Position numbers and translations under genes: made by a program. This document shows, in pieces, positions 1 to 47,722 of a stretch of DNA of 47,722 nucleotides (the stretch's first letter is position 1; each line of letters opens with the position of its first letter). A model generated the notes under the pieces. It saw only the letters and a program-made list of their open reading frames with translations. It was not told the origin of the DNA and made no database searches. Source of the stretch: Gemmatimonadota bacterium (lineage in GTDB: Bacteria; Gemmatimonadota; Gemmatimonadetes; JACCXV01; JAHWKZ01). The stretch lies in the NCBI GenBank assembly GCA_035249945.1, contig DATFFS010000253.1:1-47722 (forward strand). Reading direction: 5' to 3'.

Positions 1-1
1 T

Positions 2-1537
2 CGTCCGCGCCGCGCCACGGGAGCGACGCCGCGCGCGCGGCCCCGCCGGGAGGCGGGGACGGAGGCGGGGTGGCTCCCGCCGCTGTCTCTCCTCGAGGCG
101 CAGGGCAGCACCGACACCGGCCAGACCGCCGACGACCTGGACCGGCTGGGCCGCGTGCTGATCGAGAAGCTGCGCTCATTCAACGTCGAAGGGGAGATCG
201 CGGCGATCCATTCCGGCCCGGTCCTCAGCCAGTTCGAGGTCACGCCCGCGCCCGGCGTCAAGGTCAATCAGATCGCCAACCTCGCCGACGATCTCGCGCT
301 GGCGATGCGCGCCCAGCGGATCCGGATCGTGGCCCCGATCCCGGGCAAGGGCGCGGTCGGGATCGAGATCCCGAACCCGCGTGCGCGGGTCGTGGGGATG
401 CGCGAGATGCTGGAGAGCACGCTCTGGGGCGGATTCGGCGGCAAGGTCCCGCTGGCGCTCGGCCACGAGATCGCGGGGGCGCCCATCGTAGCCGACCTCA
501 CCCGCATGCCGCACCTTCTCATCGCGGGCGCTACCGGCTCCGGGAAGTCGGTCTGCATCAACGCGATCGTGACGAGCCTTCTCTATCGGTACGGCCCCGA
601 CGCGGTGCGCTTCATCATGATCGATCCGAAGATGCTGGAGCTCGTCGTCTACAACGGCATCCCGCACCTGCTCCATCCGGTCGTCGTCGAGCACAAGGAG
701 TCGGCGAAGGCGCTGAAGTGGACGGTGGCCGAGATGGAGCGCCGCTACCGCCTGCTGGCGGCCAACGGCATCCGCAGCGTGGCCGATTTCAACGCCCGCG
801 TGAAGGCCGGCGATCTGGCCGCGCCGGCGGGGGAAGAAGAGGAACGGCGCCCACTGCCCTACATCGTCGTGCTGATCGACGAGCTGGCCGACCTGATGCT
901 CACCGTCCAGCAGGAGATCGAGGAGCCGCTCGCGCGCCTGGCCCAGATGGCGCGCGCGGTGGGGATCCACCTGGTGCTGGCCACCCAACGGCCGTCGGTC
1001 AACGTGATCACCGGCGTCATCAAGGCGAACTTTCCCTCGCGGATCAGCTTCCAGGTCTCCTCCAAGATCGACAGCCGCACGGTGCTGGACATGAACGGGG
1101 CCGAGCAGTTGCTCGGCAACGGCGACATGCTGTTCCTGCCCGCCGATCGCGCCGAGCCGATCCGCATCCAGGGCGCGTACATCTCCAGCGAAGAGACGGC
1201 TCGCGTCGTGGACTGGCTGCGCGAGGCCGGACGCCGCCTGAACGCCGAGGAGATCGCTCCTCCCGTGGACATCATAGCGGAGGCCTCCGAGCTGGAGATC
1301 GCGGCCCTCGACGAGCGCGACGAGCTGTTCTTCGCCGCCGCGCGGGTGGTGGTCGACCACGACCAGGGGTCCACCAGTCTGCTGCAGCGCCGCCTGCGGG
1401 TGGGGTACTCGCGCGCCGCGCGGATCCTCGACCAGCTCGAGCGCGCGAACATCGTGGGACCTCCCGACGGGACCAAGCCGCGCGACGTGCTGATCACCGT
1501 CAACGACCTCGAGACGCTCGAGGCGAGCTCGCTGTGA
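2..1537 (+). CDS. ftsK: DNA translocase FtsK/SpoIIIE, C-terminal motor and gamma domains (5' end cut by window edge)
   Basis: The frame is open from the window edge. The translation shows the LPPLSLLE linker motif, Walker A GATGSGKS, a DELADLM Walker B region, and a C-terminal winged-helix gamma domain (STSLLQRRLRVGYSRAARILDQLE). Confidence 0.95.
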   Translation, partial: RPRRATGATPRARPRREAGTEAGWLPPLSLLEAQGSTDTGQTADDLDRLGRVLIEKLRSFNVEGEIAAIHSGPVLSQFEVTPAPGVKVNQIANLADDLALAMRAQRIRIVAPIPGKGAVGIEIPNPRARVVGMREMLESTLWGGFGGKVPLALGHEIAGAPIVADLTRMPHLLIAGATGSGKSVCINAIVTSLLYRYGPDAVRFIMIDPKMLELVVYNGIPHLLHPVVVEHKESAKALKWTVAEMERRYRLLAANGIRSVADFNARVKAGDLAAPAGEEEERRPLPYIVVLIDELADLMLTVQQEIEEPLARLAQMARAVGIHLVLATQRPSVNVITGVIKANFPSRISFQVSSKIDSRTVLDMNGAEQLLGNGDMLFLPADRAEPIRIQGAYISSEETARVVDWLREAGRRLNAEEIAPPVDIIAEASELEIAALDERDELFFAAARVVVDHDQGSTSLLQRRLRVGYSRAARILDQLERANIVGPPDGTKPRDVLITVNDLETLEASSL

Positions 1538-1553
1538 GAGCCGGGAGGCGCCG

Positions 1554-2534
1554 GTGAGGCGCGTGCTGGTGACGGGTGCCGCCGGGTTCATCGGGTCCTG
1601 GTTGACCGAGCGGCTGCTCGAGCGGGGCGACGAGGTCGTGGGTCTCGACAACTTCGATCCCTTCTACGACCGGGACATCAAGGAGCGGAACCTCGCGGCC
1701 GCGCACGGGAGCGCCGCCTTCCGGCTGGTGGAGGGCGATCTGCGGGAGAGAGCGGACGTGTTCGCGCTGCTCGCCGACGGTGCCTTCGACGCGGTCGCGC
1801 ACCTCGCCGCCAAGGCCGGCGTCCGGCCTTCGCTGGCCGATCCGGCGGGCTACTACGATACGAACCTGATCGGCACCGCGAATCTTCTCGAAGCGATGCG
1901 CGAGTCCGACTGCCGCCGACTGGTGTTCGCATCGTCGAGCTCGGTCTACGGGAACAACCGCAAGGTCCCGTTCCACGAGGACGATCGGGTGGACGCTCCG
2001 ATCTCGCCCTATGCGGCGACCAAGAAAGCCGGCGAGGAGCTATGTCACGTATACCACGCCGTGCACGGCTTCTCGATCCTCGCGCTGCGCTTCTTCACCG
2101 CGTACGGCCCGCGCCAGCGCCCCGAGATGGCGATCCACGCGTTCACCCGCCGGCTCTTCGCGGGCGAGCCCATCCCGGTCTTCGGCGACGGCTCCATGGA
2201 GCGCGACTTCACGTACATCGACGATGTCGTGGATGGAGTCGCGGCCGCCGTGGACCACGTCACCGGGAACGAGACGTTCGACGTCGTGAATCTCGGGGAA
2301 TCCGAGCCGATCCGCCTTTCTCGCCTGGTGGCGGCTCTGGAGGCGGCCACCGGCCATGAAGCCGTGATCGATCGCCGCGAAATTCCCCCCGGCGACGTCG
2401 AACGGACCTTTGCCGACGTCTCCCGCGCCCGCCGCCTGTTGCGATACGAGCCGCGCGTCGGGCTCGACGAAGGTCTGCGGAGGTTCGTGGAGTGGTATCG
2501 GCGAGAGTTGCTGGAGCAGCCCGACAGGAAATGA
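1554..2534 (+). CDS. NAD-dependent epimerase/dehydratase (SDR), UDP-glucuronate 4-epimerase-like
   Basis: GTG start 10 nt after a GGAGG. It has the Rossmann motif VTGAAGFIGS, the YAATK catalytic motif and an FFTAYGPRQRPEMA block typical of uronate 4-epimerase-type SDRs. Confidence 0.8.
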   Translation: MRRVLVTGAAGFIGSWLTERLLERGDEVVGLDNFDPFYDRDIKERNLAAAHGSAAFRLVEGDLRERADVFALLADGAFDAVAHLAAKAGVRPSLADPAGYYDTNLIGTANLLEAMRESDCRRLVFASSSSVYGNNRKVPFHEDDRVDAPISPYAATKKAGEELCHVYHAVHGFSILALRFFTAYGPRQRPEMAIHAFTRRLFAGEPIPVFGDGSMERDFTYIDDVVDGVAAAVDHVTGNETFDVVNLGESEPIRLSRLVAALEAATGHEAVIDRREIPPGDVERTFADVSRARRLLRYEPRVGLDEGLRRFVEWYRRELLEQPDRK

Positions 2535-2610
2535 CCGGGCCGAACGGCAGAGCCCGCCTGCACGAGCGTCCTGGCGTGCCAGAGAAACCCCGTCAACGAG
2601 AGGAAAGGCG

Positions 2611-3942
2611 ATGGTCGAGAACGCGGAGCGATTGAAACGGGCGATCGAGTCGAAAGAGGCGCGGATCGGCGTCATCGGCCTCGGGTACGTTGGTCTGCCG
2701 CTGGCGCTGGCCTTCACCGATCGCGGGTTTCGGGTGCTGGGCTTCGACGTGGATGCCCGCAAGATCGAGCAGCTCGATCGGGGGGCCTCCTACATCCCCC
2801 ACATGAACGCGCAGCGGATCCGCAACGCCGTCGAGTCGGGCCGTCTGGCGGCGACCGGTGACTTCGAGCGCCTGTCCGAGGTGGACGCGATCGTTATCTG
2901 CGTTCCCACGCCTCTCGACGTGCATCACGAGCCCGACATGACCTACATCGTGGCCACGACGGAGGAGGTGGCCCGGCGCCTCAGGCCGGGACAGCTCGTC
3001 GTGCTCGAGTCGACGACCTATCCCGGTACAACCGACGAGCTGATGCGCGAGCGGCTCGAGGAGGGCGGCCTGATCCTCGGCCAGGACTTCTTTCTGGCCT
3101 TCTCTCCCGAGCGGGAGGATCCCGGGAACCCGAAGTTCTCGACGACCACCATCCCCAAGGTCGTAGGCGGGGTGGACGAGGTCTCGGGAGATCTTGCGGA
3201 GGCGCTCTACCGCCAGGCGATCGGCGAGGTCGTGCGGGTCTCTTCGGCGCGCGCCGCCGAGGCAACCAAGCTGACCGAGAACATCTTCCGGGCCGTCAAC
3301 ATCGCTCTCGTGAACGAGCTCAAGGTGATCTACGAGCGGATGGGAATCGACGTCTGGGAGGTGCTCGACGCCGCCGAGACCAAGCCGTTCGGCTTCATGC
3401 GCTTCAACCCCGGACCCGGCTGGGGCGGCCACTGCATTCCCATCGACCCCTTCTATCTGACCTGGAAGGCGCGCGAGTTCGGCGCGTACACGCGTTTCAT
3501 CGAGCTGGCCGGCGAGATCAATACCCGGATGCCGGAGCACGTGGTGGAACGCGTGGCGGCCGCGCTCAACGAATCGGGGAAGCCCCTCAAGGACAGCCGC
3601 GTCCTCATCCTCGGCTTGTCGTACAAGCCCGACATCTCCGACGACCGCGAATCGCCCAGCTACCGACTGATGGACCTGCTGGACGAGCGCGGCGCCGAGG
3701 TCGCCTACCACGATCCTCACGTTCCCGTGATCCACCCCAGCCGGGAGCACGGACACTGGGCGGGACTCGAGTCTGTGCCGTGGGACCGGGAGACGATCGA
3801 GTCCCAGGACGCCGTGGTGATATCGACCGATCACTCCGCCGTCGACTACCCCCGGCTCGCCGAATGGGCGCGCCTCATCGTCGACACGCGGAACGCCATG
3901 GTGGGAATCGACGCGCCAACGGGCAAGGTGTGGAAGGCGTGA
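2611..3942 (+). CDS. Nucleotide-sugar dehydrogenase, UDP-N-acetyl-D-glucosamine (or mannosamine) 6-dehydrogenase family (TviB/WbpO/WecC-like)
   Basis: ATG at 2611 is preceded by GAGAGGAAAGG. N-terminal IGVIGLGYVGLPLALAF dinucleotide fold, a GGHCIPIDP catalytic Cys block and LGLSYKPD. The upstream part of the 2410 ORF overlaps the preceding gene and is not protein-like. Confidence 0.8.
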   Translation: MVENAERLKRAIESKEARIGVIGLGYVGLPLALAFTDRGFRVLGFDVDARKIEQLDRGASYIPHMNAQRIRNAVESGRLAATGDFERLSEVDAIVICVPTPLDVHHEPDMTYIVATTEEVARRLRPGQLVVLESTTYPGTTDELMRERLEEGGLILGQDFFLAFSPEREDPGNPKFSTTTIPKVVGGVDEVSGDLAEALYRQAIGEVVRVSSARAAEATKLTENIFRAVNIALVNELKVIYERMGIDVWEVLDAAETKPFGFMRFNPGPGWGGHCIPIDPFYLTWKAREFGAYTRFIELAGEINTRMPEHVVERVAAALNESGKPLKDSRVLILGLSYKPDISDDRESPSYRLMDLLDERGAEVAYHDPHVPVIHPSREHGHWAGLESVPWDRETIESQDAVVISTDHSAVDYPRLAEWARLIVDTRNAMVGIDAPTGKVWKA

Positions 3943-4994
3943 GCGCCACGACCTACGAGTCGGCGATGGAGGACCTGCGGAGCCGGCCCCGCCGCTGGCT
4001 GGTCACGGGAGCGGCGGGATTCATCGGCTCCGGCCTCGTGCTCGAGCTGCTCGCGAACGGGCAAACGGTGATCGGGCTCGACAACTTCGCCACCGGCAGG
4101 CGCGCCAACCTGGAAGACGTGCGCGCGCGCCTCGGGGAAGACGACTGGAAGCGGTTCGCCCTGCTCGAGGGTGACATCCGCAGCCTGGACGCGTGCCGGC
4201 GCGCGTGCTCCGAAGCGGAGCTCGTGCTCCATCAGGCGGCGCTCGGATCCGTGCCGCGGTCGATCGCCGATCCCGTCGCGAGCCACGAGAGCAACGTCAA
4301 CGGCACGCTGAACATGCTGCTCGCTGCACGAGACGCGGGAGCGGAGCGGTTCGTCTTCGCTTCGAGCAGCTCCGTATATGGTGACGAGCCCAACCTGCCG
4401 AAGCTCGAGGCGCGAACCGGGCGCCCCCTGTCTCCCTACGCCGTGACCAAGGCGACCGGCGAGCGGTATGTCGAGGTCTTCCGGCATACGTATGGACTTC
4501 CGGTCGTGAGCCTGCGGTACTTCAACGTGTTCGGGCCGCGACAGGATCCCGAGGGCCCCTATGCTGCGGTGATTCCGCGCTGGATCGCCGCGCTGCTGCA
4601 GGGGAGGCCGGTCCAGATCTTCGGAGACGGCGAAACCAGTCGCGACTTCTGCTACGTGGCCAATGCGATCCAGGCGAACGTCCTGGCGGCGACGACGCGG
4701 GAAGACGCCGCCCTCGGCGAGACGTTCAACGTGGCGGTGGGGGAGCGCGCCACGCTCAACGAGTTGTTCGCTCTCTTACGCGAGCGGCTGGCACGCCACT
4801 CTCCAGACATCGGGAACGCGCTGCCGGAGTACGGTGACTTCCGTCCCGGCGACGTCCGCCACTCGTTGGCGGACGTCTCGAAGGCGGCCCGGTTGCTGGG
4901 CTACCGACCCACCCACACATTGCGCGCGGGCCTGGACGAAGCGATGGACTGGTATATCGACTCGGCCTTTGACTTGACCGACGGAGGTCTCTAG
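3939..4994 (+). CDS. UDP-N-acetylglucosaminuronic acid / UDP-GlcNAc C4-epimerase (WbpP/TviC-like SDR)
   Basis: The GTG start overlaps the upstream stop (GTGA). Motifs VTGAAGFIGS, LDNFATGRRANL, HQAALGSVPRS, PLSPYAVTK, RYFNVFGPRQDP, AAVIPRW and GDGETSRDFCYV are the characteristic WbpP/TviC pattern. The start could instead be the ATG at 3966. Confidence 0.8.
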   Translation: MSATTYESAMEDLRSRPRRWLVTGAAGFIGSGLVLELLANGQTVIGLDNFATGRRANLEDVRARLGEDDWKRFALLEGDIRSLDACRRACSEAELVLHQAALGSVPRSIADPVASHESNVNGTLNMLLAARDAGAERFVFASSSSVYGDEPNLPKLEARTGRPLSPYAVTKATGERYVEVFRHTYGLPVVSLRYFNVFGPRQDPEGPYAAVIPRWIAALLQGRPVQIFGDGETSRDFCYVANAIQANVLAATTREDAALGETFNVAVGERATLNELFALLRERLARHSPDIGNALPEYGDFRPGDVRHSLADVSKAARLLGYRPTHTLRAGLDEAMDWYIDSAFDLTDGGL

Positions 4995-5050
4995 ACTGTT
5001 CGACCGGCAGAGCGAGCGCCGCGACTTATCAACCCCCGGGGGCGTCTGAT

Positions 5051-6313
5051 ATGTCAACTCCGATTCCGCTCGAGTCCCTGCTTCGCCAGAACCCCGCTCC
5101 ACCGCAAGCCCCGGGCTCCAACGGCCAGCCCCCCCTCAACGGCAACGGCAAGCACGCGGGCCACGCCGACCCGCATGCCAGCGGCGACGGGAACGGAGTT
5201 GCGGAGATCGACCTTCCGGTCGGCCCGCCGCTGAGGTTCGAAAAGCCCTCGGATCGGATCGATCGTACGAGCCCGCGTCATACCTGGGGGAAGAAAGCGC
5301 GCTTGCTGAAGGCGTTCCTGCTGGGGCGCCCCGTGTGGGTGACCTGGCAGGTGACCTACAACTGCAATTACGGGTGTTCGTTCTGCACGTACTGGAAGAA
5401 CGATTTCAAGCCGCACGAGGAGAATTCGCTCGAAGATTTCGCTGCCGGGACCCGGAAGTTGTCGGAGCTCGGCTCGTTGATCGTATCGTTGGCCGGCGGC
5501 GAGCCGATGCTGCGCCGGGATATTCACCAGATCGTCGACATCATCGCGCGGGACCACTTTCCGTACCTGACCACTTCGGGATCAGGCATGACGACAAAGC
5601 GCGCGCGCCAGCTCTGGGAGGCTGGGCTGTGGGGCTGCTCCGTATCCATCGACTACGCGGATCCTGACAAGCACGCCGAGCATCGCGGCGTAAAGTTCGC
5701 GTTCGAACGAGCGGTGAAGGCGATCGAGCAGCTCATGGAAGCGCGCACCGATCTGTCGTATCAGCGGGTGCAGATCATCTCCGTGCTGACCGACGACAAC
5801 CTCGCCGAGATGCCGAAGCTCTGTGATCTGGCGCGACAGCTCGGCGTGTACTGGCAGGTGCAACCCTATTCGGTGATGAAGACCGGGAACGAGCGGCAGC
5901 GGCATTTGAGGGGTGCGACCGAGGTCCTGCTCGACCTCAAGGCGCGGTACCCGGAGACCTTTCACACGAACCGGCTGTATCTCGAGCGCTTCGACGAGGC
6001 GGTGAACGACGGCATTACGGGTTGCATCGCGGGACGGGCCATGTTCAACATAGACAATCAGATGGTGGTCTCCAAATGCGTCGAGTTCAATCAGACGGAG
6101 CCCTGCGGGAACCTGGGCAGCGAGTCGATGGAGACGGTGCTGGGGCGGCTGCACGAGGCCCACGCGCGGAACACGTGCACGGCCTGCTGGTACTCCTGTC
6201 GAGGAGAGGTGGAGGTCCTGTATGAGCCGCGCGGATTCCTGAACAGCATGCACAGCTTCCTATGGCAAAGTCGGCGCCAACCCGGCGTCAACGGCGCAAC
6301 GAAGGGGGATTGA
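5051..6313 (+). CDS. Radical SAM protein with a Cys-rich C-terminal (SPASM/twitch-like) region and a low-complexity N-terminus
   Basis: CX3CX2C motif (YNCNYGCSFCTYW), a GGEPMLRRD SAM-binding block, and C-terminal cysteines (GCIAGR, SKCVEF, EPCGN, CTACWYSCRGE). The first ~85 aa are P/G/N-rich. Confidence 0.85.
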   Translation: MSTPIPLESLLRQNPAPPQAPGSNGQPPLNGNGKHAGHADPHASGDGNGVAEIDLPVGPPLRFEKPSDRIDRTSPRHTWGKKARLLKAFLLGRPVWVTWQVTYNCNYGCSFCTYWKNDFKPHEENSLEDFAAGTRKLSELGSLIVSLAGGEPMLRRDIHQIVDIIARDHFPYLTTSGSGMTTKRARQLWEAGLWGCSVSIDYADPDKHAEHRGVKFAFERAVKAIEQLMEARTDLSYQRVQIISVLTDDNLAEMPKLCDLARQLGVYWQVQPYSVMKTGNERQRHLRGATEVLLDLKARYPETFHTNRLYLERFDEAVNDGITGCIAGRAMFNIDNQMVVSKCVEFNQTEPCGNLGSESMETVLGRLHEAHARNTCTACWYSCRGEVEVLYEPRGFLNSMHSFLWQSRRQPGVNGATKGD

Positions 6314-6374
6314 CCACGTCGATGTTCGGCATGTAGGATTCGGTTGACCTGATCAAAGTGGGGAGGGGGTTCTC

Positions 6375-8540
<2,166 letters not shown>

Positions 8541-8543
8541 GTC

Positions 8544-8662
8544 GGTCGATGAAAACGGGCCATCTGCGGCGTTGCGCTCCTCGTTCTGCCTGCTGCGTGG
8601 GAATCACCACGCCTCGGAAGAGCCTCGTCGCGCGCCTTGCATCTGACCCGTTTTGATCGACC
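8544..8662. repeat. Long-range inverted repeat (16-nt arms, 15/16 complementary) enclosing 87 nt in a convergent intergenic region
   Basis: GGTCGATGAAAACGGG at 8544-8559 pairs with CCCGTTTTGATCGACC at 8647-8662, with one G-G mismatch. Confidence 0.5.
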
Positions 8663-8704
8663 TCGGGTAATGCGGGGTTAGATCGATCTGTTCTCGTCGA
8701 TCTG

Positions 8705-9301
8705 CTATCTATAGAACGGGTTGACTCCGGCGGCGTGATCCGTCGTATCCACCACCCGCAGGATCTCCGGCAGGACCTCTTTCAGGCGCGTCTCGATCCC
8801 CTGCTTGAGGGTGACGTCGACGAGGCCGCACCCATGGCATCCCCCTCCGAAGCTCAGATAGACCACTCCCTCCTCGACTCCCGCCAGCTCGACGCGGCCG
8901 CCGTGCGCAGCGACCGCGGGATTGATCTCGGTATCCAGCAGTAAGCGGATCTTCTCGGCGGTCGTTCCCGTAAGATCGGTTCGGGCGCCGGAAGGGATCG
9001 CCGGCGAAGGGGCCGGGTTGGGGTTTTCGAACCGGAAACCGCTCTCGAGCAGGGTCTCCCGGTGATCCAGGCGCGCACCCCGGAGCCACCCGGCGCTCTC
9101 GCCGTCCAGCACGATCCGGAACCCATCTTCGTCCAGAATGAAGTCGTCCTCACGTACCTCGCCACTCGAGACCGCAGCGAGCCGGTACTCGAACCCGCCC
9201 TTCCCGGGACGTGCCTCGATGCGCAAATGATCCCGCGGCGGGGTCGCGCGTTCGAGCGCGGCCCGGATCTTCTCGCGCGCGGCGGGGGTGAGCTCCAGCA
9301 C
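8705..9301 (-). CDS. nfuA: Fe-S cluster carrier, NfuA-type (degenerate IscA-like N-domain plus Nfu C-domain)
   Basis: The C-terminal Nfu domain has GGGCHGCG (CxxC) preceded by INPAVAAHGGRVEL. The N-terminal half is HesB/IscA-like but lacks the cysteines. Confidence 0.85.
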   Translation of the reverse strand: MLELTPAAREKIRAALERATPPRDHLRIEARPGKGGFEYRLAAVSSGEVREDDFILDEDGFRIVLDGESAGWLRGARLDHRETLLESGFRFENPNPAPSPAIPSGARTDLTGTTAEKIRLLLDTEINPAVAAHGGRVELAGVEEGVVYLSFGGGCHGCGLVDVTLKQGIETRLKEVLPEILRVVDTTDHAAGVNPFYR

Positions 9302-9387
9302 GACGACCTCCTCGTGGGCCGATTGTAGCGGGGTGCGAAGCGGGCTGCAAACAGCCCCGTGGGCCGGGCTGGCCGGGTCGGGGCTGC

Positions 9388-9416
9388 TTGATGAAGTCGC
9401 TGAGCGGTAATAACTT
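9388..9416 (+). promoter_or_regulatory. Candidate sigma70-type promoter (TTGATG - 17 nt - TAACTT) ending 9 nt before the hldE ATG
   Basis: Hexamers read directly from the sequence. There is no Shine-Dalgarno motif between the -10 and the ATG at 9426, which suggests a near-leaderless transcript. Confidence 0.3.
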
Positions 9417-9425
9417 AAACCACTT

Positions 9426-10880
9426 ATGCCCGATTCGGGTCCCGGCCTCGCGCTCGGCGACGCGCTTCGCCGCTTCCGGCCGAGCCGCGTCCTGGTCTAC
9501 GGCGACACGATCCTCGACGACTATCTGTTCGGGCGCGCGGATCGGCTGTCTCCCGAGAAGCCAGTGCCGGTCGTCGCGTACGAGCGTCGCGACCTGTACC
9601 TGGGGGGTGCCGGCAACGTCGTGCGAAACCTCCAGGCGCTCGGCTGCGAGCCGATCCTGGTCACGGTGGTGGGAGAGGGAGACGCGGGCAACGAGTGCAG
9701 GGCGCAGCTGGCCGCGGCAGGCCTCCCACTGGACGGCCTGATCGAGGCCAAGGGCTGGTCCACGCCGCGCAAGTTGCGCGTCCACGCGGGTCAACACGCG
9801 CTGGTGCGTATCGACTTCGAGAGCCCGCGCCCCGCGGATCGCGGGGTGGAGGCAGCGCTCGAGGACGTGCTGGCCAGGCTCTCTCCGGGCTGCCAGGGGG
9901 CGATCGTGAGCGATTACCGGAAGGGTGCGGTTACGGCTGCGGGTGTCGATCGGCTGAAGCGGGCGCTGGGCGACGCTCCCGTGATCGTGGATCCCAAGGG
10001 CATCCACGCCGCGACCTATCGCGCCGCCGACTATCTGCTGCCGAACGAGCGCGAGCTGGCCGACCTGCTGGGAGGAGAATGGGACGATCCAGGAGCCGAG
10101 CGACTGCTCGAGCACCTGGGCCTCGCGGCGATCGTGTTGACGCGATCGGAACGGGGCGTGCGGCTGTTCGGGCGCGGCGCGCCCTCCGACATTCCGGCCC
10201 GCGCCCGTCAGGTGTACGACGTGACCGGCGCGGGCGATACGTTCGCGGCCGCCTTCGCGGCGTTCCTCCTCTCCGGCGAGGACGTGATGCTGGCCGCCAG
10301 GCTGGCCAACGCCGCGGCGGGGATCAAGGTGCGCAAGGTGGGCACCGCGACCGTCTCCAGAGGCGAGATCCTGGAAGAGGTGGAGCGCGGATCGGCAGGG
10401 CAGTTCAAGCGGGTCGACGCGGCCAGCGCGGCAGCCGCCGCAGCCGAGCGACGCCGGCGCGGCGAGACGGTCGTGTTCACAAACGGCTGCTTCGATCTAT
10501 TGCACGCCGGTCACATCAAGTATCTGGAGGCCTCGCGCGCGCTGGGCGATTGCCTGATCGTCGGACTCAACAGCGACGCCTCGGTAGCACGCCTCAAGGG
10601 CCCGGATCGGCCGATCCTCGACGAGACGGAGCGCTCCGAGATCCTCTCCGCCCTGGGCTGCGTCGACTATGTGGTCCTCTTCGACGAAGACACGCCCCTG
10701 TCGCTGATCGAGGCGATCCGCCCCGACGTGCTGACGAAGGGGGCCGACTACACGAGGGAAGCGGTCGTTGGCGGCGATCTCGTCGAGGAGTACGGCGGAA
10801 TCGTGGCCCGGATCGACCTGGTAGCCGGAAAATCGACTACCGGCATCATCGAGCGGATAACCGAAAGCAGAGAGGACTGA
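9426..10880 (+). CDS. hldE: Bifunctional D-beta-D-heptose 7-phosphate kinase / D-beta-D-heptose 1-phosphate adenylyltransferase
   Basis: N-terminal PfkB-type sugar kinase (DVTGAGDTF) fused to a cytidylyltransferase domain (VVFTNGCFDLLHAGHIKYL). Confidence 0.9.
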   Translation: MPDSGPGLALGDALRRFRPSRVLVYGDTILDDYLFGRADRLSPEKPVPVVAYERRDLYLGGAGNVVRNLQALGCEPILVTVVGEGDAGNECRAQLAAAGLPLDGLIEAKGWSTPRKLRVHAGQHALVRIDFESPRPADRGVEAALEDVLARLSPGCQGAIVSDYRKGAVTAAGVDRLKRALGDAPVIVDPKGIHAATYRAADYLLPNERELADLLGGEWDDPGAERLLEHLGLAAIVLTRSERGVRLFGRGAPSDIPARARQVYDVTGAGDTFAAAFAAFLLSGEDVMLAARLANAAAGIKVRKVGTATVSRGEILEEVERGSAGQFKRVDAASAAAAAAERRRRGETVVFTNGCFDLLHAGHIKYLEASRALGDCLIVGLNSDASVARLKGPDRPILDETERSEILSALGCVDYVVLFDEDTPLSLIEAIRPDVLTKGADYTREAVVGGDLVEEYGGIVARIDLVAGKSTTGIIERITESRED

Positions 10881-10884
10881 GTCC

Positions 10885-12252
10885 ATGCGCGTGGGTGTAT
10901 TCGGCGCCGGCTACGTAGGCCTCGTGACCGGGACGTGTTTCGCGGAGATGGGGAACGACGTCGTGATCCGCGACGTGGACGAGCAGAGGATCGCCGGGCT
11001 GCGCCGCGGCCAGATCCCGATCTACGAGCCCGGTCTGGAGGAGATGCTCCAGCACAACCTGGAGATGGGACGCCTGCGCTTCACGACCGATGGGCGGGAT
11101 GCCGTGAGCTTCGCCGAGGTGATCTTCGTCGCCGTCGGGACGCCGGCGGAAGAGGACGGATCGGCCGACCTGTCCCACGTGCTGGCGGTGGCGAAGGAGA
11201 TCGCACAACACGCCGACGGGCCGCGGATCGTCGTGAACAAGAGCACCGTGCCGGTGGGCACGGGCCGCAAGGTTCGCGACGTGCTCGCCGACTCCTCGCC
11301 GCACGAGTTCCTGGTCGTGTCCAACCCGGAATTCCTCAAGGAGGGATCTGCCCTCGAGGACTTCATGAAGCCCGATCGGGTCGTGGTCGGAACCGACAGC
11401 GAGAGGGCGCGTCAAATCATGCGCCGGCTCTATGCCCCGTTCATTCGCACCGGCAACCCCATCTGTTTCATGGACGTCGAGTCTTCCGAGATGACGAAAT
11501 ACGCCGCCAACGCCATGCTGGCGACGCGGATCACGTTCATGAACGAGATCGCCAACCTGTGCGAGCGCGTCGGGGCCAATGTCGACGAAGTCCGGATCGG
11601 AATCGGTTCGGACAAGCGCATCGGCCCTGCGTTCCTGTTTCCCGGTGCCGGCTTCGGCGGCTCCTGCTTTCCCAAGGACGTGCGCGCGCTGGAGCGGCTC
11701 GCCGACGAAGTAGGGTACGGGTTCCCGATCATGCACGCCGTCCACGCGGTCAACGAGGCCCAGAAGAAGGTGCTGGGAGAGAAGGTCCGCGCGCGCTTCG
11801 GCGACGATTTGACGGGCCACCGGTTCGCGGTCTGGGGGGTGGCCTTCAAGGCGCGGACCGACGACATCCGCGAGGCACCCGCCCTGGTCCTGGTCGAGGA
11901 CCTGCTGGCCGCCGGTGGCGAGGTCGCCGTATTCGATCCCGAAGCCATGGACAACGCCCGGCGCGTCCTCGGCGATCGGGTGACCTATGCCGGGAGTGCC
12001 CACGGGGCCCTCCATGGGGCCGACGCGCTCGTGGTGGTCACGGAGTGGAACGAGTTCCGGTTCCCGGACTTCGAACGCATGCGCAAGGAGCTCAAATCGC
12101 CGGTGGTGTTCGACGGGCGCAACCTGTACGACCCGCGCGCCATGTCGGAGCTCGGCTTCGAGTACTTCTCGATCGGCCGTCCGAGCTGGCGGGCCGGTGC
12201 TGAGCGCTCGAGCCCTTCGGTCGCGGCGGAGCTGGCCGGGGAGCAAGGCTGA
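10885..12252 (+). CDS. ugd: UDP-glucose 6-dehydrogenase
   Basis: [28 protein letters not shown], and [11 protein letters not shown] with the catalytic Cys; typical length of 455 aa. Confidence 0.9.
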
Positions 12253-13247
12253 TGCGGATCCTGGTCACCGGGGCAGCGGGGTTCCTCGGATCCCATCTCT
12301 GCCGGCGGCTCCTCGCCGAGGGCCACGAGGTCATCGGCATGGACAACTTCGTCACCGGCCGACCCGGCAACCTGTCGCCGCTGTCCGAGAGCCGGAGCTT
12401 TCATTTCGTCCACCACGACGTCACCAACTTCGTCTATGTGGACGGCCCGTTGGACGCGGTAATGCACTTCGCCTCTCCCGCGAGCCCGATAGACTATCTC
12501 GAACTCCCGATCCAGACGCTCAAGGTCGGCTCGCTGGGAACCCACAAGACTCTCGGCCTCGCCAAGGCCAAGGGGGCCAGGTATTTCCTGGCATCGACCT
12601 CCGAGGTCTACGGCGACCCGCTGGTCAATCCCCAGCCGGAGTCCTACTGGGGCAACGTCAATCCGGTCGGTCCACGCGGGGTCTACGACGAGGCGAAGAG
12701 GTTCGCCGAGGCGATAACGATGGCGTATCATCGCTATCACGGCCTCGACGTGCGCATCGTCCGGATCTTCAACACCTACGGCCCTTCCATGCGGCCCCAC
12801 GACGGGCGCGTGGTCTCGAACTTCATCCGGCAGGCGCTCCAGGGTGAGCCGCTGACGGTGTATGGAGACGGTTCTCAGACCCGGTCGTTCTGCTACGTGG
12901 ACGATGAGATCGATGGGATCTATCGATTGCTGACATCGGACTTCGTCGGTCCCATGAACATCGGCAACCCGGGCGAGATGACCGTCATGGAACTCGCGCG
13001 TCTGGTGGTGGAGCTGACCGGCACCTCGAGCGGCATACAGGCCCGGCCCTTGCCCCAGGACGACCCCCGCGTACGGCGGCCGATGATCGATCGCGCGCGC
13101 GACGTGCTGGGCTGGGAGCCCCGCACCTCCCTCGCCGACGGTCTGACGAGGACGATCGAATACTTTCGCGGGCTGGCGGAGAGCGAGCTCGCGGCTCCCG
13201 CGGTGACGCGGTCCGGAGCGTCCGCCGGCGGGACCGGGTCCCGGTGA
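12252..13247 (+). CDS. uxs: UDP-glucuronate decarboxylase (UDP-xylose synthase)
   Basis: The start overlaps the ugd stop (TGATG). Motifs [51 protein letters not shown] and the position directly after ugd support the call. Confidence 0.9.
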
Positions 13248-13867
13248 CGCGCCTGGCCCTGGGGATCGCGGGCGGGACCGGGTCCGGCAAGACGACCGTC
13301 GCCTCGAACATCGTCAAGCGCCTGGCGCTCGACTCGATAACCGTCATCACGATGGATTCCTACTACCGGGATCTGGCGGATCTTCCCCCGGCCCGTCGAG
13401 ACGAGACCAACTTCGATCACCCGGACTCGGTCGAGCAGGACCTGTTCGTGCGGCACCTGCGGGAGCTGAAGGCCGGACGGCCGATCGAGCAACCGGTCTA
13501 CGATTTCGCGCGCCACGTGCGGACCGGGGACACGGTGACGATCGAGCCGCGGGACGTCGTCATCGCCGAGGGGATCCTCCTGTTCCACGTGCCGGAGATC
13601 CGCGAGGCGCTGGATATCCGGATCTTCGTGGACACCCCGGCGGATGTCCGGCTGCTGCGCCGCATAACCCGGGACATCCGAGATCGCGGGCGGACGCTGG
13701 AAAGCGTGGCCGAGCAGTACGTGCGCACCGTGCGCCCGATGCACGAGGAGTTCGTCGAGCCGTCCAAGAGGTACGCGGACGTCATCATTCCCGAAGGCGG
13801 ATACAACGATATCGCCATCGACATGGTGGCCAGCCGGATTCGCTTCATGCAGGAGGTCTACGGTTGA
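13244..13867 (+). CDS. udk: Uridine kinase
   Basis: GTGA overlap start. P-loop [12 protein letters not shown], then DSYY, NFDHPDS and [12 protein letters not shown] motifs. Confidence 0.9.
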
Positions 13868-14838
13868 AGAGAGCGCTGATCACCGGTATCACCGGTCAGG
13901 ACGGTTCGTACCTCGCCGAGTTCCTGCTGGCCAAGGATTATGAGGTCCACGGCATCGTCCGTCGGGCATCGACCGAGAAGTTCGACCGCATCTCGCACAT
14001 AAAGTCCGAGCTGCACCTTCATCAGGCGGACCTGCTGGATCAGCGATCGCTGGTGCTGGCGATCGAGGCATCCCGGCCCGCCGAGGTGTACAACCTGGCC
14101 GCACAGTCGTTCGTGCCGACCTCGTGGGCCCAGCCGATCCTGACTGGCGAGTTCACCGGGCTCGGCGTCACGCGCGTCCTGGAGTCGATCCGACAGGTGG
14201 ACACCTCCATCCGCTTCTACCAGGCATCGTCCAGCGAGATGTTCGGCAAGGTGCGGACTTCGCCGCAGAACGAGTCCACGCCGTTCCATCCGCGCAGCCC
14301 GTACGGCGTAGCCAAGGTCTACGGACATTTCATCACCGTGAACTACAGGGAATCCTACGACATGTATGCGGTCAGCGGGATCCTCTTCAATCACGAGTCT
14401 CCGCGCCGTGGTCTGGAGTTCGTGACCCGCCACGTATCCGACGGAGCGGCGCGCATCGCGCTCGGCCTAGCGGAAAAGCTGCCGATCGGGAATCTCGACG
14501 CCGAACGAGACTGGGGATTCGCGGGCGACTACGTGGACGCGATGTGGCGCATGCTGCAGCGTCAGGAGCCGCGCGATTACGTGATCGGCACCGGCATCCC
14601 CCACTCGGTCCGCGATGTGTGTCGCGTCGCATTCGAGCACGTAGGCCTCGACTGGGAGCTCTACGTGGAAGTCGACCCGACGCGATTTCGGCCCGCGGAG
14701 GTCGACCATCTGACCGCCGACTACGAGCGCGCGCGGGAGGAGCTCCAGTGGCAGCCCGAGGTAGGGTTCGAGGAGCTCGTCAAGATGATGGTCGACGCAG
14801 ACGTGCGACGGCTGAAGGGCGAGGTGGTGACGGCGTGA
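13864..14838 (+). CDS. gmd: GDP-mannose 4,6-dehydratase
   Basis: The TTG start overlaps the udk stop. ALITGITGQDGSYLAEFLL, YQASSSEMFG, SPYGVAKVY and ILFNHESPRRG are characteristic Gmd blocks. Confidence 0.92.
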   Translation: MKRALITGITGQDGSYLAEFLLAKDYEVHGIVRRASTEKFDRISHIKSELHLHQADLLDQRSLVLAIEASRPAEVYNLAAQSFVPTSWAQPILTGEFTGLGVTRVLESIRQVDTSIRFYQASSSEMFGKVRTSPQNESTPFHPRSPYGVAKVYGHFITVNYRESYDMYAVSGILFNHESPRRGLEFVTRHVSDGAARIALGLAEKLPIGNLDAERDWGFAGDYVDAMWRMLQRQEPRDYVIGTGIPHSVRDVCRVAFEHVGLDWELYVEVDPTRFRPAEVDHLTADYERAREELQWQPEVGFEELVKMMVDADVRRLKGEVVTA

Positions 14839-15719
14839 GTGCTCCCGTGGCCGCTCCTCCGGAGGCCGCCCCGGATACTCTGCAGCGGGCCGAAGAGGTG
14901 CTGGCCGGCGAGGCCGTTCCCGCCGGGCTCGTCGACTTCCACAGCCATCTCGTTCCCGGCGTCGACGATGGCGCGCGCGACCTCGGAGAGGCGATCCGGG
15001 GTGTGGATACCTTGGCTGCGGAGGGCGTCCGTCACGTGCTTACGACACCCCATATCGACGCCAGCACGATCGCCCGGACGGAACTCTTCGAGCGCCAGCA
15101 GCGCGAGGTCGAGGAGGCGTGGTTCCGTGTAGTGGACGCTTGCGTGGACCGCGAGCCCCGCCTGAGCTTCCATCTGGGGCGCGAAATCCTCCTCGACACG
15201 GCCTCTCCGGAGCTCTCCGATCCCCGCGTCCGGCTCAACGGGGGTCCCTACGTGCTGGTCGAGTTCCCGCGGTTGAATCTACCGGTGGGCTCCGAAGATG
15301 CCCTCGGCCATATCGCCGGGCTCGGGTACCGACCGGTCGTGGCTCACGTCGAGCGATACCTCTATCAGGGAGATCCGGTGCCTCTCTGGGACGAGTGGCG
15401 GCACGCCGGCGCCGCGCTCCAGGTGAATGCGGCGTCCTACGTGGGCCGCTACGGCGCCAGCGCCCGTGAGCTCGCCTGGCACGCGCTGGAGCTGGGATGG
15501 GTGGACCTGGCGGCCAGCGACTACCATGCGCGCGGACGGCCGTGGATCACCCAGGCGCGAGAGGAGCTCCGCTCAGCGGGCGGCGACGTCCAGGACGCGG
15601 CGCTGTTCGACGGCAATCCGCGACATCTCCTCCGCGGCGAGCCGCTGGAAGCCGTGGAGCCGCTGGAGCAGCGGCGCAGCCCATGGAGCCGGATGCGGAA
15701 ATACTTCCGCGGACGCTGA
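14835..15719 (+). CDS. PHP-family protein-tyrosine phosphatase, CpsB/YwqE (capsular polysaccharide biosynthesis) type
   Basis: GTGA overlap start. DFHSHLVPGVDDGA, LTTPHI, VAHVERY and SDYH metal-ligand motifs. The part of the 14124 ORF that lies inside gmd is a shadow frame. Confidence 0.8.
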   Translation: MSAPVAAPPEAAPDTLQRAEEVLAGEAVPAGLVDFHSHLVPGVDDGARDLGEAIRGVDTLAAEGVRHVLTTPHIDASTIARTELFERQQREVEEAWFRVVDACVDREPRLSFHLGREILLDTASPELSDPRVRLNGGPYVLVEFPRLNLPVGSEDALGHIAGLGYRPVVAHVERYLYQGDPVPLWDEWRHAGAALQVNAASYVGRYGASARELAWHALELGWVDLAASDYHARGRPWITQAREELRSAGGDVQDAALFDGNPRHLLRGEPLEAVEPLEQRRSPWSRMRKYFRGR

Positions 15720-15745
15720 GGGCTTACGGAGCGTGAAGGCGCGGA

Positions 15746-16363
15746 TCAGCGGTCGCGCGTGATCAGGATCGCCAGGCTGATCGTGCTGCTCACCATGCCG
15801 ACGAGAAGCTTCCAGTTCCGGACCCACGTGCTGGAGGCGGGGACGAGGAGCTGATCGCCGGATCGAAGCGCGAGATTCCGGACCTCCGGCGCCTCGTCCA
15901 TGTCGATCTCGATCTCGCTGTCGCCCCGGATGAGGAAGACCCGATCGTTCCTGGCGGCCTGCGTCGGACCGCCGGCAAGCGCCAGCGCCTCGACGAGCGA
16001 CATGGTCGGATCCAAGGGGTAGATGCCTTCGTTGGCGACTTCGCCGGTGATCAGGATCCGCCGCAGGACGAGGACCTCGATCGAGGGATTCCGAAGGGTC
16101 CTGGAATACTCCTCGACCACGCGGATCTTCAGCTCCGAGGGAGTGAGCTCGGTGACGTGGAGCGGGCCCACCTTCGGGAGGACGGCGGTACCGTCCTCGT
16201 GGACCAGGAACTCGCCGGTCAGGTCCGGCTCGCGCCAGATGTTGAGACGGATCACGTCGCCCGGGACGAGCCTGGCTTCGGGCGGCTCGATCGTTTCCTG
16301 GCCCTGCACGGTGGCAGGAATGGCGATGGCCGCGAAGAGCAGCGCGCTTAGCGTCCGGTGCAT
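15746..16363 (-). CDS. Short polysaccharide export (OPX, Wza-family) protein with a signal peptide and a C-terminal hydrophobic helix
   Basis: The internal ATG (16363) gives the signal peptide MHRTLSALLFAAIAIPATVQG. Poly_export-like LVPGDVIRLNIW...VHEDGTAVLPKVGP, one SLBB-like unit (ITGEVANEGIYPL...LALAGGPT...GDQLLVP), and the C-terminal helix WKLLVGMVSSTISLAILI. Confidence 0.85.
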   Translation of the reverse strand: MHRTLSALLFAAIAIPATVQGQETIEPPEARLVPGDVIRLNIWREPDLTGEFLVHEDGTAVLPKVGPLHVTELTPSELKIRVVEEYSRTLRNPSIEVLVLRRILITGEVANEGIYPLDPTMSLVEALALAGGPTQAARNDRVFLIRGDSEIEIDMDEAPEVRNLALRSGDQLLVPASSTWVRNWKLLVGMVSSTISLAILITRDR

Positions 16364-16494
16364 GTCCGCTTCTTCCGTCTGGGTAGGAGATCGCGGCGGA
16401 ATATATAGATGACCAAGCGGTTGGAAAGGGCGGGTCGCCCCATACCCCCGTCCGCGTGTAGCTTTCCTTTCCGTCTCGCCGCCGCCTCGAACCA

Positions 16495-16542
16495 CCGCGG
16501 ATTCCCAACGCGAGCCTCGCATGGCATTTCAACGACCTGGCA
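16495..16542 (+). repeat. Copy A of a 48-nt conserved leader element (39/48 identical to 43752-43799)
   Basis: ccgcggattcccaacgcgagcctcgcatggcatttcaacgacctggca, ending 10 nt before the ATG at 16553. Aligned by hand to copy B. Confidence 0.6.
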
Positions 16543-16552
16543 GGGACGTCCG

Positions 16553-18250
16553 ATGCTCACAGCGGTGTGTCGCAGGCTGGTGCCATACGTGTGGATCGCC
16601 TCGGCCCTGGCGGCCCCGCGCGCGCTGGCCGGGCAGAGCCTGAGAGCGGTGCCGCTCGACCATTGGGCGTACGACGTCGCGGACCAACTGCTGCTCCGTC
16701 ATCCCCGGCTCGGCGCGGGGCTCTGGCTCGGCAACCGGCCGTGGCGTGAGGCGGACTTCGCGACGCTGATCGCACGAGCCGACACCGCGGGACTCGAGGA
16801 CTCCGACCGGCGCGTGGAGGCGGCGCTAGATCTGCTGGAGGGCGCCTTCCTCCCGCGCGCGCCCGATGGGCCGGATGTCGAGATCCACAACGAGGCTTCA
16901 CTCCGGCTGGCCGCGCAAGCCAGCCGGGACGACGCGGCGTTCGACCCCCCGTTCCTCGGGGTGCGCTTCGAGGAGCCGGACGGGGATCCTCCGATCCCCG
17001 TCCTCCGGGCGGTCCTCCAGCACGACTTCGCGGTCCAGTACCGGGACCGGTTCGCGCTCGGCTGGCGCTATGCGATCGATTCGGACGTGACCGGCGATCC
17101 CACGCGCTTCCGGCAGATCGAGGCGCGGGAGGGCGCCGACTACGGGTTCGCGCTCCTCGACGCGTACGCGGCGTACGGCTACGGTCCGCTGCGCGTCACC
17201 GCCGGGCGGCACGAGCTCTCGCTGGGGCAGGCGGGCCGATCGAGCAGCGTCTTCGTGAGCGACTCGATCCCGGCGATCGACCAGGTGCGGATCGACCTGG
17301 TGACGCCGAGGCTGCGCTTCACGGGGATGATCGGCCGGCTCAGCGCCGACGATCAGAACCGGGCCCTCGACGAGCGGGGAGAGACGATCCCGGGCTCGAC
17401 GCCTCCGCCCCGGAACGAGCGCCGGAGCGTCGAGCGGATCTTCTACCTTCACCGCGTGGACTGGCAGCCGGCCGACTACCTCCAGCTGGCCGTCTCGGAG
17501 GCGGCTCTCGTGACCGGCACGGACCGCGGTCTGGATGCGCGGTACGCGAACCTCCTGATTCCGTTCTTCGTGACCCAGGAGGACGAGGACGAGTCGGACG
17601 GCGTGGACGTCAACGTCATGGTGAACGCCGAGGGTGTGCTGCTGGTCCCCCTGGGGGCCCGCATCTGGGCGAACCTGTTCGTGCAGGAGTTCTTCATCGA
17701 CGCGGACAAGAGGAAGAACATCGGGAACCAGCTGGCGTATAAGGCGGGCGGCGAGGTAGCCGGTGACCGGCTGGGCCTGCCGGCCCTTACGGCAGGCCTG
17801 GAGTACACTCGGGTGGATGTGTTCTCGTACCTGCACCGGGGCCTGAACACCAACCACACCCAGTTCGGGGTCCCCCTGGGGAGCTCGCTGGGACCCGACG
17901 CGGACATGGCGCAGGCCTGGATCAGCTGGCGTCCGCGTCCGGACCTGCGCCTTACCGTCGAGGCGATGGCCCGCCGGGATGGGGAGCGAGGCGTGGAGAC
18001 GCTCGAGAACGCGATCGACGCCGGCAATCCCGACTTCCCCAGCGGGGTCGTGCAACGCGAGCGCCGATTGGGTGTAGCAGCGTGGGGCATGCTGCCCGGC
18101 CACGGCGTGGAGGGATCGCTGCGGGTCAGCGCCCATGACCTGACCGACATCGAGCACGAGCCCGGACGCGAAGGAACGTTCTGGACCGCCGAGGTGGGTC
18201 TACGGGTGCGACACGTATTCGCGAGCGGAGGAGCGCGGTCGGCGCGATGA
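16553..18250 (+). CDS. Outer-membrane beta-barrel protein, capsule assembly Wzi-family-like (putative)
   Basis: The ATG at 16553 gives a signal peptide (...ASALAAPRALAGQ). N-terminal helical segment VPLDHWAYDVADQLLL, then long alternating beta-strand-like sequence with aromatic-rich segments. It is adjacent to the OPX gene. The family call is tentative. Confidence 0.55.
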   Translation: MLTAVCRRLVPYVWIASALAAPRALAGQSLRAVPLDHWAYDVADQLLLRHPRLGAGLWLGNRPWREADFATLIARADTAGLEDSDRRVEAALDLLEGAFLPRAPDGPDVEIHNEASLRLAAQASRDDAAFDPPFLGVRFEEPDGDPPIPVLRAVLQHDFAVQYRDRFALGWRYAIDSDVTGDPTRFRQIEAREGADYGFALLDAYAAYGYGPLRVTAGRHELSLGQAGRSSSVFVSDSIPAIDQVRIDLVTPRLRFTGMIGRLSADDQNRALDERGETIPGSTPPPRNERRSVERIFYLHRVDWQPADYLQLAVSEAALVTGTDRGLDARYANLLIPFFVTQEDEDESDGVDVNVMVNAEGVLLVPLGARIWANLFVQEFFIDADKRKNIGNQLAYKAGGEVAGDRLGLPALTAGLEYTRVDVFSYLHRGLNTNHTQFGVPLGSSLGPDADMAQAWISWRPRPDLRLTVEAMARRDGERGVETLENAIDAGNPDFPSGVVQRERRLGVAAWGMLPGHGVEGSLRVSAHDLTDIEHEPGREGTFWTAEVGLRVRHVFASGGARSAR

Positions 18251-18951
18251 AGGTGGAAGCCGAACGGAATGTGCCCGCGGGAGAGCGGGAGAGGAGCGGC
18301 CTACTTCCGGTCGCGAACCTCGTCGCCTGGCAGAACGCCGCGGTCGTAGAGTGGCATCGGGATCCGGGCCCCACGGAGTCGTGGCTCGAGGAGCCCGGGT
18401 GGTCGCCGGGCGCGATCCCCTCGGACCTGGGCGCCGCCATCGGCCGCGAGCACCTGACGAACGTGCAGCTGTGGCATGCGGAAGACGAGGCGCGGCGGCC
18501 GGACGTGACTGACGCGGTGATCGCGGGCGTGAAGAGGCGCATCGACCGGCTCAACCAGCGCCGGAACGACCTGATCGAGGCGATCGACGACGCCATGACC
18601 TCGGCCCTGGCAGATGCCGGAGTCGAGCCGCGCCCCGGCACCCGGCTCCATTCCGAAACGCCGGGCGCGATCATCGATCGCCTGTCGATCCTGGCACTCA
18701 AGATCTATCACATGCGGGAGGAGGCGGAGCGCCAGGACGCGGCCGCGGATCATCGCGCCGTCTGCGCGGAGCGGCTGGGAGTCCTCGAGCGGCAGCGGGC
18801 CGAACTGGCGGGCTGTCTCCGCGCTCTGGGCGACGAGCTGCTCTCGGGCCTGGCAACGTTCCGGACGTATCGCCAGTTCAAGATGTACAACGATCCCGAG
18901 ACGAACCCCGCCGTTCGCGCCGCCCGGCGCGGCCGGGAGGGCTCTCCGTGA
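18247..18951 (+). CDS. DUF4254-like protein of unknown function
   Basis: ATGA overlap with the upstream gene. The core HLTNVQLWHAEDEAR...IAGVKRRIDRLNQRRNDLIEAID...IDRLSILALKIYHM matches my recollection of the DUF4254 pattern. Confidence 0.6.
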   Translation: MKVEAERNVPAGERERSGLLPVANLVAWQNAAVVEWHRDPGPTESWLEEPGWSPGAIPSDLGAAIGREHLTNVQLWHAEDEARRPDVTDAVIAGVKRRIDRLNQRRNDLIEAIDDAMTSALADAGVEPRPGTRLHSETPGAIIDRLSILALKIYHMREEAERQDAAADHRAVCAERLGVLERQRAELAGCLRALGDELLSGLATFRTYRQFKMYNDPETNPAVRAARRGREGSP

Positions 18952-19934
18952 GCGGGCCGCGGATCGTCCATCGGGCCGTGGTCGCCGGGGTCGTCCTCTG
19001 CGCGGCCGGCCTGACGGCCTGCAATCCCCGGATCGGGGAGTTCGAGGAGCGCGGGGACCGCTACAGCGCACAGGGCGCGTACGCGGACGCTCTCGTCGAG
19101 TACGAGCTGGCGCTCGAGGAGGCGGATGGCGGGGCTTCGGGAGACCTGCACATGAAAGCCGGCGCCCTGGCGCTGCGCTCGAAGGGCTTCCGTGACGCCA
19201 GCCGGCACTTCGAGGACCTCCTGGAGCGGGAGCCGTCCTGGCGGGATCGGGTGGCTGCGCTGTACAACCTGCACGCCCAGCGCTGGCGGGCGGCGGGCGA
19301 CACCTTCGCGGCTGTCCAGGCCGTTCAGTGGCTGGTCGAGAGCGATTCCACCGTGAACCTCGGGCCGCTGTATTTCCTGCTGGGCGACGCGGCCTACGCG
19401 CGCCCCGACTACGACGCGGCGATTCAGGCCTACCTGCTGGGATTGGCCCGTGCCGGCGGGCAGGCCTCCCCGGAGGTCTACGCGCGGCTGGGTGAGGCGT
19501 TCGAGCGGAAGCGGCAGTGCGCGACCGCCCTCGAGTACTACCAGCGGTACCTGGAGGCGGACTCCGCGGCGGCGGCCGGGAATGCGCGCTATCGCTACGG
19601 CACCTGCGCCTTCCGCATGGCGGAGCGGGCGTTCAAGGGTGGCGATTACGAGGCGGCGAGGGAATACATCGACATCGTGATCCGCAACGGCGAGCCGGTG
19701 AGCCAGCTCGACGACGCCGAGCTGATGATGGCGCGGATCCACGAATGGGACGGGAACCGGGAAGCGGCGATGGATACCTACAGGCGCATCGCGTCCCGGA
19801 CGCAGGGAGGCCATTCGCGGGCGGGCCTGGAGGCATACCGCCGCTACAAGCAGCTCGAATTCGGCCTGCCGCTGCGCTCCGAGGAGCGGGCGCGCGCCGC
19901 GGATGAGCGAGCCGCGGACGGGGCCACACCATGA
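18948..19934 (+). CDS. TPR-repeat lipoprotein
   Basis: GTGA overlap start, lipobox LTAC, and repeated A/Y/L-rich TPR-like helices (GAYADALVEYELAL, YDAAIQAYLLGL, ALEYYQRYL). Confidence 0.75.
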   Translation: MSGPRIVHRAVVAGVVLCAAGLTACNPRIGEFEERGDRYSAQGAYADALVEYELALEEADGGASGDLHMKAGALALRSKGFRDASRHFEDLLEREPSWRDRVAALYNLHAQRWRAAGDTFAAVQAVQWLVESDSTVNLGPLYFLLGDAAYARPDYDAAIQAYLLGLARAGGQASPEVYARLGEAFERKRQCATALEYYQRYLEADSAAAAGNARYRYGTCAFRMAERAFKGGDYEAAREYIDIVIRNGEPVSQLDDAELMMARIHEWDGNREAAMDTYRRIASRTQGGHSRAGLEAYRRYKQLEFGLPLRSEERARAADERAADGATP

Positions 19935-20692
19935 GGTCGCGGGTGATGCCGCTGGTGGCGCTGGCTCTATGGTCGGTGGGCTGCGCCTCGACCCAGGAGA
20001 CCGCCGTCCTTCCTCCCGACGAGCAGTACGAGCGGGCTCAGCAGCAGTACGCCGAAGGTGACATCCGCGAGGCGATCGCGAACTTCCAGACCTTCGCCTT
20101 CAACTATCCGCAGGACCCCCGCGTGCCCGAGGCGCGCTGGATGTCAGCCCAGGGGTACTACAGCGTCGAGGACTGGGCCACCGCCGCTCAGGAATACCTG
20201 AATTATCAACGGGACTACCCACGGGAGCCGCGCGCGGCGGAGGCTCTGTTCCAGGCCGGCCGCTCCTACCAGCAGATGTCGCTGCGGCCCGAGCTCGACC
20301 AGCGCGAGACGGAGCGCGCGGTGAACGCGTACGATCGCGTGATCGTCGAGTATCCGCGCAGCGAGTTCGTCGAGGAGGCGCGGTCGCGGAAAGAGCAGCT
20401 CCGCGCCAAACTGGCGGAGAAGGTGTTCCTGAACGCGGAGTTCTATTTCGACAACGAGAACTATTCCGCCACCGAGATCTACCTGACTGACCTGATCGCG
20501 CAGTACAGCGACACCGCGTGGATTCCGCCCGCGTACGCGTTGCTGGCGCGCACGAAATGCCAGCAGGGACTGGGTGACCGGGCATCCGAGGTCTACGCAA
20601 GACTGCGAGAGAACTACCCCGATTCGCAGGCCGCCATGGAGGTAGTGGGCGAGCTGCCGGAGCGATGCAGGGCGGCGCAGGCGGCGTCGTGA
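19931..20692 (+). CDS. bamD: Outer membrane protein assembly factor BamD (YfiO)
   Basis: ATGA overlap start, lipobox SVGC, TPR-like repeats with YERAQQQYAEGDIREAI, YPQDPRVPEA, YPRSEFVEEA and FYFDNENY; typical length. Confidence 0.85.
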   Translation: MRSRVMPLVALALWSVGCASTQETAVLPPDEQYERAQQQYAEGDIREAIANFQTFAFNYPQDPRVPEARWMSAQGYYSVEDWATAAQEYLNYQRDYPREPRAAEALFQAGRSYQQMSLRPELDQRETERAVNAYDRVIVEYPRSEFVEEARSRKEQLRAKLAEKVFLNAEFYFDNENYSATEIYLTDLIAQYSDTAWIPPAYALLARTKCQQGLGDRASEVYARLRENYPDSQAAMEVVGELPERCRAAQAAS

Positions 20693-21306
20693 GAAAGGGC
20701 ATCCTGGGCGGGACGTTCAACCCGCCGCACATGGCCCATCTGATCGTGGCCCAGGAAGTGCGAGAGGTCATGCACCTCGACGAAATCGTCCTCATACCGA
20801 CGAGCGTCCATGCCTTCAAGGGGCCGCCGTCCGCGGCCCCGCGTCATCGTGCCGCCATGACCGAGCTCGCCGTGGCTGGCGATCCCGCCCTCGCCGTGGA
20901 CCGGATCGAGCTCCAGCGTGGCGGTGTCTCGTACACGGTGGACACGTTGCGCGCACTGCGCGAACGGGATCCGGGCACCGACTGGACGTTGATCCTCGGG
21001 AGGGACAACCTGGAGGAGCTGGGGGAATGGCGCGAGGCCGACGCGCTGCCCGACCTGGCCGGTGTGGTGGTGACCACCCGCGCGGGCCTCCCGGCGCCGG
21101 AGCGACTGCCGTTCGGGGGGCGTTGCACGCTCGTCGGCGTGCCGTCGTTGGAGGTTTCGTCGACCGCCATCCGTGAGCGAGTCGCGCGCGGCCGGTCGAT
21201 CCGTTACTGGGTGCCCCCGGCGGTGGAGGCGTATATCCGGGAGCATGCCCTGTACCGGGAGGGTGTGCCCGTCGGGTCCATTGAAAAGGCGCCGGACAGG
21301 GGTTAG
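20689..21306 (+). CDS. nadD: Nicotinate-nucleotide adenylyltransferase
   Basis: GILGGTFNPPHMAHL (HxGH-type) and SSTAIRERV motifs. GTG at 20689 overlaps the bamD stop (GTGA). ATG at 20665 is an alternative start. Confidence 0.9.
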   Translation: MRKGILGGTFNPPHMAHLIVAQEVREVMHLDEIVLIPTSVHAFKGPPSAAPRHRAAMTELAVAGDPALAVDRIELQRGGVSYTVDTLRALRERDPGTDWTLILGRDNLEELGEWREADALPDLAGVVVTTRAGLPAPERLPFGGRCTLVGVPSLEVSSTAIRERVARGRSIRYWVPPAVEAYIREHALYREGVPVGSIEKAPDRG

Positions 21307-21420
21307 ATTGTGTTCCCTCTGCCGGTTGACGCCCCCCCGACCCATGCACTGGACATTCGTTAGCGGATCGGCACCTCGTCGGCGACGACCCCCGACGGAT
21401 TTTCTCGGAGAACGATAATC

Positions 21421-24552
<3,132 letters not shown>

Positions 24553-24618
24553 CGGACGTTCGTCCGCGGCGCCTCGAGCCATAAACAGCATGAACGTCTC
24601 GATCGGAGGAGATCGAAC

Positions 24619-25761
24619 ATGATCGGAGTGCTCGACCGCTTGTCGGGCGGCGCCGGGATCCTGCGGCGCAAGGAGAACGCCTACCTGCCGGGGGACGACG
24701 ACGTCTACGTACCCGCCCGGCTCATCGACCAGTACGGCCTGCGGAAGGGAGACGCGGTCGAAGGCGAGATCGGCTCGCCTCCCGGCCGCGGGAAGCTGCC
24801 GCCTCTGAAGTCTGTGACCGCGGTCAACGGCGAGACGCCGGAGAACGCCCGCGCGCGGCCCAAGTTCGACCAGCTGCGAGCCACCCATCCGGACGAGCAA
24901 TTGACGCTCGAGATCATCGACGAGAAGGACTCCCGCGGCGTCAACGGTGCGGGGATCACCAACCGCATCCTCGATCTGGTGGTGCCGCTCGGAAAGGGGC
25001 AGCGGGCCCTGATCGTGGCGCCGGCGAAGGCCGGCAAGACCATGCTGCTGCAGGCGGTGATGACGGGCGTCGCCGTTAACTACCCCGGTGCCGAGCTCAT
25101 CGTGCTCCTGGTCGACGAGCGGCCGGAGGAAGTCACGGAGATGCAGCGCATGATCGAGAAGATCGGCCGGGGTGAGACGGTCGCCTCGTCGTTCGACTTT
25201 CCGCCCGATCGGCACGTGCAGGTCGCCGAGATGGCGCTCGAGCGCGCCCGCCGGCTGGTGGAGAGCGGCAAGGACGTGGTTCTGGTGCTGGACTCGATAA
25301 CGAGGCTCGCGCGCGCCTACAACTCGATCGAGCGCTCGAGCGGGCGCACGCTGTCGGGTGGGATCGAGGCCGGCGCGCTGGAGGCGCCGAAGCGCTTCTT
25401 CGGGTCGGCTCGCAAGGTGGTCGGCGATCGCGGAGGCAGTCTGACGATCATCGCCACCGCCCTGATCGACACCGGAAGCCGCGCCGACGAAGTCATCTTC
25501 GAGGAGTTTAAGGGCACGGGGAACGCCGAGATCGTCCTCGCGCGGGAGCTCGCCGACCAGCGTATCTGGCCGGCAATCGACGTGACCGCGAGCGGGACGA
25601 GAAAGGAAGAGCTGCTCTACCCGGAGGAGTACCTCCACAGGCTTCAGTTGCTGCGCCGGTTCCTGTCCGACATGCGGACGACCGACGCGGCGGAGTTCCT
25701 GATCGACAAGGTCAAGCATACCCGCTCGAACCAGGAGCTGCTGGACAGCATGAGCAAGTAG
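24619..25761 (+). CDS. rho: Transcription termination factor Rho (short form lacking the N-terminal helix bundle)
   Basis: GGAGGAG lies 8 nt upstream of the ATG. The OB/CSD-like RNA-binding part comes first ([33 protein letters not shown]), then P-loop [18 protein letters not shown] and the RecA-type core. An in-frame stop only 22 codons upstream leaves no room for a Rho_N domain. Confidence 0.95.
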
Positions 25762-25824
25762 ACCCCACCGCGGGGCGGGCCGAGTGACCGGACCGACGGC
25801 ATCCGCCTTGCACCTCGATCCGTC

Positions 25825-26514
25825 GTGCGCGGATCCGTTCTTTCGATCAAGGAATGGCCCGTCGCGGACCGGCCGCGGGAGAGGCTGTTGCGCCTTGGCG
25901 CCAGCGCCCTTTCCACCGTCGAGCTTCTGACGATCCTCGTCGGAAGCGGAAGCCGGAGCTGCCCGGCGGACCAGATCGCCAGGCGCCTGACCACCGTCTA
26001 CCCGGGCCTGCGTCAACTGGCCGGAAAAGCGGCCGCTGATCTGCTCTCCGTCGAGGGTGTGGGGGAGGCGACGGCGGCGCGTATGGTCGCCGCGCTGGAG
26101 CTGGGGCGAAGGCTGCAGAAGGAGCGACGCGACCGGCAGCCGACGCTTTCCACGCCGCGTGCGGTATGGCGGCATCTCGCCCTCGAGCTTCGCGATCGCG
26201 AGCGCGAGCGGTTCCTCGCCCTGTGTCTCAACACCCGCAACGAGCTGATCCGCGAGGTAGTGGTGTCGGTGGGATCGCTCAATGCCTCGATCGTACACCC
26301 CCGCGAAGTCTTCAAGCCGGCTCTGTCCTGCGCCGCGGCCGGCCTGGTCATCGCCCACAACCATCCGTCGGGCGATCCCGCGCCGAGTCGTGAGGACCGG
26401 GAGGTCACGCGCGCGATCAGCGAAGCCGGGCGCATTCTCGACGTGCCCTTACACGATCACGTCATCATCGGCGCCGACTCGTACTTTTCCTTCAAGGATT
26501 CCGGGCTGCTCTAG
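25825..26514 (+). CDS. radC: RadC-like JAB-domain protein (UPF0758)
   Basis: The N-terminal segment RPRERLLRLGASALSTVELLTILVGSG is typical of RadC. JAMM motif HNHPSGDPAPSREDREVT. Confidence 0.9.
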   Translation: MRGSVLSIKEWPVADRPRERLLRLGASALSTVELLTILVGSGSRSCPADQIARRLTTVYPGLRQLAGKAAADLLSVEGVGEATAARMVAALELGRRLQKERRDRQPTLSTPRAVWRHLALELRDRERERFLALCLNTRNELIREVVVSVGSLNASIVHPREVFKPALSCAAAGLVIAHNHPSGDPAPSREDREVTRAISEAGRILDVPLHDHVIIGADSYFSFKDSGLL

Positions 26515-26555
26515 AATAGTGTCGCAGAGTTTCATTGTATTCACCTGATGTCGAT

Positions 26556-26584
26556 TTGAATATCGCCACGAAGAGTGGTATATG
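26556..26584 (+). promoter_or_regulatory. Candidate promoter TTGAAT - 17 nt - TATATG (with TGG extended -10) in an AT-rich patch
   Basis: Read directly from the sequence. It lies just upstream of the ATG at 26589 and would give a leaderless or nearly leaderless mRNA. Confidence 0.3.
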
Positions 26585-26588
26585 GAAT

Positions 26589-26999
26589 ATGCGTAAGGCG
26601 CGAGCGGGAGCGATCCTGTGGGATGTTTTCAAGGGAGGTATTCGCGTGGCGTTCGAAACCTACGTTCCGCAACGCGGTCGAGCAGCGGGAAAGTCGACCA
26701 TCAGGGTGCTGAAGAACGGCAACTTCTCGATCAGCGCGGCGGCGTATCAGAAGTGGTTCGACAAGGCGAATTACGTCGAGCTGCTGTTCGACTCGCGGGC
26801 CCGCAAGGTCGGGCTCCGGCCCCGGAACAAGCCGACGCGGGCATCCTACAAGCTGCGGGAGTCGCCGCAGGGTGGCGACCGAAGATACGTCTCGGGAGGG
26901 CAGTTCCTGGAATCCTGCGGAGTCAAACTGCGGAAGGCGCGAAGCTTCGACGCGAAGTGGAACGACCGGCTGAAACTGGTCGAGTTCTCGTTGAAATAG
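26589..26999 (+). CDS. Hypothetical small basic protein (about 136 aa), no family recognised
   Basis: An ORF followed by a strong intrinsic terminator. K/R-rich, with two internally similar halves (NGNFSISAAAYQKWF...VELLFD and RRYVSGGQFLESCGV...LKLVEF). TTG at 26535 is an alternative start. Confidence 0.5.
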   Translation: MRKARAGAILWDVFKGGIRVAFETYVPQRGRAAGKSTIRVLKNGNFSISAAAYQKWFDKANYVELLFDSRARKVGLRPRNKPTRASYKLRESPQGGDRRYVSGGQFLESCGVKLRKARSFDAKWNDRLKLVEFSLK

Positions 27000-27028
27000 G
27001 CCGGCGAAGGCACGGCCGGACCCCGCAT

Positions 27029-27067
27029 GCGCCGGCGCTCCCTGAAGGAGCGCCGGCGCTTTTCGTT
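27029..27067 (+). terminator. Rho-independent terminator
   Basis: Perfect 13-bp stem GCGCCGGCGCTCC / GGAGCGCCGGCGC with a 5-nt loop (ctgaa), followed by TTTTCGTT. Confidence 0.8.
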
Positions 27068-27130
27068 CGGGGGTCCCCGGCGGTATCCTAGATTCAGACT
27101 GCTGCCCAATTTCGGGCGCGAGAGCGAGGC

Positions 27131-29311
27131 ATGGACAAGCGGCGGTTCCTCCGTTCCCTGCAACCCTTCGAGGATCGACTCGACATCGAGACGATCGCGA
27201 AGGCGTACGCGTTCGGGGAGGTGGCGCACGCGGACCAGAAGCGCCTGTCGGGGGACCCCTTCATGGCCCACTCCGCGGAGATCGCCCGCATCCTGGTCGA
27301 CATGAACCTGATCGACACGACGACGATCGTCGCCGCGCTGCTCCACGACGTTGCCGAGGACACGCACGTCAGCGTCGAGCAGGTGGGTGAAGCCTTCGGG
27401 CGGGAGGTGTCGGCCCTGGTCGAAGGTCTAACCAAGCTCGGTCACCTGCGCTTTCGCTCCCGTGAGGAACGCCAGGTCGAGAATTATCGGAAGCTCCTGC
27501 TGTCGATGGCCCGTGACATCCGCATCATCATGATCAAGCTCGCCGACCGGCTCCACAACATGCGCACGCTCGAGTACCTGCCGGACGACAAGCGCCAGCG
27601 CATCGCGAGCGAGACCCGCGACATCTATGCTCCGCTCGCCCATCGCTTCGGTATGGCGACCATCCGGTGGGAGCTGGAGGATCTGTCGTTCAAGTTCCTG
27701 GAGGTCGACGCCTACCGGGACCTCGCGAAGAAGGTCCAGGCCAAGCGCAAGGAGCGCGAGCGCATGATCGCGGCCATCGGCCGGCCGCTGGAGGAGGCCC
27801 TGAAGGAGGCCGGCGTGCCGGCGGAGATCACCGGTCGTCCCAAGCATCTATGGTCGATCCACAAGAAGATGCAGGCGCGGAACAAGCCGTACGAGGAGAT
27901 CTACGATCTGCTGGCGATCCGCGTGTTGACCGAGACGGTGCGGGACTGCTATCACGGTCTGGGGATCATCCACACGATGTGGACGCCGGTGCACGAGCGA
28001 TTCAAGGACTACATCGCGACTCCCAAATCGAACATGTACCAATCACTGCACACCACCGTCTATGGACCGGGCGGCACACTCTACGAGATCCAGATCCGAA
28101 CCTGGGACATGCACCGCACCGCCGAAGTGGGCATCGCGGCGCATTGGAAATACAAGGAGGGGAGCGCGGGCACGGAGATCGACGAGCAGCTGGCGTGGTT
28201 CCGCCAGATCCTGGAATGGCAGCAGGACATGACGGATCCGGAGGAATTCCTGGAGTACCTGAAGATCGATCTCTACAAGGACGAGATCTTCGTGTTCACA
28301 CCGAAGGGCGACCTCGTCCAGCTTCCGGCCGGTTCGACTCCCATAGACTTCGCCTTCCAGGTCCATACGCAGGTCGGGATGCACTGCTCGGGCGCGCGCG
28401 TCAACGGGCGCATCGTGCCGCTCCACAAGGAGCTGCGGTCGGGGGACATGGTCGAGATCCTGACGCAGTCGAATCAGCGGCCTTCGCGGGACTGGCTCCA
28501 CTTCGTGAAGACCTCCAAGGCCAGGCAGCTGGTGCGGCGCACGATCCGCGCGGAGGAATACGCCAGCTCCCTGGCGCTCGGCAAGGAGCTGCTCGAGAAG
28601 GAATACCGCCGCAACCGGGTGCGGCGGCCGGAGGACGAGCGGCTCGACGAGACGGCGGACGCATTCCATCTGGGGGGGAGGGAGGATCTCTACGCGGCTC
28701 TCGGCCGGGGCGACCTGACGCTGACTCAGGTCTGGAACGTGCTGTTCCCGGAGGAGAAGACGGTGGAGCGCAAGCCCGCCACCGCCTTCGAGCGCCTGGT
28801 GGAGAAGATCAAGGGCGGGCCCCAGGGCGTGAAGATCCAGGGCGTCGACAACATGATGGTCCGGTTCAGCCAGTGCTGTCAGCCGATCCCCGGCGACGAG
28901 ATCATGGGGTACATCACTCGCGGGCGGGGGGTATCGATCCACCGGACGGACTGCCCGAACATCCTCAATCTGACGGACGAGCCGGAGCGGAAGATCGAGG
29001 TCCGCTGGGACACGTCCAACGCCCAGACGTTCATCGTGCGGCTGGTCGTCACAGGGACGGACCGGCGCGGGCTGTTCGCGGATGTCGCTGGCGCCGTTTC
29101 GCGCACGTCGACCGACATCAAGAGCGCCGATCTCACGGTCAACGAGACGGGGATCGAGGGAACCTTCGTGATCGAGGTCAAGGACCTCGACCATCTCAAC
29201 CGCGTTGTGGGCGCGATGAAATCGATCGAAGGGATCCTCGAGGTGGAGCGGCGCGAGTACTTCGGGTCCCACGAGCTGGGGGTCGAGACGGGGCGCGTGG
29301 TAGGCTCGTAG
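27131..29311 (+). CDS. relA: Bifunctional (p)ppGpp synthetase/hydrolase (RelA/SpoT homologue)
   Basis: HD hydrolase domain (HDVAEDT), synthetase domain (RPKHLWSIHKKM, YQSLHTTV), TGS domain (FTPKGDLVQLPAGSTPIDFAF), zinc-finger region (CCQPIPGDEI) and a C-terminal ACT domain. Confidence 0.95.
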   Translation: MDKRRFLRSLQPFEDRLDIETIAKAYAFGEVAHADQKRLSGDPFMAHSAEIARILVDMNLIDTTTIVAALLHDVAEDTHVSVEQVGEAFGREVSALVEGLTKLGHLRFRSREERQVENYRKLLLSMARDIRIIMIKLADRLHNMRTLEYLPDDKRQRIASETRDIYAPLAHRFGMATIRWELEDLSFKFLEVDAYRDLAKKVQAKRKERERMIAAIGRPLEEALKEAGVPAEITGRPKHLWSIHKKMQARNKPYEEIYDLLAIRVLTETVRDCYHGLGIIHTMWTPVHERFKDYIATPKSNMYQSLHTTVYGPGGTLYEIQIRTWDMHRTAEVGIAAHWKYKEGSAGTEIDEQLAWFRQILEWQQDMTDPEEFLEYLKIDLYKDEIFVFTPKGDLVQLPAGSTPIDFAFQVHTQVGMHCSGARVNGRIVPLHKELRSGDMVEILTQSNQRPSRDWLHFVKTSKARQLVRRTIRAEEYASSLALGKELLEKEYRRNRVRRPEDERLDETADAFHLGGREDLYAALGRGDLTLTQVWNVLFPEEKTVERKPATAFERLVEKIKGGPQGVKIQGVDNMMVRFSQCCQPIPGDEIMGYITRGRGVSIHRTDCPNILNLTDEPERKIEVRWDTSNAQTFIVRLVVTGTDRRGLFADVAGAVSRTSTDIKSADLTVNETGIEGTFVIEVKDLDHLNRVVGAMKSIEGILEVERREYFGSHELGVETGRVVGS

Positions 29312-29355
29312 CGCAGGAACATTTGAGGCGGCGAGGTGTTCTCTTCGGGACCCCC

Positions 29356-30024
29356 ATGCGCGCGATCCCACACATCATCCGGGGCTTCCCCGTACTTGCG
29401 TCGCTGCTCGTTCTGACGGCGCCGTTGACCGCCTCGCCGGCGCAGGATCCGGAGGACGTCGCCGAGCGCGCCGACCGGGCGCTCGCTGCGCTTCAGACGC
29501 TGGAGGCGCGTTTTGTACAGCGGGTGGTCAACCCGGTGCTCGAGAAAACCGAGATCGGACACGGCACGCTGTACTACCGCGCCCCGGGCCGCTATCGCAT
29601 CGAATACACGTTCCCGCGAGGGGATGTCGTGGTCGACGACGGCACGTGGGTCTGGATCTATCTGCCTTCGAGCCAACCCGAGCAGGTGCTTCGCCAGCCC
29701 GCCGACGGCTCCGGCGGTGCGAACCCGCTCACCTACCTTCGCGATCTGCGCTCGATGTACGCGGTCGATCTGGTAGGAAGCGAGGTGATCTCGGGGGAGT
29801 CGAGCGATCACCTGAGCATGGAGCCACAGGTCGAGGACGCCCCCTTCGTGCACGTCGACGTATGGGTCGGCCGGCGGACCGGTCTCCTCCGTCAGGTGCG
29901 CACGACCACCCCCGACGGAGTCGAAAAGTCCTATACGTTCACGTCTCTGGAGCCGGGAGCGACCGTCCCCGATTCCCGGTTTCGCTTCGCCCCCCCCGCA
30001 GGCGTCGAGGTCTACGACCAGTAG
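29356..30024 (+). CDS. lolA: Outer-membrane lipoprotein carrier protein LolA
   Basis: Signal peptide, then LQTLEARFVQ, GTLYYRAPGRYRIEY and DDGTWVWIYLP, the typical LolA pattern. It lies in the tail of a long shadow ORF (27667). Confidence 0.8.
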   Translation: MRAIPHIIRGFPVLASLLVLTAPLTASPAQDPEDVAERADRALAALQTLEARFVQRVVNPVLEKTEIGHGTLYYRAPGRYRIEYTFPRGDVVVDDGTWVWIYLPSSQPEQVLRQPADGSGGANPLTYLRDLRSMYAVDLVGSEVISGESSDHLSMEPQVEDAPFVHVDVWVGRRTGLLRQVRTTTPDGVEKSYTFTSLEPGATVPDSRFRFAPPAGVEVYDQ

Positions 30025-30148
30025 TTCCAGCCCCCGACCGAAAATGCCCGCCCGCTCCGCTTAACGACCCCGGAGCTCCGTCCGTCCCATCGGTGCACGC
30101 GCGGCGAGAGTCGCCGTCGCGCCCTACCTGGAACGGAGGAGATCGACG

Positions 30149-30553
30149 ATGCGCATTCGAACGATGTTTCTGAGCGCCGCCCTCGTCGCCGGCATGGCGA
30201 CGATCGCGGCCGGGCAGGAAGCGGATGGCGCGGGGCGCCATCCACGCGGGGACAGGATCGAGGATCGACGCGACCGCCGCGAGGACCTCCGCGACGGGTT
30301 GGAGGACCGACGCGATCGGCGCGAGAACCACTGGGACCGGCGCGAGGATCGGCGCGACCGGAGGGAGGACCGGTGGGACCGGCGGGAGGACCGATGGGAC
30401 CGATGGGACTGGGGTCACGACCGCGGACGGCGCGACCGGCTGGAGAACCGGCGCGATCGGCGCGAGGACGTGGCCGATCGCCGCGAGGATCGCCGTGACC
30501 GGCGCGAGGACGTGGCCGACCGCCGCGAGGATCGACGCGACCGCCGCCACTGA
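30149..30553 (+). CDS. Secreted low-complexity protein built from about 14 D/R/E-rich heptads (xxxDRRE), some Trp-containing
   Basis: GGAGGAG lies 7 nt upstream of the ATG. Clear signal peptide [23 protein letters not shown], then DRRDRRE / DRWDRRE / DVADRRE repeats to the C-terminus. The DNA shows matching imperfect 21-nt tandem repeats. Confidence 0.65.
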
Positions 30554-30611
30554 GCTCCCGCGGGGGAAGGGCGGTGCGGCCCGGGAGGCGGACGGTTCGT
30601 ATCTTCCGCGC

Positions 30612-32660
30612 ATGCCCAGATTCGAGCTCGTCACCGACCTTTCCCCGCTGGGGGACCAGCCCGCCGCCATCCGTGAGCTTACCGCCGGGCTCGCCGCCGG
30701 GCGCCGGTTCCAGACCCTGCTGGGCGCCACCGGGACAGGCAAGACGTTCACGATCGGCCACGTGATCCGGAACTACGGCCGTCCCACCCTCGTCATGTCC
30801 CACAACAAGACGCTGGCGGCCCAGCTCTACGGCGAGCTGAAGCAGCTGTTCCCCAACAACGCTGTCGAATACTTCATCTCGTACTACGACTACTACCAGC
30901 CGGAGGCGTACATCCCGGCAACCGATACCTATATCGAGAAGGACGCGTCGATCAACGAGGACATCGACCGGCTGCGCCTGCGCACCACTTCATCCCTGAT
31001 CGAGCGCGAGGACGTGATCGTGGTGGCGTCGGTGTCGGCGATCTACGGACTGGGCAACCCGCGCGAGTATCGCGAGCTGATGGTGGTGGTCGAGAAGGGA
31101 CAGAGCGCCCCGCGCGAGCAGATCCTCGAGGAGCTGGTGCGGATCCAGTATCGGCGCGACGACATCGGATTCGAGCCCGGAAAGTTCCGCGTGCGCGGCG
31201 ACGTGATCGAGGTCTTCCCGGCGTACGAGGAGCAGGCGGTGCGGATCGAGCTCTGGGGCGACGAAGTGGAGCGCATCGCCAAGTTCGACCCCCTGCGCGG
31301 TACCACGATCCAGACGCTAGAACGGGCGGCGATCTATCCCGCCAAGCACTTCGTCACGACCCGCCCCACGATCGACGCCGCGATCAAGGACATCAAGGCC
31401 GAGCTCGAGGAGCGTCTGGCGATCCTCCGCGCCGAGGGCCGCATGCTCGAAGCGCACAAGCTGGAGACGCGCACCCGGTTCGACATCGAGATGATGCAGG
31501 AGATGGGCTACTGCGCCGGGATCGAGAATTACTCCCGTCACCTGGCGGGGCGTGCACCCGGCGAGCGGCCGGCGTGCCTGCTGGACTACTTCCCCGAAGA
31601 TTTCCTGCTGGTGATCGACGAATCCCACGTGACGATCCCTCAGATCGGCGGGATGTACGCCGGCGACCGCTCGCGGAAGGAAACGCTGGTCGAGCACGGC
31701 TACCGGCTGCCCTCTGCGCTGGACAACCGGCCGCTCCACTTCGAGGAGTTCGAGCGCTTCGCGCGACGAGCCATTTTCGTCTCCGCCACCCCCGCCGACT
31801 ACGAGCTGGCGAAGTCTGGCGGCGTGGTCGTGGAGCAGATCATCCGTCCGACGGGTCTGCTGGATCCGGAAGTCATGGTGCGGCCGGTCCGCGGTCAGGT
31901 CGACGACCTGCTGGAAGAGATCCGGGGTCGCGAGGCGATGGGGGAGAAGGTCCTCGTCACCACGCTGACAAAACGCATGGCGGAGGACCTCTCGGAATAC
32001 CTCAACGACGTGGGTGTGCGGGTCCGCTACATGCACTCCGACATCGATTCGATCCAGCGGATGGAGATCCTGCGCGGTCTGCGGACGGATGAATTCGACG
32101 TGCTGGTGGGGATCAACCTTCTGCGCGAGGGACTCGACCTGCCCGAGGTTTCGCTGGTCGCGGTGCTGGACGCCGACAAGGAGGGCTTCCTGCGGTCGAC
32201 GACGTCGCTGATTCAGACCGCCGGACGCGCCGCCAGGAACGTCAACGGCCGCGTCATCCTGTACGCGGATCGGATCACCGACTCGATGCGGCGCATGATG
32301 GACGAGACCGAGCGCAGACGAGTGATCCAGCGGGCCCACAACGAAGCGCACGGAATCGTTCCCCAGACCATATACAAGACCCGCGAGCAGATCCTGATGA
32401 GCACATCGGTGGCCGATTCCCGCGGCGGCGGATCGACCCGCGTGCGCGCGGTGAGGGAGCGGGTCGCCGGGCTGGCGGGAGAGATCGAGCGCGAGGAGCT
32501 GGCGCGCTCGCTGGAGGCCGAGATGAAGGCCGCCGCGGAGCGGCTCGACTTCCATTCCGCCGCGCTCCTGCGCGACCAGCTGTTCGAGTTGCGGGGCGAC
32601 GACCCCCGCCGCCGCGCGGCGACTACGTTGAGGCAGCGCATCGGGCTCGACGAGGCGTGA
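30612..32660 (+). CDS. uvrB: Excinuclease ABC subunit B
   Basis: [53 protein letters not shown], helicase motifs and a C-terminal UVR domain ([11 protein letters not shown]). Confidence 0.97.
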
Positions 32661-33154
32661 GCGGCGCGCCGGCGACCGTACGCTGGAGCGCACGGTCGCG
32701 CGATGCCCGGGATACGGCGGCGATGGGTGCGACGCTCGGTCGCACCGCACCCGACGGCGCGCTGATCCTGCTCGAGGGCCCGCTCGGAGCCGGAAAGACG
32801 ACGTTCGCGCAGGGCGTGGGGGAGGGGTGCGGGGTGCGGGATCCGATCACCAGTCCGACGTACAACCTGATCCTTCGCTACGCGGGGAATCGCCCCTTCA
32901 CGCACGTGGACCTGTACCGTCTCGAGGACGCCTCCGAGCTGGATACTCTCGACCTCGATGACGTGCTGGAAGGAAGCGGAGTCACGTGCGTCGAGTGGCC
33001 CGAGCTCCTCGGGGAACGGCACGACCCGCCGTGGGTCCGCGTCGGCCTCGCGCCCGAATCCGGTCACGCCGGCCCGCGGCGCGTGGGGTTCGAGTTCACG
33101 GGAGAGGGTTGGGAGGCGGCGATCCGGGCGCTCGCTGGGGAGCCGGCGGGCTGA
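32657..33154 (+). CDS. tsaE: tRNA t6A37 biosynthesis protein TsaE (YjeE ATPase)
   Basis: GTGA overlap start. [21 protein letters not shown] and HVDLYRL motifs. Confidence 0.9.
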
Positions 33155-33189
33155 ATACGCGAGGCGCCGAGGGGACGGGCCCGCACGTC

Positions 33190-33792
33190 GTGCTCGCCGT
33201 CGACACCGCCACGGTGCCCGGATCGGTGGCCCTTCGCGCGGGCGAGGAGACCCGCTGCCGGGCGCTCGATCCGCGGGCCGCGTTCCGCGAGACGGCTCCC
33301 GCGATCGAGCTGCTGCGCGCCGAGTGGGGACTGGAGTGGGCCGCCGTCGACGCGATCGCGGTGCCGGCGGGACCGGGCTCGTTCACCGGCCTTCGGATCG
33401 GGGCGGCGATGGCGATCGCGCTCTCGCGCGCCGCGCGACGGCCGTTGTACGGGGTTCCCACACTGGCCGCCGTGGCGGAGGCGTGGGGTCCGCCGGAGCC
33501 GCGACGCGTGTGCGCGACCCTGGACGCGCGACGCCGCCGCAGCTACGCGGCGCTCTACGAACGCGCCGCGCCCGCACGCTGGAGGCTGCTCGAGGGCCCT
33601 CTGGACGCGAGCCCGGAAGCGGTGGTGGCCCTGGCGCGCGGGGTCCCGGTAGTGGCGCCCGATGGCGGGGATCCGGCCGGCGTGTCGGTCGCGATCTGCA
33701 GGCTGGTGGCGGCCGATCCCACATCCTACGCGCTGGCCTCCCCCGAAGACCTGGAGCTGGCCTATGCGCGACCGGCCGTCGAAGCCCGCTGA
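33190..33792 (+). CDS. tsaB: tRNA t6A37 biosynthesis protein TsaB (YeaZ)
   Basis: VLAVDTAT start region and GPGSFTGLRIG motif, positioned between tsaE and rimI. The start is assigned to the GTG at 33190 but is uncertain. Confidence 0.85.
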   Translation: MLAVDTATVPGSVALRAGEETRCRALDPRAAFRETAPAIELLRAEWGLEWAAVDAIAVPAGPGSFTGLRIGAAMAIALSRAARRPLYGVPTLAAVAEAWGPPEPRRVCATLDARRRRSYAALYERAAPARWRLLEGPLDASPEAVVALARGVPVVAPDGGDPAGVSVAICRLVAADPTSYALASPEDLELAYARPAVEAR

Positions 33793-34261
33793 CGGGTCCG
33801 GCGAATCGGTCCTGGAGTTCCGCCCCTGGCGAGAGCCGGATCTCGACGCCGTATGCGAGATCGAGCGTCGCACGTTCCCATTGCCCTGGACACGCCGACA
33901 GTTCTCCGATCTGCATGCCCATCCGGCGGGCTTCGGCTGGGTGGCCGCGCGCCGGGACGGCCGGCTCGTCGGATACGCCGTCGGCTGGGTAGCGGCCGAC
34001 GAAGCCGAGCTCGCCGACCTCGCCGTATCGGAGGAGTCTCGCGACCAGGGTATCGGCGCAGTCCTCGTGCGCGCGTTCGCGCGCGAGGCCGGCGTGCGCG
34101 GTGCGCGTCGGCTCTATCTCGAGGTGCGGGTCTCGAACGAGCGCGCGCAGCGATTCTACGACCGTCTCGGGTTCGGAGTCGTCGGCCGGCGAACGGCGTA
34201 CTACCGAAACCCGCGCGAGGACGCGCTCGCCATGGCCGCGTCCCTGCCACTGGGAAGTTGA
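33764..34261 (+). CDS. rimI: Ribosomal-protein-alanine N-acetyltransferase (GNAT)
   Basis: GNAT core LADLAVSEESRDQGIGAVLV...LEVRVSNERAQRFYDRLGF...YY, in the classical tsaE-tsaB-rimI arrangement. Confidence 0.85.
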   Translation: MRDRPSKPADGSGESVLEFRPWREPDLDAVCEIERRTFPLPWTRRQFSDLHAHPAGFGWVAARRDGRLVGYAVGWVAADEAELADLAVSEESRDQGIGAVLVRAFAREAGVRGARRLYLEVRVSNERAQRFYDRLGFGVVGRRTAYYRNPREDALAMAASLPLGS

Positions 34262-34286
34262 CCCGGGTCCTCAGCTCCGATCGCGG

Positions 34287-34315
34287 TTGACCGGTTTCCG
34301 ACCGCCGGGTAGCCT
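34287..34315 (+). promoter_or_regulatory. Candidate promoter TTGACC - 17 nt - TAGCCT ending 8 nt before the accD ATG
   Basis: Hexamers read directly from the sequence. There is no Shine-Dalgarno motif before the ATG at 34324. Confidence 0.3.
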
Positions 34316-34323
34316 TACCCTCG

Positions 34324-35187
34324 ATGACGTGGTTCAAGCGTGACCGCAAGAAGATCGAGACCACCGAAAAGAAGGAGATCCCCGGCGACCTGTGGCAGAA
34401 ATGCCCTGCGTGCGGGGACATCCTGTATCGGAAGGAGCTGGCCCAGCGGGCCTGGATCTGCTCGAAATGCGGCCACCATTTCCGCGTCGCCGCCGACGAC
34501 TATCTCGAGATCCTTCTCGACGCAGGATCCTTCGAGGAGTTCGACGCCGAGCTCGAGAGCGTCGACGCCCTCGAGTTCGTGGACACGCGGCCGTACCGGG
34601 AGCGCCTGCTGCAGTACCGCGAGCGCACCGGCCGCAACGATGCGGTCGTATGCGGGATCGGCTCCATCGACGGGGTGCAGGTCTCGATCTCCGTGATGGA
34701 CTTCAACTTCATGGGTGGCAGCATGGGCTCGGTGGTCGGAGAGAAAGTGGCGCGCGCGATCGAGCGCGCCCTGAGCCGCGAGATCCCGCTGGTCATTGTC
34801 TCGGCGAGTGGAGGAGCCCGGATGCAGGAGGGGGTGCTCTCACTCATGCAGATGGCCAAGACCAGCACCCTGCTCGCGGCGCTCGATCGGCAGGGTCTGC
34901 CGTTCGTGGCTCTGAACACGGATCCCACGACTGGCGGAGTAACCGCCTCCTATGCCATGCTCGGCGACGTGATCTACGCGGAGCCCAAGGCGCAGATCGG
35001 CTTCGCCGGGCCGCGGGTCATCAAGCAGACGATCGGTCAGGATCTCCCCGACGAGTTCCAGACGGCGGAGTTCGTCCTCGAGCACGGGTTCGTCGACGCG
35101 GTGGTTCCGCGCCTGCGGCTGAAACGGGTAGTCTCGCGCACACTGCGCTGGATGCTCGGGCGGGAGGCGCTGCCCGAAGAGTCGTGA
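34324..35187 (+). CDS. accD: Acetyl-CoA carboxylase carboxyltransferase beta subunit
   Basis: N-terminal zinc ribbon CPACGDILY...CSKCGHHFR, then FMGGSMGSVVGEK and SASGGARMQEG blocks. Confidence 0.95.
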   Translation: MTWFKRDRKKIETTEKKEIPGDLWQKCPACGDILYRKELAQRAWICSKCGHHFRVAADDYLEILLDAGSFEEFDAELESVDALEFVDTRPYRERLLQYRERTGRNDAVVCGIGSIDGVQVSISVMDFNFMGGSMGSVVGEKVARAIERALSREIPLVIVSASGGARMQEGVLSLMQMAKTSTLLAALDRQGLPFVALNTDPTTGGVTASYAMLGDVIYAEPKAQIGFAGPRVIKQTIGQDLPDEFQTAEFVLEHGFVDAVVPRLRLKRVVSRTLRWMLGREALPEES

Positions 35188-36533
35188 GCGAGTATCGCAC
35201 CGCGTTGTCGGCGCTCCACGCGCTGGAGGCGTTCGGCATGCGGCTGGGCCTCGAGAACGTGGCCGACTACTGCGCGGCCGCCGGCCATCCCGAACGCGCG
35301 TGGCAGGCCCTGCACGTCGCCGGGACCAACGGCAAGGGCACCACCGCCGCCTGCCTGGCCGCGCTCGCCCGCCGGCACGGACTGCGCGCCGGCCTCTACA
35401 CGTCACCTCACCTCGTCGATTTCCGCGAACGGATTCGCGTCGACGGAGAGCCGATCTCCAGGCCGGGCTTCGTGGGGATGTGGGATCGCGTAGGCCCGTT
35501 CGTGCAGGAACGATCGATGACGTTCTTCGAAGCCGGCACGCTGATGGCCATGGAATGGTTCGCCGAGCGGAGGGTCGATGTGGCGGTGCTCGAGGTCGGT
35601 CTCGGCGGAAGGCTCGACGCGACCAACGTCGTCATCCCAGCGCTCTCGATCGTGACGAACATCGCTCTCGATCACGAGCGGCACCTGGGATCCGACCTCG
35701 CTGCGATCGCTCGCGAGAAGGCCGGGATCTTCAAGCCCGGTGTGCCAGCGCTGGTGGGCGAGGCGGATGCGCCATCCGTACGCGAAGCGCTCGCCGCTGC
35801 GGCGCGCGAGCGCGGCACTCCGATCGGATGGTTGGGTCAGGAAGCGCGCTGGGAGACACGCTCGCAAGAGGCGGGGTGGACGACCTTCGACTACGAGTCC
35901 GAGCGCGGCCGCCTGGAGGGCCTCGCGCTGCCGCTGGCGGGGGACCAATTCGTCGTCGATGCCGCGCTGGCGCTGCGGGCGTGGGAGCGCTGGCGCGGAG
36001 AGCTCGATCCGGCCGCCGTAAAGGCAGCCCTGGCCGAGGCCGTGCCCCCCGGCCGCATGGAGTCGCGTTCGGTGGGTGCCGTTCCATACCTCTTCGACGT
36101 CGCGCACAATCCCGCGGCGGTCGACCGGCTGGCGGCCGTCCTACCGCGGTCGGGTGTCGTGCGCTGGACGTTCGTGGCGGGCATCCTGGCGGACAAGCGA
36201 TGGGAGGAGATGCTGGACGCTCTGTTGCGGTTCGCGCCGTGCGGGCACCTGTGCGGTCTCGCGACCGCGAATCCGGGCCGGCGGCTGTCGGCGCGCGAGG
36301 CCGCGGCCGCGCTCGCGTCGAGGCCGGGTATCGCATGGTCGGAGAGTGTCGGGGAGGGCCTCGCGGCGGCCCGGAAGGACGTGGAAGCCGGGCTGGCCGA
36401 CGCGGTCCTCGTCACGGGATCGTTCCATACCGTGGGAGAGGCGCTCCTCGCGCTCGGCCTGGCGTCCGACGGTGAGCCGTACGAGCGGATGGCGGCCGCG
36501 CCGCCCGTCCTGACGCGTGGCGGAGCGGCATGA
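35184..36533 (+). CDS. folC: Bifunctional folylpolyglutamate synthase / dihydrofolate synthase
   Basis: GTGA overlap start. HVAGTNGKGTT P-loop, YTSPHLVDFRERI and TNIALDHERHLG. accD-folC adjacency is common. Confidence 0.9.
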   Translation: MSEYRTALSALHALEAFGMRLGLENVADYCAAAGHPERAWQALHVAGTNGKGTTAACLAALARRHGLRAGLYTSPHLVDFRERIRVDGEPISRPGFVGMWDRVGPFVQERSMTFFEAGTLMAMEWFAERRVDVAVLEVGLGGRLDATNVVIPALSIVTNIALDHERHLGSDLAAIAREKAGIFKPGVPALVGEADAPSVREALAAAARERGTPIGWLGQEARWETRSQEAGWTTFDYESERGRLEGLALPLAGDQFVVDAALALRAWERWRGELDPAAVKAALAEAVPPGRMESRSVGAVPYLFDVAHNPAAVDRLAAVLPRSGVVRWTFVAGILADKRWEEMLDALLRFAPCGHLCGLATANPGRRLSAREAAAALASRPGIAWSESVGEGLAAARKDVEAGLADAVLVTGSFHTVGEALLALGLASDGEPYERMAAAPPVLTRGGAA

Positions 36534-36561
36534 CGAGCGCGTCCGGACAGGGAGAATCCGC

Positions 36562-37860
36562 GTGACGCGCGTCAGCGCGCTCACGGGGATGCGCGACTAC
36601 TACCCCGAACAGATGCGGGTCCGCCGCTGGATCGAAGACCGCTGGCGCGACACCGCTCTCCGATTCGGCTTCGAGGAATACGACGCTCCCCTCATCGAGG
36701 CCCTGGAGCTCTACACTCGCAAGTCGGGCGAGGAGATCGTCAGCCAGCTGTATGCCTTCGAGGACCGGGGCGGCCGGCAGATCGCCTTGCGGCCGGAGAT
36801 GACGCCCTCGCTGGCACGGATGATCGCCGCCCGCAGCCAGGGGCTTCCCAAGCCGATCAAGTGGTTCTCGATCCCGCGCCTGTTCCGCTACGAGCGTCCG
36901 CAGCGCGGCCGCTTCCGCGAGTTCTGGCAGCTCAACCTCGACATCGTAGGTGTCGAGGGGATCGAAGCCGACGCCGAGATCATGGCGGCCGGCGTGGAGG
37001 TCCTCCGTGCCTGCGGTCTGGGCGAGGAGGACTTCGTCGTGCGTTACTCGGACCGCCGCCTGATCGAGGCGGTGATGGATGGTCTCGGCCTCGCCGCGGA
37101 GCAGCGGCCGGCGGTGTACGCGGGCCTCGACAAGCTCCTGCGGGGTGGCGCCGACACCGCCTCCGCCGAGGTGCGGAAGGCGGGTATCCCCGCCGAAACC
37201 ACGGACCGGCTGGTGCGCGCTGTCGGGCGACGTGATCTCGCCGGCCTGCGGGAGGAGCTGACTGGCGAAATCGACCTCGGGATCCACGTCGAGCGGCTCG
37301 AGCGACTGGCCGGCTACCTCGACGCCTACGGGGTCGGGAGCTTCTGCGAGTTCGACGCGGCGGTGGTCCGCGGGCTGGCATACTATACCGGTGTCGTCTT
37401 CGAGATGTACGATCAGGCGGGAGAGCTCCGCGCCCTGTGCGGCGGCGGCCGGTTCGACGACCTCGTGCGCGCTGCCGGGGGCGAGGACCTGCCGGCGGTG
37501 GGCTTCGGTCTGGGCGAGGCGGTGCTGCTCGAGCTCCTCGAGGCGCGCGGTCGGCTGCCCGTCGCCGGGTCGCGCTGCGACGCCTGGGTAATCCCCGTTT
37601 CTCCGGACGACCGCGAGCAAGCGATCCGCACCGCCGCCCGGCTGCGCGCGGCAGGGCTCCGGGTCGACCTGTCTCTACGCGATCAGTCGGTCGGAAAAGC
37701 GCTCAAGCGCGCCGGCCAGTCCGGCTCGCGCGTGGCGGTCGTGATCGGGGCCAGCGAGCGGGAGGCGGGGGTCGTGACGGTCCGCGACCTGGCGAGCGGT
37801 CACGAAGAGCGGACGGACGTCGCGACGCTCGCCGGGCGCCTGCTGGCGACGTCCAGGTAA
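36562..37860 (+). CDS. hisS: Histidine--tRNA ligase
   Basis: GMRDYYP, ALRPEMT, FRYERPQRGRFREFWQ, GGGRFD and an anticodon-binding C-terminal domain. GTG 36562 follows AGGGAGA; GTG 36517 is an alternative start that would overlap folC. Confidence 0.92.
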   Translation: MTRVSALTGMRDYYPEQMRVRRWIEDRWRDTALRFGFEEYDAPLIEALELYTRKSGEEIVSQLYAFEDRGGRQIALRPEMTPSLARMIAARSQGLPKPIKWFSIPRLFRYERPQRGRFREFWQLNLDIVGVEGIEADAEIMAAGVEVLRACGLGEEDFVVRYSDRRLIEAVMDGLGLAAEQRPAVYAGLDKLLRGGADTASAEVRKAGIPAETTDRLVRAVGRRDLAGLREELTGEIDLGIHVERLERLAGYLDAYGVGSFCEFDAAVVRGLAYYTGVVFEMYDQAGELRALCGGGRFDDLVRAAGGEDLPAVGFGLGEAVLLELLEARGRLPVAGSRCDAWVIPVSPDDREQAIRTAARLRAAGLRVDLSLRDQSVGKALKRAGQSGSRVAVVIGASEREAGVVTVRDLASGHEERTDVATLAGRLLATSR

Positions 37861-37872
37861 ACGGGAGAGCGC

Positions 37873-38361
37873 GTGAGGATCGGACTCATCGGCGACACCC
37901 ATGATCACGTGATCCGCATCCGCGAGTCGGTGTCGATCCTGAACCGGGCGCAGGTCGAGGGCGTCATCCACGTCGGCGACTACTGCTCGCCCTTCGCCGT
38001 GCGCGAGCTCGGACGGCTGGACGTCCCCCTTCACGGGATCACGGGAAACAACGACGGGGACATCTTCCAGATCCAGCGCGCGTTCGCCGAGATCGGCGCC
38101 CGGCTGGAAGCGCAGTGGTGGGAGACCCGGTTGGGCGAGCGCCGCGCGCTGGTCATGCACGAGCCGCGTGGCATCATGGACGTGGCTGCGAGCAAGGAGT
38201 TCGACCTCATCGTATACGGTCACACCCACGAGCGCGACGAGCGGCGGGTCGGCGAGGTGCTCATTGTCAACCCGGGAGAGGCGTGCGGCTGGCTGGGCGG
38301 CATCGGATCGCTCGCGATCTACGACACGGAAGACCACGAGGTGACGTTCCATGAGTTCTGA
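37873..38361 (+). CDS. Metallophosphoesterase, YfcE / MJ0936 family
   Basis: [17 protein letters not shown] and GHTHE metal-binding motifs in a ~160-aa protein. Confidence 0.8.
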
Positions 38362-39952
38362 ATCGACCAGGGCGGCCCCTCGCACCGCGTCCATCGCGGC
38401 GCAGCGCGAGCCCGGGCAATGGATCCTCGTGCTGGATTTCGGCAGCCAGTTCACGCAACTGATCGCCCGCCGCATCCGCGAGCTGCGCGTCTATTGCGAG
38501 ATCCACCCGTTCGACCTGGATCCCGAGCGCATCCGCGAGTGGCGTCCCGCCGGGATCGTGCTCAGCGGCGGACCCATGAGCGTCCACGAGGCGGGAGCAC
38601 CCCATCCCTTGCCCGCGCTGTTCGACCGCGTCGAGCCGATGCTCGGGATCTGCTACGGCATGCAGCTGCTGGCGCAGGTGGAGGGGGGAGAGGTCCTGCA
38701 GGGGCACGCCCGAGAGTACGGCCGCGCTCCGCTCGTCGTCGAGACTCCGGCGGGACCGTTCGCCGGCTTCGCACCGGGCGAGGAGATCTCCGTCTGGATG
38801 AGCCACGGCGATTCGATCCGTTCCGTGCCGCTGCACTACATGCGCTATGGCGTATCCACCGACGGGACGATCGCTGCCTTCGGCAACCCGGAGACGCGGC
38901 GGTTCGGCGTCCAGTTCCATCCGGAGGTCGCGCACACCGATCGCGGGGAGGAGATGCTCGCGAACTTCGTGTTCGACGTCTGCGGCTGCGAGCCGACGTG
39001 GACGATGGCCTCGTTCATCGACCGCGCCGTAGAGGCCGTGCGAGAACGCGTAGGCGAGGGGCGGGCCGTGTGCGCGCTGTCGGGTGGAGTCGACTCAGCG
39101 GTCGCGGCGGCTCTCGTCCATCGGGCGCTGGGAGAGCGCCTGATCTGCATCTTCGTCGACACGGGAGTCCTGCGGAAGGGGGAGCGCGAGCAGGTCGAGC
39201 GTACGTTCCGCGAGCACCTGCATTTCCCGCTGGAGGTGGTCGATGCGGGTGACCGCTTCCTGGCCGACTTGGAGGGGGTCATGGACCCCGAGGAGAAGCG
39301 GATGCGGATCGGGCACCGGTTCATCGAGGTCTTCGAGGAGGCGGCGGAGCGGATCGGCGAGATCGAGTTCCTCGTCCAGGGCACGCTCTACCCCGACGTC
39401 ATCGAGTCGCTGTCCGTGAAGGGACCGTCGGCGACGATCAAGACGCACCACAACGTGGGCGGGCTCCCGGAGGAGATGCGGCTGGCGGTGGTCGAGCCCC
39501 TGAGGGAGCTCTTCAAGGACGAGGTGCGCCAGGTCGGACGCGAGCTGGGCCTGCCGGAGGAGATCCTCGACCGTCACCCGTTCCCGGGCCCCGGCCTGGC
39601 GATCCGCGTGCTTGGCGAGGTCACGCGCGAGGGGCTGGATCTGTTGCGCGAGGTCGACGCCATCTACCTGCAGGAGATCCGCGCGGCGGGCCTCTACGAC
39701 AGCATCTGGCAGGCGTTCGCGGTGCTCCTGCCGGTGCGTGCGGTGGGGGTCATGGGCGACGCGCGCACGTACGAGAGCGTGGTGGCGCTGCGCGCGGTGA
39801 CCTCGCGCGACGGCATGACCGCCGACTGGTTCCCGTTTCCGTATGACGTCCTAGGGCGGATCTCCAATCGGATCATCAATCAGGTGCGGGGGGTCAATCG
39901 CGTGACCTACGACGTCTCGAGCAAGCCCCCGGCGACGATCGAGTGGGAGTGA
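38351..39952 (+). CDS. guaA: GMP synthase (glutamine-hydrolysing)
   Basis: GATase domain ([28 protein letters not shown]), ATP-PPase SGGVDS motif, and a C-terminal dimerisation domain ending KPPATIEWE. Confidence 0.95.
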
Positions 39953-39979
39953 GCTGAAGCAGGCGACAGCGGCGCCTGG

Positions 39980-40393
39980 TCAGGGAGCCGCGGGAGCGCT
40001 GTCGGCGAGCAGCTCCGCCGGCTCGGCCTCCGTCCGCTCGCTCTCCGCCGCGCCGGGCTGCGTTATCGGGAACAGGGTGTCGAGTCGCGCCGATACCCGG
40101 CCGTACGCTCGGGTCATCCTGTCGTCGTCCTGGCCGTGGACCTCCACGAACGTCCGCATCTCCTCCTCGGTGACGCTGTGCTGCCGCAGAATCTCTTCCA
40201 CCCGCAGCGTGTAGGACACGGTGTCGGGAAGCAGCTGGATCCGCGCAACGACCAGATCGGACAAGGCCGCGGTGAATGTACGCTCGTCGATCGTGGGGCG
40301 ACCGGGCTCCGGTGGGGGGAGCTCTTCGCTGCAGGAGGTCGCGAAGGCCAGCGCAAGGACGAGCGCGCGCGGCAGGAGGATGTGCCTTCGCAT
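39980..40393 (-). CDS. Small lipoprotein of unknown function (possibly DUF4296-like)
   Basis: The internal ATG gives MRRHILLPRALVLALAFATSC with a lipobox Cys, followed by a helical ~100-aa domain and an acidic tail. The family guess is weak. Confidence 0.6.
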   Translation of the reverse strand: MRRHILLPRALVLALAFATSCSEELPPPEPGRPTIDERTFTAALSDLVVARIQLLPDTVSYTLRVEEILRQHSVTEEEMRTFVEVHGQDDDRMTRAYGRVSARLDTLFPITQPGAAESERTEAEPAELLADSAPAAP

Positions 40394-40467
40394 GCCGCAC
40401 AAGATGCGGGTCTCCGTGCATGCCGCCAAGGTTGGCCGGGCAGGAGAGCGATCCTATCTTCCGGTGC

Positions 40468-41367
40468 GTGAGATGGTCCTGCCCGGCCTTCGCTCTTCTC
40501 CTTCTGCTCGCGCTGTTCTGGGCGCGCTCCCCGGTGCTCGCGCAGCAACCCGTGGAGATCGACACGGGAGTGACGGGAGAGGCCTTGTTCCACCTTGCGC
40601 TGGAGGCGCGCCGGCGCGGGGACGAGCGGCTGGCCGCGTTCGTGCTGGAGCGCGTCGTGCGCCTCGACCCCGTGGCCGTGCTGCCCCGCCTGGAGTGGGC
40701 CGAAGTGCTGCTCTCCCTCGGAGAGCCGGACCTGGTCGAGGCCCTGCTGATGCCGGTGGCCGAGCGCATCGAGGCCGACGCCAGCGAGCGGCCGGATTCG
40801 GCCGCGCGGTTCTATCGCCTGCGCGGCAATGCGGCGGCACGTGCGGGAAGGAAATCCGACGCACTCGACCTCTACGAGCAGGCGATCGCGCTCGCACCCT
40901 ATGATCTCGGGCTGCGCGGTCTGGTCGTTTCCATGTACCGCGCGAGGGGAGACGAGAGCTCGGCCGCGCGCCATCTCGTAGCGGCCGCGTCGATTCGGCC
41001 CCAGGACTTCGATCTACGGCTCGAAGCAGGGCGTGCGCTCCTGGCGGTGAACCGCTTCGTGGAGGCGGAGGACGAGTTCCGCATCGCGCTGCGCATCGAT
41101 CTGTGGTCCGTCCCCGCATGGCAGGGTCTCGGGGAGTCTCTCGCCGGACAGGAGAAGTGGGCGGACGCCGAGGAGGTCTACCGCGGCGGGCTCCGCCTGG
41201 CGCCCGAGTCGGCTCCGCTCCATGAGCTCCTCGGCGACGTGCTCCTGGCGGGGGGGCGCCCGAAGGAAGCCATCGTCTGGTACAACCGGGCCGCCGCGCT
41301 GGGCGGCCCGCCGGCACCGTCGCTCGCCGACAAGATCGAGCAGGCACAGGCCCAGCTCCGGCCGTGA
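40468..41367 (+). CDS. TPR-repeat protein with signal peptide
   Basis: GTG at 40468 gives a hydrophobic leader (PAFALLLLLALFWARSPVLAQQ), followed by several TPR-like repeats (ALDLYEQAIALAP, AEDEFRIALRID, AEEVYRGGLRLAP, EAIVWYNRAAAL). Confidence 0.7.
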   Translation: MRWSCPAFALLLLLALFWARSPVLAQQPVEIDTGVTGEALFHLALEARRRGDERLAAFVLERVVRLDPVAVLPRLEWAEVLLSLGEPDLVEALLMPVAERIEADASERPDSAARFYRLRGNAAARAGRKSDALDLYEQAIALAPYDLGLRGLVVSMYRARGDESSAARHLVAAASIRPQDFDLRLEAGRALLAVNRFVEAEDEFRIALRIDLWSVPAWQGLGESLAGQEKWADAEEVYRGGLRLAPESAPLHELLGDVLLAGGRPKEAIVWYNRAAALGGPPAPSLADKIEQAQAQLRP

Positions 41368-42128
41368 GGGCCGGCCGCGCGTGCGTTCTGGTCGTCATGC
41401 TGGCCGCTTCCACTGCGCCGGGCTGCATGGCATCCCTTACGAAGGAAGCCGCGCGCGCCCTCGAAGCCGGCGGCGACGCGGCGCCGCTGGTGGCTGAGCT
41501 GTCGGCCATCCACGATGCCATCAAGCGCACGAAACGGATCTTCGACGTGACGCTGGTAGAGGGCGGCCGGCGCTTCCATGGCGAGGGTGCGCTGTCCTAT
41601 CGCGCCCGGCCGCTGGCGGCGCGGGGGGACGTCTTCGGGCCACAATCGACGCCGGTCCTGCGCTTTTCCCTGGTGGCGGACTCTCTCACCGTGGTGCTGC
41701 CACGCGAGGGCGAGGTTCTCCGTGGCCGACTCGGCGACCCGCGTTTCGCCGAGTTGACCGGCGAGCGCGCGCTCGTTTCACCCGAGGTCCTGGGCGCGTT
41801 GCTGGGCGCCTACGACGTCCGGCGGCTGGTGGACGGGGCCGACCGGGTGGCCTCCGCAATCCACGACGACCGCCGCACCCTTTACATTTGGGAATCCGGA
41901 TCCCTGCATGCACTGACGGTCCGGGGCGGACGCCTGGTGGAGTACCGGCAAGCGAGCGGCGGCGAGCTGGCGTATCGTGTGGAGTTCGAAGAGTTCGCGC
42001 CGGTGGACGGCCGCGAAAGCCCGCGGCGAGTGGTGGTGCGGGACTTCGCCCGCGACCGATGGCTGGTGCTGGAAGTCTCTCGCGAGCACGAGGAGGTCGA
42101 GGATGCGGAGCTGTCACCGCTCCCGTAG
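41364..42128 (+). CDS. Putative lipoprotein with LolB/LolA-like (DUF4292-like) sequence pattern
   Basis: GTGA overlap start and leader VLVVMLAASTAPGC. The segment RRFHGEGALSYRARPLAARGDVFGPQSTPVLRFSLVADSLTVVLPREGEVLRG resembles the half-barrel pattern of LolB/DUF4292 proteins. Tentative call. Confidence 0.45.
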   Translation: MRAGRACVLVVMLAASTAPGCMASLTKEAARALEAGGDAAPLVAELSAIHDAIKRTKRIFDVTLVEGGRRFHGEGALSYRARPLAARGDVFGPQSTPVLRFSLVADSLTVVLPREGEVLRGRLGDPRFAELTGERALVSPEVLGALLGAYDVRRLVDGADRVASAIHDDRRTLYIWESGSLHALTVRGGRLVEYRQASGGELAYRVEFEEFAPVDGRESPRRVVVRDFARDRWLVLEVSREHEEVEDAELSPLP

Positions 42129-42636
42129 CAAAGCCTGGATCCGGGGCTGGATCCCGGCCGCCACGGTGCTGGCCGGGATGGCCTGCGGTTACTCGTTTCG
42201 CTCGCCCGTGCCGGCCCATCTCAACACCGTATACGTCCCCACGTTCCAGAATGAGACGCGCGAGTTTCAGCTCACCCAGCAGCTCACCGAACGCGTCATC
42301 AACGAGTTCCTCAACGAATCTCGCCTGCAGCTCGTGGGCGACGAGCAGGACGCCGATCTCCTCGTCGTGGGCACCATCAGGAACTACGAGGAAGAAGCCC
42401 TCTCCTATGACCCCGGACAGGCCGCGAATCCGGACGTGTTCAACCGGCGAGTACTGCTGACCGTGGACGTCCGGCTCGAGGATCAGGTCAGGGACGAGAC
42501 GCTCTGGGAAAGCGCCTCGCTCCGCGAGTGGGGTGAGTTCAGCGAGGAGCAGGGGGAGACCCGCGAGGACGGGATTCAGCGCGCGATCGACAAGATCTCG
42601 GAAGAGCTCCTGCGGCACGTCGTGGAGGAGTTTTGA
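42103..42636 (+). CDS. lptE: LPS-assembly lipoprotein LptE-like
   Basis: AGGAGG lies 7 nt upstream of the ATG at 42103. Lipoprotein leader ending GMACGYSF, then VYVPTFQNET, LTERVINEFL and LLVVGTI, typical of the LptE family. Confidence 0.7.
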   Translation: MRSCHRSRSKAWIRGWIPAATVLAGMACGYSFRSPVPAHLNTVYVPTFQNETREFQLTQQLTERVINEFLNESRLQLVGDEQDADLLVVGTIRNYEEEALSYDPGQAANPDVFNRRVLLTVDVRLEDQVRDETLWESASLREWGEFSEEQGETREDGIQRAIDKISEELLRHVVEEF

Positions 42637-42986
42637 TACGCGCGTTGCTCTGGTTGGCTGTGTTGGGAGTCGGCGTCTACATTGCGACCCGCTACGCGGC
42701 CCCGCAGATTCGGGCCTGGCGATTCGAGGACGCGATGACGCAGACGGTCCGGCTATCCGAGGCGGCGGGAGAGTCGGAGATGCGCCGCGCGCTGCTCGAG
42801 ACCGCGGCTGATCTCCACGTTCCCCTGACTTCGCCCCGTCTGCAGGTCAATCGCGATCTCAGCGGTCGGACTCTCATCTCCGCATCGTGGGAGGAGATCA
42901 TCAGCATCGAAGCGTGGAAGCTCGGAGAATGGGTGGACACGCTGCACTATGCGTACGAAGTGCGGGAAGGATTCGTGAACCAGTGA
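42633..42986 (+). CDS. Small membrane-anchored protein, unknown function
   Basis: The TTG start overlaps the lptE stop. It has a single N-terminal TM helix (ALLWLAVLGVGVYIA) and a ~90-aa soluble domain. Confidence 0.5.
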   Translation: MIRALLWLAVLGVGVYIATRYAAPQIRAWRFEDAMTQTVRLSEAAGESEMRRALLETAADLHVPLTSPRLQVNRDLSGRTLISASWEEIISIEAWKLGEWVDTLHYAYEVREGFVNQ

Positions 42987-43495
42987 GCCCGTTGCTCCAG
43001 AAGAAAGTACTGGTGCTCAACCAGAACTATGAGCCGCTGACGGTATGTCACGCTCAGCGCGCCGTGGTGCTGGTGGTGCTCGGCAAAGCCGAGATCGTGG
43101 AGCGCTACGACGTCGTGGTCCGGTCCGTATCGTGCGCGGTCCCGCTGCCTTCCGTCGTGCGTCTCAGCATGTACATCCGCGCGCCGCGCCAGCCGGTGGC
43201 TCTCACCCGGCGCAACGTCCTCAAGCGCGACGGATATCGCTGTCAGTACTGCGCCACCCGCAGGGGTCCCATGACCACCGACCATGTCGTGCCGCGCTCG
43301 CTCGGTGGCAGCGACAGCTGGACGAACCTCGTCTGCGCGTGCATCCGTTGTAACAACCGCAAGGGCAGCCGCACCCCCGAGCAGGCCAGCATGCCCCTGC
43401 TCAGAGTCCCGCGACGGCCCCATCGGTATACCCAGATCACATTCTACTCGGCGATTCCCGACAAGCGCTGGAGACCGTACCTGTTCCTGGACTGA
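42983..43495 (+). CDS. HNH endonuclease family protein
   Basis: GTGA overlap start. HNH/zinc motif RDGYRCQYC...TTDHVVPRSLGG...NLVCACIRCNNRKG, preceded by an N-terminal VLVLNQNYEPL domain. Confidence 0.85.
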   Translation: MSPLLQKKVLVLNQNYEPLTVCHAQRAVVLVVLGKAEIVERYDVVVRSVSCAVPLPSVVRLSMYIRAPRQPVALTRRNVLKRDGYRCQYCATRRGPMTTDHVVPRSLGGSDSWTNLVCACIRCNNRKGSRTPEQASMPLLRVPRRPHRYTQITFYSAIPDKRWRPYLFLD

Positions 43496-43599
43496 GACCC
43501 GGGACTCGAAACCGGGAAGTCAACAGGTCGTGGAAACGCTGTCCGGGGCTCGCGCGCACGGGGCTTGCCAGGCAGATACGAGGAACGAGGAGCGAGGCG

Positions 43600-43800
43600 A
43601 TGCAGCGCATCTCCGACGACGAGAGACGCACTAGATTCCCGGCAACCCCCCTGCGCCCGCAGGGTTGCGGCTCCGCGACGGCAGCTGCTGCGTTGGCCCT
43701 CCTCGACGATGCATCCGGCAAACCCGTCGTCGGACCGCCCTGCGGCTACCGCCGCGGAGTGGCAACGCGAGCTCCCCATGGTTTTTCAACGACCTGGTAA
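43600..43800 (+). CDS. Possible upstream ORF (66 codons) whose TAA overlaps the antiporter ATG (TAATG)
   Basis: The ATG is preceded by GAGGAGCGAGG. Third-position G+C is only about 70 percent by my count, against roughly 85-90 percent in a sample of a confident gene here, so coding status is doubtful. Confidence 0.2.
   Translation: MQRISDDERRTRFPATPLRPQGCGSATAAAALALLDDASGKPVVGPPCGYRRGVATRAPHGFSTTW
43752..43799 (+). repeat. Copy B of the 48-nt conserved leader element (39/48 identical to 16495-16542)
   Basis: ccgcggagtggcaacgcgagctccccatggtttttcaacgacctggta, abutting the ATG at 43800. Confidence 0.6.
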
Positions 43801-44999
43801 TGCACGGAACCGCTCTCGTCGACGTAGCGCACTTCTTCTACATCCTGATCGCGATCCTGGTCGCCGCGAAGCTGGCCGGCGAGCTGTTCGAGCGCATCGG
43901 CCAGCCGGCCGTGCTGGGCGAGCTCGTGGCCGGAGTGATCCTCGGTGGTTCGGTGCTGGGCGTGGTGCCCGTGGATCCCGGCGACCCGTACGGATCGATC
44001 GTGCACGTCCTGGCCGAGATCGGAGTCGCGATCCTGCTATTCGAGATCGGGCTGGAGACCGACCTCCGCGGCATGTTCCGGGTCGGATCGGCTGCCTTCA
44101 CGGTCGCTGTGGTGGGCGTCGTGCTGCCGTTCACCTTCGGCTACCTGTTCTGGATCCTGTACACGGACGGCGCGAGCCTGGTGGCGATCTTCGTCGGCGC
44201 CACACTGACCGCGACGTCGGTCGGAATCACCGCGCGGGTGCTTGCCGACATCGGCAAGATCCACACGGCGGAGGCTCGCATCATCATCGGCGCCGCGGTG
44301 ATCGACGACATCCTGGGGTTGCTCATCCTGGCCACCGTGGAGGGGCTGGCGGATACCGGCCAGGTCTCGATCGCGGGGGTCGTGCAGCTCTTCGGGCTGG
44401 CCCTCGGCTTCCTCGCGGCCGCGATGGCTGTGGGGCTCTTGACCGCGCGCTATCTCTTCGAGCTCGTGAACCGGATGCAGGTGCGGGGGATGCTGGTTTC
44501 GGCGGCGCTCGTGTTCGCCCTGCTGCTGGCCTATCTCGCGGACCGCGTGGGGCTGGCCCCGATCGTGGGCTCGTTCGCCGCCGGGCTCATCCTCTCGCGG
44601 ACGAATCAGTTCGACGCGATCGTCGATCGGATCAAGCCCGTTGCGGACGTTCTCACCCCCGTGTTCTTCGTATCGATCGGAGCGGCCGTCGACATCACGA
44701 TCCTGGATCCGCGGGATCCGGCGAACCATGAGATCCTCGTCATCGGCGGAGCCCTGTTCGCGATCGCGGTGCTGGGAAAGGTGGCCGCCGGCTTCGCGGT
44801 ATTCTGGCGGAAGCTCAACCGGCTCGCGGTCGGAATGGGGATGGTTCCGCGCGGCGAGGTGGGGCTCATCTTCGCGCAGATCGGCCTGCTGGGAGGGATT
44901 CTGTCGCAGGATGTATTCTCGGCTATCCTCATCATGGTCATGGGCACGACCCTGCTGACGCCACCGCTTCTCAAACCTCTATTCAAGCGGTCTGAATGA
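43800..44999 (+). CDS. Cation:proton antiporter (Na+/H+ exchanger, CPA family)
   Basis: About 12 predicted TM segments. N-terminal ILIAILVAAKLAGELFERIGQPAVLGELVAGVILG is typical of the Kef/NhaP-type Na_H_Exchanger domain. Confidence 0.9.
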   Translation: MHGTALVDVAHFFYILIAILVAAKLAGELFERIGQPAVLGELVAGVILGGSVLGVVPVDPGDPYGSIVHVLAEIGVAILLFEIGLETDLRGMFRVGSAAFTVAVVGVVLPFTFGYLFWILYTDGASLVAIFVGATLTATSVGITARVLADIGKIHTAEARIIIGAAVIDDILGLLILATVEGLADTGQVSIAGVVQLFGLALGFLAAAMAVGLLTARYLFELVNRMQVRGMLVSAALVFALLLAYLADRVGLAPIVGSFAAGLILSRTNQFDAIVDRIKPVADVLTPVFFVSIGAAVDITILDPRDPANHEILVIGGALFAIAVLGKVAAGFAVFWRKLNRLAVGMGMVPRGEVGLIFAQIGLLGGILSQDVFSAILIMVMGTTLLTPPLLKPLFKRSE

Positions 45000-45733
45000 G
45001 CGCCGAGAACAGGCCTCCTCTCTCGGTCGTGATCCCCGTCTACAACGAGGCGGGGACGATCGATACGATCCTCACCCGCGTCGCCGCCACCCCGCACGAA
45101 AAGGAGATCGTGGTAGTGGATGACGGGTCGACCGACGGCTCGCGGGAGTATCTGGAGTCCGTCGACCGGGGCGAGAAGAGCTTCCGCGATGCGGCCGGCC
45201 GGCCGGTGCGCGTGCGCGTTCTGTTCCAGCCGCAGAATCGCGGCAAGGGGGCAGCCCTCAGGCGCGGCTTCGAGGCCGCCAGCGGCAGCATACTCCTGGT
45301 GCAGGACGCGGACCTGGAGTACGACCCCGCCGACTACGACGTGCTGCTCCGGCCGATCCTCGACGGGCAGGCGGACGTCGTATACGGCTCGCGCTTCCTG
45401 GGGGGGCCGCAGCGGGTGCTCCTGTTTTGGCACTACCTCGGCAACCGCACGCTGACGCTGCTGTCGAACATGCTGACGAACCTGAACCTCACCGACATGG
45501 AAACCTGCTACAAGGTGTTTCGGCGGGAGGTCCTCGACGGCATCGGAACATTGCGGTCGGACCGCTTCGGATTCGAGCCCGAGTTCACCGCCAAGGTCGC
45601 GCGCCGCCGCTACCGCGTGTACGAGACCCCCATCGCGTACCACGGCCGCGACTACGCGGAGGGGAAGAAGATCACCTGGCGGGATGGCGTGGCAGCGCTG
45701 TGGCACATCGTGCGCTATCGCGTGGCCGACTGA
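44996..45733 (+). CDS. Family 2 glycosyltransferase (polyprenyl-phosphate sugar synthase-like)
   Basis: ATGA overlap start. VVIPVYNEAGTI, VVVDDGSTDGS, QDADLEYDP (DxD) and GSRF motifs. Confidence 0.9.
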   Translation: MSAENRPPLSVVIPVYNEAGTIDTILTRVAATPHEKEIVVVDDGSTDGSREYLESVDRGEKSFRDAAGRPVRVRVLFQPQNRGKGAALRRGFEAASGSILLVQDADLEYDPADYDVLLRPILDGQADVVYGSRFLGGPQRVLLFWHYLGNRTLTLLSNMLTNLNLTDMETCYKVFRREVLDGIGTLRSDRFGFEPEFTAKVARRRYRVYETPIAYHGRDYAEGKKITWRDGVAALWHIVRYRVAD

Positions 45734-46716
45734 TGCAGATCGAAGGCCTGCCCATCGCCCAGGAGCCTTCCGGGCCGCCCGACACCACGGCGGCGCTGGA
45801 TCGGGTGGGCGGCGCGGTCGAGCGCGTGACGGAGGTCCGATCCACCGAGGACTTCTGGCGTCTCGCGGGGGAGTTTCGCGAAGAGCTGATCCGATTCGCT
45901 TTCCAGGCCCTGATCGCCGTGGGCGTGCTGGCGGCGTTCCTGGTGGTCTACATCGTGGTGCGCGCCACCCTCAGGCCCGTGTTCGAGCGGTCGCGCCTCG
46001 AAGACGACGCGCGCAACCTGCTCGAGACCTTGGCGAAGTACACGATTCTCGGGTTCGGGGTGATCCTGGCGCTGGACCAGCTGGGATTCAACGTCACGAG
46101 CCTGATCGCGGGGCTGGGCGTCGCGGGCCTGGCGCTCGGGTTCGCGGCCAAGGACACGCTGGCCAACTTCATCGCCGGCGTGACGATCCTCTGGGACCGT
46201 CCGTTCCGCGTCGGCGACCGGGTCGACGCCGACGGGGAGCACGGCCAGGTCAAGAAGATCACGCTGCGCTCGACCCGTATACACACGCCCGACAACAAGG
46301 TCGTCATCATTCCCAACCAGAACATCGTGAATAGCAAGATCGTCAATCATACGATGCAGGCTTCCCTGCGGGCGGTGATCCCCTTCGGTATCGCCTACGA
46401 AGCCGACATCGCCGAGGCACGGGAAGTGGTGCTGGAGGTCGTGAAGGGAGACGATCGGATTCGCGAGCGGCCGCCTCCCGAAGTGGGGGTCGTTCGGCTG
46501 GCGGCCTCATCCGTCGATATGGAGCTCCGCTTGTGGGTGAAGAATCCGCACCACGCGGGGCCGATGCCGTCGGAGTACCTGGAGAAGATCAAGCTGGCGC
46601 TGGACGCGGCGGGGATCGCCATCCCGTACCCCCAGCTGTCGGTGCGCGTCGAGCAGCTGCCGGAGTCGCGTACGCCGCAGGCCAAACCCGGGGAGCCCGA
46701 AGAGGAGCCCTCGTGA
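45733..46716 (+). CDS. Mechanosensitive ion channel protein (MscS family)
   Basis: TGATG overlap start. TM helices followed by GLALGFAAKDTLANFIAGVTILWDRPFRVGDRV and the beta-domain ITLRSTRIHTPDNKVVIIPN. Confidence 0.9.
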   Translation: MQIEGLPIAQEPSGPPDTTAALDRVGGAVERVTEVRSTEDFWRLAGEFREELIRFAFQALIAVGVLAAFLVVYIVVRATLRPVFERSRLEDDARNLLETLAKYTILGFGVILALDQLGFNVTSLIAGLGVAGLALGFAAKDTLANFIAGVTILWDRPFRVGDRVDADGEHGQVKKITLRSTRIHTPDNKVVIIPNQNIVNSKIVNHTMQASLRAVIPFGIAYEADIAEAREVVLEVVKGDDRIRERPPPEVGVVRLAASSVDMELRLWVKNPHHAGPMPSEYLEKIKLALDAAGIAIPYPQLSVRVEQLPESRTPQAKPGEPEEEPS

Positions 46717-47537
46717 CGCTGCCGGGAGTTTCCACCGAGGCCTCCGGCGAGCGGTTCCGCGAGGACGGGCTCCCGCGCGTCGAGTCCGCCTTCGCCGCCG
46801 GCCTCGTCGCGGCGGTCACGACGAGCGAGCTCGATTTCGGCCGACATACCGAGTCGCGCGCGCGGGACGTGTCCGACGCGCACCGCGCCCTGCTCGAGTG
46901 GGCGGCGCCTGTGTTCGACCTGGTAGTCGGAGGCTCCCAGGTCCACGGAAGCCGTCTGTTCGATGCCGACGGCGTGCGCGTGCCCGAGGGCGGCGGCCGG
47001 CGGGCACCGGCGACCGTGCGGGTGGCGGGATACGACGGATTCCTCGCGTCCCGTCCCGGCGTGCTGCTGACGGTCGGGATCGCCGACTGCGTGCCGGCTT
47101 TCCTGGCCGCCCCGAATCGCCGAGCCGTGGCGCTGCTGCACGCCGGCTGGCGGGGCGTGGCCGGCGAGATCGTGCCGCAGGCGATTGCGGCCCTCGAGCG
47201 TGAGCTGGGCGCTGCGCTCGGGGAGATCCGGGCCTGGTGGGGCCCGGCGATCGGGCCGTGCTGCTATCCGGTCGGCCGAGAGGTGATCGAAGCGCTCGCG
47301 GGGACGGCGGCAGGTGAGCGCCGGGAGACCTGGCTGGAGGCGGAAGGCGGCGTGTCGCGCGTCGACCTCCGGGCCGCCCTGACCGTGCAGGCCGAGGCGG
47401 CCGGGCTGCGGCCGGACGCCATCTCCTCTTCTGCTTTGTGCACCTCCTGCGAGCCGCGGCTGCATTCGTACCGGCGCGCGCACGGCGGCGGGGGGAGGAT
47501 GGTGGCGCTGGCGGGCTACCCGAAGGATGGTCCCTGA
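46713..47537 (+). CDS. pgeF: Peptidoglycan editing factor PgeF (YfiH / DUF152 laccase-domain protein)
   Basis: GTGA overlap start. DCVP, LLHAGWRG, GPCCY and CTSCEPRLHSYRR motifs. Confidence 0.9.
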   Translation: MTLPGVSTEASGERFREDGLPRVESAFAAGLVAAVTTSELDFGRHTESRARDVSDAHRALLEWAAPVFDLVVGGSQVHGSRLFDADGVRVPEGGGRRAPATVRVAGYDGFLASRPGVLLTVGIADCVPAFLAAPNRRAVALLHAGWRGVAGEIVPQAIAALERELGAALGEIRAWWGPAIGPCCYPVGREVIEALAGTAAGERRETWLEAEGGVSRVDLRAALTVQAEAAGLRPDAISSSALCTSCEPRLHSYRRAHGGGGRMVALAGYPKDGP

Positions 47538-47582
47538 CCCGTGAGGTTTGCCGCCGGGCCGGATCGGGGTATATTCGATTGG

Positions 47583-47609
47583 AAGTGGGGCGCAATCCCC
47601 ACTTTTTTT
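47583..47609 (+). terminator. Rho-independent terminator closing the antiporter-GT2-MscS-pgeF operon
   Basis: Stem AAGTGGGG / CCCCACTT with loop cgcaat, running into a T7 tract. Confidence 0.8.
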
Positions 47610-47630
47610 CTTCCGCGGCCGTCGAGAGCC

Positions 47631-47722
47631 ATGCCTGACCCCAGCCGCCTGATCGCCGTCATCGAGCCGATCGTCGAGCAGGCGGGTGCCGAGCTGGTCG
47701 ACCTGGAGGTCGCCGGATCGCA
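47631..47722 (+). CDS. rimP: Ribosome maturation factor RimP, N-terminal fragment (cut by window edge)
   Basis: MPDPSRLIAVIEPIVEQAGAELVDLEV matches the usual RimP N-terminus. Only 30 codons are visible. Confidence 0.65.
   Translation, partial: MPDPSRLIAVIEPIVEQAGAELVDLEVAGS

Follow-up and report, generated by a model that had tools for sequence, protein, structure and literature searches.

A putative twitch-type radical SAM enzyme encoded directly upstream of a long-form Tes-like gene in soil bacteria from three or more phyla

Introduction

What does a radical SAM enzyme of no named family do when it is encoded directly upstream of a Tes-like gene, and do the two proteins work together? A contig of a Gemmatimonadota bacterium raises this question (the window, that is, the whole stretch of DNA analysed, spans 47,722 nucleotides). 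Few terrestrial palaeoclimate proxies are used more widely than branched GDGTs, and it is still debated which organisms other than a few Acidobacteria produce them and which enzymes carry out their biosynthesis. A role of bacterial Tes homologues in branched GDGT synthesis has been hypothesised only, with no experimental test in the literature searched. We examined the upstream gene, its partner and their relatives computationally.

Results

The upstream gene encodes a 420-aa protein with a translated, disordered N-terminus

The first-pass annotation, made from the sequence alone, had called a 420-aa open reading frame (Table 1), and an identical call recurs on two other public contigs. A homologue search found 403 homologues, and an exhaustive profile search gave 214 representatives at E<=1e-30; the family is encoded in roughly 409 GTDB genomes. 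The N-terminus was described as disordered and rich in P, G, N and A. Composition agrees (42% of the first 85 residues versus 22% of the remainder), as does an AlphaFold2 model in which residues 1-73 have pLDDT below 50 and are predicted to be disordered. A Pfam search of the extension gave no match. The homologue alignment shows that its motifs PIPLESLL and LPxGPP are kept within Gemmatimonadota, that the motifs differ in Verrucomicrobiota and Eisenbacteria, and that the distant clade of 42-50% identity has none, so the extension is lineage-specific. Its indels are in-frame and its substitutions are skewed to the third codon position; together with the conserved motifs these patterns indicate that the extension is translated.

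The claim that the gene has no alternative start holds for ATG but not for other start codons, as codon 85 is TTG and codons 95 and 97 are GTG. Starting at any of these would remove invariant K81, K82 and/or W96. In the predicted helix that follows the extension, K81 and K82 are invariant and R84 and A88 nearly so in the homologue alignment; this helix may contact the membrane or a partner.

Table 1. Coordinates of the gene pair, its parts and the adjacent Fe-S carrier gene within the window
Feature	Position	Strand	Basis
Upstream gene, putative twitch-type radical SAM enzyme, 420 aa	5051..6313	+	ORF, translation, Pfam, homologues
N-terminal extension, residues 1-75, P/G/N/A-rich	5051..5275	+	disorder, composition, codon pattern, motifs
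Predicted basic amphipathic helix, residues 78-90, KKxRLxxAF	5282..5320	+	AlphaFold2 helix H78-90 and conservation
Radical SAM core	5330..5875	+	Pfam match at residues 100-260, invariant columns, pLDDT about 90
Putative twitch-type auxiliary-cluster domain	6011..6226	+	five invariant Cys, predicted hairpin/helix, profile and fold matches
Spacer between upstream and Tes-like genes, 61 nt	6314..6374	+	G-rich ribosome-binding site GGGGAGGGGG ahead of Tes-like start
Long-form bacterial Tes-like radical SAM gene, 721 aa	6375..8540	+	NF045702, Zn_ribbon_HMPTM, GDGT-MAS profile match
N-terminal peptide motif of Tes-like protein, residues 31-50, FDTSSFAIPDRRLNPNGNAR	6465..6524	+	restricted to clade carrying the upstream gene
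NfuA-type Fe-S cluster carrier	8705..9301	-	Pfam Fe-S_biosyn and NifU, TIGR03341

A radical SAM core is followed by a twitch-type domain

The core matches Pfam Radical_SAM (PF04055) at 68.7 bits, against a gathering threshold of 29.5. The CNYGCSFC sequence pointed out earlier is a CX3CX2C motif (C105/C109/C112, at 5363-5386), invariant in 16 homologues, and the SAM-binding motif AGGEP (A148-G-G-E-P152, residues 148-152) is invariant in the aligned homologues. Every catalytic motif is intact and unchanged across the alignment, and the family core is ~335 aa. By sequence, then, the protein is a catalytic radical SAM enzyme of a compact, unnamed family.

For the C-terminal domain we took SPASM to mean the pattern CX9-15GX4C...CX2CX5CX3C...C, with seven Cys and two auxiliary clusters, plus a match to a SPASM HMM (PF13186 / TIGR04085 type). 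A twitch domain (BtrN/SkfB/MoaA type) was taken as a truncated SPASM with Cys on either side of a beta-hairpin, then a helix and more Cys, holding one cluster. Five C-terminal Cys (C325, C343, C376, C379 and C383) are invariant in 16 homologues; their pattern, C-x17-C...C-x2-C-x3-C, falls short of the seven of SPASM. They are laid out as G-C325, a predicted hairpin (E331-334/E339-341), C343, a predicted helix (360-372) and C376-x2-C379-x3-C383. No SPASM HMM matched the full protein at E<=0.01 or its C-terminal 143 aa at E<=10. The family profile aligns with SkfB through the twitch domain (E = 7.9e-16), and the top Foldseek matches of the model are SkfB, BlsE, SuiB, CteB, DesII, PqqE, BtrN and anSME. 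The Cys-rich C-terminus noted earlier therefore stands for five invariant Cys but not for the Cys of 'EPCG' (C352), which other lineages replace with Leu or Val. Likewise, the suggested SPASM/twitch-like auxiliary Fe-S domain is upheld at profile and fold level as twitch, and not as SPASM. Together, sequence and model support a twitch-type rather than a full SPASM domain, one that most likely holds a single auxiliary Fe-S cluster.

Twitch fold and SkfB similarity are also what a RiPP maturase acting on a small precursor peptide would display. The spacers flanking the gene, of 56 and 61 nt, have no room for a free-standing small ORF, in line with the first-pass annotation, which had seen no adjoining precursor-peptide ORF; nor does a conserved small gene accompany the pair across phyla, and neither an RRE domain nor any other N-terminal domain was matched. 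A RiPP maturase is hence largely refuted, and we give it next to no probability.

The protein falls outside the named radical SAM families

The protein passes no curated family cutoff except Radical_SAM, and every NCBIfam match is partial, limited to the core and far under cutoff. This HMM search agrees with the earlier failure to place it in a named family, and no description of the family was found in the literature searched. The best NCBIfam match, AhbD (TIGR04545), covers model positions 2-168 of 339 at 88 bits (cutoff 500), and the HpnH model (TIGR03470) reaches 49 bits (cutoff 225) in the core only. A role as cofactor maturase (MoaA, PqqE, AhbD, NirJ) or as HpnH was rejected, because the matches are partial core matches far below cutoffs. 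The methylation proposed earlier as a possible activity appears unlikely, since a Pfam search found no B12-binding domain (PF02310) and the protein bears no likeness to methylases; a methylase role was rejected, as was identity with Grs, Gmm, Ted or HpnP/R, which carry that domain. In sequence, the family is distinct from Gms (known here by published description), Grs, Gmm and Ted. The long multi-domain matches of the exhaustive profile search are tandem generic SPASM radical SAM proteins and not Tes fusions, and thus give no Rosetta-stone evidence linking the protein to Tes. For TrsS, the literature searched gave no system description.

AhbD is the closest characterised relative of Gms, and gms genes of bacteria reportedly lie in clusters with tes, so we considered whether the protein is a bacterial orthologue of Gms that makes the H-shaped bridge in membrane-spanning lipids. 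It too clusters with a tes-like gene, a feature insufficient for membership. Its AhbD match covers just half of the model, at a fraction of the cutoff; it has 5 C-terminal Cys against 7-8 and no SPASM match; and in place of the COG4001 helical N-domain it has a disordered stretch within an extension that the 42-50% clade lacks. Reported bacterial Gms is about 45% identical to archaeal Gms, and the 120 homologues listed for our protein include a single archaeal-labelled match (P0042, on a 1.9-kb contig); their named sources include no Thermotogota or Firmicutes. We regard orthology with Gms as very improbable.

The gene is paired with the Tes-like gene across phyla

The Tes-like gene lies immediately downstream of the homologue in 22/22 informative GTDB species-representative loci with >=68% identity to our protein, drawn from Gemmatimonadota and Eisenbacteria. 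Verrucomicrobiota-type metagenome contigs carry the same pair, which is the sole gene content common to the loci of the three groups, and in two other lineages the genes overlap by 4 bp. Soil bacteria from three or more phyla keep the pair, with the same gene directly upstream. This co-occurrence survey bears out the two-enzyme radical SAM module that the first-pass annotation had proposed; given a pair conserved in related genomes and no clear match to a characterised unrelated family, the proposal stands. The two genes are inherited as one cassette, which has probably been transferred horizontally. Its upstream linkage to a Tes homologue in at least three phyla makes the enzyme a good candidate for a step in bacterial membrane-spanning lipid synthesis.

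No target-family gene was found within 7 kb of Acidobacteriota Tes-like proteins that are 77% identical to the partner, and one long-form Tes-like locus (L092) has none within 14 kb. These cases indicate that the enzyme is an add-on to the Tes-like enzyme and not a universal requirement.

Among the distant family members (42-50% identity), 50 of 54 loci have no Tes within 10 kb, and four adjoin a Tes of canonical size (L036, L057, L064 and L077). The three Tes proteins scored, those of L036, L057 and L064, reach 566-578 bits against the curated cutoff of 450. All three loci contain a CDP-alcohol phosphatidyltransferase gene, accompanied by a myo-inositol-1-phosphate synthase gene in L036 and L057 and by a ceramidase-like gene in L064; they are phospholipid head-group clusters with a canonical Tes. 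A neighbour survey of this clade showed no dominant partner, the best being a degenerate B12-radical-SAM-like protein at 7/56 loci.

The neighbourhood holds an Fe-S carrier gene and sugar genes

The 61-nt same-strand gap between the two genes was confirmed. Consensus scans gave one promoter-like match at 6310-6339 and no terminator-like site on the + strand of the spacer; an Rfam search of the window returned nothing, so no riboswitch was detected there. The nfuA gene is convergent with the Tes-like gene, the 3' ends facing each other, and is syntenic in most Gemmatimonadota loci sampled. A 48%-identical NfuA homologue adjoins Acidobacterial Tes-like genes. This carrier is the probable supplier of clusters.

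TviC-like and NDP-sugar dehydrogenase genes lie upstream on the same strand, in a Gemmatimonadota locus that also encodes HldE, UDP-glucose dehydrogenase, CpsB and Wza, and our gene starts 56 nt downstream of them. With BlsE and DesII among the top fold matches, and glycosyltransferases within about 5 kb in two orthologous loci (L001, L002), the protein could be read as a BlsE/DesII-like sugar-nucleotide or polysaccharide enzyme of a capsule/EPS locus, the link to the Tes-like gene being incidental or non-lipid. Sugar genes, however, accompany the pair only inside Gemmatimonadota: none stands beside it in Eisenbacteria, Verrucomicrobiota or locus L093, nor at Acidobacterial Tes-like loci. Moreover, the BlsE similarity is limited to the generic core (E = 3.6e-5). 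A sugar enzyme is therefore a decidedly unlikely explanation.

The partner is a long-form Tes-like protein with a clade-specific peptide

Against the NF045702 Tes model the partner scores 325 bits, below the equivalog cutoff of 450, and its orthologues in L001 and L002 score about 320. It also matches Zn_ribbon_HMPTM and, over residues 146-625, GDGT-MAS (7TOL, E = 2.8e-66). We compared the metal sites of GDGT-MAS: the rubredoxin CX2C..CX2H, [4Fe-4S]N (C73/C77/C80 + His), the radical SAM motif and [4Fe-4S]C with Met439/Tyr459. The partner keeps the rubredoxin site, with a 22-aa insertion, as well as the radical SAM motif, the C-terminal cluster Cys and the equivalents of Met439/Tyr459. Every bacterial Tes-like form examined, long or short, has LH(D/N)HGSST in place of the three [4Fe-4S]N Cys. 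In GDGT-MAS, the C-terminal cluster site and Met439/Tyr459 are used for C-C coupling.

The partner carries an N-terminal peptide, FDtsSFxxPDxxLxPxG, which by inspection is present in 37/37 long forms (a loose pattern finds 26/37) and in 0/82 short Acidobacterial-type forms. The closest relatives of the partner are from Acidobacteriota, where both the upstream gene nearby and the peptide are missing. This distribution, with N-terminal extensions gained by both proteins in the same clade, raises the alternative that the upstream enzyme docks on or modifies the Tes-like protein, for example at the peptide, as a maturase or obligate subunit. Most SPASM/twitch radical SAM enzymes modify peptides or proteins, and ours is most similar, by sequence and by fold, to a RiPP maturase, SkfB. 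Peptide and upstream gene, however, mark a single monophyletic clade and so count as one evolutionary event, and L092 has the peptide with no such gene nearby. The motif has no Cys and no RRE domain is detectable; it is not disordered in the monomer model of the partner (pLDDT 71-81, in a poor AlphaFold2 model of mean pLDDT 53); and the canonical Tes adjoining distant family members has no such peptide. On balance we consider a protein-directed role unlikely.

Discussion

We propose, with a probability of roughly 0.55, that the enzyme is a dedicated partner of the long-form Tes-like enzyme, serving as a tailoring enzyme or co-synthase on membrane-spanning lipid tails. The proposal builds on the ORF, its motifs and its fold class, on the cross-phylum linkage and on the linkage of distant members to canonical Tes in lipid clusters, all of which were observed here. 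Most likely, the enzyme would share its membrane-lipid substrate with the Tes-like enzyme and would remove a hydrogen atom at an unactivated position of the acyl or alkyl chain. An electron would then pass to the auxiliary cluster, for a desaturation-type outcome, or the cluster would keep the carbon radical in place until a C-C bond forms (bridging or a second coupling), as proposed for the SPASM-type lipid enzymes Gms and Mss. The lipid nature of the substrate, the order in which the two enzymes act and the reaction type are inferred. Clustering of Gms, Grs and Gmm genes with tes offers a precedent for Tes-linked tail enzymes, as do Gms and Mss, radical SAM enzymes with auxiliary clusters whose targets are lipid tails. 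Cultured Gemmatimonadota have iso-C15:0, which is the proposed substrate of the coupling, among their major fatty acids.

Tentatively, and with considerably less confidence, the pair may be the genetic basis of membrane-spanning lipids in aerobic soil lineages that are abundant and uncultured, with a new reaction for the upstream enzyme, maybe recruited by a peptide. Candidate lineages are Gemmatimonadota, Ca. Udaeobacter-type Verrucomicrobiota and Eisenbacteria, and candidate lipids are of the iso-diabolic-acid or brGDGT/brGMGT type. The reaction, one with as yet no assigned bacterial enzyme, could be a second coupling, the formation of a bridge or a desaturation of fatty-acyl tails that needs no oxygen, and the clade-specific N-terminal peptide of the partner might recruit the upstream enzyme.

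The pair is a compact two-gene unit in soil phyla never previously linked to such lipids, and with it comes a Tes-associated radical SAM family not described before. Should the cassette produce membrane-spanning lipids, the list of proxy sources would grow and radical lipid chemistry would gain a new type of enzyme. Should the enzyme act on its partner protein instead, this would be a rare instance in which one radical SAM protein matures another.

Comparison with known systems

SkfB, the sporulation killing factor maturase (twitch; PDB 6EFN), is the best match by both profile and fold, and our protein shares its Cys flanking a beta-hairpin and its C-terminal Cys triad. Unlike SkfB, to which it is ~20% identical, it has no peptide-recognition N-domain and no precursor gene, and it stands in a Tes-like context and not in an skf operon.

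Gms, an AhbD-like SPASM protein of archaea with reported bacterial homologues, likewise belongs to the SPASM/twitch class with auxiliary Fe-S and is tes-clustered. It has a full SPASM domain with 7-8 Cys for two auxiliary clusters and an N-domain of roughly 100 aa (COG4001) that forms a hydrophobic lipid pocket, and it resembles AhbD over its full length (reported E about 1e-79), whereas our protein has five Cys, a disordered N-terminus and core-level AhbD similarity only. Grs, Gmm, Cgm/Pgm and Ted are radical SAM tailors of Tes products that cluster with lipid genes, as we propose for our enzyme; they differ from it in carrying a B12-binding domain.

Mss of Thermotoga and Thermoanaerobacter, compared by description, is a bacterial radical SAM enzyme that couples fatty-acid tails and presumably has an auxiliary cluster. 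Its homologues, defined as proteins of >=400 aa with E<=1e-50 to Tmari_0825 or WP_129545148.1, occur in anaerobes without Tes. In contrast, our protein has a core of about 335 aa and in the close clade always stands beside a Tes-like gene.

BtrN, anSME and DesII are twitch/SPASM dehydrogenases of the same fold class, with 14-18% identity to our protein in structural alignments. Their substrates are small molecules or proteins, unlike the lipid proposed here. Their auxiliary cluster lies next to the active site and takes an electron from the substrate radical, which makes them a plausible mechanistic analogue of the enzyme.

The radical SAM gene and its N-terminal extension

The radical SAM gene at 5051-6313 (+) is a real ORF of 420 aa, as the first-pass annotation had held. 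On two other public contigs, independent calls of the identical protein agree on both start and stop, and the next gene is again the 721-aa one. Its first ~85 residues, described as P/G/N/A-rich, contain 42% of these amino acids (residues 1-85), against 22% in the remainder, and AlphaFold2 predicts disorder over residues 1-73 and a core with a pLDDT of about 90. The claim that alternative starts are lacking needs amendment: in-frame TTG (codon 85) and GTG (codons 95 and 97) are present, with no others, but their use would remove invariant residues. Two short motifs of the extension, PIPLESLL and LPxGPP, are kept within Gemmatimonadota, its indels preserve the frame and its substitutions fall preferentially at third codon positions; these features indicate that it is translated. 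The spacer to the downstream gene on the same strand measures 61 nt, as reported, and includes a G-rich ribosome-binding site; no terminator-like site was found in it on the + strand. Likewise, no free-standing small ORF fits either spacer flanking the gene, in agreement with the reported absence of a precursor peptide.

Conserved pairing with a Tes-like gene

The downstream gene (6375-8540, +) encodes a full-length GDGT-MAS/Tes homologue (7TOL, E = 2.8e-66) that scores 325 bits with the Tes model NF045702, against a cutoff of 450. We scanned one genome per species for linkage; 409 genomes held a relative of the radical SAM gene, and 80 loci were fetched. Twenty-six of these, from Gemmatimonadota and Eisenbacteria (Eiseniibacteriota), encode proteins at least 68% identical to ours. 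A Tes-like gene (70-95% identity) lies directly downstream on the same strand at all 22 with over 100 nt of sequence beyond the radical SAM gene, as expected of the two-enzyme radical SAM module proposed earlier; at the other four the contig ends within 50 nt. The pair, whose conservation had been left to be established, is also kept with a 4-bp overlap on contigs of Verrucomicrobiota type (assigned through the near-identical protein P0051, source name Ca. Udaeobacter) and at L093, a locus from a further lineage. Outside Gemmatimonadota the pair is the sole window content in common, and each gene is about 70-75% identical between phyla; transfer of the two as a unit would fit this pattern.

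The window is chromosomal, and outside a sugar-nucleotide/capsule locus around the pair the rest is housekeeping. That locus encodes two epimerase/dehydratases, a TviB/UDP-ManNAc-dehydrogenase-like protein, a TviC-like epimerase, HldE, NDP-sugar dehydrogenases, UDP-glucose dehydrogenase, a UXS-like protein and CpsB, with Wza just beyond. The radical SAM enzyme might act in this neighbouring pathway; we consider such a role less likely because the sugar-nucleotide context is confined to one phylum. GC content is lowest at 6001-8000 (0.63, versus 0.64-0.72 in other 2-kb bins). Among the matches listed, the nearest homologues are from Gemmatimonadota MAGs, and at least 10 studies recovered the sequence in metagenomes of soil and rhizosphere. 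One homologue, P0042 (387 aa, 68% identity), is labelled 'Halobacteriales archaeon'; its identity to Gemmatimonadota proteins and tiny contig (1.9 kb) make a binning error seem likely.

Coordinates of features in the window and at comparison loci (L-handles)
Feature	Location	Strand	Remarks
Sugar-nucleotide/capsule locus	window 1554-4994 and 9426-15700		around the pair
LH(D/N)HGSST	window 6375-8540 product, residues about 198-208; orthologues L001, L002, L013, L087, L089		
NfuA-type Fe-S carrier	window 8705-9301	-	Fe-S_biosyn + NifU; adjoins Tes-like gene
NfuA-type Fe-S carrier	L087 6117-6716; L088 6115-6714; L089 6099-6698		Acidobacteriota-type loci
Pterin_4a-family gene	L002 11686-12027; L092 8360-8692		about 110 aa; N-terminal CIPCRGG
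Pterin_4a-family gene	L087 9203-9538; L088 9169-9498; L089 9151-9483		
L092 Tes-like locus	GCA_975852785.1, CDLCZL010000066.1, 4272-8692		
B12-radical-SAM-like neighbour	L081 5188-6582; L006 6617-7999; also L037, L039, L040, L045, L067, L079		

A twitch-type fold with five invariant C-terminal cysteines

In an alignment of 16 homologues (41-89% identity) the expected radical SAM motif, C105-x3-C109-x2-C112, and the SAM-binding motif AGGEP are invariant, leaving the catalytic motifs intact. Five of the six C-terminal cysteines listed previously are likewise invariant (C325, C343, C376, C379 and C383); other lineages have Leu or Val in place of the sixth, C352 of 'EPCG'. The suggested auxiliary SPASM/twitch-like domain is a twitch fold by several comparisons. 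The family profile aligns with SkfB (6EFN, E = 7.9e-16) across the twitch domain, placing C325 and C343 on either side of the hairpin and C376/C379/C383 on the C-terminal cluster cysteines of SkfB. Foldseek neighbours of the model are SkfB, BlsE, SuiB, CteB, DesII, PqqE, MoaA, BtrN and anSME, and the hairpin (331-341) and helix (360-372) predicted by AlphaFold2 agree with twitch topology. Since five cysteines are too few to fully ligate two clusters, the economical reading is that the domain would hold one auxiliary cluster and one spare cysteine.

The protein belongs to no named family, as had been suspected, and no well-characterised unrelated family claimed it. Pfam returned Radical_SAM as sole match, and all 48 NCBIfam matches (AhbD, MoaA, PqqE, NirJ and HpnH among them) concern the N-terminal core of enzymes of the SPASM/twitch class and fall far under their cutoffs, the best being AhbD (88 bits against 500, model positions 2-168 of 339). 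The C-terminal 143 residues matched no domain model even at E<=10. The family is compact: a search of 1.84 billion cluster representatives yields 214 at E<=1e-30. Five proteins of 1034-1493 aa (P0324, P0331, P0338, P0349 and P0311) are built from two or three SPASM/twitch-type radical SAM domains in tandem; we rejected them as Tes fusions and regard them as outgroup matches.

Metal sites of the Tes-like partner

GDGT-MAS has a rubredoxin site (C9X2C12X20C33X2H36), a [4Fe-4S]N cluster (C73/C77/C80 and a His), the radical SAM cluster and a [4Fe-4S]C cluster with Met439 and Tyr459. Bacterial Tes-like proteins, both long forms (with an N-terminal peptide motif) and short, Acidobacterial-type forms (without it), retain the radical SAM motif and the rubredoxin motif, the latter with a 22-aa insertion, as well as the cysteines of the C-terminal cluster and the counterparts of Met439 and Tyr459. 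In all those examined, LH(D/N)HGSST stands in place of the three [4Fe-4S]N cysteines; canonical bacterial Tes (loci L036, L057 and L064) keep C-x3-C-x2-C at this position. By this comparison of metal sites, the site of the GDGT-MAS substrate-sulfur intermediate is predicted to be retained in the partner. Besides the insertion in the rubredoxin domain, long forms also carry a helical C-terminal extension of roughly 90 aa.

The radical SAM gene is an add-on to a wider module

Among the 120 matches listed for the Tes-like protein, about 80 are close relatives of 663-680 aa (73-78% identity), and every named source among these is given as Acidobacteriota or Aminicenantes. At three Acidobacteriota-type loci the radical SAM gene is missing within 7 kb. 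These loci do carry a divergent gene for an NfuA-type Fe-S carrier whose identity to that of the window is 48%. Its position beside the Tes-like gene in both Gemmatimonadota and Acidobacteriota-type loci suggests a dedicated cluster supplier for the multi-cluster enzyme, and would fit an aerobic soil organism that has to furnish several Fe-S clusters. A Pterin_4a-family gene lies directly downstream of the Tes-like gene at these three loci, L002 (Verrucomicrobiota-type) and L092; tblastn found no homologue in the window. L092 is syntenic with L002 and encodes a long-form Tes-like protein with the N-terminal motif; an opposite-strand methyltransferase occupies the position upstream, and no copy of the radical SAM gene lies within 14 kb. 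Together, the Acidobacteriota-type loci and L092 show that the radical SAM gene is an add-on to a Tes-like/NfuA/Pterin_4a module and not a universal requirement.

In the main rival explanation, the radical SAM enzyme would dock on the Tes-like protein, or modify it, by way of the clade-specific N-terminal peptide. Acidobacterial proteins begin about 50 residues later than long forms; the motif [FY]D[TLV]S[SA][FL]..PD..L.P.G is found by inspection in 37/37 long forms (26/37 with a loose pattern) and in 0/82 short forms. Short and long forms are sister clades in a neighbour-joining tree of the shared core, so that co-occurrence of peptide and partner gene represents one evolutionary event, not a repeated correlation. 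The monomer model of the Tes-like partner is poor (mean pLDDT 53; N-terminal motif region 71-81).

A distant clade (42-50% identity; 54 loci) spans Planctomycetota (largely Phycisphaerae), Anaerolineales, Tectomicrobia, Auribacterota and others. Its proteins (330-350 aa) have all five C-terminal cysteines and no N-terminal extension. No Tes occurs within 10 kb at 50 of the 54 loci. A canonical-size Tes lies directly upstream at L036, L057 and L077 and is divergent at L064; the three scored (L036, L057, L064) pass the equivalog cutoff with 566-578 bits. These three loci encode a CDP-alcohol phosphatidyltransferase, accompanied by myo-inositol-1-phosphate synthase (L036, L057) or a ceramidase-like gene (L064). 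This association is an independent one: gene order and Tes subfamily both differ, and the setting is one of lipid genes. No other dominant neighbour emerged from 56 loci surveyed; the commonest (7/56) is a degenerate B12-radical-SAM-like protein. This protein of about 460 aa, encoded directly upstream and often preceded by a mannitol-dehydrogenase-family gene, is weakly similar to the B12-binding radical SAMs PhpK, BzaD, AprD4 and HpnJ; CX3CX2C is absent from the sole sequence inspected (L081).

Proposed function and comparison with known lipid radical SAM enzymes

Our data confirm the first-pass observation with minor corrections and support its interpretation. We infer that the two enzymes act on the same membrane-lipid substrate, where the radical SAM enzyme would abstract hydrogen from an unactivated tail carbon. 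Its auxiliary cluster may then take up the electron, by analogy with BtrN, anSME and DesII-type dehydrogenation, or may keep the radical in place for forming a C-C bond, which has been shown for Tes and is proposed for Gms and Mss. Cultured Gemmatimonadota have iso-C15:0, the substrate proposed for tail-to-tail coupling, as a major fatty acid.

Gms resembles AhbD along its entire length and has a COG4001 lipid-pocket domain of roughly 100 aa and 7-8 SPASM cysteines; the bacterial form is about 45% identical to the archaeal enzyme. Our protein lacks all three structural features of this description, and clustering with tes is the sole common feature. Cobalamin binding characterises the radical SAMs Grs, Gmm, Cgm/Pgm and Ted, whereas a Pfam search finds no B12-binding domain here. 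HpnH was rejected as an identity (49 bits against a cutoff of 225). In the literature searched, supplementary accession lists of bacterial 'Gms' excepted, no partner radical SAM of this type is described for bacterial Tes homologues. The family comprises twitch-type radical SAMs, undescribed in that literature, that are genetically coupled to Tes homologues and differ from Gms, Grs, Gmm, Cgm/Pgm and Ted as these are described. It adds a new variant to a known theme, that of radical SAM enzymes building or tailoring membrane-spanning lipids.
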